The notes below the pieces were generated by a model. The model had not been told where the DNA came from. It did not search any database and saw nothing but the letters and a program-made list of their open reading frames with translations. From an uncultured Acidobacteriota bacterium (GTDB lineage Bacteria; Acidobacteriota; Vicinamibacteria; Fen-336), in NCBI GenBank assembly GCA_963720545.1, contig OY970399.1, forward strand, positions 1,952,001 to 2,016,000: 64,000 bases of DNA. Reading direction: 5' to 3'. This document shows positions 1-64,000 of the stretch, piece by piece. Each line of letters opens with the position of its first letter. Position 1 is the first letter of the stretch. The translations under genes were made by a program, and so were the position numbers.

Positions 1-3000
1 AGCCGGCGTGCGGCGCGCGACGCGCGCGCCGACGCTTCGTCCTGGTCTTGCGCAACGCCGGCCTTGCGATACGCATCGAGAGCGGCGCGTTCCACCGCCA
101 GCGCCGACGCCGCGTCGCCGCCGCGCGCATAGAGCGAGGATCGCCAGCCCGCAACCGCCTCGTCGGCCGGCCGCGGGCGGTTCCAGCCCTCGAGAAAGCG
201 TGCGGCATCGACGCTGCGTCCCGCGCGCACCAGCAGGTCTGCCGTCTCGCGCCACAGCGACTCGCGCTCGGGACGTACCGCGGTCGCGGCCTGCGCCATC
301 ACGATGGCGCCGTCGAGGTCGTGGTTCGCAAGACGCAGCTCGCGCACCGCCACCGCCCAGCGCACGTCGCGCGGGCTGCGTAGCTGCTGCCTCTCGAAGT
401 GCTGCAGCAGCTCGGCCATGCGGCCGCCGCGCTGCGCGGCGCGCGCCGCCGCGCTGAGCCACGGCCGCTCGACGCGCCGGTTGAGCGCCTCGATGTAGAG
501 AGCCATTGCCGCAGCCGGCTGCTTCTCGTCGGCGGCCGCCCCGGCCAGCTCGGCCCACAGGTAGGGCCTGCGCTCCGCGGCAAAGCTCGGCTCTTCCCCG
601 GCCGCCATCGCGACGAGGTCCGCGTGGGGATCGCGGCGCAGCTTCAGCCGCGCGAGCAGGCGCAAGGCGCCAAGGCGCGCACTGGCATTGTCCTCGCCGT
701 GGGCAGCGTTCGCCGCATCCAGCAGTGCTGTGGCTGCGCGTTCGGCGCGCGCCAGGTCGGATGCCGCGAGCGAGTCGCCGGTGAGGCGCGCCAGCAGGTC
801 TTGCCGATGGCCACTTGCCGCGCTCGCGGCCGCCGCCTCCAGGACTGCGCGCGCCTCGTCACCGCGGCCAGTCCGATTGAGGAACGAAACGCGGTCGTCG
901 AGGAGGCCGAGACTCCACGGGTAGCGCTCCCCCAGCTTGTGCCATTCGGCCGCCGCCGCTGCAACACCCTGCGAGCGTTCGAGCCACGCAAGTCGTGCCG
1001 CCTCCACACGCAGGCGCAGCGGCGTTTCGCCCATCGCAGGCAGGCGCGCCGCCAGCGCCCGCCATGCCGACTCCGCTTCGGCATCGCGTGCGGCCGCGGC
1101 CAGGAGCTGCGCGCGTTCGAGCTCGACTCGCAGCCGCTCGTCCGCGGTGGGCGCCAGTTCCGCGCGGCGCGCGAGCACCGCGGCGCGGAACCCGACGTGC
1201 TGGTCGCGCGACAGCGACTGGACAGCGATGCCCTCGACGAGCGCGGCGGCGCGATCGAGAAACTCGGTCGAGGAGGCACGGGCGATGAACGCGTTCGCCT
1301 GCGCAACGAGATGCTGGCGCACGGCGAGAATGCCCGCGTGGTGCGCCCCGCGTGCCGCGTCCATGGCGGCCTGCCGCTGCTCGCGGCCGACGGAGTCGTG
1401 CGGCAGATCGGCGGCGTCGATCCAGTCGTCCACGTCCCACTCGAGTCCGGGCGTGGTGTCTGCGATGGTGCCGAGCGGGAAGAGCGCGGCCAGGCGGCGT
1501 TCATCGGCCTCGCTCCCCGCCTCGAGCTTGTCGATCGTAGCGAGGATTCCGGCGCGTGTGCGGTCGCGGCCGAGGAGCTGCACCAGGCGCCGCAGCGAGC
1601 GCTGGTCTTCGTCGAACGCCGAACAGAAGCAGGTTCCGTCTTCGGGCAGAGACGCCTGAAGATACTCGACCACGGCAGCGTTCGGGTCGCCGCGCTCTTC
1701 GCGAAGGACGCCCGCCTCGAAAGCCAGAAGCCGCGGCTGCTTCAACGTCACGCGCGCCGACTCGATGGCGGCGAGCGCCTCGGTGGTGTGGCCATAGTCC
1801 CAGAGGAGCGCCGACAGCCGGTCGGTTTTCGGCGCCACGTCGCCCGCACCGTCCAGCAGGTGCTGCCAATCCGCGAGCGCCAGGTCGGGACGGCCGATGT
1901 CTTCGTGAAGCTCGCCGAGGGTCGTCCAGAGTGGCGCAGCGTCGGGCAGCGCCGGCGCCGTGCGCGCCACGAGCGCCGCCGCGCCTGCGGCATGCGCTGG
2001 CGTGAGCGGCGCCAGCGAGCGGTGCAGCGACAGCGCTGCGCGCGCCAGCGGCTCCTCGCCCGGGTAGGCCGCGCTCAGCCGGTCGGCCGCCGCGTGCGCT
2101 TTCTCGAAGAGCGACAGCCGGCTCCAGCCCTCGTAAAGCAGGAGGTCGCGCACCGGATCCTGCGCGTCGCTCTTCTCGAGCACCTCGAGCCGCTCCTCGA
2201 GGTCGCCACGCTTCATTGCCGCCGCGAACCACCGCTCGCGCTCTCCCGAATCGACGAACAGGACGGCGTAGCGGCGCTCGGTGAGGAGCGCTTCGTAAGA
2301 GTCGAAGCCGTTCCTGCGGACGAGACGCGACGCGGCCTCGCGATAGACGGTGGGGCTGTGCGGAAAGCGCTCGAGGGCGCGCAGGCGCACGAAGTCGGCG
2401 AAGCGCACCAGGCGCACGCGCGCGCCCGGGGCCGGTGCTGCCGACGGCAGGGGCAATTGCAGGCTCTGGTCCGCGTCGCTGCGGGCGAAGATGTCGCTGC
2501 CGCGGAAGCGCGCCACCAGCTTGTCGGCCAGCGCCTGCAGTTCGGCGGTGCGCTTGCGGCGGGCATAGTAGCGCGCGAGCTTCGACCACCAGCTCGCGTC
2601 GTCGAACGCGGCGATCGCCTTCTCGTAGCGCGGCGCCAGCTCGTCGTCGAGATTCCACTGTTCGAGGCGCGCCGCGAGCTGGAGCCAAAGGGCCTCCGCG
2701 CGCGGCAGGCGGTCCATCTCGCCAAGCATCAGCGCGACCGAGGCCTGGTGCGAAGGGTCGAGATAGTCGGCGCGCGCCAGGGCGTCCTCGAGGACGTTGC
2801 GGTACGAATCCTGCGGTTCGGCGGCCGGCAGCTCGGCGTCGGTGTCGTCGTAAGGCTGCGGCGGCGGGTCCCACGCCGGGACCGCGCCATCGGCTGCGAG
2901 CGCTGCAAGGCGCGCGCGGTAGAGACGCAGCTCGGCGTCGAGCGGCGCCTTGGTCAGCCGCATGGCAAGGAGCGCCGTGCGGCGGGCGCGATCGGCGAGT

Positions 3001-4403
3001 GCGCTCTCACCTGCTTCGAGCGCCGGCAGGAGCGCCAGCGCCGCGGCGCCATCGCCTTGCTCGACATGGCGCTCCATGATCGCGAGCCGCAGGCGCGGCA
3101 GCGCGGCGTGCGCCGGTGCGCGCTTCGTGAGCTCGTCCACGAGGGCGCGCGCCGCAGCGAACGTGCGCACGCGCACCGAGTCGGACGCGAGCCGTGCGAG
3201 CGCTTCCTTCCAGTCGGTGCCGGTCAGCAGCAGCGAGAGGCCGCCGGTCCAGAAGCCGGGCGTCTCATCGAGGCGCGCGACCCAGGCGTACGGTTCGTCG
3301 CTGTAACTGCCCCAGGCCAGCGGGCGGCCGCCGGCACGCAGCGCCTGGTCGGCGAGGGCGGCGAGGTCTTCGACCTGTTCCGTCGCCGAAGCACCGCTCG
3401 CCGCCGCGAGCCGGGCGCGGAATGCCTCGGGGCCTGCGTCGATGATGTCGTAGCCGCGCGCGAGCGTCAGCCAGCCCGCGCGCCCCAGGATGCCGCCGTC
3501 GCGGCGGTCCACCTGCCGCAGCGCCGCCAGGGCAGCGTCGCCGCGGCCCTGGCCTGCGAAGTACACGACCAGCCGGACCAGGGCGTTCGCGTCGAAACCA
3601 GCGGCCAGCTTTCCCCGCCACTCTTCCGGCACGCCCGGCGCGGCCTTGTCGACCCGCGCGGCAAAGGCGCGTAGCGCGTCGCGGCTGCGGAGCGACTCGA
3701 CCTCGTCGTCGAGTGTGCGCAACGCTGCGCGCCAATCCTGCCTTGCGGCATGCGCCAGCGAGGCGACCACGGCGCGCCGCTCCCGATCGAGCAGCGCCGC
3801 CGGCATGGCGGCGAGCGCCGTCAGGGCTTCGTCCGGCTGGTGATCGCGGACCAGGACTCGCAGGAAGCGTTCCGCCGCGCGCGCGTCGTTTGGAGTCAGC
3901 GCGACGTGCTCGCGGTACAGCGCCAGAACGTCGACGCCTTCAGGCTTCGCCTCGGCCCAGGAGATGCGCTCCCGGGCAAGCGCCAGCCGTGCGTCGGGGT
4001 CGAGGCCGGGCAAAGCGGACGCGGCCGCCTTGTAGGCGAACGTGTCGTCGCCGCGCTCGTGCGCCCACCGTGCGGCCTCGGCCCAGGCCGCCGGCCCGCC
4101 ATCGGGCGATTGCGCCCACGACTCGAGTGCGCGCAGCGCGCCGGCGCGGTCGCCAAGCCGCATGCGCGCCTCCGCCAGGTGGCGCAGCGCCATGGGTCCC
4201 GGTTGCGTTTCGAGCGCCGCCAGCAACTCACGCGTCGGCGTCTCGTAGTGGACCTCGTGGCCATCGAGCAGCGCCGTACGTGTCGCCGCACCGAAGATGG
4301 CATCGCTCTTCGCGAGCTCCTCCCACGGAACATACGAAGACGCGGCGAGGCCGAGCGCGGCGAGCGCCAGGACGGCCGGCCGGCTGCCGAAGGTTGCGCT
4401 CAC
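1..4403 (-). CDS. Giant exported TPR/alpha-solenoid protein, more than 1460 aa, 3' end beyond the window
   Basis: GTG at 4403-4401 overlaps the upstream TGA (GTGA). Reads MSATFGSRPAVLALAALGLAASSYVPWEELAK... (signal-like), then Ala/Leu/Arg-rich helical repeats. The ORF track lists no closed ORF in this frame, consistent with it staying open to base 1. The + ORFs 48..383, 399..3674 and 3750..4751 are its codon-aligned antisense shadows. Confidence 0.8.
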   Translation of the reverse strand, partial: MSATFGSRPAVLALAALGLAASSYVPWEELAKSDAIFGAATRTALLDGHEVHYETPTRELLAALETQPGPMALRHLAEARMRLGDRAGALRALESWAQSPDGGPAAWAEAARWAHERGDDTFAYKAAASALPGLDPDARLALARERISWAEAKPEGVDVLALYREHVALTPNDARAAERFLRVLVRDHQPDEALTALAAMPAALLDRERRAVVASLAHAARQDWRAALRTLDDEVESLRSRDALRAFAARVDKAAPGVPEEWRGKLAAGFDANALVRLVVYFAGQGRGDAALAALRQVDRRDGGILGRAGWLTLARGYDIIDAGPEAFRARLAAASGASATEQVEDLAALADQALRAGGRPLAWGSYSDEPYAWVARLDETPGFWTGGLSLLLTGTDWKEALARLASDSVRVRTFAAARALVDELTKRAPAHAALPRLRLAIMERHVEQGDGAAALALLPALEAGESALADRARRTALLAMRLTKAPLDAELRLYRARLAALAADGAVPAWDPPPQPYDDTDAELPAAEPQDSYRNVLEDALARADYLDPSHQASVALMLGEMDRLPRAEALWLQLAARLEQWNLDDELAPRYEKAIAAFDDASWWSKLARYYARRKRTAELQALADKLVARFRGSDIFARSDADQSLQLPLPSAAPAPGARVRLVRFADFVRLRALERFPHSPTVYREAASRLVRRNGFDSYEALLTERRYAVLFVDSGERERWFAAAMKRGDLEERLEVLEKSDAQDPVRDLLLYEGWSRLSLFEKAHAAADRLSAAYPGEEPLARAALSLHRSLAPLTPAHAAGAAALVARTAPALPDAAPLWTTLGELHEDIGRPDLALADWQHLLDGAGDVAPKTDRLSALLWDYGHTTEALAAIESARVTLKQPRLLAFEAGVLREERGDPNAAVVEYLQASLPEDGTCFCSAFDEDQRSLRRLVQLLGRDRTRAGILATIDKLEAGSEADERRLAALFPLGTIADTTPGLEWDVDDWIDAADLPHDSVGREQRQAAMDAARGAHHAGILAVRQHLVAQANAFIARASSTEFLDRAAALVEGIAVQSLSRDQHVGFRAAVLARRAELAPTADERLRVELERAQLLAAAARDAEAESAWRALAARLPAMGETPLRLRVEAARLAWLERSQGVAAAAAEWHKLGERYPWSLGLLDDRVSFLNRTGRGDEARAVLEAAAASAASGHRQDLLARLTGDSLAASDLARAERAATALLDAANAAHGEDNASARLGALRLLARLKLRRDPHADLVAMAAGEEPSFAAERRPYLWAELAGAAADEKQPAAAMALYIEALNRRVERPWLSAAARAAQRGGRMAELLQHFERQQLRSPRDVRWAVAVRELRLANHDLDGAIVMAQAATAVRPERESLWRETADLLVRAGRSVDAARFLEGWNRPRPADEAVAGWRSSLYARGGDAASALAVERAALDAYRKAGVAQDQDEASARASRAARR

Positions 4404-6697
4404 GGCTGCACCAGTACTGTCGCGCGCACGAAGGAGTGGTTCTTTGCGGCGTCCACAGCTTCGAAGAGGACCGGCAGGCGGCCCGCCGCGTTCGCCGGCA
4501 CACGCCAAGTCCCCACCGAGCGGCGTGTCGCGGGATCCCACCGCAGCGCCACCGGCGCCTGTTCGCCAAAGCGCGCCGTGAGGACGATGACGTCCTCGTC
4601 GGCGCCGGCCGCGATCAGAACCGAGTCGCCCATCCGTACCGTCGCCGGCAGTTGCGGCGTGAGCCGGGGCGCCGTGCCGTCGATCACGAACTCCTTGTTC
4701 TCGGAAACCGCCAGGCCGCTCTCATCCTTAATAAGGATGCGTACGCTGTAGCGGCCGTCCCGGAGGCCGGACGGCACCAGGAAGCGTCCTTCCCAGACGT
4801 TCGACCGTGGCCGGCGCCGCAGCGGCAGGCGCAGTCCGAAAGGAAGGAGCGCCGTCGCCGCCACGGTGCGCGCGTCGCATTCGACGCGTAGCACCGGATC
4901 GCCCGGCTGGATGCGGCGCGGGCGCAACAGCGAGCGCGGGGCGGCCAGGAACGCCGTGTAGGGTGTGACGAATTTGTAGCGGCGTGACAATTCGACGATC
5001 TCGTCCACCAGCGCGCGCGTCTCGCCCTCGGCCTCGACGCGGCGCAGCAGTTCGTCCACGCGAGCGCGCGCCCAGCGCCGCGGCAGGTCGCGCGCTTCGC
5101 TCGCGGCCTCCGGCAGCGCCGCCGTGATTGCCGCCGCGGCGTCGTTGAAGCTGAACCGCAGGCTCGCCTGCGGTACGGCGTAGCGGCCGATCCAGCCCGA
5201 AGCCGAGCCGGGAGCGATCGGCTGCACCATCACCGGATACACGTCGCGAATCCTCGCCTCGCCGCCTTTCACCTGGAACGGCAGCCCGGGCGACCGCGGC
5301 ACGGCCTCGCCGCTGTCGGCGCTGGCAGCGCCGGCGAGAAAGCTCGCGATGAACGAGCTGCGCTCCGGCGCGCTCGACAGCGGCGTGACGATGGCGCGCG
5401 CCGCGTTGCGCAGCGACTCGGGCGTTTCCGCGCCGCCGATCGAAACGAACAGCGGCGCACCACCCGCGGCTTGCCGCAGCGCCTGCGAACCCTCGTGACC
5501 GCTGCCGTCGGTCAGCAGCAGGATCGCGGCGCCGCCAATGGCCCGAGCGCGCGCGACCGCGGCCGCGACGTCGGTGCCGGGCGCCAGCAGCCGCGCACGC
5601 AGCCGCAGCAGGCTGGCATCGATGGCGGCGGCCGTCGCTGCTTCGAGGACCGGGCCGGCTTCGGGCTGTCGATCGAATGCAATCACGGCGAAGCGGTCCG
5701 CGGGCGTCAGCGAGCGCAGCACGTCGGCGAGCAGCGCGTACGACGATTCGAGGCCGGCAAAGCGGTGGCTCAGCGACGTGTCGAAGAGAAAGACGAACTG
5801 CCCCGGCTTGCGCGGCGGCGACACAGCACCGCCATCCGCAGCACTGCCAGTGACATGCGGTGCGTATTCGAGAAGGAAGAAGCCGTCCTTCTCCGGCGGA
5901 ATCTCCGCTGCGCGCTCCCAGGGGGCCAATGCGATGCCGTCGGGCAGCCGGCCGTCGGGAGTGCGGAACGCGGTGAGGCGAAGCACGGGCGTGCCGGCCC
6001 GCGGCCGCAGGCGCACCAGCAGATCCTTGTCGAGCAGCGCATTTTTCGCGGTGAGCCCGAGACCGTCGGCATCCGCTGCCAGCGTCAAGCCCCCGGCCGG
6101 CGCGGACAGCTCGCCGTCGGCGGAGCGCACGTGAATGCGCAAGGTGCGCGCACGCGCCGGCATCCCTTCGTTCGCACGCAGCGCCACGCGCAACTCGCTG
6201 CTGCCGCCGATGAGCGGCACCTCCTGCTGGAACTGCAGCTCGAGGCGCTTGGTGCCGCGCGGCGGGATCGGCGCAATCGCGACCGAGAAGAGCGAACCGC
6301 CCGAGGGCCGCGCCGGACCCGCCGCGTCGCCGCCGCGGTCGTCCTCGTCGCCTTGCTGCAGCAGTCCTGGATCGATGCGCTGCGTCGTGAGGTCGCGGTA
6401 GATGGCGCGCGCCCGCCGTTTCTCGAGGATCATGCCGGGGATCCGCACGAGGCCGTCCCACACGGCGAAATCACCAACCGCCGCGGAGGGCGGCAGGGTG
6501 AAGCGCCAGCTGCCCTCCTGCGGCGCGTCGGTGTGGTTCTCGAACACCTGGCGCACGTTGACGCGCGCGTAGCCGCGCGCGATCTCCGCCTCGATCGTCA
6601 TCTCGCGCAGCGACACGACCGCCGCGTCGGGGCGGCCGGTGCTCGTGGGAATGAGCAGGCCTGCTTGCGCGACGAGCGTCAGCAGCACGGGCGTCAT
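4400..6697 (-). CDS. Exported VIT + von Willebrand A domain protein
   Basis: Signal-like N-terminus; VIT-like segment (ARVNVRQVFENHT...EGSWRFTLPPSAAVGDFAVWDG); vWA MIDAS DTSLS and LLLTDG; C-terminal SRRYKFVTPYTAFLA typical of VIT-vWA proteins, then an Ig-like tail. Confidence 0.85.
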   Translation of the reverse strand: MTPVLLTLVAQAGLLIPTSTGRPDAAVVSLREMTIEAEIARGYARVNVRQVFENHTDAPQEGSWRFTLPPSAAVGDFAVWDGLVRIPGMILEKRRARAIYRDLTTQRIDPGLLQQGDEDDRGGDAAGPARPSGGSLFSVAIAPIPPRGTKRLELQFQQEVPLIGGSSELRVALRANEGMPARARTLRIHVRSADGELSAPAGGLTLAADADGLGLTAKNALLDKDLLVRLRPRAGTPVLRLTAFRTPDGRLPDGIALAPWERAAEIPPEKDGFFLLEYAPHVTGSAADGGAVSPPRKPGQFVFLFDTSLSHRFAGLESSYALLADVLRSLTPADRFAVIAFDRQPEAGPVLEAATAAAIDASLLRLRARLLAPGTDVAAAVARARAIGGAAILLLTDGSGHEGSQALRQAAGGAPLFVSIGGAETPESLRNAARAIVTPLSSAPERSSFIASFLAGAASADSGEAVPRSPGLPFQVKGGEARIRDVYPVMVQPIAPGSASGWIGRYAVPQASLRFSFNDAAAAITAALPEAASEARDLPRRWARARVDELLRRVEAEGETRALVDEIVELSRRYKFVTPYTAFLAAPRSLLRPRRIQPGDPVLRVECDARTVAATALLPFGLRLPLRRRPRSNVWEGRFLVPSGLRDGRYSVRILIKDESGLAVSENKEFVIDGTAPRLTPQLPATVRMGDSVLIAAGADEDVIVLTARFGEQAPVALRWDPATRRSVGTWRVPANAAGRLPVLFEAVDAAKNHSFVRATVLVQP

Positions 6698-6715
6698 TGC
6701 GTCATTGGGTCATTG
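6692..6715 (-). repeat. 3 x 8-bp tandem repeat CAATGAC(C/G) creating three successive ATGA stop/start overlaps
   Basis: Minus strand reads CAATGACC CAATGACG CAATGACG (6715-6708, 6707-6700, 6699-6692). Confidence 0.9.
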
Positions 6716-8485
6716 CGCCGCGATCCGCAGGCGCGCGATGCCGGCGTCGGTGCCGACGTACAGCCAGCCGGAGTCGGCGAGCAGCGCGCTGATGCGCGCG
6801 GACGGCAGCAGGAACTCCACCGGCTCGAAGTGGTCGCTGCCGGGTTCGCGGACGAACAAGCCGCGGTCGTCGGTGCCGAGGAATAGCCGGCCGCGGGCGT
6901 CGACCAGGCAGCCCGGGTTGACCTTGAACCCGGCGGTCTCCGGATAGGCAACGAAGCGGCTGGCGCCGCTTGGTCGCCGCGCGACGCCGCCGCCGTAGGT
7001 CGCGACATGCAATCCGTCTTCGGTCTGCGCCAGTGCGCTCACCCATGGATTCGGCAGCGCGCTCTCCGCGGCGCCCTGCAGCAAAACGCGGGTGCCGCCA
7101 ATTGCGCCCAGGCCCGACGGCGTGCCGACATAGAGGGCATCGGTGAAGAGCAGCGCCAGCGCCTGGTTCCCCGGCAGGCCGTGGAACGCCGAGAGCATTC
7201 CGGAGTCGCCGAGCTTCACGCCCTGGCCGTAGCCGATCGCAACGCCCTGCGGTGTTGCCACCAGCGAGAACGCAGCGCCCGGCCCTTCGATGTCCTCGAC
7301 CCGCCCGCCCGCAACGCGGCTCGCACCGCGCAAGCTCGCGACGAACAACGCGCCGCCCGAAGGCAACAACGCGTTGACGCCCCAGATGCCAGCCGCCGGA
7401 ACCCGGCGCAACGTTATCCCCGGCGCACGCTCCGTTCCCAGGTAGAGCCCGTCGTCGAACAGCCCCACCGCAAGTTCTCCGGAAAAGCGCGCCAGGGCGC
7501 CGACATGAAAAGCACCCGTGGCGGTCGACGCTGGACGCGGCGAGACGGAACGAAATCCCGAACTGGTGTGCGTCATCAGCCCGGCGGCGGTATCGACGTA
7601 GAGCGTGCCGCCGACGGCGAACAAGCGGCGCCCGGGCGCGGGCAGCATTTCCTCGCGCCACACGCCGCCGGCAAGGCGGTGCAGCGACTGCGACCACTCG
7701 CCGGCGAGGCCGAACACCTCGCCTTTGGCTGCGACCGCGGTGGTGATGAACGATCCGCCGTGCGTGAGGGCGAAGCCGGCGCCGGTCGCGCGTTCGAGGC
7801 CGCGGGCGCTCACCGCGAACAGCTGGCCCGAAGCGACGAACAGGTTCTCGACCCATGGATCCTGGGTGGCGAGCGATTCGGTCAGCGTGCCCGCGGTACG
7901 GAACGCGCCGCGTTCGCCGCCCGACAGGATGGCGCCGTCCTCGGCGAGCGCGATGGCGCGCACCGGATGCGCGGCGAGCCGCTCCATCTGCGCACCGCCG
8001 AAGGCGACGCGCAGCAGGCCCTCGCGCGCACCGATGAGCAGTTCGCCGCCGGTGGTCTCGGCGAGCGTCCGCACGTGCAGCAGGCCGAAGCCGCTGCGCA
8101 TCTCCGCCCATTCGCCGCCGCGGCGCACGAACAGGCCGCCGTCGGTGGATGCCGCCACGAGCCGGCCGCGCCAGGAGTGGAGCGCCGACATTTGGCGCAG
8201 CGGCAGCGCGGCCGACAGGTCGGTGCGCTCCGCTCCCGCGGCGATGCCAAAGCCGCCGGCCAGGATGAGGCCGTCGTCGGTTGCAGCAACCGCCTGCACG
8301 TCACCGCTGGTCGCGACGATCGCCGCCGCCGGCCGCGGCGGAACCGCGGCGAGGCTGAACGCGGCGACGTTGGCCGGCGCCGGCGCGTATGCCTCGTTCA
8401 CTTGCCGGCGCAGCGCGACCGCCGCAACCAGGGCAACGAGCGCGACTGCGACCAGCGACGCGGCGGCGATGCGGCGAGGGTTCAA
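6710..8485 (-). CDS. Membrane-anchored/exported beta-propeller protein (ligand-binding sensor-like repeats)
   Basis: N-terminal TM/signal (IAAASLVAVALVALVAAVAL); repeated blades such as LYVGTPSGL, LFLGTDDRGLF, LYVGTDAGI. Start uncertain (TTG 8485; ORF extends to 8527). Confidence 0.75.
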   Translation of the reverse strand: MNPRRIAAASLVAVALVALVAAVALRRQVNEAYAPAPANVAAFSLAAVPPRPAAAIVATSGDVQAVAATDDGLILAGGFGIAAGAERTDLSAALPLRQMSALHSWRGRLVAASTDGGLFVRRGGEWAEMRSGFGLLHVRTLAETTGGELLIGAREGLLRVAFGGAQMERLAAHPVRAIALAEDGAILSGGERGAFRTAGTLTESLATQDPWVENLFVASGQLFAVSARGLERATGAGFALTHGGSFITTAVAAKGEVFGLAGEWSQSLHRLAGGVWREEMLPAPGRRLFAVGGTLYVDTAAGLMTHTSSGFRSVSPRPASTATGAFHVGALARFSGELAVGLFDDGLYLGTERAPGITLRRVPAAGIWGVNALLPSGGALFVASLRGASRVAGGRVEDIEGPGAAFSLVATPQGVAIGYGQGVKLGDSGMLSAFHGLPGNQALALLFTDALYVGTPSGLGAIGGTRVLLQGAAESALPNPWVSALAQTEDGLHVATYGGGVARRPSGASRFVAYPETAGFKVNPGCLVDARGRLFLGTDDRGLFVREPGSDHFEPVEFLLPSARISALLADSGWLYVGTDAGIARLRIAAQ

Positions 8486-8583
8486 TGTCTTTGGCCTGGC
8501 GTTAGCGCGCAAGGTTAACAGCAGCAACTCCGGCGACGTTTGGACACCGCACCGGGTGCTTCGGATCCTGTAGGCTGCGTCCC

Positions 8584-9390
8584 GTGCAAGCGCGTGTCAA
8601 CGGTGCCGAACTGAACTACGAGGCCGCCGGCAGCGGCACTGCGGTGCTTTTCCTGCACGCATTTCCCCTCGGCCTCGGCATGTGGGACGCGCAGGCCGTG
8701 GCGCTCCGCGAGCGGTTCACGGTGGTGCGCTTCGACGCGCGCGGCTTCGGCTCTTCGCCCGCCGGCGATTCGCTGTTGACCATGGAGCGCATCGCCGAAG
8801 ACGGTGTCGCGCTGCTCGACCACCTCGGCATCTCGAAGGCGATCGTCTGCGGTTCGTCGATGGGCGGCTATGCCGCGTTCGCCGTGGTGCGGCGCTTCGC
8901 CGACCGCCTCGCCGGGCTGGTGCTGGCGGGCACGCGCGCCGTGCCCGACACGCCGGAGGCGCGCAAGGCCCGCGGCGAACTGGCCGCGCGCGTGCGCAGC
9001 GCCGGCCAGCAGGCGATCGTCGACGCGTTCCTGTCGAAGCTCATCGGCAAGACCACGGCGAATTCGCGCCCGGAGGTTGCCGAGAGGCTGCGCGCCATGA
9101 TGCTGGCGGCGTCGGTCCCCGGCATTTGCAACGCTCTCGCCGGGCTCGCGGCCCGCGCCGACTCGCGCGACACGCTGCGTCAGATCGCCGTACCGGCGCT
9201 CATCCTCTGCGGCGAGGAGGACGAAACGACTCCGCCCGCCGACTCGCGCGCGATGCACGAAGGCATCCGCGGCAGCCGGCTCGTGATGATTCCGCGCGCG
9301 GGCCACATCTGCAACGTGGAAGCGCCAGCCGAGTTCAACGCAGCGCTCCTCGAATTCGCCACCTCGGTGCCGCGGCCGGCATCGGCATGA
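8584..9390 (+). CDS. Alpha/beta fold hydrolase (PcaD/enol-lactonase-like)
   Basis: FLHAFP, FDARGFG, GSSMGG nucleophile elbow, GEED, AGH. Confidence 0.85.
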   Translation: MQARVNGAELNYEAAGSGTAVLFLHAFPLGLGMWDAQAVALRERFTVVRFDARGFGSSPAGDSLLTMERIAEDGVALLDHLGISKAIVCGSSMGGYAAFAVVRRFADRLAGLVLAGTRAVPDTPEARKARGELAARVRSAGQQAIVDAFLSKLIGKTTANSRPEVAERLRAMMLAASVPGICNALAGLAARADSRDTLRQIAVPALILCGEEDETTPPADSRAMHEGIRGSRLVMIPRAGHICNVEAPAEFNAALLEFATSVPRPASA

Positions 9391-11018
9391 GCCGGAGCGG
9401 CAACGGCCGTTACGACGCGATCGTCGTTGGCGGCGGCCACAATGGCCTGACCGCTGCGGCCTACCTGGCACGCGCCGGCCAGAAGGTGCTGCTGCTCGAG
9501 CGGCGCGAGCTGCTCGGCGGCTGCTGCGTCACCGAGGAACTGGCGCCCGGCTGCCGCGCCTCGACCACGTCCTACATGGCGAGCATGCTGCGCCCGGAGG
9601 TGATCCGCGATCTGAAGCTCAAGGACCACGGCCTGCGCATGGTGCCGAGCGATCCGCTGGTGCAGGTGCCGTTCCTCGACGGCGACATCGTCTCGTGGTG
9701 GTCCGACCCGCAAAAACTCGACGCCGAGCTGCGCCGCCATTCGCCGCGCGACGCCGACACCTTCCGGCGCGTGGACGCGCAGCTGAAGCGGCTGGCGCGC
9801 TACCTTCAGCCGTTTTTCCTCGAGCCGCCCCCCGACGTGCACGCCACCGGCGTCGCGAGCATCGGCGAGCTGTTCCGCATCGGCGGGCGTTTCCGCAGGA
9901 TCACCGGCGACGAGATCGGCGAGATGGTCGGATTTCTCACCGGTTCGCTCGGCGACTTCCTCGACCGCCACTACGAGTCGGAAAAGATCAAGACGCTGGT
10001 GCTCGCCAACAACGTCTACGGCAAGCACGGCGGCCCCTACCAGCCGGGCACGGCGCTCGGCCTGCTCTTCCACCTGCTCTCCGGCGGCGACCACGAGGAA
10101 CAGGGCTTCATGGGCCACGTCATCGGCGGCATGGGCTCGATCACGCAGGCGATGGCGGCGGCCTGCCGGCAGCTGGGGGTCGAGCTGCGCACCGCCGCAC
10201 CGGTGGCGCGCATCGTGGTGAAGGACGGCGCTGCCTGCGGCGTGGCGCTCGAGAACGGCGACGGCTACGAGGCGCCGCTCGTGCTCTCGAACGCCGACCC
10301 GAAACGAACCTTCCTCGGCCTGGTCGAGAAGGCCGAGCTCAGCGACGCGTTCCGCGCCGCCATCGCGGGGATCAAGATGGAGGGCCCCTGCGCCAAGGTG
10401 AACCTGGTCCTCGACCGCGAGCCGGTGGTAACCGGGATGCCGAAGGACGCGGACGCGCTGCGGCGCGCGCTGTTCACGCTGGTGCCGTCGCTCGAGTTCG
10501 CCGACAAGTGCTACGACACGGCCAAGCGCGGCGAGATCCCCGAGGACCTGTGGGTCGACTGCGTGCTCGCTTCGGGCGTGGATCCGTCGCTGTGCCCGCC
10601 GGACCGTCACGTCATGACCTGCTTCGTCCAGTACGTGCCGTATCGCCTGAAGAGCGGCACCTGGGACGAGAACCGGGAGCTGCTCTACGAGCGGGTGATG
10701 AAGTCGATCGCACGCTGGGCGCCGGACGTTCCCGGCAGCGTCGTGGCGCGCCAGGTGCTGACGCCGCTCGACCTCGAGCGCACCTACGGAATCACCGAGG
10801 GCAACATCTTCCACGGCGACCTGAGCCTCGAGCAGCTGTTCTTCATGCGGCCGGTGCCCGGCTACGCCCAATACCGCACGCCGCTGCGCGGGCTTTATCT
10901 CTGCGGCGCCGGCGCCCATCCCGGAGGAGGCGTCACCGGCGCGCCCGGCTACAATGCGTCGCACCAGGCGTTGCGCGACCTCAAGAAACCGCCGAAGCGA
11001 AGACTGGAGAGGGCATGA
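9387..11018 (+). CDS. Phytoene dehydrogenase-like NAD(P)/FAD-dependent oxidoreductase (PYROXD2-like)
   Basis: DAIVVGGGHNGLTAAAYLA FAD motif; TPLDLE...EGNIFHG; YLCGAGAHPGGGVTGAPG; ATGA overlap with the upstream gene. Confidence 0.9.
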   Translation: MSRSGNGRYDAIVVGGGHNGLTAAAYLARAGQKVLLLERRELLGGCCVTEELAPGCRASTTSYMASMLRPEVIRDLKLKDHGLRMVPSDPLVQVPFLDGDIVSWWSDPQKLDAELRRHSPRDADTFRRVDAQLKRLARYLQPFFLEPPPDVHATGVASIGELFRIGGRFRRITGDEIGEMVGFLTGSLGDFLDRHYESEKIKTLVLANNVYGKHGGPYQPGTALGLLFHLLSGGDHEEQGFMGHVIGGMGSITQAMAAACRQLGVELRTAAPVARIVVKDGAACGVALENGDGYEAPLVLSNADPKRTFLGLVEKAELSDAFRAAIAGIKMEGPCAKVNLVLDREPVVTGMPKDADALRRALFTLVPSLEFADKCYDTAKRGEIPEDLWVDCVLASGVDPSLCPPDRHVMTCFVQYVPYRLKSGTWDENRELLYERVMKSIARWAPDVPGSVVARQVLTPLDLERTYGITEGNIFHGDLSLEQLFFMRPVPGYAQYRTPLRGLYLCGAGAHPGGGVTGAPGYNASHQALRDLKKPPKRRLERA

Positions 11019-12016
11019 CGAACGCGACGGGCAAGAGCAAGGCCAAGGGTATCCTCGAGCGCCTCCAGGACGGCGTCGTGCTCGGCGACGGCGGTTACCT
11101 CCTCGAGCTCGAAAAGCGCGGCTGGGTGCGCGCGGGCCCGTTCACTCCCGAAGTGGCGCTCACCCGCCCGCAGGCGCTCGAGGAACTGCACACCGAGTTC
11201 CGCCAGGCCGGAGCCGAGGTGTTGCAGGCGCTGACCTTCTACGCAAGCCGCGACAAGCTTGCGACCGTCGGCCTCGAGAACAGCCTCGCCGACCTGAACC
11301 GCGCGGCGGTGCGCACCGCGCGCAAGGTGGCCGGCGACGACTTGCTGGTGGCCGGCAACATCAGCCTCACGTGGATGTACGACGACGGCGGCGCCGCGGC
11401 GCGCGCGCGCGTGCTCGAGACCTTCGACGAGCAGCTCTCGGTGCAGGTGGCCGAGGGCGTCGACTTCGTCATCGGCGAGACCTACTCCTGGCTCGGCGAG
11501 GCGCTGCTGGCGGTCGAGGCCATCAAGAAGACCGGCCTGCCGGCGATGGTGACGCTGTCCTTCGAGAAGGAGCCGAAGACGAGCGAAGGCACGAGCCCGG
11601 GCGACGCCGCCAAGGCGCTCGTCGATGCCGGCGCCGACATCGTCGGCGTCAACTGCCTGCGCAGTCCCGAGCACACGCTGCCGATCGCGGCGGAAATGCG
11701 CAAGGCGGTGAAGGCGTACATCGCGACCCAGCCGGTCGCCTACCGCACCACCGACGCGCAGCCCGACTTCACCTCGATGCCGCAGTTCCCCACCGAGCTC
11801 GATCCGCTGCAGCTGAGCCGCGGCGAGATGGCGGCCTACGCGCGCCGCGCCCGCGACCTTGGCGTCAACTTCATCGGCGCCTGCTGCGGCGCGGTGCCCA
11901 CGCACATCCGCGAGATGGGCCGCGCGCTCGGCAAGGTCGGCCCCGACGACCGCACCTGGAAGCGCGGCGGACCCAAGCCGATGTCGGCCTACGAGTACTA
12001 CGACCACAAGGACTGA
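11015..12016 (+). CDS. Homocysteine S-methyltransferase family protein, BHMT-like
   Basis: KGILERLQDGVVLGDGGYLLELEKRGWVRAGPFTPE; Zn ligands GVNC and IGACCG; ATGA overlap. Confidence 0.9.
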   Translation: MTNATGKSKAKGILERLQDGVVLGDGGYLLELEKRGWVRAGPFTPEVALTRPQALEELHTEFRQAGAEVLQALTFYASRDKLATVGLENSLADLNRAAVRTARKVAGDDLLVAGNISLTWMYDDGGAAARARVLETFDEQLSVQVAEGVDFVIGETYSWLGEALLAVEAIKKTGLPAMVTLSFEKEPKTSEGTSPGDAAKALVDAGADIVGVNCLRSPEHTLPIAAEMRKAVKAYIATQPVAYRTTDAQPDFTSMPQFPTELDPLQLSRGEMAAYARRARDLGVNFIGACCGAVPTHIREMGRALGKVGPDDRTWKRGGPKPMSAYEYYDHKD

Positions 12017-12028
12017 GGCGGCTGACTC

Positions 12029-14098
12029 GTGCGCTTCCTGAGCGCCGCGCTCGCCGCTTTTTGCCTGCTCGCGAGCACCGGCTGCCGGGGCCGCGCGCCG
12101 CAGCAGCAGGCGGCAGCCCCCGCGCCCAAAGCGGAGATCCTGTGGGACCGCTACGGCGTGCCGCACATCTTCGCTGCCGATGCACCGTCGCTGTTTCACG
12201 CCTTCGGCTGGGCGCAAATGGAGGCGCACGGCGACCTGATCCTGCAGCTCTACGGCCGGGCCCGCGGCCGCGCCGCCGAGTACTGGGGTGCCTCTGAACT
12301 CGACTCGGACAAGCGAGTGCTGCGCGCCGGCGTGCCGGCACGCGCGCGCGAGTGGCTCGAACAGCAGACTCCCGACGCGCGCCAGAACCTCGAGGCGTTC
12401 GTCCGCGGCATGAACGACTACGCGCTCCAGCACGCCGCGAGCCTCGACGCGGCGCGCCGCGTGGTGCTGCCGGTAACGGCCAGCGACGTCCTCGCGCACA
12501 CGCAGCTCGTGCTCTACGTGGCTTTCGTGTCGGGCGGTGAGGAAGAGCGCGCCCGCGGCTCGAACGCGTGGGCGATCGCGCCGGCGCGCTCGGCCAGCGG
12601 CAGCGCCTTGCTGCTCGCCAACCCGCATCTGCCGTGGAGCGATTTCTTCACCTGGTTCGAGGCGCACCTGCAGGCGCCCGGCGTCAACGCCAGCGGCGCC
12701 GCGCTCGTCGGCCAGGACCTGCTCGGCATCGCCTTCAACGAGCACCTTGGCTGGACGCACACCGTCAACACCATCGACGCGGCCGACACGTATGAGTTGC
12801 AGGTGGTTGCCAAAGGGTATCGCTACGACGGCGCCGTGCGCCCGTTTGAGGTCGTGACCCACCAGATCCGCGTCAAGCTTCAGGACGGCACCTATCGCGA
12901 ACAGCCGTTCGTGGTCAAACGCTCGGTGCAGGGCGTCGTCTTCGACGAAAAGCCGGGACGCGCGCTGGCGCTGCGGATCGCCGGCCTCGACCAGCCGAAC
13001 CTGCCGGAGCAGTATTGGCGGATGCTGCGCGCCACCAACCTCACCGAGTTCGAGGCGGCGCTGCGCATGCTGCAGATGCCGATGTTCACGGTGATCTACG
13101 CCGATCGCGACGGCCACATCCTGCATCTCTTCGGCGGACGCACCCCGGTGCGCCCGGCCGGGCCCTGGGACTGGTCGGGCACCGTTCCCGGCGAAACCTC
13201 GGCCACGCTGTGGACCAAGACGCTTACGTACGACGAGCTCCCGCGGGTCGTCGATCCACCGACCGGCTGGCTGCAAAACGCCAACGACCCGCCGTGGACC
13301 ACGTCGTTCCCGGCAGTGCTCGACCCGAACCGCTTCCCGCCTTACGTTGCACCGCGCCACATGGGCTTCCGCCCGCAGCGTTCGGCCGGCATGCTCGCGA
13401 CCACGGACAAGATGACCTGGGACGACCTGCTGCGGAAGGGACAGGACACGCACATGGAGCTGGCCGACCGCATCCTCGACGATCTCGAGGCCGCGGTCGC
13501 CGCGCACGGCGATGCCGACGCGAAGCGCGCCATGGCGCTCTTGAACGCGTGGGACCGCACCGCCGACAGCGCCAGCCGCGGCGCGGTGCTGTTCGTAGAC
13601 TGGTACGGCAAGGCCGCGAAGCACGGCGAGCTGCCGTTCGCCGTGCAGTGGAGCGAAGCGAAGCCGCGCAGCACGCCCGACGGCCTTGCCGACCCGCGCG
13701 CGGCCGCGGCCGCCTTGAGCGCCGCCGCCAAAGAGGTCGAGAAAACATACGGCCGTCTCGATGTCGCCTGGGGCGATGCCTATCGGCTGCGCCGCGACGG
13801 CATCGACCTGCCGAGCAACGGCGCCGACGGCACCTACGGCGTCTTCCACGTCACCGACTACAGCGACGCCAAAGACGGCCGCCACGAAGCCGACGGCGGC
13901 AACAGTTACGTCGCCGCCGTCGAGTTCAAGACGCCGCTGCGCGCGCGCAGCCTGGTCGGCTACGGCAACTGGTCGCAGCCCGGGTCGAAGCACCGCACCG
14001 ACCAGCTCGAGCTCTACTCCCGCAAGGAGCTAAAGCCGGTCTGGCTGACACGCCCCGAAGTGGAAGCCAACCTGGAGCGCCGCGAGACCTTTCAGTAG
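12029..14098 (+). CDS. Penicillin acylase / cephalosporin acylase family Ntn-hydrolase, probable lipoprotein
   Basis: Lipobox-like LASTGC; WDRYGVPHI; beta-subunit start GSNAWAI; LLANPHLPW. Confidence 0.9.
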   Translation: MRFLSAALAAFCLLASTGCRGRAPQQQAAAPAPKAEILWDRYGVPHIFAADAPSLFHAFGWAQMEAHGDLILQLYGRARGRAAEYWGASELDSDKRVLRAGVPARAREWLEQQTPDARQNLEAFVRGMNDYALQHAASLDAARRVVLPVTASDVLAHTQLVLYVAFVSGGEEERARGSNAWAIAPARSASGSALLLANPHLPWSDFFTWFEAHLQAPGVNASGAALVGQDLLGIAFNEHLGWTHTVNTIDAADTYELQVVAKGYRYDGAVRPFEVVTHQIRVKLQDGTYREQPFVVKRSVQGVVFDEKPGRALALRIAGLDQPNLPEQYWRMLRATNLTEFEAALRMLQMPMFTVIYADRDGHILHLFGGRTPVRPAGPWDWSGTVPGETSATLWTKTLTYDELPRVVDPPTGWLQNANDPPWTTSFPAVLDPNRFPPYVAPRHMGFRPQRSAGMLATTDKMTWDDLLRKGQDTHMELADRILDDLEAAVAAHGDADAKRAMALLNAWDRTADSASRGAVLFVDWYGKAAKHGELPFAVQWSEAKPRSTPDGLADPRAAAAALSAAAKEVEKTYGRLDVAWGDAYRLRRDGIDLPSNGADGTYGVFHVTDYSDAKDGRHEADGGNSYVAAVEFKTPLRARSLVGYGNWSQPGSKHRTDQLELYSRKELKPVWLTRPEVEANLERRETFQ

Positions 14099-14119
14099 TC
14101 CGGGGCGCTCCCGGTTTCC

Positions 14120-14479
14120 CTACTTCTTCAACTCGACGAGAAACAGCGAGAACGGCTTGTCGCCGGTGTTCTCGGGCAGGTGCGACATCGCCGGTGTGTA
14201 CATGCTGGTGCCGGCCTTCGCCGGACGATCCTCGACCTTGCCGTCCGGCATCGTGAACTTGGTCGCCCCATCGGTGAGGAAGACGGCGACCGAGTTGGGA
14301 TGCGAATGCATCACCGACTTCTCGTGCGGACCGTAGGTGATGCTCAGGACGCGCACGTTCTCGTTCTCGAACTCGACCTTGTAGTGCTTGGCGTCAACCG
14401 CAACCGGGTCTTGCGCCATCGCGGGCGCAACCGCGCCAACGAACAGGATCGCCGGCACCAACATCAGAAGTCGTCGCAT
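14120..14479 (-). CDS. Small exported cupin-fold protein
   Basis: Signal peptide ending AMA-Q; DPVAVDAKHYKVEFENENVRVL; MHSHP...HLPEN cupin His motifs. Confidence 0.8.
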   Translation of the reverse strand: MRRLLMLVPAILFVGAVAPAMAQDPVAVDAKHYKVEFENENVRVLSITYGPHEKSVMHSHPNSVAVFLTDGATKFTMPDGKVEDRPAKAGTSMYTPAMSHLPENTGDKPFSLFLVELKK

Positions 14480-14661
14480 GGAAATTCCTTGTCTCAAACG
14501 TCGTGTCCCCTTTTTGTTCCGCCTCCCCGTCGCGTCGACGGCAGGCCCATCTCCTGGCCGCGGGCACAGTATCACGACCGCCGCGGGGGGCAGTTGCGGT
14601 GCCGCCGCTACGGACGTATCCTCCCGTTCCAACTTCCCCTTCGGAAAGCGGGTCACCCGGT

Positions 14662-15663
14662 ATGCGCGAGTTGGCCTTTCGGCTCTGCCTCGTGGCTGCG
14701 GCGCTGTTCTTCGGTTGCGTGGCCGGTGAAATGGTCGTGCGCGTGGCGCTGCGGCAGCCGGACACGGAGCGCTGGTTCGAAGTCGATCCTCGCTACGGCC
14801 ACGCCCTGAAACGCAACTTTCACCAGACGTACCGTTATCCCGGCGGCTTCGCCTATGAAGCGCGCACCAACTCCCTTGGCCTACGCATGGACCATGAAGT
14901 CGACGTCACCGATCGGACGCGCCGCGTCCTGCTCGTCGGCGATTCGTTCACGTTCGGCGAAGGGCTGGACGTCGAGCACAACTTCGCGAGCCTGCTGCAG
15001 GGCCGGTTCGATGCCGACGGCTCCGCGGTCGAGGTCATCAACGCCGGAGTCGGCGGCTGGGGCACGCTGCAGGAGGCGCAGTACGTGCGCGATCACCTGC
15101 GCGACTTCCGCCCGCGGGCCGTGGTGCTCACGTTCTGCGGCAACGACCCCGATGACGACGAGAAATTCCTGCAAAAAGCCGGCAACAACGCCTCTGGGAG
15201 CTTCTATTTTCCCGGCAAGATCTTCCTGCGCGAAAACTCCCAGCTCTACGCCTTCGTCTACGGCGTCCAGTTTCGGTTCCGCCACGCGCGGCAGCAGGCG
15301 CGCAAGCAGAAGGAGGATCCGCATCTCACCGTGGACCCGCAGTCTGCCACGCTGATTTCGGAAGCCCAATGGCAGCGTACGCTCGCCGAGATCCACCAAC
15401 TGGCGGTCGACTATGCCCGGTTCGAACCAAACGGCGTGCTGCTGGTGCAGGCCACCTATCCGACGATCGCGAGCTTCCGCGAGCACCTGCCGGCCGTAGC
15501 CCGCGACCAGAATGTCAGGTACGTCGACTTGTTCGCGGGCGCCCAGGCGCTCGGCAAGGATCACCTTCGGCTGCCGTACGACGGCCACTGGACGAAGGAG
15601 ATGCACCAGCTTTCGGCCGGTGCCCTGCACGATGCGCTGCGCGAGCACCTGGGACCGATCTGA
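14662..15663 (+). CDS. SGNH/GDSL hydrolase family protein
   Basis: N-terminal TM; TNSLGLR; VGDSFTFG; INAGVGGWG; CGND; DGHW. Confidence 0.85.
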   Translation: MRELAFRLCLVAAALFFGCVAGEMVVRVALRQPDTERWFEVDPRYGHALKRNFHQTYRYPGGFAYEARTNSLGLRMDHEVDVTDRTRRVLLVGDSFTFGEGLDVEHNFASLLQGRFDADGSAVEVINAGVGGWGTLQEAQYVRDHLRDFRPRAVVLTFCGNDPDDDEKFLQKAGNNASGSFYFPGKIFLRENSQLYAFVYGVQFRFRHARQQARKQKEDPHLTVDPQSATLISEAQWQRTLAEIHQLAVDYARFEPNGVLLVQATYPTIASFREHLPAVARDQNVRYVDLFAGAQALGKDHLRLPYDGHWTKEMHQLSAGALHDALREHLGPI

Positions 15664-15672
15664 CGCCGACCG

Positions 15673-17052
15673 TCACGCGGCCTTGCCGCGGCGGCCGAAC
15701 CAGTAGACGGCCGCACCCGCGGCCATGACCGCGGCGGTCGCGCCCATGAGCTTGGCGGCGGCGAGCACGCGATTGGCTTCGGTCTCGGGCGGGATCAGGC
15801 CGAGGACGATGGCGCCGAGCGTCGTCAGCAGGCCGACGGTGGCGCAGGCCACGACCGCCTTTGTGCCGCCTGGCAGCCTGAGCGCGTCCTCGGCCGGCGA
15901 CCGGGCGAGCCTGAGCGCCGAAGCGAACAGAAGCACGAACGGCACGAAGGTCACGATGATGGTGAGGCTCACGAGCACCTGGTACGCGCCGCCGATGGTG
16001 GTGCCGGCCTGGCCGAGGATCACGAACACCACTGTGATCAGCGCCTGCGTCATGAGCGCGACGTGCGGCGAGCCGTACTTTGGGTGCGCCTTGCCGAACG
16101 CTGCCGGGAGGTAGCGGTCGATGCCGGCGACGAACGGGATGCGCGCCACCGCCTCGAACCATGCGGCCAGGCTGCCGAGTGACGTGATAGTGATGAGGGC
16201 GGCGGCGATCGGTGCCAACCACGGCGCGCCGATGCCGTCGGCGCCAACGCGTATCGCCTGCATTATGCCCTGCAGTGCCGAGGTGTCGCCGCCCGGCACC
16301 GCCACCAGCATGCTCAGCGTTCCCGACATGTAGATGACGGCGATCATCGGCGCCGCCAGCAGCAGCGCGCGCGGCACGGTGCGGCGCGCGTTCTGGATCT
16401 CGTCGCCCATGAAGGATGCCGCCTCGGGGCCGGTCCAGGCGAACGCGATGGTCGAAAGCAGCAGCAGGTCGGCGAGCCGGAAGCTCGGCCACAGGTTGCT
16501 CCAGGTGAAGACAGTGGCCGAGCCGTTGCGCAGGAACGCCGCGATGCCGAGGCCAACGAGCAGCAAGGTCGCGAGCCAGCGTGTCACTCCGCCGATGTTG
16601 TTGAGCCACTTGCCGACGCTGAGGCCGAGGATGTTGAGGCCGGCGCCGAGGGCCAGGCCAAGGATCGAGACGGTGATGAAGTAGGCCTTGCTCTGCTGCA
16701 GGAACAACAACCGGTCGCCGAAGATGTAGAGCGCATTGCTGGCGATGAAGTAGAGGAGCCCCGGGAAGTACGGCAGGTTGCTGCACCAGTACATCCAGCC
16801 GGCGATGAAGCCGGCGCCATCGCCGAACGCGCGCTTGCTCCACGAGTAGAGCCCGCCTTCCTCCGGGAAGCGCGGCGCCAGGTGCAGCACGCAGTAGGAC
16901 AGTGGCAGGAACATGAGCAAAGCACCGAGGGTCCACAAGACGAGCGAGCTGGGACCGGCGGCGGCGGCGAACGCTATCCATTGGAGGTTGGTGCCGGTGG
17001 TGACGAAGAACAAGACCACGTCCCGCAGGCCCATGGCCTTCGGGAGGTTCAC
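15673..17052 (-). CDS. APC family amino acid permease
   Basis: About 12 hydrophobic helices; FPEEGGLYSW; AWTGPEAASFMGDEI; HPKYGSPHVAL. Confidence 0.9.
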   Translation of the reverse strand: MNLPKAMGLRDVVLFFVTTGTNLQWIAFAAAAGPSSLVLWTLGALLMFLPLSYCVLHLAPRFPEEGGLYSWSKRAFGDGAGFIAGWMYWCSNLPYFPGLLYFIASNALYIFGDRLLFLQQSKAYFITVSILGLALGAGLNILGLSVGKWLNNIGGVTRWLATLLLVGLGIAAFLRNGSATVFTWSNLWPSFRLADLLLLSTIAFAWTGPEAASFMGDEIQNARRTVPRALLLAAPMIAVIYMSGTLSMLVAVPGGDTSALQGIMQAIRVGADGIGAPWLAPIAAALITITSLGSLAAWFEAVARIPFVAGIDRYLPAAFGKAHPKYGSPHVALMTQALITVVFVILGQAGTTIGGAYQVLVSLTIIVTFVPFVLLFASALRLARSPAEDALRLPGGTKAVVACATVGLLTTLGAIVLGLIPPETEANRVLAAAKLMGATAAVMAAGAAVYWFGRRGKAA

Positions 17053-17144
17053 CGCTTCGCCGGTATGGCCGATCTCCTCCGTGCCCGCCTCCCGCGCCGC
17101 GAACTAGTGGCAGCCGGCGCCGGGCCACTCTACCGGAGTGACGA

Positions 17145-17639
17145 CTAGAGCTTTCGTGGCACCAGCTGGCCGGAAAAGCTCAACAGGCAAAAACGATTGT
17201 CGCCGGAGGCCGGGATCCCGGTCAGGTCGACGACGATCGCTGTGCCAGGATCGGCGTAGAGGCGCGTCAACCCCGAGACGAACACACTCGAAGCGCCGCT
17301 ATCCGGCTGGCCCCTGAACGTGTGTTCGACGGAGTTGCCGCCGGTCACGATCTGCAGGCCGACCGTCCTGCGGCCTGGCTGCTGGTCGTCGCTGCACGTT
17401 CCGCTCAGTTGTTCGATGACCAGGCGCTTGTTGCCCGGCACCTGGTACGTGGGCGGCGGCCCGAACGCCGCGCACTTCTGGGCGGCACCTTCGCCTTCGA
17501 AGGCGCAAATCGCGAAGGCCACCGGCCGCGCGTTCTCCTCGAGCCCGGCCGCCGGTTCGGCGGCGGCGACGGCAACAACACCCGCGGGTGCGGCACAGGC
17601 AACGAAAACGAACCATCGCAAGAGGCGTGCTGAGGGCAT
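17145..17639 (-). CDS. Hypothetical exported protein
   Basis: Signal-like N-terminus, YQVPGNKRLVIE segment, 4 Cys in the mature part, C-terminal SGQLV; fills the gap in a minus-strand gene run. Confidence 0.6.
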   Translation of the reverse strand: MPSARLLRWFVFVACAAPAGVVAVAAAEPAAGLEENARPVAFAICAFEGEGAAQKCAAFGPPPTYQVPGNKRLVIEQLSGTCSDDQQPGRRTVGLQIVTGGNSVEHTFRGQPDSGASSVFVSGLTRLYADPGTAIVVDLTGIPASGDNRFCLLSFSGQLVPRKL

Positions 17640-17704
17640 ATGAATTCTCCTGCCGCCGATCCTAGGTCGGCAGCGCGGCGCCGCCTCTTCACATTTTCGT
17701 CAGA

Positions 17705-18742
17705 TCAGCTGTTGTCGCCGTCCAGGATGTTGCCCAGGCCGCCGAGGATCGAGCCCTCCTCACGGCCGCCCTTGCCGAAGCCCGGCGCCGCCTTGATGAT
17801 GCGGCCGGCGAGGCGGCTGAGCGGCAGCGACTGCAGCCACACCTTGCCCGGACCGGTGAGGGTCGCGAAGAACAGGCCCTCGCCGCCAAAGATCGCGGTT
17901 TTGATCTTGCCGACGAACTGGATGTCGTAATTCACCGACGGCAGCAGCGCCACGATGCAGCCGGTGTCAACGCGCAGCGTTTCGCCCGCGCGCAATTCCA
18001 CTTCCTGGATGCTGCCGCCGGCGTGCACGAAGCACAGCCCGTCGCCGCTGAGCCGCTGCATGATGAAGCCTTCGCCGCCGAACAGTCCCACGCCGAGGCG
18101 CTTCTGGAAGGCGATCGAGATCGACACACCCTTGGCCGCGCACAGGAACGAGTCTTTCTGGCAGATGATCTCGCCGCCGATTCCCTGCAGGTCGAGCGGG
18201 ATGATCTTGCCCGCGTACGGCGCTGCGAACGCGACGCGCTCGCGGCCGGACGAGCCGGCATGGCCGAACACGGTCATGAACAGGCTCTCACCGGTGAGGA
18301 TGCGCTTGCCGGCGCTGAGCAGCGCGTCGGCGATGCCGCCACGGGGCCGCGAGCCGTCGCCGAAGATCGTCTCCATCTGGATGCCCTGGGTCATGTACAT
18401 CATCGTGCCAGCTTCGGCCACGGCGCTCTCACCCGGGTCGAGCGTCACCTCGACGAACTGCATGTCGTTGCCGCGAATCTCGTAGTCGATCTCATGGGCG
18501 GAGCGCGAGCCGGCGATGGTGGCGGCGCCGACGGCGGAGCGCGGCGGCTGCGGCTGCGAAACGCTACCGAGGTGCGCGCGTAGTTCGCTGACGTCGCGCA
18601 ATGCGACCCAGTCCTTCATGCCGGTGGCGAACACCAGCGTCGACGGATCGACGCTGCCGTTCCTGATGTTGGCGACGATGTCGTCCTCGCCCACCGGGCC
18701 AACCTGCTGGCCGCCGATCGCCATGTACCACTGCTTGCTCAT
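17705..18742 (-). CDS. TIGR00266/AIM24 family protein with N-terminal GYF_2 (DUF4339) domain
   Basis: [12 protein letters not shown]...[48 protein letters not shown]. Confidence 0.9.
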
Positions 18743-19386
18743 TGCTTCTTCTCCTCCTGGGCGCTGTCGATGGTGGCGGCCGCCTGCGCTTCGATGCGCG
18801 CGACGTCTTCCTGCGCGAGGCCAAGCGAATGCGCGAGCTGCGCGAGGTAGATGCGCTCGGCGCCGCTGACGCCTTCGTCGGCGCGCACTATGGCAAACGC
18901 GAGACGGTACAGCTCGGCCTTGGCCGCGGGGTCGGAGACACCGGCGACGATCTGCGCCAGCGGGCGCGGCGCGGCAATCTCGGCTTCGACCACCGACCCG
19001 ACTCCAGCCTTGGCGGCTTCGGCGATGATTGCTGCGCGCTCTTCCGCATGCAGCTCGCCGTCGGCGCGCGCGGCCGACACCATGAGGCGCACGAGACGCA
19101 CGACGCCGTCGCCGGCGTCCGCGGGAGCAGCCGGCGACGACGCAGGCCCGGCCGGTACCGGCGGCACGGCGCCGCCGGTCGCGGCAGGCCCGCCGACGCC
19201 GGCGGGACCCTGTTTGCTCTTCCAGGTTTCGTAGACACCCCAGGCGACTCCGGCCATGGTGAGGAGCGTCTGCGGGTTGGCGAGAGCGCCACGCGTCATC
19301 GCCCCCATCGTCCGGCGCGAACGCTTGCGGCTGCGGCCGCCGAGGGCGCCGCGCAGCACGGTTCCGAGTATGTCCGCTGGATCCAT
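18739..19386 (-). CDS. DUF533 / TerB-like membrane-associated protein
   Basis: [50 protein letters not shown] upstream of ATG. Confidence 0.8.
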
Positions 19387-19484
19387 GTTCCTCCGGGGTT
19401 CAACTAGCAATGTACGTCATCCGGCGCCGTAAGTTCAGCTAGACTTCGCCTTCTTCACCCACGGATTCATCTCGGAGGCGTTTC

Positions 19485-20423
19485 ATGGCCAGGCCCAGTT
19501 TGCGTATCGGCGTCCTGCGCGGACGCGAGAACTCGTTCCCCGACGCCTTCATCGCGAAAGTAAACGCCATGGACCGCGGCGTGCACGCGGAGTACATCCA
19601 GCTGGGTGGCACCAAGATGAACGAGCCGGTGCCCTACCGCGTGGTCCTCGACCGCATGAGCCACGAGGTGCCGTACTACTCCGTGTACCTGAAGATGGCG
19701 GCGCTGCAGGGCACCTACGTCATCAACAACACGTTCTGGCGGGTCGCCGACGACAAGTTCTTCGGCTACGCGGCAGCCGAGAAGCTCGGCATGGCGGTTT
19801 CGAAGACCGTGGTGCTGCCCAACCGCGACTACGTCGACGACGTCACCGCGGAGAGCCTGCGCAACCTCTGGCCCACCGACCTCGCCATGTACCTCGAGTA
19901 CGTCGGCATGCCGTGCTACATGAAGCCGGCGTTCGGCGGCGGCTGGAAGGACGTGACGAAGATCGAGTCGGCGCAGCAGGCGGCCGAGGTCTACTACGCG
20001 TCCGGCTCCAAGACCATGATGCTGCAGGAATACATCAAGTGGGACACGTACATTCGCGTGCCTACCATCGGCCGCAAGCACGTGCGCGCCATCCGCTACG
20101 ATCCTGCGCCTTACGGCATGGGCGGCTACAACCAGGACTACAACATCCTGCCGCGCGCGCTGCGCGACCACGCCGAGGAAATCTCTCTCAAGTACAACAT
20201 CGCGCTCGGCTACGACATGAACGCGCTCGAGTGGGCGGTTCGCGACGGCATCTTCTACGGCATCGACCTCACCAACTACACGCCCGACCTCGACGAGCGC
20301 AGCCTCAAGGCGGCGCACTTCCCCTGGGCGGTCGAAAAGATGGCCGAGTTCGCCGTGGAGAAGGCGCTGTCGGGCGAGCCGACGCCGGACCTGCCAGACT
20401 GGAAGGCGCTGCTGACGCGCTGA
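19485..20423 (+). CDS. ATP-grasp domain protein (RimK/glutathione synthetase-like)
   Basis: DRMSHEVPYY; DDKFF; YMKPAFGGGWKDV; MMLQEYI; LGYDMNALEWAV; GGAGG RBS. Confidence 0.8.
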   Translation: MARPSLRIGVLRGRENSFPDAFIAKVNAMDRGVHAEYIQLGGTKMNEPVPYRVVLDRMSHEVPYYSVYLKMAALQGTYVINNTFWRVADDKFFGYAAAEKLGMAVSKTVVLPNRDYVDDVTAESLRNLWPTDLAMYLEYVGMPCYMKPAFGGGWKDVTKIESAQQAAEVYYASGSKTMMLQEYIKWDTYIRVPTIGRKHVRAIRYDPAPYGMGGYNQDYNILPRALRDHAEEISLKYNIALGYDMNALEWAVRDGIFYGIDLTNYTPDLDERSLKAAHFPWAVEKMAEFAVEKALSGEPTPDLPDWKALLTR

Positions 20424-20454
20424 CAACCGCGCGCCCTGCGCGAGGAGGCGGCCC

Positions 20455-21315
20455 ATGAAGCTCGAGAAGTATCGCGTCAAGCCCGGCGGCTTCAGGCTGC
20501 GCGACCACGACCCCGGCGACACCGGCGGGTTCCATTCGAAGGAAGCCGCGAAAAGGCACGTGCGCGCGTCGGTGAAGACGATGCGCATGCTGCAGGAAAA
20601 GCTCTACGCCGACGACCGCTACGCGCTGCTGCTGATCTTCCAGGCGATGGACGCGGCCGGGAAGGACAGCGCCATCGAGCACGTCATGTCCGGCGTCAAC
20701 CCGCAGGGCTGCCAGGTGTACTCGTTCAAGCAGCCGTCCGCGGAAGATCTCGACCACGACTTCCTGTGGCGCACCAACAAGTGCCTGCCGGAACGCGGGC
20801 GCATCGGCATCTTTAACCGCTCTTATTACGAGGAAGTCCTGGTGGTGCGCGTGCATCCCGAGATCCTCGCGAAGCAGCGGCTGCCGCCGGGCGTCGTCGG
20901 CAAGGACGTCTGGAAGGAGCGCTTTGAAGACATCAGCAGCATGGAGCGCTACCTGACGCGCCAGGGCACGGTGATTCGCAAGTTTTTCCTGCACGTTTCC
21001 CGCAAGCAGCAGCGCCGCCGCTTCCTCGCGCGCCTCGATCGGCCGGAAAAGAACTGGAAGTTCTCTGCCGCCGACCTCAAGGAGCGCGACTTCTGGAAGC
21101 ACTACATGCTGGCGTACGAGAAGATGATCGCAGCCACCAGCAGCAAGCACGCCCCCTGGTACGTGATCCCGGCCGACAACAAGTGGTACACGCGCATGCT
21201 CATCTCGGACATTGTGGTCGATACGCTGAAGGGCATGAAGCTCGGCTTTCCCGAGCTGCCAAAAGCCGACAAGGCGGCGCTCGACGTGGCGCGCAAGGCG
21301 CTCGAATCGGAGTGA
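20455..21315 (+). CDS. ppk2: Polyphosphate kinase 2 family protein
   Basis: FQAMDAAGKDS Walker A; SFKQPS; FNRSYYEEVLVVRVHP; NWKFS; APWYVIPADNKW. Confidence 0.95.
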   Translation: MKLEKYRVKPGGFRLRDHDPGDTGGFHSKEAAKRHVRASVKTMRMLQEKLYADDRYALLLIFQAMDAAGKDSAIEHVMSGVNPQGCQVYSFKQPSAEDLDHDFLWRTNKCLPERGRIGIFNRSYYEEVLVVRVHPEILAKQRLPPGVVGKDVWKERFEDISSMERYLTRQGTVIRKFFLHVSRKQQRRRFLARLDRPEKNWKFSAADLKERDFWKHYMLAYEKMIAATSSKHAPWYVIPADNKWYTRMLISDIVVDTLKGMKLGFPELPKADKAALDVARKALESE

Positions 21316-21316
21316 G

Positions 21317-21895
21317 CTAGTCGAAGAGCGCTGCCACCGGACAGGCGAAGCCAGGCAGGACCGCGGCGTCGGTGAGTATGTCGCCGCTCCCGAAAAATTG
21401 GGGACCGGCGCCTGGATGATGGATCGTCATGGTGCGGTCGGTGCCGGCGAGCCAGACGCTGCGCACGCCGGCCATGAGGTACTCGGCCGTCTTCGCGGCG
21501 ATCTCGTCTTCGGAATTGGACGGTGACACCACCTCGACGACGAGGTCGGGAATGGTTGCGACCTTGAGCAGGCTGCCGGCTTCGTACTCCGCAGGCTGCT
21601 TGGCGGCGCCGATGAAGCTGAGGTCGGGCGAGCGGCCGTGCAAGGGCCCGCGCAGCATGTAGAGGACGTTCGAACCGTAAATCTCGCCCAGCCGGCGCGG
21701 GTGCACGAAGGCGTGCAGCGCGGCGGCCAGCGCGATCACCAGCCGCTCGTGCGGCAGGCCCGCCGGGCTCAAGGCGCGCAGCTCGCCGCGGACGATCTCG
21801 TACTTGCGGCCGTCCCGCGGCAGGCGCTGCAGTTCGGCGTCGGAAATGGCGGGAACCAGGAACAAGGCGGCCTCGCCCGAAGTGTACCCATTCAC
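21317..21895 (-). CDS. Uma2 (DUF820) family endonuclease
   Basis: KYEIVRGEL; SPDLSFI; IPDLVVEVVSPSN; KTAEYLMAGVRSVW; VLPGF. Confidence 0.85.
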   Translation of the reverse strand: MNGYTSGEAALFLVPAISDAELQRLPRDGRKYEIVRGELRALSPAGLPHERLVIALAAALHAFVHPRRLGEIYGSNVLYMLRGPLHGRSPDLSFIGAAKQPAEYEAGSLLKVATIPDLVVEVVSPSNSEDEIAAKTAEYLMAGVRSVWLAGTDRTMTIHHPGAGPQFFGSGDILTDAAVLPGFACPVAALFD

Positions 21896-21900
21896 GGGAG

Positions 21901-22308
21901 CTAGCGCGCCGGGCCGTTGCCCTGGTCCGGCTCCATCGGTGCGCACCTGAAGATCGCCTGGATGAGGCCGTTGTCGACCGCTTCCGGGAGGTGTTTCGGC
22001 TGCACCTTCGCGAGGTCTTCGCAAAGCTGTGCGTCGCAGGCAGCCACCGTCAGCTCCTGCTCCGCGGTCAGCGCCAGCGGACCGGCATCGACGAACCGCG
22101 AAACCGCGCCCACGGCCGACGTGTCGTAGCACGCGTCGTGCGTCTGGCAAGCGGCGTCGGTGGCGTCCATCGGGGCGCCCGAGCCACCCGGGCCGCAATA
22201 GTTGCCGTGTGGGCGGCCAAGCAGCACAATCGCCGCCTTTTCGACCGCTTGTGCGAAGAACGCGCGCCAGCTTGAAACTTGACCCGTATCCGTCGTGGTT
22301 TCACTCAT
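21901..22308 (-). CDS. Phospholipase A2-like protein (sPLA2 Ca-loop and His-Asp motif)
   Basis: [28 protein letters not shown], then ACDAQLC; AGGA upstream of ATG. Confidence 0.75.
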
Positions 22309-22440
22309 GCGGTCCTGATTCGCATGCAGCCCGCCAGGAAGGGCGGCTTGACGACTCAGTGACTTGCGGGGCCAGCTCCCGGCGAGCGGCGCAAGTCTGT
22401 GGCTCTCCGCAAGGCGCGGCGCGTCAGTTCTGTCGGGGCG

Positions 22441-23109
22441 TCAGGAAACCACCTGGCCGTCGGCGAGGCGCACGACTCGCTCGGCCCGGCCCATCACCCT
22501 CGGGTCGTGGGTCGAGAAGATGAAGGTGGTGTTGGCCTTGCGGTTGAGGTCGAGCATCAGCGCGATGATCGCTTCGCCGGTGGCCGAGTCGAGGTTCGCG
22601 GTGGGCTCGTCGGCAAGCACCAGCAGCGGCCGCGTCACGAGCGCGCGAGCGATGGCCACGCGCTGGCGTTCGCCGCCCGACAGCTCGTCGGGACGGTGGC
22701 GGGCCAGGTCGCCGAGCCCGACTTCGGCGAGCGCCTGGCTTGCCCGCGCCCGCGCGTCGCGCGTGGCGCCGCCGAACAGCAGCGGAAACTCGACGTTCTC
22801 GAGCGCCGTGAGCACCGGGATCAGGTTGAAGGTCTGGAAGATGAAGCCGATGCTGCGCGCGCGCAGGTCGGAGAGCGCGTTGTCGTCGAGGCTCGCCACA
22901 TCCTTGTCGGCGACCAGCACGCGGCCGCTGCTTGGGTGGTCGAGGCAGCCGATGAGGTTGAGGAGCGTCGACTTGCCCGAGCCCGACGGACCGGCGATCG
23001 CCATGAACTCGCCCGGCTCCACCGCGAGCGACACGCCGCGCAGCGCCGCGACCGTGGTGCGGCCCAGGTCGTAAGTCTTGGTCACGTCGATGACGCGCAC
23101 CGAGCTCAC
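22441..23109 (-). CDS. ABC transporter ATP-binding protein (LolD/MacB-type)
   Basis: GPSGSGKST; LSGGERQRVAIARAL; ADEPTANLD; STHD. Confidence 0.95.
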   Translation of the reverse strand: MSSVRVIDVTKTYDLGRTTVAALRGVSLAVEPGEFMAIAGPSGSGKSTLLNLIGCLDHPSSGRVLVADKDVASLDDNALSDLRARSIGFIFQTFNLIPVLTALENVEFPLLFGGATRDARARASQALAEVGLGDLARHRPDELSGGERQRVAIARALVTRPLLVLADEPTANLDSATGEAIIALMLDLNRKANTTFIFSTHDPRVMGRAERVVRLADGQVVS

Positions 23110-23113
23110 GTTC

Positions 23114-24331
23114 TCAGAAGCTCCAGGTCAGGCGGCTTTGCAGCGCGCCGCGCACCGGCGCCAGCCGGTATTCGCTGCTTTGCGGGCCGAGGAGCACGAT
23201 GCCATCGACGCCGATTGTGACACTCCCGGAGGGTGCGAACGAAACCCCGGGAGTGAGCGCTAGGCCGCCGTCGTCGATGCCGAGCACGGCGCGCAGGTTC
23301 GCGGTAAAGCGCTCGGCGATGTGCGCGCGCGACCAGCCGGCGTGCAGGTAGTTGCGGCGCAGGCCGAGGCCGCCGGAGTACGGCAGCGACGCGCCGGCAA
23401 GGTAGGCGGCGCGCGCCTGCTCGCGCACCGCCTGCGGCAGGGCCGGGTTCGCGGCGGTCGCGAAGCTGTTCGCAAGTGCCGCGCGATAAGCCGCCGCGGT
23501 GGAGTCGCCGTAGCCCTCGCCGTTGTAGAAGTATTCGAAGGAAAGCGCTGTCTCGCCCGAGGTGCGCAGCGCGCCAGCGGCGATGCGGAAGAAGTGCCGG
23601 TCGTCGCGCCGCGGCAGGAGTTCGGCACCGCGATAGAACGACGCTTCCGCGTGCGCGGCCCACAGCCCGCCGAGGCCGCGGGTCACGTCGAGCCCGGCGA
23701 GCGTGCGCAGGTTGCGGCCGCCGGACAGGATGACGGCGACATCGGTCGCACCAAAGAGGCGGCGCAGCCGCGCGGCGAGCGCGCGACGTTCGATGCGCGG
23801 CGCGTCGAACGGCAGGTCGCCCGGCTCGGTGCGGCCGCGCGACGCCACCAGGATGAGGCCGGTCTTGCTGTTTGGCACCACGTCGGCGCGCACCGCCCAG
23901 GCCCCTTGCTGTTCGAGGCCGGCGTTCAGCGGATTCTTCGGCGGCTCGATGCGGCTCGTCGGGTTCCAGGCAAACCCCGAGCCCCAGGCGATCCGCTGCT
24001 TGCCGACGCGCATGCCGAGCACCGAGCCCCACCAGTTCTGCGCATACGCCTGGCGGATCTTCACTTTGGCGTCGCCGCCGATGCGCTTCTCGACATAACC
24101 GCGGCCGACGAAGCGGGCGCTGCGCCACGACTGGCGCACGCCAGCCGTCAGCCGCAGCAGGTCTTCGGGATCGCGCAGCCCAAGCACGTTGTCGCGATTG
24201 AGCAGCGTTTCGACCGTCGGGTAGAGAAAGTTCTCGAAACCCAGTTCGGCAGCGGGCGCCGCCGCACGAGCGAGGCCGGGGGCGGATACGACCAGCAGCG
24301 CGGCGAGGACAACCGCGGCGTTGCTCCTCAC
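23114..24331 (-). CDS. Hypothetical outer-membrane beta-barrel protein
   Basis: Signal peptide; RVGKQRIAWGSGFAWNP; alternating beta strands; C-terminal LTWSF. Confidence 0.7.
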   Translation of the reverse strand: MRSNAAVVLAALLVVSAPGLARAAAPAAELGFENFLYPTVETLLNRDNVLGLRDPEDLLRLTAGVRQSWRSARFVGRGYVEKRIGGDAKVKIRQAYAQNWWGSVLGMRVGKQRIAWGSGFAWNPTSRIEPPKNPLNAGLEQQGAWAVRADVVPNSKTGLILVASRGRTEPGDLPFDAPRIERRALAARLRRLFGATDVAVILSGGRNLRTLAGLDVTRGLGGLWAAHAEASFYRGAELLPRRDDRHFFRIAAGALRTSGETALSFEYFYNGEGYGDSTAAAYRAALANSFATAANPALPQAVREQARAAYLAGASLPYSGGLGLRRNYLHAGWSRAHIAERFTANLRAVLGIDDGGLALTPGVSFAPSGSVTIGVDGIVLLGPQSSEYRLAPVRGALQSRLTWSF

Positions 24332-25047
24332 TCCCCCCGCTCCAGCGCGCTCGGCGTGAACATACGGTCGTCAAGGCGCGGCGCGTCGTCGATGGTGAGG
24401 AACAGCAAGACGGTGGCAGCGCCGGGCTCGACGGCGTTCTCCATCACCAGGCGCGTCGGCCGCACGCGCGTGCCCAGCCGCTGCGGCTCGGCAAGCGTGA
24501 GCCACTTGAGTTTCTTGCCGGCGATCGTGAAGTACTCGGTGCGCACCGGGAAGAAAGTACCGTCGGTGCGGACCCACAAGACCACGCGGTCGTAGGCGAT
24601 CTTGCGGTCCTTCGCCTTCAGTTCCAGCTTGTAGCACGCGAAGCCGCCCTGCTCTTCCTCGCCGACCAGGGCCGGCACGTAGTCGTTGATGAGCGACAGG
24701 CGGAAGATGTCGGCGTTGCTGAAGTCGCCGCCGCCGAAGTTCTGCCGCGCGCCGACGCGCACCACCTTCTCGCCGGAAGGTATGTAGAGCCAGGTGTTGT
24801 CGGCGTCGCGCAAATAGGCGGTGCCGCGTTCCTTGGGCGGCGCGGTGTAGCGGACCAGGCCCTTGTCGTCGCCCTTCTTCCAGCCGTTCAGCTCGACGAC
24901 GCGCTGCGGCTTCCCGGGCCGCTCGACAGTCATGCGAAAGGTGTAGGCCGCGTTCTCGCCGAGCACCGCGCGGTCGGAGCGGCGCACGATCTCGCTGGCA
25001 GAGGGCGCCGGCACAGCCAGGAACAGCGCGAGCAGCATCTCAAACAT
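24328..25047 (-). CDS. Outer membrane lipoprotein-sorting protein (LolA-like)
   Basis: [16 protein letters not shown]...WLYIP...[10 protein letters not shown]; context in a Lol-like ABC operon. Confidence 0.8.
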
Positions 25048-26305
25048 GGTGCAGCGCCTCGCGCGGTTCGAGCCGGCTCGCGGCATAAGCCGGATAGAGC
25101 GCCGCCAGCGACGACAACACAATGATGATGGCGGCCGCCGCCAGCACGCTGCCGGCTCGCAGCAGCGGATAGAGGCTGTCGCCGCCGGCCATCCAGGCGA
25201 GCGTCATCGTGTTCATGCGAATGCCGGTGGCGCCGTAGTACAGCACGAAGGCGCCGCCGGCCAGCACCCCGAGGACGGCCGCGACGATGCCGAGCGCGGC
25301 GCCCTCGAGGACGAACAGCCGGATGACGGCGCCGCGGCGCATGCCGAGGGCGCGAATGGTGCCGATCTCACGGGTGCGCTCGTGGACGCTCGCCAGCATC
25401 GCGTTCACCACGCCAACCGCCGCCGCCAGGAACAGGAACGTCGAGAGCACGTTGATCGCCGACTGGTTCGCCTCGATGATCGCGAACGAGAACCGGCCCG
25501 CCTGCTCCACGGTCTCGGCACGCAGCGCCTGGCCCGCGAGAGGCGGCGGCGCCGAGGCGACCAGCGATTGCACCAGGCCGCGCACCCGCGCGCGGCTCGC
25601 GCGCGACTGCGAGCGCAGCAGGATCTTGACGTTGGTGGCGGCGCCGGCCTTGTCCACCAGCGACTGGGCCGCGCCGAGCGAAACATACGCGGTGCTGTCG
25701 TACCAGGGCGCGCCCTTGTCGAAGATGCCGCACACCGTGACGTCGAGCGAGTTGACGGCGCCCTGCGCGGTCTGCACCACGAACGAGACGCTGTCGCCCA
25801 CCGACAGGCGCAGCTTGCGCGCCAGCGGCTGCGCGACATAAGCCTGGTCGTCGCCTTTGCCGAGAAAAACGCCGGCCGCGGGCGCCTGTGTACGCCGCAG
25901 TTCGTCTTCGCGCTGCGCGTCGATGCCGACGACCACCACCGGGCTCGAGCGGTTGCCGGAGACCACGGTGCCGCGCACCGCGAGATACGGCGTCGCCTTC
26001 ACGACACCGAGGGACGCGCCCGCGCTTTCGACCCGCGCGGCGAGCGCAGCACCGTCGGCGAACGCGGTTTCGCCGTAGGCGTCGAACGGGCTGTTCTGCG
26101 GCTCGAAATCGAGCGGCCGCGCCACCACCTGGACGTCGCCGGTCTGCACGGCGACGAGGGTTGCGGTCTGCTGCGCCGCAATGCCGTCCGCGAGGCCCTG
26201 CGCGGCGACCAGCGCGGCACAGCCGATGAGCATGGTGGCCGCGGCCAGGGCGCTGCGGCGCCGCGCACGCAGCAGGTTGCGAAAGGCCAGGCGCAGGAGG
26301 GCCAA
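25040..26305 (-). CDS. ABC transporter permease (FtsX/LolCE family)
   Basis: [42 protein letters not shown]. Confidence 0.9.
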
Positions 26306-26308
26306 GAG

Positions 26309-27583
26309 CTAGACTGCCCGCAGCGCGTCGGCTGGGCGCAGGCGCGCGGCGATGAGCGCAGGGCCGACGGCAGCGATCACGCACACCACCAGCATCAGCG
26401 ACGGGATGGTCGCAAGTTCGTGCCATGCGATGCGCGGGTACAGGTAGTCGCCTCCGTACGAGTAGCGCTGCGCTTCGCTGAACGCGGGGATGCCGACCTT
26501 GCCAAAGAAGAGGATGGCGCCCGCCCCGAAGGCCGTGCCGAGCACCGCACCGAGCACGCCGAGCACCACCGCCTCGAGGAGGAACAGCAGGCTGACCTGC
26601 GAGCGGCGCGCGCCGGTGGCGCGGATGGTGCCGATCTCCCGGGTGCGCTCGAACACTGCCATCAGCGCGGTGTTGGTGACTCCCGCGGCGACGATCAGCG
26701 CCATCAGCACGTTGGTGATCGAGGCGATGAAACGCGTGAGGGTGACGCCGCCGATGAACGGCCCGCCCATCTCTTCCCACGTGTAGGCGTGCGCATTCGT
26801 GCCCGCCGCATCGAAACGCGTGTTGAGCGAACGGGCAATGGCAGCCGAGTCGCCACCAGGGTCCCTCTGCCGCAGCACCAGCAGGCCGGCCTGGTCGTCG
26901 ACATCAAGGAGGCGCCGCACCGCGTCGATGTCGGCGTAGCAAGCACCCCATTCGTAGGCCTCGAGCCCCTTGACCGTCCAGATGCCGGTGACCACCAGCC
27001 GCACCGCGGTGAGCCGGCCGTCCGCGGCGTTGCCAAGCGCCGTGAGCGTGTCGCCGACACTCGCGCCGAGCTTTTTCGCGACGCCGCGGTTCAGCAACAC
27101 CCCGTAGCGGTTTGCACCGAACTCCCCGGCCGCGAAGAAATTCCCGGAGCGCAGCTCGATCGCAGGATAGACGGCGGCGCGCGCGCGCGGGTCGATGCCG
27201 ATGAGGACGCCGTCCATCGAGCTTTCGCCCTTCGAGAGGAGCGCGCCGATCATGAGGCGCGACAGGCCAGCCGCAAGGCGCGGCTCCGCCGCGACGACCT
27301 GCGCGATCATTGCCTCCGGATGCTGCAGCAGCCGATAGTTGTTCTGCGGCATCAGGAACGAGACCTTGCCGCCCTCGTCGGCGGCCGCGTCCCGGGCGTA
27401 GACCTGCACGTGGCCGAGGGTCGCGTTCTTCGCCGGTTCCACCACGCCGCGCTCCATCGCCGCGGTCCAGGCACGGCCGAGGATCATCAGGCCGATGCCG
27501 AGCGCCAGCGCCGACACCGTGAGCAGTGTGCGCCGCTTGTGGCGGGTGAGGTTGCGGCCGGCAAGGGTGAGGAAGAGGGGCAC
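26309..27583 (-). CDS. ABC transporter permease (FtsX/LolCE family)
   Basis: [37 protein letters not shown]. Confidence 0.9.
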
Positions 27584-27646
27584 TGCGGACGATGGTATCG
27601 GGAAAGCTGCCGCGGCGCGCATTGTATACTCGCTCTACCGTCGCTG

Positions 27647-28654
27647 ATGACCACCAAAATCCGCGCGCGCATCACCGCTCTGGGCCTGTACGTGCCGCCG
27701 AAGGTGATGTCGAACGACGATCTCGCGAAATTCGTGGACACCAACGACGAGTGGATTCGTACGCGCACCGGCATCGTCACCCGCCACTACGCCGAGCCGG
27801 GCGTGCCCACCAGCGAACTCGCGTACCAGGCCGCGCGCGACGCGCTCGAGCGCCGTGGCATCGCCGCCACCGAGCTCGACCTCATCATCGTGGCGACGGT
27901 GACGCCCGACATGATGTTTCCGGCCACCGCCTGCATCGTGCAGGACCGGCTGGGTGCGACGCGCGCCTGGGCATTCGACATCGAGGCGGCCTGTTCCGGC
28001 TTCACCTACGCGCTCACCATGGGCGCGCAGTTCATCGAGAGCGGCGCGCACCGCAAGGTGCTGGTGATCGGCGCCGACGTGATGACCTCGATCCTCGACT
28101 GGAAAGACCGCGCCACCTGCGTGCTGTTCGGCGACGGCGCCGGCGCCGTGCTGCTGGAGCCGTCCGACGACGAGACCGGCATCCTCGGGTTCCACCACGA
28201 GGTGGACGGCAGCGGCCGCAAGTTCCTCTACATGCTGGGCGGGGGCAGCCTCAACCCGACGACGCCCGAGACCGTGGCCGCCGGCATGCACTACATCCGC
28301 CAGGAAGGCCAGCACGTCTTCAAGTTCGCGGTGCGCAAGATGGCCGAGGCGTCGGTGCACCTCATCGAGAAGTACGGCGTCAAGCCCGAAGAGGTGGACC
28401 TGTTCGTCGCGCACCAGGCAAACGTGCGCATCATCGACGCCGCGCAGCAGCGTCTCGGGCTGCCCGACTCGAAGGTGGTGAAGAACATCGATCGCTACGG
28501 CAACACCACCGCGGCGACCATTCCGCTGGCGCTCGGCACGGCGCTCGACGACGGCCGCCTGAAGCCGGGCAGCCTGGTGGTGATGACATCCGTCGGCGCC
28601 GGCTTCACCGTGGGCAGCGTGCTGGTGCGCTGGGCTTCGGTTCCCTGGAATTGA
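27647..28654 (+). CDS. fabH: Beta-ketoacyl-ACP synthase III
   Basis: [44 protein letters not shown]. Confidence 0.95.
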
Positions 28655-29634
28655 GCAAGGAGCGAAGCTCGGACAAGCAGAAGCGCAAGGGCGTCCGTGC
28701 CGGCCGGCTCTTGTTCCTGCTGGCAGCCTGCGCGTTCGCGGTCTGGGTCACGCGCGGCGAAGCGCCGCCGACGCGCATCGGCGCGTGGCTCGACGCGCAG
28801 CGCCTCACGCCGCGCTATGAAACCGTCGGCGGCCTGAAGATTCGCTACGTGCGCACCGGCCAGGGGCCAACGCTGGTGCTGCTCCACGGGATCGCGTCGT
28901 CGATCTACTCCTGGAAGGAAATCCTGCCGCTCCTGAGCCGCGGCCACGACGTGATCGCGCTCGACTTCCCCGGCTTCGGCGACTCCGACTTCGAGACGAA
29001 CCCGTCGTGGGAAAGCATGCCGCCGCTCGTGACCGGCCTGATGGATCGCCTCGGTGTGGCCAGGGCAACGCTCGTTGGCAGCAGCATGGGCGGCGCCGTC
29101 GCGGTGCTGGCCGCGGCGGCGACACCGCAGCGGCTCGACAAGCTGGTGCTGATCGACTCGGCCGGCTTCAACCTCTCGCCCGCAGACCGGCCAGCAGTGC
29201 TGCGCCTGGTGAACACCGGGCTTGCTCCTCTCCTCGAGCGGCTGCCGCTGCGGCGGCCGCTCACCCGCCTCGCGCTGCTGCAGATCTTCCACGACGACTC
29301 GCTCGTAACCGCCGAGCGCCTCGACGAATACGTCGCGCCGATGATGCGCCCGGGCGCAGTCGAAAACCTGCAGGCGCTGCTCGCTTCGGCCAACCCCGAC
29401 CTGGCGCAGCGTTTCGAAAATGCCGCCCGAAGCGTGAACGTTCCTGCACTCGTCCTCTGGGGTGATGACGACAAGTGGGTCTCACCGCGCGACGCCGACC
29501 TCTTCACCGCCGCCATCCCCGACTCGCGCAAGCAGGTGATTCCCGCCTGCGGCCACCTCCCGGCCGAAGAAAAGCCCGCCGCAACCGCGGCCGCCATCGA
29601 GACGTTCATGTCGGAAGGAGCAGCGCACCAGTAA
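28651..29634 (+). CDS. Membrane-anchored alpha/beta hydrolase
   Basis: TM near N-terminus; LLHGI; DFPGFG; GSSMGG; WGDDD; CGH; TTGA overlap with fabH (start uncertain). Confidence 0.85.
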
Positions 29635-29704
29635 TCGTCGGCTCTCCACGTCCGGAGACCGCCGATAGCAAAGAAGGTTGCCGGGTTTGTCCGTCCATGA
29701 GTGG

Positions 29705-30422
29705 ATGGGCCCACGCAAGCTACTGTTGGCCGCAAGCGCTTCCACGGCATTCACGGTGGCGGGCGCCGCCCGGCTTGCGGTCCCGCAAAGCGAGCACGCA
29801 GTTCGCCCGGGACTGGAAGCTTCGTTCGCGACCTTCAGGGGATGCTCGGCCACTCTCGTGGGACCGCGCGCGCTGTTGACGGCGGCTCACTGCGTTCAAG
29901 TGGGCTACCGGACCACGGTCCAGATGGGGTGCAAACAGTACTCAGGAGAGTGCAAAACGCCGCAGTCCTATCCGGGATCGGGTGCTGCTCACGACATTGC
30001 GCTTTGCAACATTGGCGAGAACCCCTGGCCGTACCTCGACACGATTTCCGTAACGGACCCGGTTCGGGAACACGACCGCGTGCTCCTGACGGGGTATGGA
30101 GGCCGGGCTGGTGTGGCCCTCGTCGCCGAAGTCACCACTGAGCTCAGCATCGACCGCCGGCGGTGCGTGGCTCGAACCTGGCGACAGCGGCGGCGCTGCC
30201 TACGTTCGCGGAGCGGACGGGTGGAGCGCAGTGGTCGCGGTCAACTCACATGTCGCCGGCCAACGATCGTACCTTGCAAATCTGGCGGCCGACCGCGAGT
30301 TCATCGAAGGATGGGCGGCCGACAATGGCGGAGTTTGCGGCGTGTCGAGCCCGGTTCCGGACAAATGCCTCACGGGACGAAGAAACCTGGCTGACGTCAT
30401 TTGCCGAAGGAGTGCCGAATGA
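29705..30422 (+). pseudogene. Exported trypsin-like (S1) serine protease with a +1 frameshift near 30153
   Basis: CSATLVGPRALLTAAHC and HDIALC in ORF 29678; PGDSGG in ORF 30096. The stop of the second frame overlaps the next ATG (ATGA 30419-30422). May be an assembly error. Confidence 0.75.
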
Positions 30423-31354
30423 CCCCTCTAATCAGATATCACCAAGTATCGGCGGCCGCTTTGTCGTTGTTCCTGCTCGCCGTTCCCCATAGTGCCAGCA
30501 GCGCTGCCGCAAGCGCTCAGTTCCAGATGACCATCGACGGCGGACACGCGTTCCTCAAGAACGGTTCCCAGCTGGTGGCGGGGACGGTGAAATACCCGGA
30601 TTCCACCACGGCAACTACCTGTATCTCGAAGAGGGCGACGCCGCAGCGATCGCGGGCGTGAAGTACATCGAGCCATCCGTGAAACCAGTAAACGGAATCG
30701 ACGTGCGGTACTGGTCGATCGAGGGCTACAAGGTCACGATTTGTCCCGATGGCGACTGCTCCTCAACTGCGGAGGTGACACTGCCGGCTGACACGCCGGA
30801 AAAAATGGCCTGCGCTCCTGGCGAAAACATGGACAACCTGTTGTACATCCCCTCGATGTAGAAGCTCAACCCGGGCAAGCCGCCCAAGGCCGACTGGCCC
30901 ACGAAGCTCTCGGCGCAAGTTCGTGTTGCAGGCGGGAGCACTCAAGATCGCCAACAGGTACGGTTGCTTTGCGTTCGTGGACCGAAACGGCAAGGAAGTC
31001 ATCCCTCGCCAACCCTTGGCCAGCAACATGGCGATTCTCTACAGCCTGCCTCTATCGAGCTACGTCGAGGTCCGTCTCGAGCCGCTCCCGGGCAGCGGCA
31101 AGGAGCCCACCGGCATTCGCATGACCCAGAAGAACGGGGCAATCACCACCACACTGACAACAGTCGTGCCGGGAACACCGCCGGACCCGCCACTGAAAGA
31201 CGGTGAGGAAGTCGTGCACTTCAAGATGTTTTACGAGCTGAATGGGGTGCCACCACGCGAACAAGTGCGCCTGATTTACCACCCGGTGCCCGGAGCCGCT
31301 GGGCGGCCAGCCAGGCCCGGCAGCGTATGCCCGCCAGCTCGCTTCTTCCGCTGA
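30419..31354 (+). pseudogene. Secreted hypothetical protein, interrupted (frameshift ~30600, in-frame TAG 30859-30861, frameshift ~30915)
   Basis: Signal peptide (AAALSLFLLAVPHSASS); fragments 30419.., 30658..30861 and 30923..31354 join into one Cys-containing reading ending VHFKMFYEL...GSVCPPARFFR. Confidence 0.6.
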
Positions 31355-31364
31355 TCCACTGACG

Positions 31365-34300
31365 TCAGCGAGCGTCTCGTTGCGCCGACGCCACGAACAG
31401 GCCGGCCCACGAGTGCCACGGCGCCCCCGCGTTGAGAAGCTCGAGTTGCGCTTGGCGCAACGCGTCGGCTGCCGAATGGCCCGCACGGTAGGAGTTGTGA
31501 AACCGGACCGAGAGGTCGCGCGCGTTCCGGTCCTCGAGTTTCCACAAGGAGCCGATGACCGCGGGCACGCCCGCGATCAGGAAGGGCCGAGCCAGCGTGA
31601 TCGGCCCTTCGCCGCGCAGGAGCGTGCCGACACCGGTCTCGCAACTGCTCAGGACGACGAGGCGGACACGACGCAGGTCGAGCCTCCCGAGCTGCTCGAG
31701 ATCGACCTGGTCGGTGCCGTCGCCAAGGATGAGCCGCGACCGCCAGGGTGAAATGTCGTTCACCCTGGCGTGGCCGGCGAAGTGAAAAATGTCGGCGCCA
31801 CCCATCGCCAGCCGCAGTCGCGCACTGCTGCTGTGCCCGGGCTCTATCAGCGTGCTGCGTGGATACAGGGCGGGCAATTTCATGGAGTTCGCGCGAAGAC
31901 TCGGGCAGGTCGGCCGTACCGCCGACGAGCAACGGCATCGGCGGGGATTGCCGGCGGGCAAGCCCCGACTTCGCGACCGATTGGTAGTAAGCGGCGCTCG
32001 GGATGGTGGAGACCACGTGGGTCTCGATCAGGTGGCGGCCGCTGCGGCGATCCTGCAGCGCGGCAAAGGGTACGGTCCCAATCAGCCGATCGGGAACGAT
32101 GATCAGGTTCGCGTCGTCGTCGAACAACTGCCGCTCCGGAAGGAGCAACCGCGAAAGCGCTGCCAGGGCATGGCGGATCGGTGGCGCTCGAATCGGCCGC
32201 GATGAGCGGAGCGTTGGTTCGGATCGCCTCCATCACGTCGGTTTCAGGCACGTCGCGAACTACCAGTTCGACCCGATGCCTGGAGATGACCCAGGTCAGC
32301 AGCCGGGCGGGAAGGGACGCATAGTAAAGGACAGCGGTTCCCTCCGGCAGCATGCTCCTGGAACTCGTCGAGACCCGTCACATGCAGGTGGCGGTGTCGA
32401 TACAGGGTGGCCTGCGACCTGCTTCGTTCGGCGACGGCGAACGCCGCCTTGCCGCCTTCCGGTTCGCGGCTGTAGCTGTCGATGAGCGCACCGTAGAGGT
32501 CTGCCGCGGTATCGACGAGGTACGCCCTGGAGTCATCGGCTTGCAGAGCGGCCAGCTGTTTTTCAACGCTCGCGATTCCCAGCACGAGTTGCCCGCGGGA
32601 CCGCGCAGGCAGCGCGGCTCGATCCAGGGCCCGCGCTGCCATGAGGTGGGTCGCAGGAACTTGTTCGGGTGAGCGCAGCGCAAAGAGCCGCAGCGCCTCG
32701 TCGAGAAGTGCCGCCGACTTCATGGGGGCTGTCTCGATCAGCGACTCGGCGCGGGTCCGCAGCACCCAGGGGGCGACAAATTCCTGCAAGGCAATGGACT
32801 CGATGTTCCGTGACACGCCTTCGGCTTCGTCGAGATCCCTTTGTGCCTCGACGTGATCGCCGAGGCGCGAGCGCAGCGACGACCTCACGACCAGGCTTTC
32901 GACGATCGTCGCGGCCGCGCCGCGCCGGCGGGCCTCGGAAACGGCTGCGTCCTGGAACAACAAGGCGCAGCGCACCAGGCCTTCGTCGGCCGCGTACTCG
33001 GCAATGTTTCGCAGCACGGTGAGGCGCCGGCGCCGGGTCAGCACCGAGGACAGGTTGTGGACCACCGCGTCGAGGCGCAGCCAGCCGTCGGCGCGGTTTC
33101 CCAACTCCCGCATCACCGCAGCCGTTGCGCTCAGAGCCGCCACGCGCTGCTCGGTTTCGCCGGTTTGCCCGAACACGACCGCGGCGCGTTGCAAGCTGCC
33201 GAGGCCCGCATCGGTGCGGCCCACCTGTCCAAGAGCGAGCCCCTGGAGCGCCAGTGCGCGGCCAAGGACCGAAGCGTAGCCGGCGCTTTCGGCATCGCGG
33301 CAAACCGCGGAGGCGCGCCGCAGGGAGCCGCGATAGTCGCCGGTCTGGTACTGGGCCACGGCCAGCTGGACGGCGGCGCGGAACCGGAACGGACTGCGCC
33401 CTTGGCGAAGTGCCGCCTCCGCGATGCGGAACTGCTCCTGAGCCAGCTCGAGTTTCGTTTCCTCGAGAAGGGTTACACCATTGGCGAAGGCGACCAGGCC
33501 GCGAGCCACGATCCGGCGCGACGGGGCGGCACTCGCGTCGAGCTGACGAACCGTGTCCGAAAGCAGCGGGTCGTGGGACGAACGGGCGATCATTCCCGCC
33601 AGGCGCTCGATGCGCGTGAGCATCGCCTCGGCGCGGCGATCGCCGGCAAGCATCGCGGTGCCCCAAAGCCCCAACAGGCGTTCCTCCATCAGGTGCTGCA
33701 AGGGCTCGGCGTTGCGGTTGACCAACTGCTGCGTCTGCGGCGCCAACTCCAACGTGCCAGCGAGCAGAGATGACTCCAGTGATTCCCACTCGCCGAGGGC
33801 GGACGTCGCGCGGTCGGACCTCGTCACCAGTTCGGCACGCCAGGCTCGATCGCCTTCGATGGCGAGCGCGTCCCGGTTCGCGCGCGCGGCCTCGTCGAAC
33901 AGCCCGAGGCGAGCAACGATGATCCCGAGATTGAAGGCCGCAGGCCGATGGCCAGGGTCGAGCTCGAGGGCTGTCAGCACCGCCTCCAGCGCGCGACACA
34001 GGGCCAGCGGTTCGTTCCTGCCGCCCGCAGTGGCCGCTTCGAACCAGGCGACTCCCAGGTCGTTCTGCACGTCGGCGTTGGCTGAAGTCGTTGCCGCGTC
34101 GAGATGAGACAGACGTGTGGCGGCAATGCCCGCGTCTCCCAGGAGCAACTCGAGCAAGGCTGCGTTCCCTGCTTCCGTTGGTTGCGAAGAGCCTGGCTCT
34201 CTTGCAACGAATGCCTGAATGGCGCCAAGCGTCGACGCGGAAAATATCTCCGCGCCGCGCGTGCCGTCGAACGGCCGGTAGCTGGCGCCCGACAGCCGCA

Positions 34301-34469
34301 GTTCAAACGGTCGGCGGTCCGCTCCCTCCAGAAAGACGCCGACGGCGGACTGCGTGCTGCTCCGACCGATCCGAACGCCCCCCGCGGAGTGAATCGTCGC
34401 AACCGCAAGCGCGGTCCCGGCCATCCAACGTCGCCGGGAGCGGGAAAGCATGAGCCGGAGGCTACCCAA
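31365..34469 (-). pseudogene. Exported TPR-CHAT (caspase-like) protease with three +1 frameshifts (~32357, ~32180, ~31872)
   Basis: TPR region in 32244..34469 (NDLGVAW, AAFNLG, AFAVAERSRS). CHAT pieces LPEGTAVLYY, LIIVPDRLIGTVPFAAL, DLPESSREL, FHFAGHA (His), VVLSSCETG (Cys), FLIAGVPAVIGSLW, AADALRQAQL, WAGL lie in successive frames. Confidence 0.8.
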
Positions 34470-34673
34470 GTTGGGAGGCGAAGGGCGTCCTGCTTCTTCG
34501 AATCGATCGTGCCGGCCCGGAAAAGAGGCGGCGGCTGTCCGTCTGTTATTTCAAAGGGATGGAAGCCCTCCCCAGGGGCGCGGTCACAGGAACCACGCTG
34601 GGCGCCATCCTCGTGTCGACTTCACCCCCGCGATTGGGTAAGAATTCCCCACCGTCGGGGGGCGCTACATCGC

Positions 34674-35600
34674 GTGAATCGGCCGTTCGCTCCGGAGACT
34701 TCTCGCCCTGGTCTCGAGCAGTTGTTCGTCGCTTCGCTCCCCGACGTCGAGGATGCCATTCGGCTGGTTGCCGGCCGCTGGCGCCTCGGCACCTCGGAAC
34801 AGGAGGACTTTGGTTCCGAGGTCAAGCTGGCACTCATCGAGGACGGCTACGACGCGCTGGCGCGCTTCGAGGGCCGTAGTTCGCTCAAGACCTACCTGGT
34901 GGTGGTGATTGAGCGCCTCTACCTCGACCGCTGCCGCAGGTTGTCCGGCCGCTGGCGGCCGTCGGCCGAAGCCGCGCGCCTCGGAGCCGCGGCGGTGATG
35001 CTCGAAACGCTGATTCACCGCGATCATCTGCCGCTTTCTGACGCGATCGAACAAGTGCGGCGCGAGCGCGGCGCGGAAACGGATGACGATGCGCTCTACA
35101 CGCTCGCGAGCCGGCTGCCGCCGCGCCAGCCGCGCGCCACCGAGACGCCGACGCCGCCCGCTGGTTTCGAACCGCGCGCGCCCGAGAGCGACTCGCCGGT
35201 CGCGAGCCTGCAGGGACGGGAGACGATCGCCCGCTGCCAGGCCGCGATCGCGGCGACCATGGCCGGTTTCGCGCCGATGGACCACCTCATCCTCCGGCTG
35301 CGCTTCGAAGACGACGTCTCGGTTGCCGACATCGCGCGCCTGCACGCTCTCGACCAGAAGGCGCTCTACCGGCGCCTCGACAAGATGATGGACGAGCTGC
35401 GCGCCGGCCTGGAACGGCACGGCGTGTCCTGGGCCGAGGTGAAGATCATGATCGAGCGCGGCCAGTGCCATCTGCGCCTGCCGGTGCGGAGGCGGACGGC
35501 GCGCACCGTGCACCACGGCTGGCGGCATCATGAGCTGCCCCCAGGCCGAAGTGCTGGCGACGTTCATCGAGGGCCGCCTCGCCGGCGCCGAACGCAATGA
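34674..35600 (+). CDS. ECF-type RNA polymerase sigma-70 factor, with an extended interdomain insert
   Basis: EQEDFGSEVKLALIEDGYDALARFEGRSSLKTYLVVVI (region 2); GRWRPSAEAARLG; LILRLRFEDDVSVADIARL...KALYRRL (region 4). The true stop may be 35533 if one base is missing near 35481. Confidence 0.85.
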   Translation: MNRPFAPETSRPGLEQLFVASLPDVEDAIRLVAGRWRLGTSEQEDFGSEVKLALIEDGYDALARFEGRSSLKTYLVVVIERLYLDRCRRLSGRWRPSAEAARLGAAAVMLETLIHRDHLPLSDAIEQVRRERGAETDDDALYTLASRLPPRQPRATETPTPPAGFEPRAPESDSPVASLQGRETIARCQAAIAATMAGFAPMDHLILRLRFEDDVSVADIARLHALDQKALYRRLDKMMDELRAGLERHGVSWAEVKIMIERGQCHLRLPVRRRTARTVHHGWRHHELPPGRSAGDVHRGPPRRRRTQ

Positions 35601-36369
35601 AACGGCCGCGCACGTTGCAAGCTGCGAGGATTGTTACGGCATCGTGCGGCGCTCGCTGCAGGAGCCGGAGGCTCGCCCGGCGCGCCGCGCCACGGAGAGC
35701 ACACCCGCCACGCGCTGGCTGTTGCCGGTCGCGGCAACGGTCGCACTCGCACTCGGCGGCTGGCAGCTCTTCGTCGCGTGGGAAGAACCGGAAACACCGC
35801 TCGACGGACTGGTGGCGGCGGTTGGCGAGCGGCGGCTGATCGAGCCGCGCCTGTCCGGCGGGTTCCGCTTTGGTCCGCTGGTGGCGGCGACGCGCGGCGG
35901 CGGTGGGCCGAACGGCTCCGACCTGAGCCTGCTCGCGGCCGCTGCGCGAGCGCAGGCTGCCGCCCACGCCGAACCGAGCGCGGCAAACCGGCGTGCCCTG
36001 GCCGCGGCGCAATTGCTGAAGGGCGACGTGGACGCTGCAGTCGCGGGCCTTGAAGCGCTCGTGAGGGAAGTGCCCGCCGACACTGCGGCAAGGAACGACC
36101 TGGCCGCGGCCTGGCTCGTGCACGGCCGCCAGCGTGGCAACGAGGCGAGCTATCGCGCCGCGCTCGACGCAGCGAACGCTGTTCTCGCCGCCGATCCAAA
36201 ATCGGCAGAGGCTCTCTTCAACAGGGCGCTGGCGCTCGAAGCCCTCGGCGACCGCGCCGCTGCCGCCGCGGCGTGGTCGGCCGTCACCGCCGACACCTCA
36301 CAGGAGCCAGGCTGGGCGGCGGTCGCCCGCGAACACGCCGCCGACCAGGGCGCGTCGTCGAACCCGTAA
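35530..36369 (+). CDS. Zinc-finger (zf-HC2) anti-sigma factor with TM and extracytoplasmic TPR domain
   Basis: CPQAEVLATFIEGRL...AHVASCEDC; TM WLLPVAATVALALGGW; TPR ARNDLAAAW, EALFNRALALEALG. Confidence 0.85.
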   Translation: MSCPQAEVLATFIEGRLAGAERNETAAHVASCEDCYGIVRRSLQEPEARPARRATESTPATRWLLPVAATVALALGGWQLFVAWEEPETPLDGLVAAVGERRLIEPRLSGGFRFGPLVAATRGGGGPNGSDLSLLAAAARAQAAAHAEPSAANRRALAAAQLLKGDVDAAVAGLEALVREVPADTAARNDLAAAWLVHGRQRGNEASYRAALDAANAVLAADPKSAEALFNRALALEALGDRAAAAAAWSAVTADTSQEPGWAAVAREHAADQGASSNP

Positions 36370-36422
36370 ACGGTCCGGCGACCGGCGAGGCGTTACACTG
36401 CGCTTAGCAAGGAGAGCCGATC

Positions 36423-36692
36423 GTGGTGCGGGCGTTCTTCGAAATCCTGTTGATCCTGTTCGTGGTGCGCCTGGTGCTGCGGTTCATCGTGCCTATGTGG
36501 CGCGCCATGAGTTCGGCGCCGCCCGAGCCGCGCGGCGGCGCCGCGGCCACCGACCTGGTGTTCGACGCGATCTGCAACACCCACGTCCCGCGCAGCATGG
36601 CTTTGCGGGCGACCGTCGATGGCCGCGACGCCTACTTCTGTTCGCCCGAATGCCGCGCCAAGGCGAACGCCAGGCTCAGTCCGGTTTCGTGA
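36423..36692 (+). CDS. Small membrane protein with YHS/TRASH metal-binding domain
   Basis: N-terminal TM; DAICNTHV...YFCSPEC; AAGGAG RBS. Confidence 0.75.
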   Translation: MVRAFFEILLILFVVRLVLRFIVPMWRAMSSAPPEPRGGAAATDLVFDAICNTHVPRSMALRATVDGRDAYFCSPECRAKANARLSPVS

Positions 36693-36750
36693 CCCTTGAC
36701 TACGAAGCCTCTAACGCGCGAGAGTTTGCACGACAATGGAGGCTATGACC

Positions 36751-37035
36751 ATGGGTGAAGCGCTGGGAATGGTGGAAACGAGGGGCCTCGTTGGGCTGAT
36801 CGAGGCGTCCGACGCCATGGTCAAGGCGGCGAAAGTCACCCTGGTGGGCTACGAGAAGATCGGCTCCGGCTACGTGACCGCCCTGGTGCGCGGCGACGTC
36901 GCCGCCGTCAAGGCCGCGACCGACGCAGGAGCCGCTGCCGCGCGCCGGGTTGGCGAACTGGTCTCGGTGCACGTCATTCCGCGTCCGCACTCGAACCTCG
37001 AGGACATCTTCCCGATCGGCAAGCAGGGCAAGTAG
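36751..37035 (+). CDS. Bacterial microcompartment hexameric shell protein BMC-H (EutM/PduA/CcmK family)
   Basis: [27 protein letters not shown]...[15 protein letters not shown]...[16 protein letters not shown]. Confidence 0.95.
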
Positions 37036-37054
37036 TCGGAAGAGCGAGCCGGCC

Positions 37055-37321
37055 ATGATCCTGGCGCGAGTCGTCGGCACGGTTGTCGCCACGCGCAAGG
37101 ACGAGAAGCTCGTCGGCGCGAAGCTGCTGGTGGTGCGTCCGGTGGATGCCGCGGGCAAGCTCGAGGGCAGCTACATCGTCGCGGTGGACACGGTGAACGC
37201 CGGCCGCGGCGACAACGTCCTCATCGTCTCCGGCTCGTCGGCGCGCATGGCTGCCGGGCAGAAGGACGCCCCGGTCGACGCGTCCATCATCGGCGTCGTC
37301 GACCAGGTGGACGTCTCCTGA
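37055..37321 (+). CDS. BMC-P pentameric vertex protein (EutN/CcmL family), copy 1
   Basis: MILARVVGTVVATRKDEKLVGAKLL...VAVDTVNAGRGD...GSSAR...PVDASIIGVVD. Confidence 0.95.
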   Translation: MILARVVGTVVATRKDEKLVGAKLLVVRPVDAAGKLEGSYIVAVDTVNAGRGDNVLIVSGSSARMAAGQKDAPVDASIIGVVDQVDVS

Positions 37322-37581
37322 TGCTGCTTGCCCGCGTCACCGGCACCGTCGTCGCCAGCCACAAGGACCCGAACCTCGAGGGCACGCGGATGCTGCTCAT
37401 CCAGCCGCTCGGCGCCGACCGCAAACCCGTGGGCCGGCAGGTGGTGGCGCTCGACGCCATCGGCGCCGGCGCAGCGGAGGAAGTCTTCTACGTGCGCGGG
37501 CGCGAGGCAGCTTTGCCGTTCCTGCCGCGCGAGGTGCCGTCCGACGCCACCGTAATCGGCATCGTCGACCCGGTGAAGTAG
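37321..37581 (+). CDS. BMC-P pentameric vertex protein (EutN/CcmL family), copy 2
   Basis: MLLARVTGTVVASHKDPNLEG...VALDAIGAG...GREA...PSDATVIGIVD. Confidence 0.95.
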   Translation: MLLARVTGTVVASHKDPNLEGTRMLLIQPLGADRKPVGRQVVALDAIGAGAAEEVFYVRGREAALPFLPREVPSDATVIGIVDPVK

Positions 37582-37587
37582 CGCGCG

Positions 37588-37875
37588 ATGCTGATCGGCC
37601 GGGTGGTCGGCGAAGTGGTCGCGACGCAGAAGAACCCGAAGCTCGAGGGCACCAAGCTGCTGCTGGTGCAGCCGCTCTCCCTGGAGGGCGAGGCGCGCGG
37701 CGCAGCGGTGATGGCGGTCGACACCGTCGACGCCGGAACCGGCGACCGGGTGCTCCTCGTCCAGGACGGCAAGGCCGCGCAGCAGGCGCTCGGCCGCGGC
37801 GCGGCAGCCGTCGATGCGGCGATCGTCGGCGTGGTGGACGAGGTACAGTTGGAGGATCCTGGCGATGGATCCTGA
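37588..37875 (+). CDS. BMC-P pentameric vertex protein (EutN/CcmL family), copy 3
   Basis: MLIGRVVGEVVATQKNPKLEG...AVDTVDAGTGDRVL...VDAAIVGVVD. Confidence 0.95.
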   Translation: MLIGRVVGEVVATQKNPKLEGTKLLLVQPLSLEGEARGAAVMAVDTVDAGTGDRVLLVQDGKAAQQALGRGAAAVDAAIVGVVDEVQLEDPGDGS

Positions 37876-38161
37876 GCGCATCCAGAAACTGACCGAAGAA
37901 GTGCTCGCACAGCTCGGCGCCGGTGCCAGCGCCGGCGAGAACCAGCACCCGCCCGATCTCGAGGCACGGGTGAGCGCGCTCGAACGCGCGGTGCTCGGCA
38001 AGTCGGCCGCTGCGGCCGAAGCACCGGCCCAACCCGCGGCGGTACAGCATCCGAGCCACTACGTCCTGCGCGTCGTCGGCGGTGTCGTGGGCGAACCCTG
38101 CATCCTCGAGCCCGACCAGCCCTGCACCCACAGCCGCCGCTGCCAGTCTCTCGGCTACTAG
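37865..38161 (+). CDS. Small BMC-associated protein with encapsulation-peptide-like N-terminal helix and Cys/His-rich C-terminus
   Basis: MDPERIQKLTEEVLAQL; DLEARVSALERAV; HPSH; CILEPDQPCTHSRRCQSLGY; overlaps BMC-P3 end, GGAGG upstream. Confidence 0.7.
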   Translation: MDPERIQKLTEEVLAQLGAGASAGENQHPPDLEARVSALERAVLGKSAAAAEAPAQPAAVQHPSHYVLRVVGGVVGEPCILEPDQPCTHSRRCQSLGY

Positions 38162-38202
38162 CGGTCCGGGGCTGGCAGCCCTGCCTCGTACAATCGCCGG
38201 CG

Positions 38203-39363
38203 ATGGAGCCGCGGGTCATCCTTCACGTGGACATGGACGCGTTCTACGCGGCGGTCGAACAGCGCGACCGTCCCGAGCTGCGCGGCAAGCCAGTCGTCAT
38301 CGGCGCCGATCCGCAGGGCGGCAGGGGCCGCGGAGTGGTGGCAACCGCATCCTACGAAGCGCGCAAGTTCGGCATCGGCAGCGCCCAACCCATCTCGCAG
38401 GCCTGGAAGAGGTGTCCGCACGCGGTGTTCCTCCCGCCCGACATGGAAAAGTACCTGGCCGCGTCGCGGCAGGTCATGCAGGTGCTGCGCGCCTTCACCG
38501 ACCTGGTCGAGCCCATCTCCATCGACGAGGCCTTCCTGGACGTGACCGGCCGGCGGCGCGCGCTGGGCGACGGCGAAACCATTGCGGCGAGCCTGAAGCA
38601 GGCGGTGTTCGCGAAAACCGGGCTGACGGCTTCGGTTGGCGTCGCCACCAGCAAGCTCGTCGCGAAGACCGCATCCGACATGCGCAAGCCAGACGGCCTG
38701 GTCGTTGTGCCGCCCGGCACCGAGGCCGCTTTCCTGGCGCCGCTGCCGGTGCGGCGGCTATGGGGCGTGGGCCCGAAGATGGAAGAGCGGCTGATCCGCG
38801 CCGGCATCCACACCATCGGCCAGCTCGCCGCCTGCGGCGCCGAGAAGCTCGCACGCCGCTTCGGCACGCACGGCCACGACCTCATCGCGCTGGCGCGCGG
38901 GCTCGACGAGCGGCCGGTCAGCGCCGCCCCTGGCGAAGCGCGCAGCGTGGGCGCCGAGCACACCTACGATGAAGACACGGCCGACCTCGGGCGGCTGCGG
39001 CAAACGCTGCTGCGCCTGGCCGACACGGTGGCGGCGCGGCTGCGCGACAGCGAGCTGCGGGCCCGCACCGTCACCCTCAAGTACCGCGACGAGACGTTTC
39101 GCACCGTGACGCGCGCGCACACCCTGGGGGAACCCACCGACACCGCGATAGCGCTGTTCGCGGCGGCATGGTCGGCTCTGCAGTCGGTGCACGGCAGGAA
39201 GAAGGTGCGGCTCGTCGGCATCTATACGTCGGGATTCGCGGTCGGCCAGCTGTCGCTGTTCGCGGCGCAGACCGATCCGCTCGACAAGGTGCGCGACGAA
39301 CTGACCCGCAAGCTCGGCCCGCAGGCGCTGGTTCGGGCCAGCTTGCTGCGCAGCCGGAAATAG
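38203..39363 (+). CDS. dinB: DNA polymerase IV
   Basis: ILHVDMDAFYAAVEQRD; SYEARKFG; SIDEAFLD; KPDG; LWGVG. Confidence 0.95.
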   Translation: MEPRVILHVDMDAFYAAVEQRDRPELRGKPVVIGADPQGGRGRGVVATASYEARKFGIGSAQPISQAWKRCPHAVFLPPDMEKYLAASRQVMQVLRAFTDLVEPISIDEAFLDVTGRRRALGDGETIAASLKQAVFAKTGLTASVGVATSKLVAKTASDMRKPDGLVVVPPGTEAAFLAPLPVRRLWGVGPKMEERLIRAGIHTIGQLAACGAEKLARRFGTHGHDLIALARGLDERPVSAAPGEARSVGAEHTYDEDTADLGRLRQTLLRLADTVAARLRDSELRARTVTLKYRDETFRTVTRAHTLGEPTDTAIALFAAAWSALQSVHGRKKVRLVGIYTSGFAVGQLSLFAAQTDPLDKVRDELTRKLGPQALVRASLLRSRK

Positions 39364-39372
39364 CGCTACCCG

Positions 39373-40059
39373 TCAGCCGCTGGTTCGCTTCGGCTGCTTC
39401 GACGGCTTCGGCTTCCTCGCCTTCTTCGGCTGGTTGTCGATGCTCTGCCACAAGTACCAGGACGCGATGGTCCGGTAAGGGCTCCACGAGCGCGATTGCT
39501 TGTGCATCCAGTCGGGCTTCGGCAGCGCACGCTTGCGCCAGGCAAGCTGCATGGCCTTGCGGATGCCGAGGTCGCTCACCGGCAGGATGTCGAGCCGCTG
39601 CAGCCGGAACATCAGGAACACCTGCGCCGTCCAGCGGCCCACGCCCTTGACGGCGGTCAGCGCCTCGATCACCTCGTCGTCGCTCATGCGCGACAGGCGG
39701 CGGCGGTCGAGCGTCGTCTCCGCGTGCTCGGCGAGGCTGCGAATATAGGCGGCCTTCTGCCGCGACAGGCCCACGGCGCGCAATGCCTGGTCGCTCGACG
39801 CGAGAATCGGCGCCGGGGCCAGGGCGCCGCCGCACAGCGCCTCGAGCCGGCGCAGGATGGCCGCGGCCGCAAAACCGGAAATCTGCTGATAGACGATCGC
39901 GGACGCGAGCGCGGCGAACGGCGCGGTCTTGCCGTCGTTCGCGTAGCGGCATGGGCCGACGCCTGCGATGAGCCGCGCCAGCACCGGATCGGCGGCGCGC
40001 AGGTGGCGCACCGCGGCGAGGAGGCTCGGTTTCGCCTGCGCCTTCCTTTTCTTACGCAA
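39373..40059 (-). CDS. DNA-3-methyladenine glycosylase (HhH-GPD, AlkA family)
   Basis: SAIVYQQIS; GLSRQKAAY; LTAVKGVGRWTA; DLGIRKA; WSPYRTIASWYLW. Confidence 0.9.
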   Translation of the reverse strand: MRKKRKAQAKPSLLAAVRHLRAADPVLARLIAGVGPCRYANDGKTAPFAALASAIVYQQISGFAAAAILRRLEALCGGALAPAPILASSDQALRAVGLSRQKAAYIRSLAEHAETTLDRRRLSRMSDDEVIEALTAVKGVGRWTAQVFLMFRLQRLDILPVSDLGIRKAMQLAWRKRALPKPDWMHKQSRSWSPYRTIASWYLWQSIDNQPKKARKPKPSKQPKRTSG

Positions 40060-40061
40060 CG

Positions 40062-41240
40062 TCAGGCCAGGAGCAGGACGTCCCGCTGGATGTCGCCGGT
40101 GATCTCGGCGAAGCCATCGCCGACGTACATGTCGATCTCGCTGCGGACGCCGAAATCCTTCAGGTAGACGCCGGGCTCGATCGAGAAGCACACGCCGGGA
40201 ACCAGCGAGCGCTCGTCGCGCGTCTCGAGGTTGTCGATGTTGACGCCGTTGCCGTGCACCTCGTAGCCGATCGAATGCCCGGTGCGGTGCAGGAAGTTGT
40301 CGCCGAAGCCGCACGCCTCGATGAAGCGCCGCGCCACGTCGTCGACGTCGGCGCCGCGCACCCTGCGCCGCGCCGCGGCTGCATCCTTGACGAAGGCGAC
40401 CGCGGCATCGCGCGCGCCGCTCACCGCCTGCCATACCTCCTCGATCCGCTCCGGGACCTGCGGTCCGCAATAGCCCATCCAGGTGGCATCGTAGTAGACC
40501 GCGCGCTCGTCGCCCGCGACCTTCGCCCAGAAGTCGATGAGCACCAGGTCGCCCTTCTTGATGACGCGATCGCCCGGCCCCGGGCCGGTCTCAAAATGCG
40601 GATCGGAGGCGTGTTCGTTGACGGCGACGATCACCGGATGGTCGGCGAAGAGGCCCTGCTCTGCGAAGCGGCGGCCCATGAACGCCTGCACTTCGCTTTC
40701 GCGCAGCTCGCGCCCGGCGGCGAGCGCATCGCGAATGAGCGCGAACGCCTCGTCCTTGGCGCGGGTGCAGCCTTCTGCGGCGCGGGCGTGCAGCTGCCGC
40801 TGTTCCGTAGTCCAGCGCGACTCGAATTCCTGCACCAGGTCGGCCGAGGTGACGACCTCGGGGCCGAGGCTGCGAATGAGCTCGACGGTGCCCGCGTCGA
40901 CGCGCGCCACGTAGGGCACGGCCGCCATCGGCGAGTACTCCATCGCCACCTTCGCCATGCCCTTGAGGTGCTGGCGCAAGCCGTCCTCGAGGTCGCGCCA
41001 CGAGCGGTAGATGACCAGGACGCCCGGACAGCCCTTGAGCGCCGCCGGCTCGATCGCGTGGCAGAACTTCACCGGCTCACCCTGCGCCTTCACCAGGTAG
41101 AACCAACGCCGGGTGGCGATCGTCTTCGAGTCGAAGCCGACGACGGCGCGCGCCACGGGATTGCTGCCGCGAAAGTCGTAGAGCAGCCAGCCGTCGATCG
41201 CCGCGGCCGAAAGCGCGGCCTTGATGCCCTCGATGTCCAT
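40062..41240 (-). CDS. M24 family metallopeptidase (Xaa-Pro aminopeptidase-like)
   Basis: GWLLYDFRGSNP; HASDPH; IDFWAK; HRTGHSIG; SIEPGVY; GVRSE. Confidence 0.9.
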   Translation of the reverse strand: MDIEGIKAALSAAAIDGWLLYDFRGSNPVARAVVGFDSKTIATRRWFYLVKAQGEPVKFCHAIEPAALKGCPGVLVIYRSWRDLEDGLRQHLKGMAKVAMEYSPMAAVPYVARVDAGTVELIRSLGPEVVTSADLVQEFESRWTTEQRQLHARAAEGCTRAKDEAFALIRDALAAGRELRESEVQAFMGRRFAEQGLFADHPVIVAVNEHASDPHFETGPGPGDRVIKKGDLVLIDFWAKVAGDERAVYYDATWMGYCGPQVPERIEEVWQAVSGARDAAVAFVKDAAAARRRVRGADVDDVARRFIEACGFGDNFLHRTGHSIGYEVHGNGVNIDNLETRDERSLVPGVCFSIEPGVYLKDFGVRSEIDMYVGDGFAEITGDIQRDVLLLA

Positions 41241-41338
41241 GGAAGACGCTCCTTGCGGGGTGCTGATTATACTTTCGCCGGCGCACGACCCAGGCGACAC
41301 CACCGGAACTTCGATACTTCGAACAGGGAGAGCCAAGG

Positions 41339-43279
41339 ATGAAGAGGGTGAAAATACTGCTGGCCAGCGCGATGCTGCTGGCGGCGTCGCTGCTGCCGGC
41401 GCAGACGGGCGAGGTGGTCCCGAACGAGAACCTGGTGGCCGACGGCATCCCGAAGATCCCGGCCGAGATCGCGGCGGCGGCCGGCCGCTACTCGGAGCTG
41501 CGTTCGGCCACCTTCAACACCTGGCACCCGGCGCGGCGCGAGATGCTCGTCATCACCCGCTTCGGCGACACGCCGCAGGTGCACGAGGTCAAGGCGCCGG
41601 GCGCGGCGCGCACGCAGTTGACGTTCTTCGCGGACCGCGTGGCGGGGGCCGCGTACGGCACCAAAGACGGCGACTCGTTCGTCTTCTCCAAGGACACGGG
41701 CGGCGGCGAGTTCTACCAGCTCTACCGCTTCGTGCGCGCGACCGGCGAGGTCACGCTGCTCACCGACGGCAAGGCGCGCAACACCAACCCGGTGTGGTCG
41801 TCCGCCGGTGATCGCATCGCCTACAGCTCGACGCGGCGCACCGGCCAGGACAGCGATATCTGGATGATGGACCCCAAAGACCCGAAGACCGACCGGCTCG
41901 TGGCACAGGTCGAAGGCGGCGGCTGGGGAGTCGAGGACTTCGCCCCCGACGACAAGTCTTTCGTCCTCGGCCAGCGGATCTCGGCGAACGAGTCGTACCT
42001 GTGGCTTGTCGACACAGCCACCGGCAGCAAGAAGCTGCTGACGCCGAAGACCGCCAACCAGGTCGCATACCAGGCGGCGAAATTCGCGAAGGACGGCAAG
42101 TCGCTCTTCGTCGTGACCGACAAGGGCTCGGAGTTCGCGCGGCTCGTGCGCCTCGACCTCGCGACCGGCAAGGAGACGGTCCTCACGAGCGCCGTCCCGT
42201 GGGACGTGGACGGGTTCGAGCTCTCGACCGACGGCACGCTCATCGCGCTCGTCACCAACGAGGACGGCGTCGACGTGCTGCGCTTCGTCGACACCGCGTC
42301 CGGCGTGCTGCGGCCCGGCCCACAGCTGCCGAAGGGCATCATCGGCAGCCTCGCCTTTCGGCCCGGCAGCAAGGAGATCGGCCTGACGCTCTCGAGCGCG
42401 CGCTCGCCCGCCGACGCGTACTCGATCGACGCGACCACCAACAAGCTCGAGCGCTGGACCGAGAGCGAGATCGGCGGGCTGAACGCCGCGTCCTTCGCGG
42501 AACCGGAACTGGTCCGCTGGCCGAGTTTCGACGGCAAGACGATCTCCGGCTTCCTGTACACGCCGCCGGCGAAGTTCAGTGGCCCGCGGCCGCTCATCAT
42601 CGACATCCACGGCGGTCCCGAGGGCCAGTCGCGGCCCGGCTTTCGCGGCCGCACCAACTACTACCTCAATGAGCTGGGCATCGCGGTCCTGTACCCGAAC
42701 GTGCGCGGGTCTTCGGGCTACGGCAAGACCTTTCTGGCGCTCGACAACGGCGTGTTGCGCGAAGACTCGGTGCGCGACATCGGTGCCGCCCTCGATTGGG
42801 CCGGGACCCGCAAGGACCTGGACACGGCGCGGATCGCCGTCACCGGCGGCAGCTACGGCGGCTACATGACGCTGGCGGTGGCGACCAGGTACAGCGACAG
42901 GATCCGCTGCGCGGTAGACGTCGTCGGCATCTCGAATTTCGTCACCTTCCTCGAGCACACCGAGGCGTACCGGCGCGACCTGCGGCGCGTCGAGTACGGC
43001 GACGAGCGCGACCCGAAGATGCGCGAACACCTCCTGAAGATCGCGCCGATGACGAACGCCGCGCAGATCGCCAGGCCGCTCTACGTGGTGGCGGGCCGCA
43101 ACGACCCGCGCGTGCCGTTCACCGAGGGCGAGCAGATGGTCGCGACGGTGCGCAGGAACGGCGTGCCCGTCTGGTACCTGCTTGGCAAGGACGAGGGCCA
43201 CGGGTTTGCGAAGAAGCAGAACCAGGACTTCCAGCTGTACTCGACGATCGCCTTCTACAAGGAGTACTTGCTGAAGTGA
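41339..43279 (+). CDS. S9 family prolyl oligopeptidase / acylaminoacyl peptidase, exported
   Basis: Signal peptide; beta-propeller; IHGGPE; NVRGSSGYG; GGSYGG; NDPRVP; DEGHGF. Confidence 0.95.
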   Translation: MKRVKILLASAMLLAASLLPAQTGEVVPNENLVADGIPKIPAEIAAAAGRYSELRSATFNTWHPARREMLVITRFGDTPQVHEVKAPGAARTQLTFFADRVAGAAYGTKDGDSFVFSKDTGGGEFYQLYRFVRATGEVTLLTDGKARNTNPVWSSAGDRIAYSSTRRTGQDSDIWMMDPKDPKTDRLVAQVEGGGWGVEDFAPDDKSFVLGQRISANESYLWLVDTATGSKKLLTPKTANQVAYQAAKFAKDGKSLFVVTDKGSEFARLVRLDLATGKETVLTSAVPWDVDGFELSTDGTLIALVTNEDGVDVLRFVDTASGVLRPGPQLPKGIIGSLAFRPGSKEIGLTLSSARSPADAYSIDATTNKLERWTESEIGGLNAASFAEPELVRWPSFDGKTISGFLYTPPAKFSGPRPLIIDIHGGPEGQSRPGFRGRTNYYLNELGIAVLYPNVRGSSGYGKTFLALDNGVLREDSVRDIGAALDWAGTRKDLDTARIAVTGGSYGGYMTLAVATRYSDRIRCAVDVVGISNFVTFLEHTEAYRRDLRRVEYGDERDPKMREHLLKIAPMTNAAQIARPLYVVAGRNDPRVPFTEGEQMVATVRRNGVPVWYLLGKDEGHGFAKKQNQDFQLYSTIAFYKEYLLK

Positions 43280-44244
43280 GAAGCCCTGCCGCGATACGGG
43301 CAGCGATCACAGCGGCGTCGCTGGCGCTGGTGGCAGCGGGCAGCAGCACGGCGGCGGCACCTCCCTGGCGCGCCGATCATCACCTGCATCTCGCGACCCC
43401 CGACCTGTGCGCCCGCGTCGGCGAATGCCTGGAGACCAACAGCCCCAGCGCGGTTTATGCAGTCGATGCGGTGCGGGCACTCGATGCGGCCGACGTGTCG
43501 AAGGGCGTCGTCTTGTCGTGCGCGTATCTCTACGGCCTCCCCAACCTCAAGCTCGCTCCACCCGAAGTCGCGCGGCTGACCCGGCTCGAGAACGAGTTCA
43601 CCGCTGCCGAGGTCGCGAAGTTTCCCGGACGGCTGGTGGGGTTCCTGTCGGTCGATCCGCTCGAGGCATCGGCACTCGTGGAACTGCAACACTGGCGCGG
43701 CAGCAAGGAGCTGACCGGACTGAAGCTGCACTTGACGGCCAATGGCGTCAACCTGCGCCGCGCAGGCGAACGGCGCCGCGTCGCCGCCGTGGTCGCTGAG
43801 GCCGCCCGCCAGCAGCTGCCGATGGTGATGCACATCGGCGGCGGTGCTTTTGGCGCGGCCGAGGCCGAGCGGTTCATAAAGACCATCCTGCCGAGCGCCG
43901 GCGATTCCTGGGTGCAGATTGCGCACGCTGCCGACGGTCTGCCGCTTGTCGGCAACAACCATGTTGCGGCGCTGCGGGTGTTCGCCGACCACATCGAGCG
44001 GAACGATCCGGCCACCCGCCGCGTGCTGTTCGACCTCTCGTACGTCCCCGATCCCGACGAATCCGCGAACACCGTGAAACACCTGGTTCAGCAGATGCGG
44101 CGGATCGGCGTGGCGCGGTTCGTCTTCGGTTCGGATTTCAACGTACTGACGCCAGCGATTGAAAAGGAGCGCCTGCGCCGCCTCGAACTGACGCCCGTCG
44201 AATGGGACACCATCCGCAACACCTGCGCGCCGTGGGCTTGCTGA
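43276..44244 (+). CDS. Amidohydrolase family protein, exported
   Basis: DHHLH; GFLSVDP; GLKLH; VMH; IAH; FGSDF; GTGA overlap. Confidence 0.8.
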   Translation: MRSPAAIRAAITAASLALVAAGSSTAAAPPWRADHHLHLATPDLCARVGECLETNSPSAVYAVDAVRALDAADVSKGVVLSCAYLYGLPNLKLAPPEVARLTRLENEFTAAEVAKFPGRLVGFLSVDPLEASALVELQHWRGSKELTGLKLHLTANGVNLRRAGERRRVAAVVAEAARQQLPMVMHIGGGAFGAAEAERFIKTILPSAGDSWVQIAHAADGLPLVGNNHVAALRVFADHIERNDPATRRVLFDLSYVPDPDESANTVKHLVQQMRRIGVARFVFGSDFNVLTPAIEKERLRRLELTPVEWDTIRNTCAPWAC

Positions 44245-44502
44245 ACCGGCATTTCGGTTTCAGAAAGACTGTTTCAGGGGGTGGGCTGAGGCGGTCACAG
44301 TGGCGCAAAGTCGTTGATTCGAAAAGGGGCGAAAACGGACAAGTGTCCGCTTGATGGCCGGAGAACGGACATCGACCAATCGGTGTCTTAAGCTGCGACA
44401 GCCGTTGGTTTGTCTCGAGCTCAATTCATTGGCTTGTAGATAAATGTCAGGACCCGCCGGCGGGTTGAATGAACCCTGGCCGGCGTTTGTAATGGTGGTG
44501 GG

Positions 44503-44508
44503 TATAAT
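44503..44508 (+). promoter_or_regulatory. Consensus sigma-70 -10 hexamer (TATAAT) upstream of the TPR gene
   Basis: GGTATAAT in an AT-richer ~325-bp intergenic region, about 60 bp before ATG 44570; no clear -35. Confidence 0.45.
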
Positions 44509-44569
44509 GCCGGCTTCATTGTTTGGCGCAGTCATCAAATTTGATATCCCGACAGAAGGATTACTTTCA

Positions 44570-46618
44570 ATGAAGAGACTAGTGGCTGCCTTTCTCGTGT
44601 TGTCGGCCGCAGCGGCACAATTGGCCCGCGCCGACCAGAAGGTCGATGACGCCGTAGCCAAGGCCCAGCAAAGCATCGCCAAGGGCAAGCCGGAGGAAGC
44701 GGAAAAGAACATCCTCAAGCTGCTGAACGGCGGCGCCGGCCCGGAAGCCTACGTCGCCGCCGCGCGCATCCAGGAGCAGGTGGGGAACATCGATGGCGCG
44801 CTCGCCACCCTGTCGAAGGCACCTGCCGGACCGGACACGCTGGCCGCGCAATCGGCGCTGGCGCTGCGCCACGGTTCGAGCAAGGACGCTCTCGCCAAGG
44901 CCCAGGCCGCGGTGCAGGCGGGCGCAACCGCCTCGAGCCTGGCCGCGCTCGCGAAGGCGCAGGCGCGCAGCGGTGACACGGCAAACGCCCTGGCGAGTGC
45001 CGACAAGGCTGTGGCTGCCGGAAATACCGGCGACGCCAACGACGCCCGCGGCGCCGCGCTGCTCGCCTCCGGCAAGGCCGCCGACGCCGTCGCCGCGTAC
45101 CGCAAGGCGGTCGAACTGGACGCGACCAACAACACCGCCAAGCTCGGCCTCGCCGAGGCTCTCGTCGCCGACAACAAGGCCGCGGAAGCGGTGACGGTTG
45201 CGAAGGGCGTTGCCGACACCGACCCGCGCAACGGCGAGGCGTTCGCGGTGTGGGGCAAGGCGATCCTGGCGCAGAACCCGAAGAACGCGGCCACCTGGGC
45301 CGAAGCAATCGGCCAGGCGCAGCAAGGCGCTTTCCTTCATGCAAAGAACCCGAAGGTCTACTACATCGTCGGCCAGATCTTCGAAGCGCAGCCGAACCGC
45401 GCCCAGGCTCTTGCCAACTACAAGAAGGCGCTCGAGGTCGATCCGACGTTCACGCCAGCCGCGACGGCCGCTGGCAAGCTCGAATTCGCGCAATTGATGG
45501 CCGACCCGAAGAAGGCGCTCGAGCCGGTCAAGAAGATGGCGGCCGAGCAGCCGCAAAACGGCGAGATTCAGCTGACCGCCGGCAAGGTGGTGATGCTGAA
45601 CGGCGACATGGCGGGCGCCATGCCCTACCTCGAGAAGGCGACGCAACTGCTGCCGAACAGCGCCGAGGCGTGGGCGCTCCTAGGCACCGTCTACAGCTCG
45701 GTTCCCGGCAAGGGCGAACTGTCGATGGGCGCCTACGAGAAGGCGGTGCAGTTCGATCCCACGAACGCCGACTACGTCGAGTCGTACGCGCTCTTGCTGG
45801 GCCTCTCCAAGCAGGCGCCGAAGGGCATCGAGCTGCTGAAGAAGGTGGTTGCGCAGCCCGGCTACAAGAGTGCCGATGGCTGGATGAACCTCGGCTGGCT
45901 CTATCGCAACAGCGAGCCGAAGCAGCCGGCGGAAGCGATCGCGGCGTACAACAAGGCGATTGCGCTCGACCCGAAGAACGTGCAGCCCTACCTCGGCATC
46001 GCCTGGTCGCACATGTACAACAAGGAAAGCGATCCGGCGATCGCGGCGTTCCAGAAGGCGATCCAGCTCGAGCCCAAGGTCGAAGGCGAAGGCCAGGACG
46101 GGATCGCCTGGGCGCAGTACTTCAAGAAGGACATGGAGGGTGCCAAGGCAACGCTCGCGAAGGCGGAAGCGGCGGGCCGTCCCGACCAGCGCCTGAAGGA
46201 CACGATCGGCAAGTACGAAGAGGCCGTGCGCCTCAACGACGAGGCGGCGAAGAAGGCGGTCGAGAACGTGCAGGCGCAGGACGAGAGCCCGTGCGGAGCC
46301 GCGATTTCGGCGGCGAGCGGCGGCGCCGCGGCGCAGATGCGGGCGGCCGGCGTCCTCCCCAAGTGCGGCGCGGCGGGCGCGTCGGCGCTCGTCTACATCG
46401 TGCGCGGCCGCAACCCCGGCCCGATCGGCGCGGCCTGCAACGCACTGGGTGCGATGGGTGCATCGGCCGGCAAGAACGCGGTCGACACCGTGAAATGGTT
46501 CTCGACGCAGCAGGCGGCGCCGCTGCCGATGGATGCGCCGCGCGCCGACATGGAGCGCGAACTCGCGATGGAAGACGCCCGGCGTTCCTGCGCGGCAGCG
46601 CTGCGCAAGATGGGCTAG
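44570..46618 (+). CDS. Exported tetratricopeptide repeat protein
   Basis: Signal peptide MKRLVAAFLVLSAAAAQLARA; many TPRs (AVAAYRKAVELD, ANYKKALEVDP, AYNKAIALDP). Confidence 0.9.
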   Translation: MKRLVAAFLVLSAAAAQLARADQKVDDAVAKAQQSIAKGKPEEAEKNILKLLNGGAGPEAYVAAARIQEQVGNIDGALATLSKAPAGPDTLAAQSALALRHGSSKDALAKAQAAVQAGATASSLAALAKAQARSGDTANALASADKAVAAGNTGDANDARGAALLASGKAADAVAAYRKAVELDATNNTAKLGLAEALVADNKAAEAVTVAKGVADTDPRNGEAFAVWGKAILAQNPKNAATWAEAIGQAQQGAFLHAKNPKVYYIVGQIFEAQPNRAQALANYKKALEVDPTFTPAATAAGKLEFAQLMADPKKALEPVKKMAAEQPQNGEIQLTAGKVVMLNGDMAGAMPYLEKATQLLPNSAEAWALLGTVYSSVPGKGELSMGAYEKAVQFDPTNADYVESYALLLGLSKQAPKGIELLKKVVAQPGYKSADGWMNLGWLYRNSEPKQPAEAIAAYNKAIALDPKNVQPYLGIAWSHMYNKESDPAIAAFQKAIQLEPKVEGEGQDGIAWAQYFKKDMEGAKATLAKAEAAGRPDQRLKDTIGKYEEAVRLNDEAAKKAVENVQAQDESPCGAAISAASGGAAAQMRAAGVLPKCGAAGASALVYIVRGRNPGPIGAACNALGAMGASAGKNAVDTVKWFSTQQAAPLPMDAPRADMERELAMEDARRSCAAALRKMG

Positions 46619-47202
46619 GCGCGATAAGGCGCCAGCACCGTGGCGACATCGCCCACGGCGTTGGCGCCGCGCTTTTCGAACGCACCGAGGAGCGGCGCGC
46701 CGTAGAGGATGCTGAGCAGCACGTGCGCCAGCGCGCGCGTGTCGCAAGGGCGCAGGCTTCCCGCCGTCACAGCTTCGTCGAGCAGCGCGCGTAGTTCTTT
46801 TTGAATGGTTTCGGCGCGCGCGTTTAATACCTTCTTGAATGCCGGATCCGACAACCCGAGCTGCACGAAGCCGAGCTTGTTGCACGTCATGCGGGCAGCG
46901 CGATTGCTCGCGGACGCCATCGACCAGATTTTTGGATCGAGGCGCAGCAAGGCATCGAGCGCCGATGACGAGGCAACGCGGTGCTCGCTGAACTCGCGCA
47001 CGATGCTGGCGGTGCCCTGCACCGCGACCGCGAGCAGCAGGCCCTTCTTGCTCTTGAAGCGCTGCAGCAGCGTTGCCGGCGCCAGGCCCACCTCCTCGGC
47101 CACGTCGGCGAGGCGCAGGTTTTCGGGCCCGACCCGCAGGATCACCTCGAGGGCGCCTTGCAGGATTTCTTCGTCGCTTGCGGTCTTGATGCGGGGAGAC
47201 AT
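46615..47202 (-). CDS. TetR/AcrR family transcriptional regulator
   Basis: SDEEILQGAL...LRLADVAEEVGLAPATLLQRFKSK HTH; divergent from the RND operon. Confidence 0.9.
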   Translation of the reverse strand: MSPRIKTASDEEILQGALEVILRVGPENLRLADVAEEVGLAPATLLQRFKSKKGLLLAVAVQGTASIVREFSEHRVASSSALDALLRLDPKIWSMASASNRAARMTCNKLGFVQLGLSDPAFKKVLNARAETIQKELRALLDEAVTAGSLRPCDTRALAHVLLSILYGAPLLGAFEKRGANAVGDVATVLAPYRA

Positions 47203-47209
47203 GTTGTCT

Positions 47210-47229
47210 ATAAATGAATCGTCATTTAT
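47210..47229. promoter_or_regulatory. Probable TetR operator (inverted repeat)
   Basis: ATAAATGA-ATCG-TCATTTAT, 8 bp upstream of the tetR ATG and overlapping an AT-rich TATAAT-containing segment. Confidence 0.7.
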
Positions 47230-47332
47230 TATAAGACCGCGCCGAACGTTTGGCCACACCCTGTCGTATTCTCGAAGAGGGATGGCCCGCTCGGGCCTCC
47301 CAAGACCCCAATCTGGCGGACCCTAAGGAACC

Positions 47333-48475
47333 ATGGACAAACGACACCTCAGTACTGCTCTCATACTGCTCGCCGCGGCGATCGGCGGCGCTTGCGGCGG
47401 CAACAAGGGCCAGGCGCAGGGCGGTCCGCCGCCGATGCCGGTGGAAGCCGTCACGCTCGAGCCGAAGCCGGTGGAGCAGGTCACCGAATTTGTCGGTGTG
47501 GTGAAGTCGCGCCGTTCGACGCTGGTGCAGCCCATGGTCGAGGGCTTCATAACCAAAATAATGGCCAAGTCGGGCGACACCGTGCGCCCGGGCACCCCCC
47601 TGCTCACGATCGACGCGGGCATGCAGCGCGCCGCGGTCGCCAACATGGAATCGCAGCGCGCCGCGCGCGCCGCCGACCTGCAGTACGCGCAGCAGCAGGC
47701 CGAGCGCATGAAGAAGCTGGTCGATGCCGGCGCCTCGAGCCAGTCGGAGCTCGAACAGGCACAGACGGCGCTCGCCACCAGCGAGGCGCAGCTGCGCGCC
47801 TCCGAGGCGGCCACGCGCGAGCAGCGCGTCTCGCTCAACTACTACCGCGTCACCTCGCCCACCGCCGGCGTCGTCGGCGACATCCCGGTGCGGGTGGGCG
47901 ACAGCGTCAAGCGCGACACGGTGCTGACCACGGTCGACCAGAACGGCGGCCTCGAGGTGTACATCAACGTGCCGGTCAAGGAAGCGGGCCGCCTCAAGGA
48001 AGGCCTCTCGGTGCACCTCGTCGACGACGATGGCAAGAAGATCGCCACCGAGAAGATCACGTTCGTCTCGCCTTCCGTCGACCCCGCGACCCAGTCGGTG
48101 CTCGCCAAGGCGGCGCTCCCGCAGGGCAACTTCCGCACCGAGCAGTTCGTGCGCGCGCAGGTGGTGTGGACCCAGGAGCCGTCGCTCACCGTGCCGGTGA
48201 CCTCGGTGGTGCGCATCAACGGGCAATACTTCGCCTACGTCGTCGATGCCAACGGCGGCAAGCCGGTGGCGCACCAGCGCGCGGTCGAGCTCGGCACCAT
48301 CGTCGGCAACGACTACATCGTGCGCGCGGGGCTGAAGGCTGGGGAGATCCTTGTGGTCGCGGGCATCCAGAAGATCGGCGACGGTGCGCCGGTGACGGCC
48401 AGCTCCCCGGCGCCGCCGCCCGAGAACCCCAGACCGCCGGCCGCCGCGGCCGCGGAAAACGGGAAAGGCGAGTAG
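47333..48475 (+). CDS. RND efflux periplasmic adaptor subunit (lipoprotein)
   Basis: Lipobox IGGAC; lipoyl/coiled-coil MFP layout; GLKAGE. Confidence 0.95.
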   Translation: MDKRHLSTALILLAAAIGGACGGNKGQAQGGPPPMPVEAVTLEPKPVEQVTEFVGVVKSRRSTLVQPMVEGFITKIMAKSGDTVRPGTPLLTIDAGMQRAAVANMESQRAARAADLQYAQQQAERMKKLVDAGASSQSELEQAQTALATSEAQLRASEAATREQRVSLNYYRVTSPTAGVVGDIPVRVGDSVKRDTVLTTVDQNGGLEVYINVPVKEAGRLKEGLSVHLVDDDGKKIATEKITFVSPSVDPATQSVLAKAALPQGNFRTEQFVRAQVVWTQEPSLTVPVTSVVRINGQYFAYVVDANGGKPVAHQRAVELGTIVGNDYIVRAGLKAGEILVVAGIQKIGDGAPVTASSPAPPPENPRPPAAAAAENGKGE

Positions 48476-48479
48476 CACC

Positions 48480-51400
48480 TTGTTCTCCGACGTCTTCATC
48501 CGCCGGCCGATACTCGCCACGGTCTGCTCGCTGGTCATCATCCTCGCGGGCGTCATCTGCATCCCGCTGCTGCCCATCGCCCGCTACCCCGAGCTGGCGC
48601 CGCCGTCGGTGCAGGTGACGGCGATCTACATCGGCGCCAACGCCCAGGCGGTCGAAAGCTCGGTCACCACACCGCTCGAGCAGGTGATCAACGGCGTCGA
48701 GGGCATGACCTACATGCAGTCGTCGTCCACCAACAGCGGCCAGTGCACGATCAACGTCTACTTCGACGTCGGCCGCAACGCCGACCTCGCGGCGATCGAC
48801 GTGCAGAACCGCGTCAACCAGGCGCTCGGCCGCCTGCCCGCCGACGTGCGCACCACCGGCGTCACCGTCATCAAGAACACCGCCGGCTTCCTCGGCGGCC
48901 TCGGCTTCTATTCCAGGGACAACCGCTACAGCCCGCAGTTCATCTCCAACTACCTCGACCTGTTCGTGCGCGACGCCATCAAGCGCGTGCCCGGCGTCGG
49001 CAACGTCATCATCTTCGGCGAGCGCAAGTACGCGATGCGCCTGTGGCTCGACCCGGCGCGGCTGGCGGCGCGCAGTATCACCGCCGGCGACGTGGTGAAC
49101 GCGCTGCGCGAGCAGAACCTGCAGGTTGCGGCAGGTGCGCTGGGCGACGCGCCCGCGGACGCCAAGCAGATGTACAACCTCAGCGTACGCGCGCTCGGCC
49201 GCCTGTCCGAACCGGCGCAGTTCGAGAACGTGGTGCTGAAGGCCGGTGAGGGCGCATCGCTCGTCCGGGTGCGCGACGTCGGCCGCGTCGAGCTCGGCGC
49301 CGAGACCTACTCCGCCAACCTGCGCTTCATCGGCCTCAACGCCTCGGGTATGGGCGTGCAACTGCTGCCTTCGGCCAACGCGCTGCAGGTCTACGACGGC
49401 CTGATGAAGGAAATGACTCGCCTCGAGAAGAACTTCCCGCCAGGGCTCGAGTGGAAGCTCGCCTTCGACAACGTCGGCGTGGTGCGCGAATCGATTCGCG
49501 AGGTGCTGTTCACGCTGCTCGAGGCCATCGCCCTCGTCATCCTGGTGATGTTCGTGTTCCTGCAGAACTGGCGCAGCACCGTCATCCCGGCCATCACCAT
49601 CCCGGTGTCGCTCATCGGCACTTTCGCCTTCGTCAAGATCTTCGGCTTCTCCATAAACACGTTGACGCTGTTCGGCATCGTGCTCGCGACCGGCATCGTG
49701 GTGGACGACGCGATCGTGGTGATCGAGAACATCGAGCGCCACATGCGCGAGGAGAAGAAGAACTCGATGGACGCGGCGGTCGACGCCATGAGCGAGGTGT
49801 TCAGCGCCGTGGTGGTCATCGGCCTGGTGCTGGTGGCGGTGTTCGTGCCGGTCGCGTTCTTCCCCGGCACCACCGGCAGGCTCTACCAGCAGTTCTCGCT
49901 GACCATTGCGTTTGCGGTCATCTTGTCGGTGTTCAACGCCGTCACCTTCACGCCGGCGCTCTCCGCCGTGATGCTCGCCAAGCAGACGCACGCGCGCGGC
50001 CGCGTCTTCGACTGGATCAACAAGGGCATCGAGCGCGGCACCAACGGCTATGTCTGGCTGCTGGAGCATGCGCTGAAAGCGCGGCCGCTGATGATCGGCG
50101 TGTTCTTCGCCGGCCTCGCGCTCACCTGGTGGCTGTTCCAGGCACTGCCTTCGGCGTTCGTGCCAGACGAGGACGAGGGCTACTTCATCGCGGTCATCCA
50201 GGCGCCGCCGGGCGCCTCGCTCGAGTACTCGACCGACATCGCGAAGCGCGCCGAGGCCATCCTCTTCAAGGACCCCGACATCCTCGCCGCGTTCTCGGTG
50301 GTGGGCTTCAGCTTCAGCGGCGCGGCACCCAATAACGGCCTGATCTTCGTCCGGCTCGCCGACTACGACAAGCGCAAGGGGGACGCCCATTCGCTGCAGG
50401 CGGTGCTGAACCGCGTGCGCGGCCCCATGCTCTCCATCCCCGGCGCGCTCGTCATACCGTTCGCCCCGCCCGGCATCCAGGGGCTGTCGGTGTTCGGCGG
50501 CTTCCAGTACGAGCTGCTCGACCAGACGAGCGGCGAAATCGGCGGCCTGGCCGCGGCGGTCAACGGCATGACGGCTGCCGGCAACCAGAGCGGCAAGGTG
50601 GTGGGGCTGTTCTCGCCGTTCAGCGCCGCCGATCCGCAGCTGGTGGTCGACATCGACCGCGACAAGGCGCGCAGCCTGAAGCTGCCGCTCAGCGAAGTGA
50701 CCGACGCGCTGCAGGTGTTCCTCGGCTCGGCCTACATCAACGACTTCGATTTCAACAACCGCTCGTACCGCGTGTACGTGCAGGCCGACCAGCAGTATCG
50801 CGCCGACCCGAAAGACCTGCGGCAGCTGTATGGCCGCGCCGCCGACGGCCACATGGTGCCGATCGACAGCGTCGTGCGCACCCGCGAGACCACGGCGCCG
50901 CAGGTCATCAGCCACTTCAACCTGTTCCGCTCCGCCGAGATCAACGGCAACCCGGTGCCCGGCACCAGCTCCGGCCAGGCGCTGCGCGCGATGGAAGACC
51001 TGTCGCAAAAGACGCTGCCGCCGGGCTTCAGCTACGCCTGGGCCGGCCAGTCGCTCGAGGAAGTGAAGGCAGGGAGCCAGTCGTTCCTGATCTTCGCGGT
51101 CAGCCTGATCCTCGTCTACCTGGTGCTCGCGGCACAGTACGAGAGCTGGGTGCTGCCATTCATCATCCTGCTGGGCGTGCCGCTCGCGGTGCTCGGCGGC
51201 CTCGGCGCGCAGTTCCTGCGCGGCCTCAGCAACGACGTCTTCTGCCAGGTCGGGCTGGTGATGCTCATCGGCCTCGCCGCCAAGAACTCGATCCTGATCG
51301 TCGAGTTCGCCGAGCAGCTGCGCGAGCAGGGCCGCTCCATCGTCGATGCCGCGGTGCACGCCGCGCGCATTCGCCTGCGGCCCATCCTGATGACGTCGTT

Positions 51401-51635
51401 CGCGTTCATCCTTGGCGTGCTGCCGCTCGCGGTGGCTACCGGTGCCGGGGCGGGCGCGCGCCGTTCGGTCGGCACCTCGGTCGCCGGCGGCATGCTGATG
51501 TCCACGGTGCTCTCGATCTTCTTCATCCCGGTGCTCTATGTCGTCATCCGCTCCCTGGCGCCAGGCAAGATCCGCCATCACGGCAGGCACGACGAGCCGG
51601 CCGCGGCGCTGCCGGAAGGAGGCGCTCGTGCTTAG
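48480..51635 (+). CDS. RND efflux permease (HAE1/AcrB family)
   Basis: FIRRPI; YPELAPPSV; GIVVDDAIVVIEN; IGLAAKNSILIVEFA; RLRPILMTS. Confidence 0.97.
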   Translation: MFSDVFIRRPILATVCSLVIILAGVICIPLLPIARYPELAPPSVQVTAIYIGANAQAVESSVTTPLEQVINGVEGMTYMQSSSTNSGQCTINVYFDVGRNADLAAIDVQNRVNQALGRLPADVRTTGVTVIKNTAGFLGGLGFYSRDNRYSPQFISNYLDLFVRDAIKRVPGVGNVIIFGERKYAMRLWLDPARLAARSITAGDVVNALREQNLQVAAGALGDAPADAKQMYNLSVRALGRLSEPAQFENVVLKAGEGASLVRVRDVGRVELGAETYSANLRFIGLNASGMGVQLLPSANALQVYDGLMKEMTRLEKNFPPGLEWKLAFDNVGVVRESIREVLFTLLEAIALVILVMFVFLQNWRSTVIPAITIPVSLIGTFAFVKIFGFSINTLTLFGIVLATGIVVDDAIVVIENIERHMREEKKNSMDAAVDAMSEVFSAVVVIGLVLVAVFVPVAFFPGTTGRLYQQFSLTIAFAVILSVFNAVTFTPALSAVMLAKQTHARGRVFDWINKGIERGTNGYVWLLEHALKARPLMIGVFFAGLALTWWLFQALPSAFVPDEDEGYFIAVIQAPPGASLEYSTDIAKRAEAILFKDPDILAAFSVVGFSFSGAAPNNGLIFVRLADYDKRKGDAHSLQAVLNRVRGPMLSIPGALVIPFAPPGIQGLSVFGGFQYELLDQTSGEIGGLAAAVNGMTAAGNQSGKVVGLFSPFSAADPQLVVDIDRDKARSLKLPLSEVTDALQVFLGSAYINDFDFNNRSYRVYVQADQQYRADPKDLRQLYGRAADGHMVPIDSVVRTRETTAPQVISHFNLFRSAEINGNPVPGTSSGQALRAMEDLSQKTLPPGFSYAWAGQSLEEVKAGSQSFLIFAVSLILVYLVLAAQYESWVLPFIILLGVPLAVLGGLGAQFLRGLSNDVFCQVGLVMLIGLAAKNSILIVEFAEQLREQGRSIVDAAVHAARIRLRPILMTSFAFILGVLPLAVATGAGAGARRSVGTSVAGGMLMSTVLSIFFIPVLYVVIRSLAPGKIRHHGRHDEPAAALPEGGARA

Positions 51636-52977
51636 GCTGCGTCTTGCCTGCGCCGCCGCGTTCACCACGGCCGCTTTCTCCTGCACCGCACTGGCGCTGC
51701 CCGTGTTCGCCCAGGTGGCGGGTCCTGTCCCGGTCGAAACACCCGCCCCCGTTCCTCCTGATGCGACTTTGCAGCAGGTGACTTTCGACGAGGCGGTGGC
51801 GCGCGCCGTGGCCAAGAACCCGAGCGTCGGAGAAGCGACGGCCGCCATCCTGCGGGCGCAGGGCCTCCTCGACCAGGCGAAGTCGGTCTTGTATCCGCGC
51901 GTCTACGGCAACATCTCGCAGTCGATCCTCGACGACGTGCGCGGCTTCGCCGGAGTCGACGGCGGTTCGTTCCAGGTGACGCAGCCGCGCAGCCAGAAGA
52001 CTTTCAACGCCACCGCGTCCTACGCGTTCTTCTCGCCGGTGCGCTGGGCGCAGAAGAACCAGGCCGCCGACCAGGTAGCGATCGCGCGTATCTCCGTGGA
52101 AGAGACGCGGCGCCAGGTGGCCCTGAATGCGGCTTCGGCCTACCTCGCCGTGATCGCGGCAGAGCGCCAGCGGGAAGTCGCGGTGCGCAACCGCCAGACC
52201 GCGGTTGCGCTCGAGGACTACGCCAAGGCGCGGCTCGAGGTGGGCCAGGGCAGCCGACTCAACCACGTGCGCTCCACCCAGGAGCTCTCCGCCGCCGAAG
52301 GACTGCTGGAAGCCGCCGAGCTTTCGGTGCGCCAGGCACAGGAGGCGCTCGGCATCTCGCTCTTCATCGACGCGCCGGTGGAAGTGAACGGCGATGCCCA
52401 GTTGCAGGAAGCGCCGCCGCCGCAAAACGACGACTGGCTGGTGCAGCGGCCCGACGTGCGCCTGTTCTCGGCGCAGGTGGCGGCGGCCGATCGCGCGGTG
52501 CGCGATTCGTGGAAGTCGTGGCTGCCCGAAGGCGTCGCCTCGTTCACGCCGCAGTACGTGCGGCCGGCAGGCCTGTTCGAGCCGGCCAAGACCTGGCGGG
52601 CGCTGTTCGAGCTGCAGATCCCGATCTTCGACGGCAACCTCGGCGGCGCCAAGCGTGTGCGCATCGCCGACCGCGAGGCCGCGCAGTTCCGCCTCGACGG
52701 CCTCAAGGTGCAGGCGCGCTCCGAAGCGCGCTTCGCGCGGACATCGGTGGAGCGCATCGCGCGGGTGGTCGAGCTGAGCCGCAGTGCGTCGCAGGACGCC
52801 GACGAGGCGCTGCGCATCACCGAGATCGCCTACCGTGCCGGCGCCACCACCAACATCGAGGTGGTGCAGGCGCAACAGACCTCGCGCAACACGGCGATCA
52901 TCGCCGCGCAGGCCGAGGACCGCCTGCGCCAGGCGCGCCTCGACCTGCTGGTGGCCCTCGGCCACTTCCCGCAATAA
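51628..52977 (+). CDS. TolC family outer membrane efflux protein
   Basis: TFDEAVARAVAKNP; QRPDV; LQIPIFDG; YRAGATTNIEV; AAGGAGG RBS. Confidence 0.9.
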   Translation: MLRLRLACAAAFTTAAFSCTALALPVFAQVAGPVPVETPAPVPPDATLQQVTFDEAVARAVAKNPSVGEATAAILRAQGLLDQAKSVLYPRVYGNISQSILDDVRGFAGVDGGSFQVTQPRSQKTFNATASYAFFSPVRWAQKNQAADQVAIARISVEETRRQVALNAASAYLAVIAAERQREVAVRNRQTAVALEDYAKARLEVGQGSRLNHVRSTQELSAAEGLLEAAELSVRQAQEALGISLFIDAPVEVNGDAQLQEAPPPQNDDWLVQRPDVRLFSAQVAAADRAVRDSWKSWLPEGVASFTPQYVRPAGLFEPAKTWRALFELQIPIFDGNLGGAKRVRIADREAAQFRLDGLKVQARSEARFARTSVERIARVVELSRSASQDADEALRITEIAYRAGATTNIEVVQAQQTSRNTAIIAAQAEDRLRQARLDLLVALGHFPQ

Positions 52978-53223
52978 TCATCGACGGATTGGCTCCCCGT
53001 CCCCGTCCAATCCGTCGATTTCCTTCGTTCCGTTTCCCAGGCGCTTGCGTCAGCGTCCGTCATCGACGGATTGGCTCTCCGTCCCCGTCCAATCCGTCGA
53101 TTTCCTTCGTTCCGTTTCCCAGGCGCTTGCGTCAGCGTCCGTCATCGACGGATTGGCTCTCCGTCCCCGTCCAATCCGTCGATTTCTTTCGTTCCGTTTC
53201 CAGGCGCTTGCGTCAGCGTCCGT
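52978..53223. repeat. 3 x 82-bp tandem repeat, each unit containing a 13-bp-stem palindrome (REP/BIME-like)
   Basis: ATCGACGGATTGG-CTC(C/T)CCGTCCCCGT-CCAATCCGTCGAT at 52980, 53062 and 53144, each followed by a near-identical pyrimidine-rich linker. Confidence 0.95.
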
Positions 53224-54194
53224 TCCCGTCTCGCCCGAAGGACCCACCGTCCCCGATCTCCTGTTGCTGCGTCCGGACGCAGTTGCGATGCGACCGGCGA
53301 GTGGTCCTCGGCGTCAACTGTGGCGATCGGTAACGCAACTGCGTCCAGACGCAGTTGCCGGTGCGGCCTAGCGGGGCTTGGTGCAACCCCCAGTTCGCCG
53401 GCGCGGACGCTCGCGACTTCGACGGCGCGCGACAGCACTGAGCGGATGCGGCCGTCCTCGAGCGTGAGGATGCCGGCGATGGTGCAGCCTGCCGGGGTCG
53501 TGACTTCGTCCTTCAGGGCTGCGGGGTGGCGGCCGGTTTCGAGCACCATCGAGGCGGCGCCGAACACCATCTGCGCCGCCATCTCGAGCGCCACCTTGCG
53601 CGGCAGGCCACGGGCGACGCCGCCGTCGGCGAGCGCTTCGATCATCACGTAGACGAACGCCGGGCCCGATGCGGAGAGCCCGGTGACCGTGTCCATGTGC
53701 TTCTCCTCGAGCTCCGCCACGCGGCCGAGCGGCGCCAGCAGGTCGCGGGCGACCGCGATGTCGGCGTCCTTCGCGGCGCTGCCACGGGCCAGCACGATCA
53801 TGCCTTTGCCAATGGAACAGGGTGTGTTGGGCATGGCGCGGATCACGGCGGTGCCGCCGCCCAGTTCGGCTTCGAGCGCGGCGATTGCGACGCCGGCGGC
53901 GATGGAGACGACGAGCGCGCCCTTCTGCACCGCGCCTTGCTCGTTGAGCAGCCGGCAGACCGGCACGATGTTCATCGGCTTCAGCGCCAGCACGATGACG
54001 TCTGCGCCGCGGGCCGCCGCCGGGTTGTCGGTACCGACGGCGATGCCGAGGCGCGCGCCGAGCGCCTGCGCCGACTCGGCGGTGCGGGTGGTGGAGCGCA
54101 GCGAGGCGCGCGGGTGGCCGGCGGCGACGAGGCCGTTGATGATGGCCTCGCCCATCGTGCCCGTGCCGAGCACGGCAATGGTCTTTGGTTGCAT
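53142..54194 (-). CDS. proC: Pyrroline-5-carboxylate reductase
   Basis: IAVLGTGTMG; LALKP; VSIAAGV; IRAMPNTP; TGLSASGPAF; HPAALKDEVTTPAGCTI. Homology ends near 53390 and the ORF runs on into the repeats. Confidence 0.92.
   Translation of the reverse strand: MQPKTIAVLGTGTMGEAIINGLVAAGHPRASLRSTTRTAESAQALGARLGIAVGTDNPAAARGADVIVLALKPMNIVPVCRLLNEQGAVQKGALVVSIAAGVAIAALEAELGGGTAVIRAMPNTPCSIGKGMIVLARGSAAKDADIAVARDLLAPLGRVAELEEKHMDTVTGLSASGPAFVYVMIEALADGGVARGLPRKVALEMAAQMVFGAASMVLETGRHPAALKDEVTTPAGCTIAGILTLEDGRIRSVLSRAVEVASVRAGELGVAPSPARPHRQLRLDAVALPIATVDAEDHSPVASQLRPDAATGDRGRWVLRARRERTLTQAPGNGTKEIDGLDGDGEPIRR
53267..53358. repeat. Two CTGCGTC-C(G/A)-GACGCAG palindromes
   Basis: CTGCGTCCGGACGCAG at 53267-53282; GCAACTGCGTC-CA-GACGCAGTTGC at 53335-53358. 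Confidence 0.85.
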
Positions 54195-54256
54195 GGCGAG
54201 CGTGATTTTACTGCCGAGCACGCTCGGCCAGGCATTCAGCGGCGCGGTATCCCACT

Positions 54257-54274
54257 ACTGCGTCCGGACGCAGT
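54257..54274. repeat. Perfect palindrome ACTGCGTCCGGACGCAGT
   Basis: Read directly; same family as 53267 and 53335. Confidence 0.85.
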
Positions 54275-54330
54275 CCACCATGCCGAGGGTCGAACCGCAT
54301 CAGCCTTGATGCGGCTACCCGAAATGATGG

Positions 54331-54356
54331 TGGAACTCGTTCCGGAACGAGTTCCA
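54331..54356. repeat. 26-bp perfect palindrome TGGAACTCGTTCCGGAACGAGTTCCA
   Basis: Read directly; centred on TCCGGA. Confidence 0.85.
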
Positions 54357-54500
54357 ACGTGCGCCGGCGGGCCTTCGCAGCATGGCCAATGACCTGCGGC
54401 GCTCAGGGCTTCGGACCGTACTTCGCGGGCCTCCTCGCCTGCGCTCCGAACCCCTCGCCGTCCTTGTGCTCTGGCCCGCGTCGCGCCATGCTCAGCAGGG

Positions 54501-55559
54501 ATGGCGCCCACACTTGCGGCGACGCTTGGCGAGCACACCGCCGAGGCCGGCAGCGAACTCGTCCAGGAACTTCCGAATGGCCGGGTGCGCTGCGTCGCCT
54601 GCGGCCACCGCTGCCTCATCCCGCCAGGACAGCGCGGCATCTGCAAGGTGCGCCACAACGAAGGCGGGCGGCTGCGCATCCCGTGGGGTTACGTTGCCGG
54701 CGTGCAGGTGGACCCCGTGGAGAAGAAGCCGTTCTTCCACGCTCTGCCCGGCGCGCGCGCGTTGTCCTTCGGCATGCTCGGCTGCGACTTTCACTGCGGC
54801 TATTGCCAGAACTGGGTCACGTCGCAGGCGCTGCGCGACCCGGAAGCGGTGTCGTCCATCCGCATCACGGACCCGGCGGAAGTCGTCGCCCTCGCGCAGC
54901 GCCATGGCGCCCCGATCCTCACCTCCACCTACAACGAACCGCTCATCACCAGCGAGTGGGCGGTGGCGATCTTTCGCGAAGCGCTGGCGGCCGGCCTCGT
55001 CTGCTCCTACGTCTCGAACGGCAACGCCACGCCCGAGGTCCTCGACTTCATCGCGCCCTATGTCCGTCTCTACAAGGTGGACCTGAAGGGCTTCCGCGAC
55101 CATGCCTATCGCGAGCTGGGCGGCACACTGGAACGCGTGCTGTGGACGATTCGCGCGCTGTACGAGCGCCGCATCTGGGTGGAGGTGGTGACTCTTCTGG
55201 TGCCTGGCTTCAACGATTCGGACGAGGAATTGCGCGAGCTCACTGCGTTCGTCGCCTCGGTGTCGCCCGACATTCCGTGGCACGTCACCGCGTTCCACAG
55301 CGACTACAAGATGATGAGCCGTGACGACACCACCGTGGCGAGCCTGGTGCGTGCCGCGGAGATCGGCGCCGCAGCGGGCCTGCGCTACGTCTACGCCGGC
55401 AACGTTCCCGGAGCGGTGGGCCGGTGGGAGAACACGTGGTGTCCTTCATGCGCTGCGCTGCTCGTCGAACGCCAGGGTTTTCGCGTTCTCGGCAACCGGC
55501 TGAGCGGCGGCCGTTGTCCCGAGTGCGCCACGGAGATACCGGGCGTCTGGACAGTGTGA
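54501..55559 (+). CDS. amrS: AmmeMemoRadiSam system radical SAM enzyme
   Basis: CVACGHRC...GICKVR; DPVEKKPFFH; GCDFHCGYCQNW; TYNEP; PWHVTAFH; C-terminal CPSC/CPEC. Confidence 0.92.
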   Translation: MAPTLAATLGEHTAEAGSELVQELPNGRVRCVACGHRCLIPPGQRGICKVRHNEGGRLRIPWGYVAGVQVDPVEKKPFFHALPGARALSFGMLGCDFHCGYCQNWVTSQALRDPEAVSSIRITDPAEVVALAQRHGAPILTSTYNEPLITSEWAVAIFREALAAGLVCSYVSNGNATPEVLDFIAPYVRLYKVDLKGFRDHAYRELGGTLERVLWTIRALYERRIWVEVVTLLVPGFNDSDEELRELTAFVASVSPDIPWHVTAFHSDYKMMSRDDTTVASLVRAAEIGAAAGLRYVYAGNVPGAVGRWENTWCPSCAALLVERQGFRVLGNRLSGGRCPECATEIPGVWTV

Positions 55560-55561
55560 GC

Positions 55562-56308
55562 TCAGTCTGCCGGCAGCGAGCCGACGAGGGCGATGCAGTC
55601 GTAGGCCAGCGTGACGACGCCGTTCGTCGCGTAGCGCGCGAACAGCTCCGCGGCCAGCTGCTGCCGCTCCGGCCCGTCCCTGGGGATGTAGGAAACAGAG
55701 CCGAGATAGTCGGCGAACAGCGCCTCGTCGTACGACTTCTCGTGGCGAAACACCAGACGCCGTGCGCCGGGCAGGAACGCTGCTGCGCGGCGGATGCGCC
55801 CTTCGGCATCGTGGGGCACGGCGTCGCGTTCGGCCTTGAAATAGCGGTTCAGCAGCTCCTCGATCGCGGGCATGGCACCGCCCGTTTCACTGCGGTTGTT
55901 CCAAAGCAGGCACACGCGCCCTTCGCTGCGCAGGATGCGCCGCCACTCCGCGCGCGTTGCCAACGGTTCGAACCAGTGAAACGCCTGCGCCGAAGCGAGG
56001 AAGTCGACGCTTTGGTCAGGCAGGCCCGTGGCCTCGGCGCGTCCGACGAGCGCGCGCAGGCGAGGGTCGCCGGCATGCTTGGTCCGCAACACCGCGAGCA
56101 TGTCGCCGCTCGGGTCGACGGCAGAGACGCTGCCCACTTCACGTGCGAGGAGCAAGTCGGTGAAGCGGCCGGTGCCGGCGCCGATGTCGGCGCAATCCGT
56201 CTTGCCGCCAAGCCAGCCCGCAGCGGCGAGCGCATCGAGCAGCTCCGGTGGGTAAGACGGCCGCGCCCGTTCGTAGTCGTCCTGGCGCCCGTCGAACCGC
56301 TCGACCAT
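55562..56308 (-). CDS. Class I SAM-dependent methyltransferase
   Basis: YERARPSYP; ADIGAGTG; AEATGLPDQSVD; AQAFHWF. Confidence 0.88.
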   Translation of the reverse strand: MVERFDGRQDDYERARPSYPPELLDALAAAGWLGGKTDCADIGAGTGRFTDLLLAREVGSVSAVDPSGDMLAVLRTKHAGDPRLRALVGRAEATGLPDQSVDFLASAQAFHWFEPLATRAEWRRILRSEGRVCLLWNNRSETGGAMPAIEELLNRYFKAERDAVPHDAEGRIRRAAAFLPGARRLVFRHEKSYDEALFADYLGSVSYIPRDGPERQQLAAELFARYATNGVVTLAYDCIALVGSLPAD

Positions 56309-56353
56309 CTCTTCCTCGACCGTACACGATCCCCCGGAGTCGAACCACCAGTC

Positions 56354-56371
56354 ACTGTGTCCGGACACAGT
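56354..56371. repeat. Perfect palindrome ACTGTGTCCGGACACAGT
   Basis: Variant of the 54257 element with a compensatory C>T / G>A pair. Confidence 0.8.
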
Positions 56372-56522
56372 AGCTTGAGAGGTTGCTTGCGCCGCATCGG
56401 GCGCGCTATGTCTTCAGGAGTGAATACTCATGCGATGAAGTACGACGTACTCAGCGACTGAGTATTGGTCGCAAACCGATGTCGCCCCTGGGCCAGAGGC
56501 GCAGCGTGGTAAAACACGCCCC

Positions 56523-57845
56523 ATGCGCCACTCGATCGTCGCGTCCGCCGCCTCCTGCCTGCTCGCGTGCGCCGCCGCAGCCCACGCCCAGCGCGTCAGC
56601 TATCCGCCCGAGGAATTCGCCGCGCGCCGCACGGCGCTCTGCAAGGCGGTTGGCAAGGGCCAGTTGCTGATGTTCTCCGCCACCACTCACTCGCCGGGCA
56701 TCCGCTTCCGGCAGGACAACGACTTCTTCTATCTCACCGGCAACGAGGACGTGAACGCCGTGCTCGTCATGGACCTCGCCAAGTGCGAGTCGTTCTTCTT
56801 CCTGCCAGGGCAGAACGAGGCCGAGATCCGCATGGACGGACCCAACTGGCTCACCGCGAACGTCGCCAAGGAGCGCGGCTTCACCGGCATTCATCCCCTG
56901 GTCTACCTGGAGGAGTTCCTCGCGCGCCGGCGCGTACCCACGGCGACGCTCATGTACCTGCGACTGTCGGAGCGCGACGAAGTGGACGCCAGCCGCGGCG
57001 ATGCCGCTCTCCACATGGCGCGACGCCAGAACACCGGCATCGGCGGCGCGCCCTCCGAGGACGCGTGGCGCATCGCCCGCTTCCGCGAGCTCTATCCCTA
57101 TTACGAGCTCAAGGACATCGCGCCGTTCATCGACAACATGCGCATGATCAAGAGCGAGCGCGAGATCGAGGCGCTGCGCCGCGCCGGCCGGATCGGCGCC
57201 GAGGGCATCAAGCGCGCAATTGCCGCGACCGCCGCCGGCAAGTACGAGTACGAGCTGGAGGCCGAGGCGACCTACGCGTTCATCAAGGGCGGCGCGGAAT
57301 CGGCTGCCTACACCGCGATCGTCGGCTCCGGACCCAACGTCAACATCTGGCACTACGACCGCAACGACCGGAAGATGGCTAACGGCGACCTCATCGTCAT
57401 GGACTACAGCCCGACGGTCGGCTACGAGACCATGGATATCACCCGCACCTGGCCGGTGTCGGGCACCTTCAGCGAGGAGCAGCTGAAGGCGTACAAAGCG
57501 GTGCTCGAGGCGCAGAAGGCGATCATCGCCGCGATGAAGCCGGGCGCGACTCGCGCCGACACCGCGAAGATCGCGAAGGCCATCTTCGACAAGTGGGGCT
57601 TCTCCGACCCGAAAGCTGCCTCTGCCGGCCACTTCGTCGGCCTGGCCGTGCACGACGTCGGCGACTACACGGTGCCGTTCGCCGCCGGCATGGTGATCGC
57701 GGTGGAGCCGATCATCGATATCAAGGAGAAGCAGCTGCACATCCGCGTCGAGGACACGGTGCTGGTGACGAACGGCGAACCCGAAGTGTTGTCTTCCGGC
57801 GTCCCAAAGGAACTGGACGAGGTCCTCGCCCTCATCAGGAAATAG
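56523..57845 (+). CDS. Xaa-Pro aminopeptidase (M24B), exported
   Basis: Signal peptide; FRQDNDFFYLTG; RMIKSEREI; WHY; DITRTWPVSG; GHFVGLAVHDVG; VEP; RVEDTV. Confidence 0.92.
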   Translation: MRHSIVASAASCLLACAAAAHAQRVSYPPEEFAARRTALCKAVGKGQLLMFSATTHSPGIRFRQDNDFFYLTGNEDVNAVLVMDLAKCESFFFLPGQNEAEIRMDGPNWLTANVAKERGFTGIHPLVYLEEFLARRRVPTATLMYLRLSERDEVDASRGDAALHMARRQNTGIGGAPSEDAWRIARFRELYPYYELKDIAPFIDNMRMIKSEREIEALRRAGRIGAEGIKRAIAATAAGKYEYELEAEATYAFIKGGAESAAYTAIVGSGPNVNIWHYDRNDRKMANGDLIVMDYSPTVGYETMDITRTWPVSGTFSEEQLKAYKAVLEAQKAIIAAMKPGATRADTAKIAKAIFDKWGFSDPKAASAGHFVGLAVHDVGDYTVPFAAGMVIAVEPIIDIKEKQLHIRVEDTVLVTNGEPEVLSSGVPKELDEVLALIRK

Positions 57846-57892
57846 TCATCGACGGATTGGATCGGGACGGACAGCCAATCCGTCGATGACTA
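57843..57892. repeat. Solo REP-like palindrome, same family as the 82-bp repeat, inverted orientation
   Basis: TAGTCATCGACGGATTGG-14 nt-CCAATCCGTCGATGACTA; loop reverse complement CTGTCCGTCCCGAT resembles CTCTCCGTCCCCGT. Confidence 0.9.
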
Positions 57893-57949
57893 GTTGCTTT
57901 CGTCGCCGCATGAGGCGAATATAAAGCGAAAGTCAATGGACCGCGAAAC

Positions 57950-58921
57950 ATGATCGTTCCCGGAGTGGCGGCGCCGAATTTCGCCGGGCGCATCGGCACG
58001 ACGGTGGTGCGCAGCCGCGGCGATGTCACGTACCGCGTCCTGCGCTCCAGCTCGCTCGTCAACACCTGCACCTCGACCAACGTGCCGTTTCGCTTCACGG
58101 CCAACCCCTACCGCGGCTGCGCCATGGGCTGCCGCTACTGCTACGCCGCCTACACCCACGAGTTCATCGGCGAGGACGGTGTCAATTCGTTTCACTCCAC
58201 GATCTTCGTCAAGGACCCCGACATGCGGGAGACGGCGCGGCGCCTGCAGCGCGTGGTGCGGCGCGGCGAGCAGCTGGCGCTCGGCACCGCCACCGATCCG
58301 TACCAGCCGGGTGAGGGCGAGTTCCGCGTGACGCGGCGCTTCCTCGAGCTGGTGGCGCAGCACCGCGGCGTGCACATCGGCATCACCACCAAGGGCGCCT
58401 TGATCCTGCGCGACCTCGACCTGCTGCGCAAGATCAACGAACGTTCCCGCCTGTCGGTGCAGGTCTCGCTGATCTCGACGCGAGCCGAACTGTTGCGCCG
58501 CATCGAGCCGTGGGCGCCGCCGCCAGAGGTGCGCCTCGACGTGATGCGCCGGCTGCGCGCCGCCGGCATCACCGTCGGTGCGGCAGTCGCGCCGGTCCTC
58601 CCCGGCCTGACCGACGGCGAGCCCGACCTCGACGTCTTGTTCGCGCGCATCGCCGCGGCCGGTGTGCGCCACTGCTGGGTGGGCATCCTGTTCCTGCGCT
58701 CGCCCACCAAGGAGAAGTACCTACGCTGGCTCGCGGCCGACTTCCCCCGCTACCTCGAGGCCTACAAGCGCGCCTACGAAACCCGCGCCTATCTGGGCGG
58801 GACGTACAAGAAGCGGATCGTCGCGATGACCGAGAGGCTGCGGGCGCGCTACGGCTTCGAGTCGCGTCCTTTCGCGGCCGTCGGCTCGGAAGCGCCGCTG
58901 CAGCTGCGGCTCTGGGGCTGA
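57950..58921 (+). CDS. Radical SAM protein, SplB-like / Rv2578c DNA-repair-associated family
   Basis: NPYRGCAMGCRYCYA; GTATDPYQP; ITTKGALILRDLDLL; IEPWAP; APVLPGLTD. Confidence 0.88.
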   Translation: MIVPGVAAPNFAGRIGTTVVRSRGDVTYRVLRSSSLVNTCTSTNVPFRFTANPYRGCAMGCRYCYAAYTHEFIGEDGVNSFHSTIFVKDPDMRETARRLQRVVRRGEQLALGTATDPYQPGEGEFRVTRRFLELVAQHRGVHIGITTKGALILRDLDLLRKINERSRLSVQVSLISTRAELLRRIEPWAPPPEVRLDVMRRLRAAGITVGAAVAPVLPGLTDGEPDLDVLFARIAAAGVRHCWVGILFLRSPTKEKYLRWLAADFPRYLEAYKRAYETRAYLGGTYKKRIVAMTERLRARYGFESRPFAAVGSEAPLQLRLWG

Positions 58922-59328
58922 GCTGCCGCGGCATGGGCTTCGCTGGTCGCGCTATCGCCCACCACCAGCTTGCCGTGCAGCATGTCCATGCCGCAGGCGA
59001 AGGCGTAGGTGCCCGCAGCCGCGGCCGGCAAGTCGATCGTGGTCGTGGCGAATGCCGGCAGGTGCTGCTTCACGCCGAAGTCGGGGAACACGATCTCTTC
59101 GGAGCACGCCGACGTCTCTTCGCGCCGGAAGCGCAGCCGCAGCGGCACGCCGGGCAGCGCCCTGATGACGTCCGGCCGGTAGCCGCCCTTCACCAGCACC
59201 TCGACCTGCTGCACGCCCGCGCCGGCGATGGCCGCCGCGACGGTGGCGGCGTTGGCGATGAAGAAGTACCAGACGATCCACGCGATGAACCCGGCCACCG
59301 CCAGATTGACGAGCAGCGTGGTTGTCAT
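58849..59328 (-). CDS. Membrane-anchored cupredoxin domain protein (CupA-like)
   Basis: TM; VKGGYRPD; CSEEIVFPDFG; YAFACGMDMLHG; ATGA overlap with the ATPase. Confidence 0.88.
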   Translation of the reverse strand: MTTTLLVNLAVAGFIAWIVWYFFIANAATVAAAIAGAGVQQVEVLVKGGYRPDVIRALPGVPLRLRFRREETSACSEEIVFPDFGVKQHLPAFATTTIDLPAAAAGTYAFACGMDMLHGKLVVGDSATSEAHAAAAQPQSRSCSGASEPTAAKGRDSKP

Positions 59329-61376
59329 GAGGCCCGCGCGAGCGGCATGCGCCGCAGCCGCAGCGCGTTGCTCACGACGGTGAGCGAGCTGAGCGCCATG
59401 GCGGCGCCGGCAACCAGCGGCGACAGGAACCCGCGCGGCCCGATGAGCGGCACCAAGGCACCGGTCGCCACCACCACCGCAACGACGTTGTAGGCAAAGG
59501 CGCCGACCAGGTTCTGGCGGATGTTGCGCAGCGTCGCGCGCGCGGCGCGCAGCGCCACCGGCAGCGCCTCGAGCCGCCCGCCGACGAGCGTCAGGTCGGC
59601 GGCGTCGATCGCCGCATCGGTGCCGGTGCCCATGGCGATGCCGACATCGGCCTGGCTCAGCGCGGGGGCGTCGTTGATGCCGTCGCCGATCATGCCGACG
59701 CGCCGGCCGCCCGCCTGCATGCCGCGGATCGCCTCGGCCTTGCCTTCGGGCAGCGCGCCCGCGGCGACGTCGGCGTCGTCGATCCCCACTTGCCGCGCGA
59801 CCGCGAGCGCCGTCTGCTGCTGGTCGCCGGTGACGAGAGCGACCCGCAGCCCGAGCTTGCGCACCGCGGCGACGACGTCGCGTGCCGACGCGCGCACCGG
59901 GTCGGCGATCCCGACGATGCCGCGCAGGTTTGGGCCCGATGCAATCCAAACGACGGTACGGCCGTCGCCGGCGAGGCGCTCGGCCGCCGCCGCGAGCGGA
60001 CCGGCATCGACACCCGCCTGTTCCAGGAAACGGCGGCTGCCGGCGCGGATCTCATCACTGCCGACACGTCCGCTGACACCAAGCCCGGAGGCCGCGCGAA
60101 AATCGGTGGCTGCTGCGAGCTCGCCCTCGCTGCGGGCGCGCAGCACGATCGCCTTCGCCAGCGGGTGCTCCGACCAGCGTTCGACCGCCGCCGCTTGCGC
60201 GAGCAGCGAGCGCGTGTCCATGCCCGCCGCCGGCACCACGTCAGTGACCGCGGGGCGGCCTTCGGTGAGCGTGCCGGTCTTGTCGAACACCAGCGTGTCG
60301 AGACGCGCCGCGGTCTCGAGCGCCTGGCCATTTCTCACCAGGATGCCGCCTTGCGCCATGCGCGCGACTCCGGTGGTGAGGCTGATGGGCGTCGCCAGGC
60401 CGAGCGCGCACGGGCAGGCGATGAGCAGCACCGCGGCCGCGGTGACGATGCCGTGGATGGCGCCGGTGCCCGGCTCCGCGCTGAGGTTGAACCAGGCGAG
60501 GAAGGTCAGAGCGGCGACGATCACGACCGCCGGCACGAACACCGCGCTGACGTTGTCCACGAGCCGCGCGATTGCCGGCCGCGACGCCTGCGCGCGTCGC
60601 ACCATCGCGGCAATGCGCGCCACCGCCGACTCAGTGCCGAGGGCGGTCGCGCGCAACTGCAGCACGCCGTCGCCGTTGAGCGTGCCACCGAACACGTTGG
60701 CGCCCACTTCCCTGCGCACCGGCATCGACTCGCCCGTGAGCATCGACTCGTCGATCGTCGATCCGCCGTCAACGACCGTGCCGTCCACCGGGACCCGCTC
60801 CCCCGGACGGACGAGGATCCGGTCGCCGCGCGCCACCGCAGCGAGCGGCACGACTTCCTCACGCCCGCCGGCAAGGCGGGTGACCGACTGCGGCGCGAGC
60901 GCCGCCAGTGCGTCAAGCGCTTCGCTGGTGCGCCCACGGGCGCGCGTCTCGAGCCACTGCCCGACGAGCACCAGCGCAATCACTATCGCGGCCGCGTCGT
61001 AGAACGGCATCGCCGTGCCTTCCGGGAACATGCCGGGCGCCACGGTCACCGCCGTCGAGTAGCAGAAGGCGACGCCGGTGCCGAGCGCCACCAGCGTGTC
61101 CATGTTCGCGCGGTGGTTGCGGAAGTGATGCCAGGCCGAGACGAAGAACGTGCGGCCCGGGCCGAGCAGGATGGGCAAGCTCAGCAGCCCCTGCAGGACC
61201 CACAACGCGCGCGTCACCGGCGCCGGTGCGCCGTGGATATGGACGGGCAAGCCGAATGCAGACGGAAACATGTCGGCGAGCATCAGCAATGCGAGCACCG
61301 CCGCGAGCGCCGCGGCGCTCATGGCGCGCCGCCGCGCGCCGCGTTCCGCAAGGGGTTCGCCCGAAGCCATATCCAT
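59325..61376 (-). CDS. copA: Copper-translocating P1B-type ATPase
   Basis: ANMDTLVALGT; DESMLTGES; IACPCALGLATP; DKTGTLT; SEHPLA; GDGINDAP; AYN; AMALSS. Start 61376 or 61370. Confidence 0.9.
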   Translation of the reverse strand: MDMASGEPLAERGARRRAMSAAALAAVLALLMLADMFPSAFGLPVHIHGAPAPVTRALWVLQGLLSLPILLGPGRTFFVSAWHHFRNHRANMDTLVALGTGVAFCYSTAVTVAPGMFPEGTAMPFYDAAAIVIALVLVGQWLETRARGRTSEALDALAALAPQSVTRLAGGREEVVPLAAVARGDRILVRPGERVPVDGTVVDGGSTIDESMLTGESMPVRREVGANVFGGTLNGDGVLQLRATALGTESAVARIAAMVRRAQASRPAIARLVDNVSAVFVPAVVIVAALTFLAWFNLSAEPGTGAIHGIVTAAAVLLIACPCALGLATPISLTTGVARMAQGGILVRNGQALETAARLDTLVFDKTGTLTEGRPAVTDVVPAAGMDTRSLLAQAAAVERWSEHPLAKAIVLRARSEGELAAATDFRAASGLGVSGRVGSDEIRAGSRRFLEQAGVDAGPLAAAAERLAGDGRTVVWIASGPNLRGIVGIADPVRASARDVVAAVRKLGLRVALVTGDQQQTALAVARQVGIDDADVAAGALPEGKAEAIRGMQAGGRRVGMIGDGINDAPALSQADVGIAMGTGTDAAIDAADLTLVGGRLEALPVALRAARATLRNIRQNLVGAFAYNVVAVVVATGALVPLIGPRGFLSPLVAGAAMALSSLTVVSNALRLRRMPLARAS

Positions 61377-61390
61377 ATAATCTACGCGGC

Positions 61391-62155
61391 ATGGGCACCT
61401 TGCGAGTCGAGACGAGCGAAGGCATCGCCATCCTGCGCATGGACAAGCCACGCGCCAACGCCATCGACGAACCGTTCGTCGTGGAGCTGGCGGAGACGGC
61501 GCGCCAGTTGGGCGACGACGAGGCGGTGCGCGGCATCCTGCTGGCGTCCACTCACCCCAAGGTCTTCTCGCCCGGCCTCGACCTGACGGTGTTGATCGAG
61601 CTGCAGCGCCCGGCAATGGCGGCGTTCATGACCAAATTCGCCGCGGCGGTGTGGTCGCTCTACGGCTTGCGCAAGCCACTCGTGGCGGCGGTCTCGGGCC
61701 ACGCGGTCGCCGGCGGCTGCATTCTCGCGCTCACCGCCGACTATCGGGTGCTGAAGGCGGAAGGCGCACAGATGGGGCTCAACGAGGTGAAGGTCGGCGT
61801 GCCGCTGCCGTGGTCGGTGACCGAGCTCCTGCGCGCCACCGTCGCGCCGCAGAACCTGGCGAAGATCGCGCTCCTCGGCCGCAACTTCGCCGGTGCCGAG
61901 GCGCTCGCCGCCGGCCTCGCCGACGAGCTGGCGCCGGCCGAAGGCTTCGAGGCCGCGTGCCTCACCCGCCTCGCGGAATTCGTGGAGAAGGACGCTGCGT
62001 CGTTCGCGCGCACCAAGGAGTACCTGCGGCAGCAGCCGCTCGCGGCGATGCGCGCCGGCGAAAAGGACAAGCAGGACGAGTGGCTCGACTGCTGGTTCGC
62101 GGCGGGCACGCAGGCGCGCATCCGCAAGACCGTCGAGAGCCTGAAGAGCAAGTAG
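61391..62155 (+). CDS. Enoyl-CoA hydratase/isomerase family protein
   Basis: KPRANAID; FSPGLDL; AAVSGHAVAGGCILAL; GLNEVKVG. Confidence 0.9.
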   Translation: MGTLRVETSEGIAILRMDKPRANAIDEPFVVELAETARQLGDDEAVRGILLASTHPKVFSPGLDLTVLIELQRPAMAAFMTKFAAAVWSLYGLRKPLVAAVSGHAVAGGCILALTADYRVLKAEGAQMGLNEVKVGVPLPWSVTELLRATVAPQNLAKIALLGRNFAGAEALAAGLADELAPAEGFEAACLTRLAEFVEKDAASFARTKEYLRQQPLAAMRAGEKDKQDEWLDCWFAAGTQARIRKTVESLKSK

Positions 62156-62169
62156 GCGCGGGCGCGCCT

Positions 62170-62781
62170 TCAGGAACGCGCGCTGCGCTTTTGCCGCAGC
62201 CACCACCAGAGCAGCGCCGCCGCCACGATCGCGAGCACGAACAGCACGCGGTTGGCGTCGCCGAGCAGCTCCTGCACCTTGTCGAAGTGCAGGCCAAGCT
62301 GCGAGCCTACGAAGATGATGGCGGCGTACCAGATCGCCGAGGCTGCCGCCGCGGGAATGAGCGCTTTCGCCGGGCTGAGGCCGGACATGCCGGCGAACGG
62401 CGGCACCGCCGCGCGAAATCCGGGCAGGAAGCGGCTGAGGAAGATTCCCCAGATGCCGTGCTTCGCGTATGCCGTGCGGATCGCGCCGAGGGCGCTTTCG
62501 GGCAGGATGCGTGACACCCAGCGCGAGCGCAGCAGGCTCTCGCCGCGCGCGCGGCCGAGGTAGTACATGCCCGCCGCCGACGCGGTGTTGGCGCCCCAGC
62601 ACACGAGGCCCAGGATCCACGCCGACAGTTCGCCGCGCTGCGCGAGGAATGCGCCGAGCGCCACGGCGACATCGGCGGGCGCCGGCGGGAAGACGTTCTC
62701 GACCGCGGACAGCGCCGCCAGCACCAGATAGGTCGGCGCCGTCGGCAGCGCGGCCAGCCAGTCGAGGAATCGCTCAAGCAC
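62170..62781 (-). CDS. DedA family membrane protein
   Basis: ENVFPPAPAD; MYYLGR; FLSRFLPGFR; AGMSG. Confidence 0.9.
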   Translation of the reverse strand: MLERFLDWLAALPTAPTYLVLAALSAVENVFPPAPADVAVALGAFLAQRGELSAWILGLVCWGANTASAAGMYYLGRARGESLLRSRWVSRILPESALGAIRTAYAKHGIWGIFLSRFLPGFRAAVPPFAGMSGLSPAKALIPAAAASAIWYAAIIFVGSQLGLHFDKVQELLGDANRVLFVLAIVAAALLWWWLRQKRSARS

Positions 62782-64000
62782 CAATCGCCTCCCGGATGAG
62801 GTCGATGACGGAAACGTACGGCCGGCCCACGGCCCGCGACATCCCAATCTCGCAAGTGCGGCAGGTGGACACAAGGCGGCTGGTCGCGGAGAGCCGGCCG
62901 CGCACTTCCTCCGCCTCGGCGCGGGTTGCCGCCGCGGTCAGCTCGGGAACGAAGAAGCCCTTGTCGCCGGCGAAGCCGCAGCACTCGGCGCTGGCCGGCG
63001 TGAAAACGCTTTCGGAGTGCTCGGCAACCACGGCCAGCAGGTCGGAAAGCCCGCCCTGCTTCACCAGCGAGCAGGTCGGATGGACGATCGTCTCGCCGCG
63101 CGCCTTCGGCGTCTGCGCACGGCCGGGAAGCACGTGACGCGCCCAGAACGCGGTGAAGTCGAGGATGGGCGTGCCGAGCGTGGCGGCGCACGGGGAGGCA
63201 TCGGTGACCACCGGATCCTCGCCGCCGCGGCTCGCCGCGTGCAATGCCGACAGCGTCCTGGCGCGCGCGCCGGCGGCGGCCGCGGGCAGCGCCTTGCTCG
63301 CAAACGGCATGCCGCAGCACAGCCCCGACACGCCATCCGGATAAACGACGTCGTAACCGGCCCAGTCGAGGACGACGCGCATCGACTCGGCCAACGGCGG
63401 CGCAGTTTCGCCCGGCAGCGCGCCGATCGTCCGCGTCAGGCAGGTCGGCAGGTACACGGCACGCCGCCTGTTTCGAGGTGCGACCGGCGCCGGCAAAGGT
63501 GCCGCCGCGCGCGGAAGCGCGATGCCGCGCGGCACGCCGCTCAGCGCCGCAACCGCTGCCGCACCAGCTGCCGTCGTCTTCAAGGCGCGGCCGGCGGCGA
63601 GTCCGGTGCGCGCCGCGGCCAGCGTCGCGCCCATGTGCGACGCGGCAGCGCCGCCAATCGCCCGCACCGCGGCAGAACGCTCGCGGCCGTGCACCGCCTT
63701 CATCACGGCGCCGGTGTCGATGCGCACCGGGCACGACAACAGGCACATGGAATCGCCGGCGCAGGTGTCGATCGCCTGGTAGTCGAAGTCGCGCCGCAGC
63801 TCGGCGAGCGGCTCCGCACCCGCGGCGCCCTGCGCCAGCAGCCGCTGCTCCTCGCGCAGCGCGACGATGCGCTGCCGCGGGCTCAGCGTGAGGAAGCGCG
63901 AGGGGCAGCGCGGCTCGCAGAAGCCGCACTCGATGCAGCGATCGACCGAGTCGGCGACCAGCGGGAACGGCTTGAAGTTCTTGAGGTGCACCTTCGGGTC
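62774..64000 (-). CDS. C-terminal part of a FAD-binding / Fe-S oxidoreductase (D-lactate dehydrogenase-like), 5' end outside the window
   Basis: CIECGFCEPRCPS; CAGDSMCLLSCPV; CCG domains (LCCGMPF, ECCGFAGDKG); TCEIG. Confidence 0.88.
   Translation of the reverse strand, partial: DPKVHLKNFKPFPLVADSVDRCIECGFCEPRCPSRFLTLSPRQRIVALREEQRLLAQGAAGAEPLAELRRDFDYQAIDTCAGDSMCLLSCPVRIDTGAVMKAVHGRERSAAVRAIGGAAASHMGATLAAARTGLAAGRALKTTAAGAAAVAALSGVPRGIALPRAAAPLPAPVAPRNRRRAVYLPTCLTRTIGALPGETAPPLAESMRVVLDWAGYDVVYPDGVSGLCCGMPFASKALPAAAAGARARTLSALHAASRGGEDPVVTDASPCAATLGTPILDFTAFWARHVLPGRAQTPKARGETIVHPTCSLVKQGGLSDLLAVVAEHSESVFTPASAECCGFAGDKGFFVPELTAAATRAEAEEVRGRLSATSRLVSTCRTCEIGMSRAVGRPYVSVIDLIREAIGA

Follow-up and report, generated by a model that had tools for sequence, protein, structure and literature searches.

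Does the cluster of genes for a TPR-CHAT protease, a sigma factor, an anti-sigma factor, a secreted trypsin-like protease and a secreted Cys-containing protein (hereafter the partner) form one signalling device across the cell envelope, and is such a device already known? All five genes, with their strands and motifs, were located in the window (the whole stretch of 64,000 nucleotides analysed here) where a preliminary description had placed them (Table 1). The trypsin-like protease contains TAAHC, HDIAL and GDSGG, and the CHAT protein retains both dyad motifs, FHFAGHA and LSSCETG (Pfam CHAT, E 4e-35). That description read the set as a proteolytic cascade, which is partly supported. It also knew of no functional account of such a system; however, DdvS/DdvA of Myxococcus xanthus is homologous and structurally solved (PDB 8ROT, 8RW5, 8RLZ), and the same order of events, CHAT and then RseP, has been proposed there, though it is unproven (PMC11506125, PMC6061681). 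The host, a soil bacterium, has, judged by homology, a two-protein version of this protease-bearing Myxococcus switch.

Table 1. Features of the module in the window.
Feature	Coordinates	Strand	Remarks
Predicted ECF-type promoter, AGAAG-n11-TGTCCGTCCAT	29671..29698	+	Short spacer before trypsin gene; score 18.4
Secreted trypsin-like serine protease	29705..30492	+	Pfam Trypsin, triad motifs; two frameshifts
CHAT partner (ends CPPARFFR)	30419..31354	+	Intact allele P0153, 311 aa; two frameshifts and one TAG
Stand-alone TPR-CHAT protease	31365..34451	-	Pfam CHAT; alleles P0170 (1076 aa, intact) and P0154; at least three breaks
Predicted ECF-type promoter, GGAAAA-n11/12-TGTCCGTCTGT	34518..34546	+	Before sigma gene; score 20.0
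Sigma-70 family factor	34674..35533	+	Regions 2 and 4, conserved central three-helix domain (G.W R.S..A...G); one frameshift
Short anti-sigma	35530..36369	+	CHCC zinc domain, one membrane helix, linker, stem TPRs, no CHAT; intact

The homology is clearest in the short anti-sigma, whose profile gives one unbroken alignment over DdvA 8-282 (E 1.2e-20) and which also matches 8RLZ, RslA and RsiW. Its description as a zf-HC2-TM-TPR protein held for the hydrophobic helix and the TPR matches, while the zf-HC2 match is weak (E 7e-4, under the cut-off). The zinc site is formed by C3, H28, C32 and C35; the H/C/C residues are invariant in 27/27 members, and H28, C32 and C35 bear identical numbers in DdvA. 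After the single membrane helix come a linker and a stem that correspond by homology to DdvA 93-280. The protein ends at 279 aa, CHAT being encoded by a separate, divergent gene and not in the same polypeptide. Within the linker, Arg122 (codon 35893-35895) is kept in 26 of the 27 short anti-sigmas and, by offset from DdvA R114, lies near the start of V129-P140, the DdvA stretch closest to the dyad. Residues 100-274 of the anti-sigma also align with the N-terminal part of the CHAT allele (probability 97.8).

The CHAT protein is laid out as a weak N-terminal export signal, a DdvA-type linker (TRG) and stem, a TPR array and the CHAT domain, and the best solved match of its profile is DdvA 8ROT (E 4e-21). 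The domain belongs to the PF12770 peptidase family with a His-Cys dyad and is a predicted protease; the dyad is present in 43/44 long CHAT frames, the exception being a frame truncated where its contig ends. The hydrophobicity of the N-terminus (11-residue mean) is 1.8 in CHAT allele P0168, compared with 2.6 and 2.4 in the partner and trypsin alleles, and a hydrophobic N-terminal stretch, distinct in relatives, occurs in all 20 long stand-alone CHATs listed. The window CHAT may be exported to the periplasm. Export by the twin-arginine route was considered and rejected: the window reads SRRRW, but alleles P0168 and P0170 read SRQRW.

Taken together, we favour, with a probability of roughly 55%, a split trans-envelope switch of the DdvS/DdvA type, in which CHAT would act in trans to cleave the linker of the anti-sigma, RseP would free the sigma factor, and the sigma factor would induce itself, the trypsin and the partner. 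At rest, the cytoplasmic zinc domain of the short anti-sigma would hold the sigma factor, as homology and gene coupling suggest. Since the exported TPR-CHAT has its own copy of linker and stem, it could dock on the periplasmic stem of the anti-sigma like the second protomer of the DdvA dimer, which would put the His-Cys dyad at the anti-sigma linker. An outside cue would align the dyad, CHAT would cut the linker, most likely after Arg122, and RseP, which is encoded in the genome, would next cut the membrane helix and release the sigma factor. Transcription of the sigma operon and the trypsin-partner operon would follow, in line with the motif found before both. The partner would be a dedicated companion of CHAT, with resetting or tuning of this protease as its most likely role, whereas the trypsin-like protease, which is probably turned on by the switch, would be one of several interchangeable secreted proteases forming the output.

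Comparison among relatives confirmed that the parts co-occur widely. Searches via the sigma factor yielded 80 loci, nearly all from Acidobacteriota, with the anti-sigma and CHAT fused in DdvA-like manner in 22 and split in 24, both forms behind the same sigma family; L058 and L066 have intact split pairs. The partner adjoins CHAT in 41/48 CHAT loci versus 1/32 other loci, and a reverse search from the partner found CHAT alongside in 24/29. The gene grouping is not chance. Nevertheless, CHAT might be an output rather than the trigger, with another site-1 protease releasing the sigma factor and with CHAT, the partner and the variable protease forming a secreted effector set, with CHAT processing either the partner or the second protease to maturity on the model of SAVED-CHAT and PCaspase. 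Such an arrangement would be consistent with the 15/80 loci in which the DNA covered has a short anti-sigma but lacks CHAT (some nine of them with 7 kb clear to either side), with the promoter motif ahead of stand-alone CHAT genes that lie divergently in L120, L126 and L127, with the constant place of partner loci beside CHAT, with a C14 caspase that adjoins the partner in L091 and is fused with it in L099, and with the precedent of SAVED-CHAT activating a second protease. What ties CHAT to the anti-sigma, on the other hand, is their fusion in DdvA as well as in those 22 loci, the stem they have in common and the conservation of the linker Arg; we regard an output role as unlikely.

The preliminary description termed the sigma factor ECF, which regions 2 and 4 bear out; the label is loose for a protein of about 285 aa with an extra ordered helical domain. 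Across the family, r4_2 is found in 75/78 and r2 in 59/78 members (E up to 1), and the region-2 match is weak in the window. TIGR02937 scores over its cut-off in L036 and slightly below it in the window sigma. The extra domain consists of three ordered helices at residues 105-147, between regions 2 and 4, and its top Foldseek rows are SigD, sigma32 and sigma28. Its identification as region 3 is not supported, Pfam r3 being absent among the best 25 of 91 families and hhalign to region 3 being negative. As to the ECF criteria, the sigma has a coupled anti-sigma gene and a bipartite promoter motif upstream; autoregulation is read from the motif only. With the frameshift corrected as seen in other runs, the sigma gene ends in an ATGA overlap with the anti-sigma gene.

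That the sigma factor induces the whole module, as first described, is consistent with the predicted promoters before the sigma gene and the trypsin-partner operon, but the motif is absent upstream of the CHAT gene, and also of the anti-sigma gene, in the window. Scanning the 4.09 Mb genome with a matrix trained only on relatives puts the site before the sigma gene in second place (first with the initial matrix of seven sites) and the site before the trypsin gene in fifth; a site this good would fall in its 65-nt spacer by chance at about 4e-5. The motif occurs upstream of 18/77 sigmas, and of 36/70 anti-sigmas compared with 0/140 coding controls. At the locus, no sigma-70 consensus promoter was found, terminator-like sites appear at chance level only, single-sequence searches found nothing, and no RNA holders of the sequence are listed. 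The motif also precedes other ECF genes, as in L070, L072 and L073, and sigma-54-type activators, and may therefore belong to a different sigma: the trypsin and partner would then not be targets of this sigma, the motif would be that of a general envelope-stress ECF, and the genes would be neighbours here as a by-product of rearrangement. The form GGAA-n16/17-CGTC is indeed near common ECF promoters and the DdvS promoter GTAA-n16-CGT. Of the five highest-ranking sites in the genome, however, two lie within this 6.7 kb, which is not what a global regulon would give, and the partner-CHAT link stands regardless; this possibility appears improbable.

The partner is a secreted all-beta protein of an unnamed family of 317 clusters, recognised by the pattern FxGL...HxP...HF..Y...CPP and an invariant Cys and two His (H64, H267 and C304). 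Searches gave no Pfam (10/10), NCBIfam (3/3), PADLOC or Atlas match. For the structure model (pLDDT 81), Foldseek found nothing in PDB or BFVD at E up to 0.001, and the best VIA match among 48,161 chains reaches Z 3.1 over 75 residues (rmsd 3.2); the predicted fold thus lacks a recognised match, which is no proof that it is new. The gene next to the partner encodes a protease in 11/26 cases, of varying class. Cleavage of this secreted protein by CHAT, one of the targets first suggested, is unsupported, and the idea of an Arg bait in its C-terminal loop was rejected: R[GSA] occurs within 25 residues before the Cys in 27/107 partners, which is at the background level (223/881 windows). A complex model of TPR-CHAT (P0170 395-1076) with the partner (P0153 31-311) scored 0.00 and speaks neither for nor against binding. 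In addition, 60/107 partners leave no room for a signal peptide, so a periplasmic target is hard to reconcile with them. More speculatively, the module may be a cascade of envelope proteases and so an extracytoplasmic equivalent of SAVED-CHAT/PCaspase/PCi. In it, a new-fold His-His-Cys partner would serve as bait or switch on which secreted proteases of whatever class, the cell's own or foreign ones, act, turning CHAT on or off and freeing a sigma of a new three-domain subtype. Such a cascade is doubtful; were it real, the partner would fill the vacant place of ligand for the DdvA-type sensors of Acidobacteriota.

The G+C content is lower at the trypsin-partner end of the module, the partner gene having 0.61 against 0.687 for the genome. 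An anti-phage alarm, in which the periplasmic TPR-CHAT senses a phage protein and the sigma factor turns on defence genes, would draw on this feature, on the patchy distribution of the module (partner in 19/301 genomes of the phylum) and on the kinship with DdvA, which controls a regulon that confers protection from phage Mx4. We consider it quite unlikely. As first noted for cas genes, a genome-wide search (94.8% complete) for two markers, cas1 and the SMODS cyclase, found neither, ten module proteins had no PADLOC match, the local targets are secreted proteins, and only a subset of DdvA-like pairs lies near defence genes according to the DdvA paper (PMC11506125, PMC6061681).

Four of the five genes are broken in the assembly, with at least nine breaks, and the anti-sigma alone is intact; near-identical intact alleles exist for the broken genes. 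Frameshifts lie at ~30150 and ~30400 in the trypsin gene, whose intact allele P0156 (261 aa) matches the window in three frames; the partner has two frameshifts and the TAG (~30595, 30859-61, ~30919), CHAT at least three breaks (~32357, ~32177, 31868-31972) and sigma one near its 3' end (~35480-84). The module may be decaying in this strain into pseudogenes, which would be compatible with either mechanism. Break density is ~70-fold above the rest of the genome, with at least nine breaks in 6.7 kb versus five frame changes in 293 kb (249 other genes), a genome-wide count that is biased against heavily broken genes, and a 20-gene sample showed no frame breaks. A second assembly, P0152, stops the partner at the same stop, and at 30919 and 31868 some runs covering the place have no indel at that position. 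Contigs from other runs, by contrast, carry indels at 30150, 30595, 30919, 31868, 31950-72 and 35480-84. Near-identical alleles from three other assemblies (P0154, P0168, P0169) are broken at different places and P0170 is whole, a pattern that consensus errors would be expected to leave where strains vary. Real decay is a serious possibility, though on balance an unlikely one.

For the split form or the partner, a literature search, with subscription journals mostly outside it, returned only papers on DdvA, ECF54, SAVED-CHAT, Craspase and EACC2-caspase. In Craspase (type III-E Csx29/Csx30/CASP-sigma), as far as the accessible part of that literature goes, a TPR-CHAT likewise cuts a sigma inhibitor, but is RNA-triggered and cytoplasmic, unlike the proposed envelope system. 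The window CHAT is not Csx29, matching it at 20 bits against an NCBIfam cut-off of 300 over a C-terminal piece only, in a genome without cas1. The type III-B SAVED-CHAT/PCaspase/PCi/PCc-sigma system (bioRxiv 10.1101/2023.06.23.546230) similarly clusters CHAT, a second protease, a dedicated small partner and a sigma factor, whereas it is cytoplasmic, cyclic oligoadenylate-triggered and CRISPR-linked, and its PCi is predicted to be CI-2-like rather than an all-beta protein of 300 aa. ECF54, in the portions available (PMC7826278, PMC8999054), also has a sigma beside TPR-CHAT and a second protease (subtilase), with proteolytic control proposed; it is described from Actinobacteria only, with no anti-sigma and the promoter GTATCAG/CTCC. 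Membership of ECF54 was rejected, given the anti-sigma, the different motif and relatives in Acidobacteriota. The available part of the account of EACC2-caspase neighbourhoods with ECF sigma and DUF1822 (PMC8195603) concerns other domains (EACC2, CHASE2, DUF1822) and names neither CHAT-bearing anti-sigmas nor Acidobacteria.

The closest system remains DdvS/DdvA, which has in common with the module the CHCC zinc anti-sigma domain, one membrane helix, linker and stem, TPR-CHAT with a His-Cys dyad, a coupled sigma gene, a GxAA-n16-CGT-type promoter and RseP in the genome. Further traits of DdvA are a periplasmic CHAT, a CHAT site without the three-helix motif, a stem-mediated dimer and control of a CBASS-CRISPR island; its CHAT activity is unproven and the active site described as incomplete, and RseP action on truncated DdvA has been demonstrated only in Myxococcus (PMC11506125, PMC6061681). 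DdvA-like proteins were reported only in Myxococcota and one Comamonas, with no Acidobacteria terms in table S7 (PMC11506125, PMC6061681), so the module extends the DdvA-type system to a large soil phylum. Unlike DdvA, the anti-sigma and protease here are separate, divergent genes, the sigma exceeds the 182 aa of DdvS, and the defence island is replaced by the conserved partner and secreted protease. The DdvA paper could not put its proposal of linker cleavage by CHAT in trans to the test, since protease and substrate share a single polypeptide there and no signal is known; in the split form the two are apart, and one residue is pointed to. Its parts can be tested separately, although this genome copy has many frame breaks, and it offers handles that the DdvA system lacks, namely a near-obligate partner whose fold is unrecognised, a predicted promoter on which reporters could be built and a sigma factor with an unusual conserved central domain.

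DdvA has been described as a CHCC zinc anti-sigma factor with one membrane helix, a periplasmic stem, TPR and CHAT, and its truncated form is degraded by RseP (available excerpts of PMC11506125 and PMC6061681). In the dimer, each active site faces the linker (V129-P140) of the other protomer, and self-cleavage in trans is put forward in the same excerpts as a proposal only (PMC11506125). A profile built from 27 short anti-sigma factors (CHCC zinc proteins without CHAT) aligned to DdvA 8-282, the CHAT profile matched DdvA best among solved structures, and linker and stem were common to the short anti-sigma factors and the stand-alone CHAT proteins. Therefore, judged from sequence, the window locus is a DdvA divided over two genes, both of which carry the stem.

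All five genes named in the preliminary description lie in the window sequence at the positions claimed. The trypsin-like protease gene and a gene of unrecognised type ending in CPPARFFR (the partner) occupy the plus strand, the TPR-CHAT gene converges on them across a gap of 10 bases, and the sigma/anti-sigma pair is divergent from the TPR-CHAT gene.

Coordinates of the features, with intact near-identical alleles from other assemblies
Feature	Location	Strand	Intact allele or open frame
Trypsin-like protease gene	window 29705-30492	+	P0156
Partner gene	window 30419-31354	+	P0153, 311 aa
Partner gene, variable stretch	window 30445-31350	+	
TPR-CHAT gene	window 31365-34451	-	P0170, 1076 aa
Sigma gene	window 34674-35533	+	
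Anti-sigma gene	window 35530-36369	+	
Permease operon	window 23114-27622	-	
Shell-cluster region	window 36423-38161		
Second CHAT gene	G000:C1:1125718-1128860	-	833-aa open frame
Tandem partner paralogs	L120:1614-4796	-	
Gene after partner	L056:13099-13896		

The window is part of one contig of 4.09 Mb with a completeness of 94.8%. The anti-sigma gene is the sole unbroken one among the five, and at least nine breaks were placed by comparison with the intact alleles. These breaks are probably local consensus errors, while decay of the locus is the less probable explanation. Break positions differ in other assemblies, except that allele P0152 has the same partner stop; among the indels listed, those at six break sites are found in contigs from four other runs, and some covering runs lack them. 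In the rest of the genome, 5 frame changes were counted in 293 kb (249 genes), though badly broken genes are under-represented in this figure. Contigs from other runs diverge by about 8-11% over the partner stretch, compared with mostly <3% for the TPR array or sigma, hinting at faster change. Beside the locus come a small YHS/TRASH-like protein, a bacterial microcompartment shell cluster that by its motifs comprises one BMC-H-like and three EutN/CcmL-like genes, and then a DinB-like polymerase. The permease operon presumably encodes a pair of FtsX/LolE-like permeases together with a LolA-like and an outer-membrane protein, and it lies beside an alpha/beta hydrolase and what we take to be FabH.

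Searching with the sigma gave matches in 27 of 61 related genomes (weak ones in 5 of the 27) and in 273 stretches of a species-level collection, the best relatives being Acidobacteriota, in the majority Vicinamibacteria and Thermoanaerobaculia by record titles. The best 80 of the 273 loci, a non-independent set with close kin among them, comprised 24 with anti-sigma and CHAT split, 22 with both fused, 15 with a short anti-sigma and CHAT absent from the recovered DNA, 9 cut by a contig end and 10 where a zinc anti-sigma was not recognised. The expectation that similar gene groupings exist in related genomes was borne out. In the 24 split loci, CHAT was downstream in 16, upstream in 2, divergent as in the window in 4 and convergent in 2. 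The His-Cys dyad was retained in 43/44 long CHAT frames and the linker Arg in 26/27 short anti-sigmas; the linker motif was lost in about half of the stand-alone CHATs. In addition, some sigma-family members without an anti-sigma (loci L065, L051 and L054) are divergent from a gene pair for an ECF sigma and a Ser-Thr kinase, which in L041 match Pfam Sigma70_ECF and Pkinase. The second CHAT gene, unrelated-looking, points away from genes for a further ECF-like sigma and for secreted proteins, and its neighbourhood yielded no partner copy.

Homology, coupled genes, the retained dyad and Arg, and the placing of the promoter motif are established from sequence. In the proposed mechanism, TPR-CHAT would be exported and dock through its stem on the anti-sigma stem, CHAT would cut the anti-sigma linker after Arg122, and RseP, which is encoded in the genome, could then act on the anti-sigma. 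The ability of CHAT-family proteases to cut after Arg is taken from separase, as described in the available part of the DdvA paper (PMC11506125). It is possible that the module has a role in phage defence, although local support for this was not found.

The partner family is divergent, about 300 aa long, and forms 317 clusters at 50% identity, with Cys in 107/107, His64 in 103/107 and His267 in 102/107 aligned members. It adjoins CHAT in 41/48 CHAT loci (the DNA ends there in 4 of the 7 misses) and occurs in 1/32 loci without CHAT. By a search profile descending from CHAT-adjacent seeds, it was present in 19/301 genomes of the phylum, and the reverse search found CHAT within 1.5 kb in 24/29 loci and a CHAT-type stem in one more. 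Its confident all-beta model (pLDDT 81) gave no convincing match in structure searches. By crude rules, 60 of 107 N-termini had no signal, 26 were Tat-like, 13 Sec-like, 2 lipoprotein-like and 6 other. One divergent CHAT gene in locus L120 is followed by three tandem partner paralogs.

In 11 of 26 loci, the gene that comes next in the same orientation encodes a protease recognised by Pfam (M64 3, S8 1, trypsin 3, C39-like 4), a raw count with no background rate from a scan of 34 of 35 listed genes, 8 of them on the other strand. Weak metalloprotease matches were obtained in two further loci, and a C14 caspase adjoins or is fused to the partner in two. The window trypsin fits this variable protease slot, though located upstream. 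In locus L056, the gene after the partner appears trypsin-like by eye with Cys as nucleophile (GDCGSP), and it had no Pfam match. The main rival explanation is that CHAT is an output acting on the partner or a second protease, on the pattern of the SAVED-CHAT cascade (bioRxiv 10.1101/2023.06.23.546230). Under cleavage of the anti-sigma by CHAT, the partner may play a regulatory role.

The sigma factors span 247-296 aa over the matched part, with the most conserved motif directly after region 2. Region 3 was not recognised by sequence profiles; in the predicted fold, regions 2 and 4 are separated by an ordered domain of three helices, and structure searches placed region-3-bearing sigmas on top, a second look giving a tie with ECFs. 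Unguided motif counting 5' of the sigma genes revealed GGGAAA-n10/11-nGTCCGTCTA and, separately, a housekeeping-type TTGTCA-n17-TGnATAAT. With a matrix trained without the window, the GGGAAA-type motif precedes 18/77 sigma genes, and the window sites before sigma and trypsin rank 2nd and 5th in the genome. It also precedes 36/70 anti-sigma genes, compared with 0/140 coding controls, and in that position it may explain why many of these sigmas end in a conserved R-P-S tail. Because the motif is absent before the window CHAT and anti-sigma genes and precedes some other ECF genes, we only infer that this sigma factor would recognise it; for the suggestion that the ECF induces the module, a candidate site precedes sigma and trypsin, and none precedes CHAT or anti-sigma. 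In loci L044, L048 and L050, a C39-like protease is followed by a sigma-54-type activator gene preceded by the same ECF-type motif.

The preliminary description knew of no functional account, but the logic and structure have already been published for the fused form (DdvA/DdvS), and the locus is not categorically new. The literature searched, including the available part of PMC8195603, yielded nothing on the split form or on how widely it occurs in Acidobacteriota, nor on the partner, the variable protease slot or the promoter. In the available excerpts, CHAT is linked to one ECF group only, ECF54 of Actinobacteria, which lacks an anti-sigma (PMC7826278, PMC8999054), whereas the window sigma has a paired one. 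DdvA-like proteins are reported in the DdvA paper from Myxococcota and one Comamonas only (PMC11506125), a range that the split form extends to Acidobacteriota. In DdvA of Myxococcus, anti-sigma and CHAT form one chain, whereas in the window they are encoded by two separate genes.
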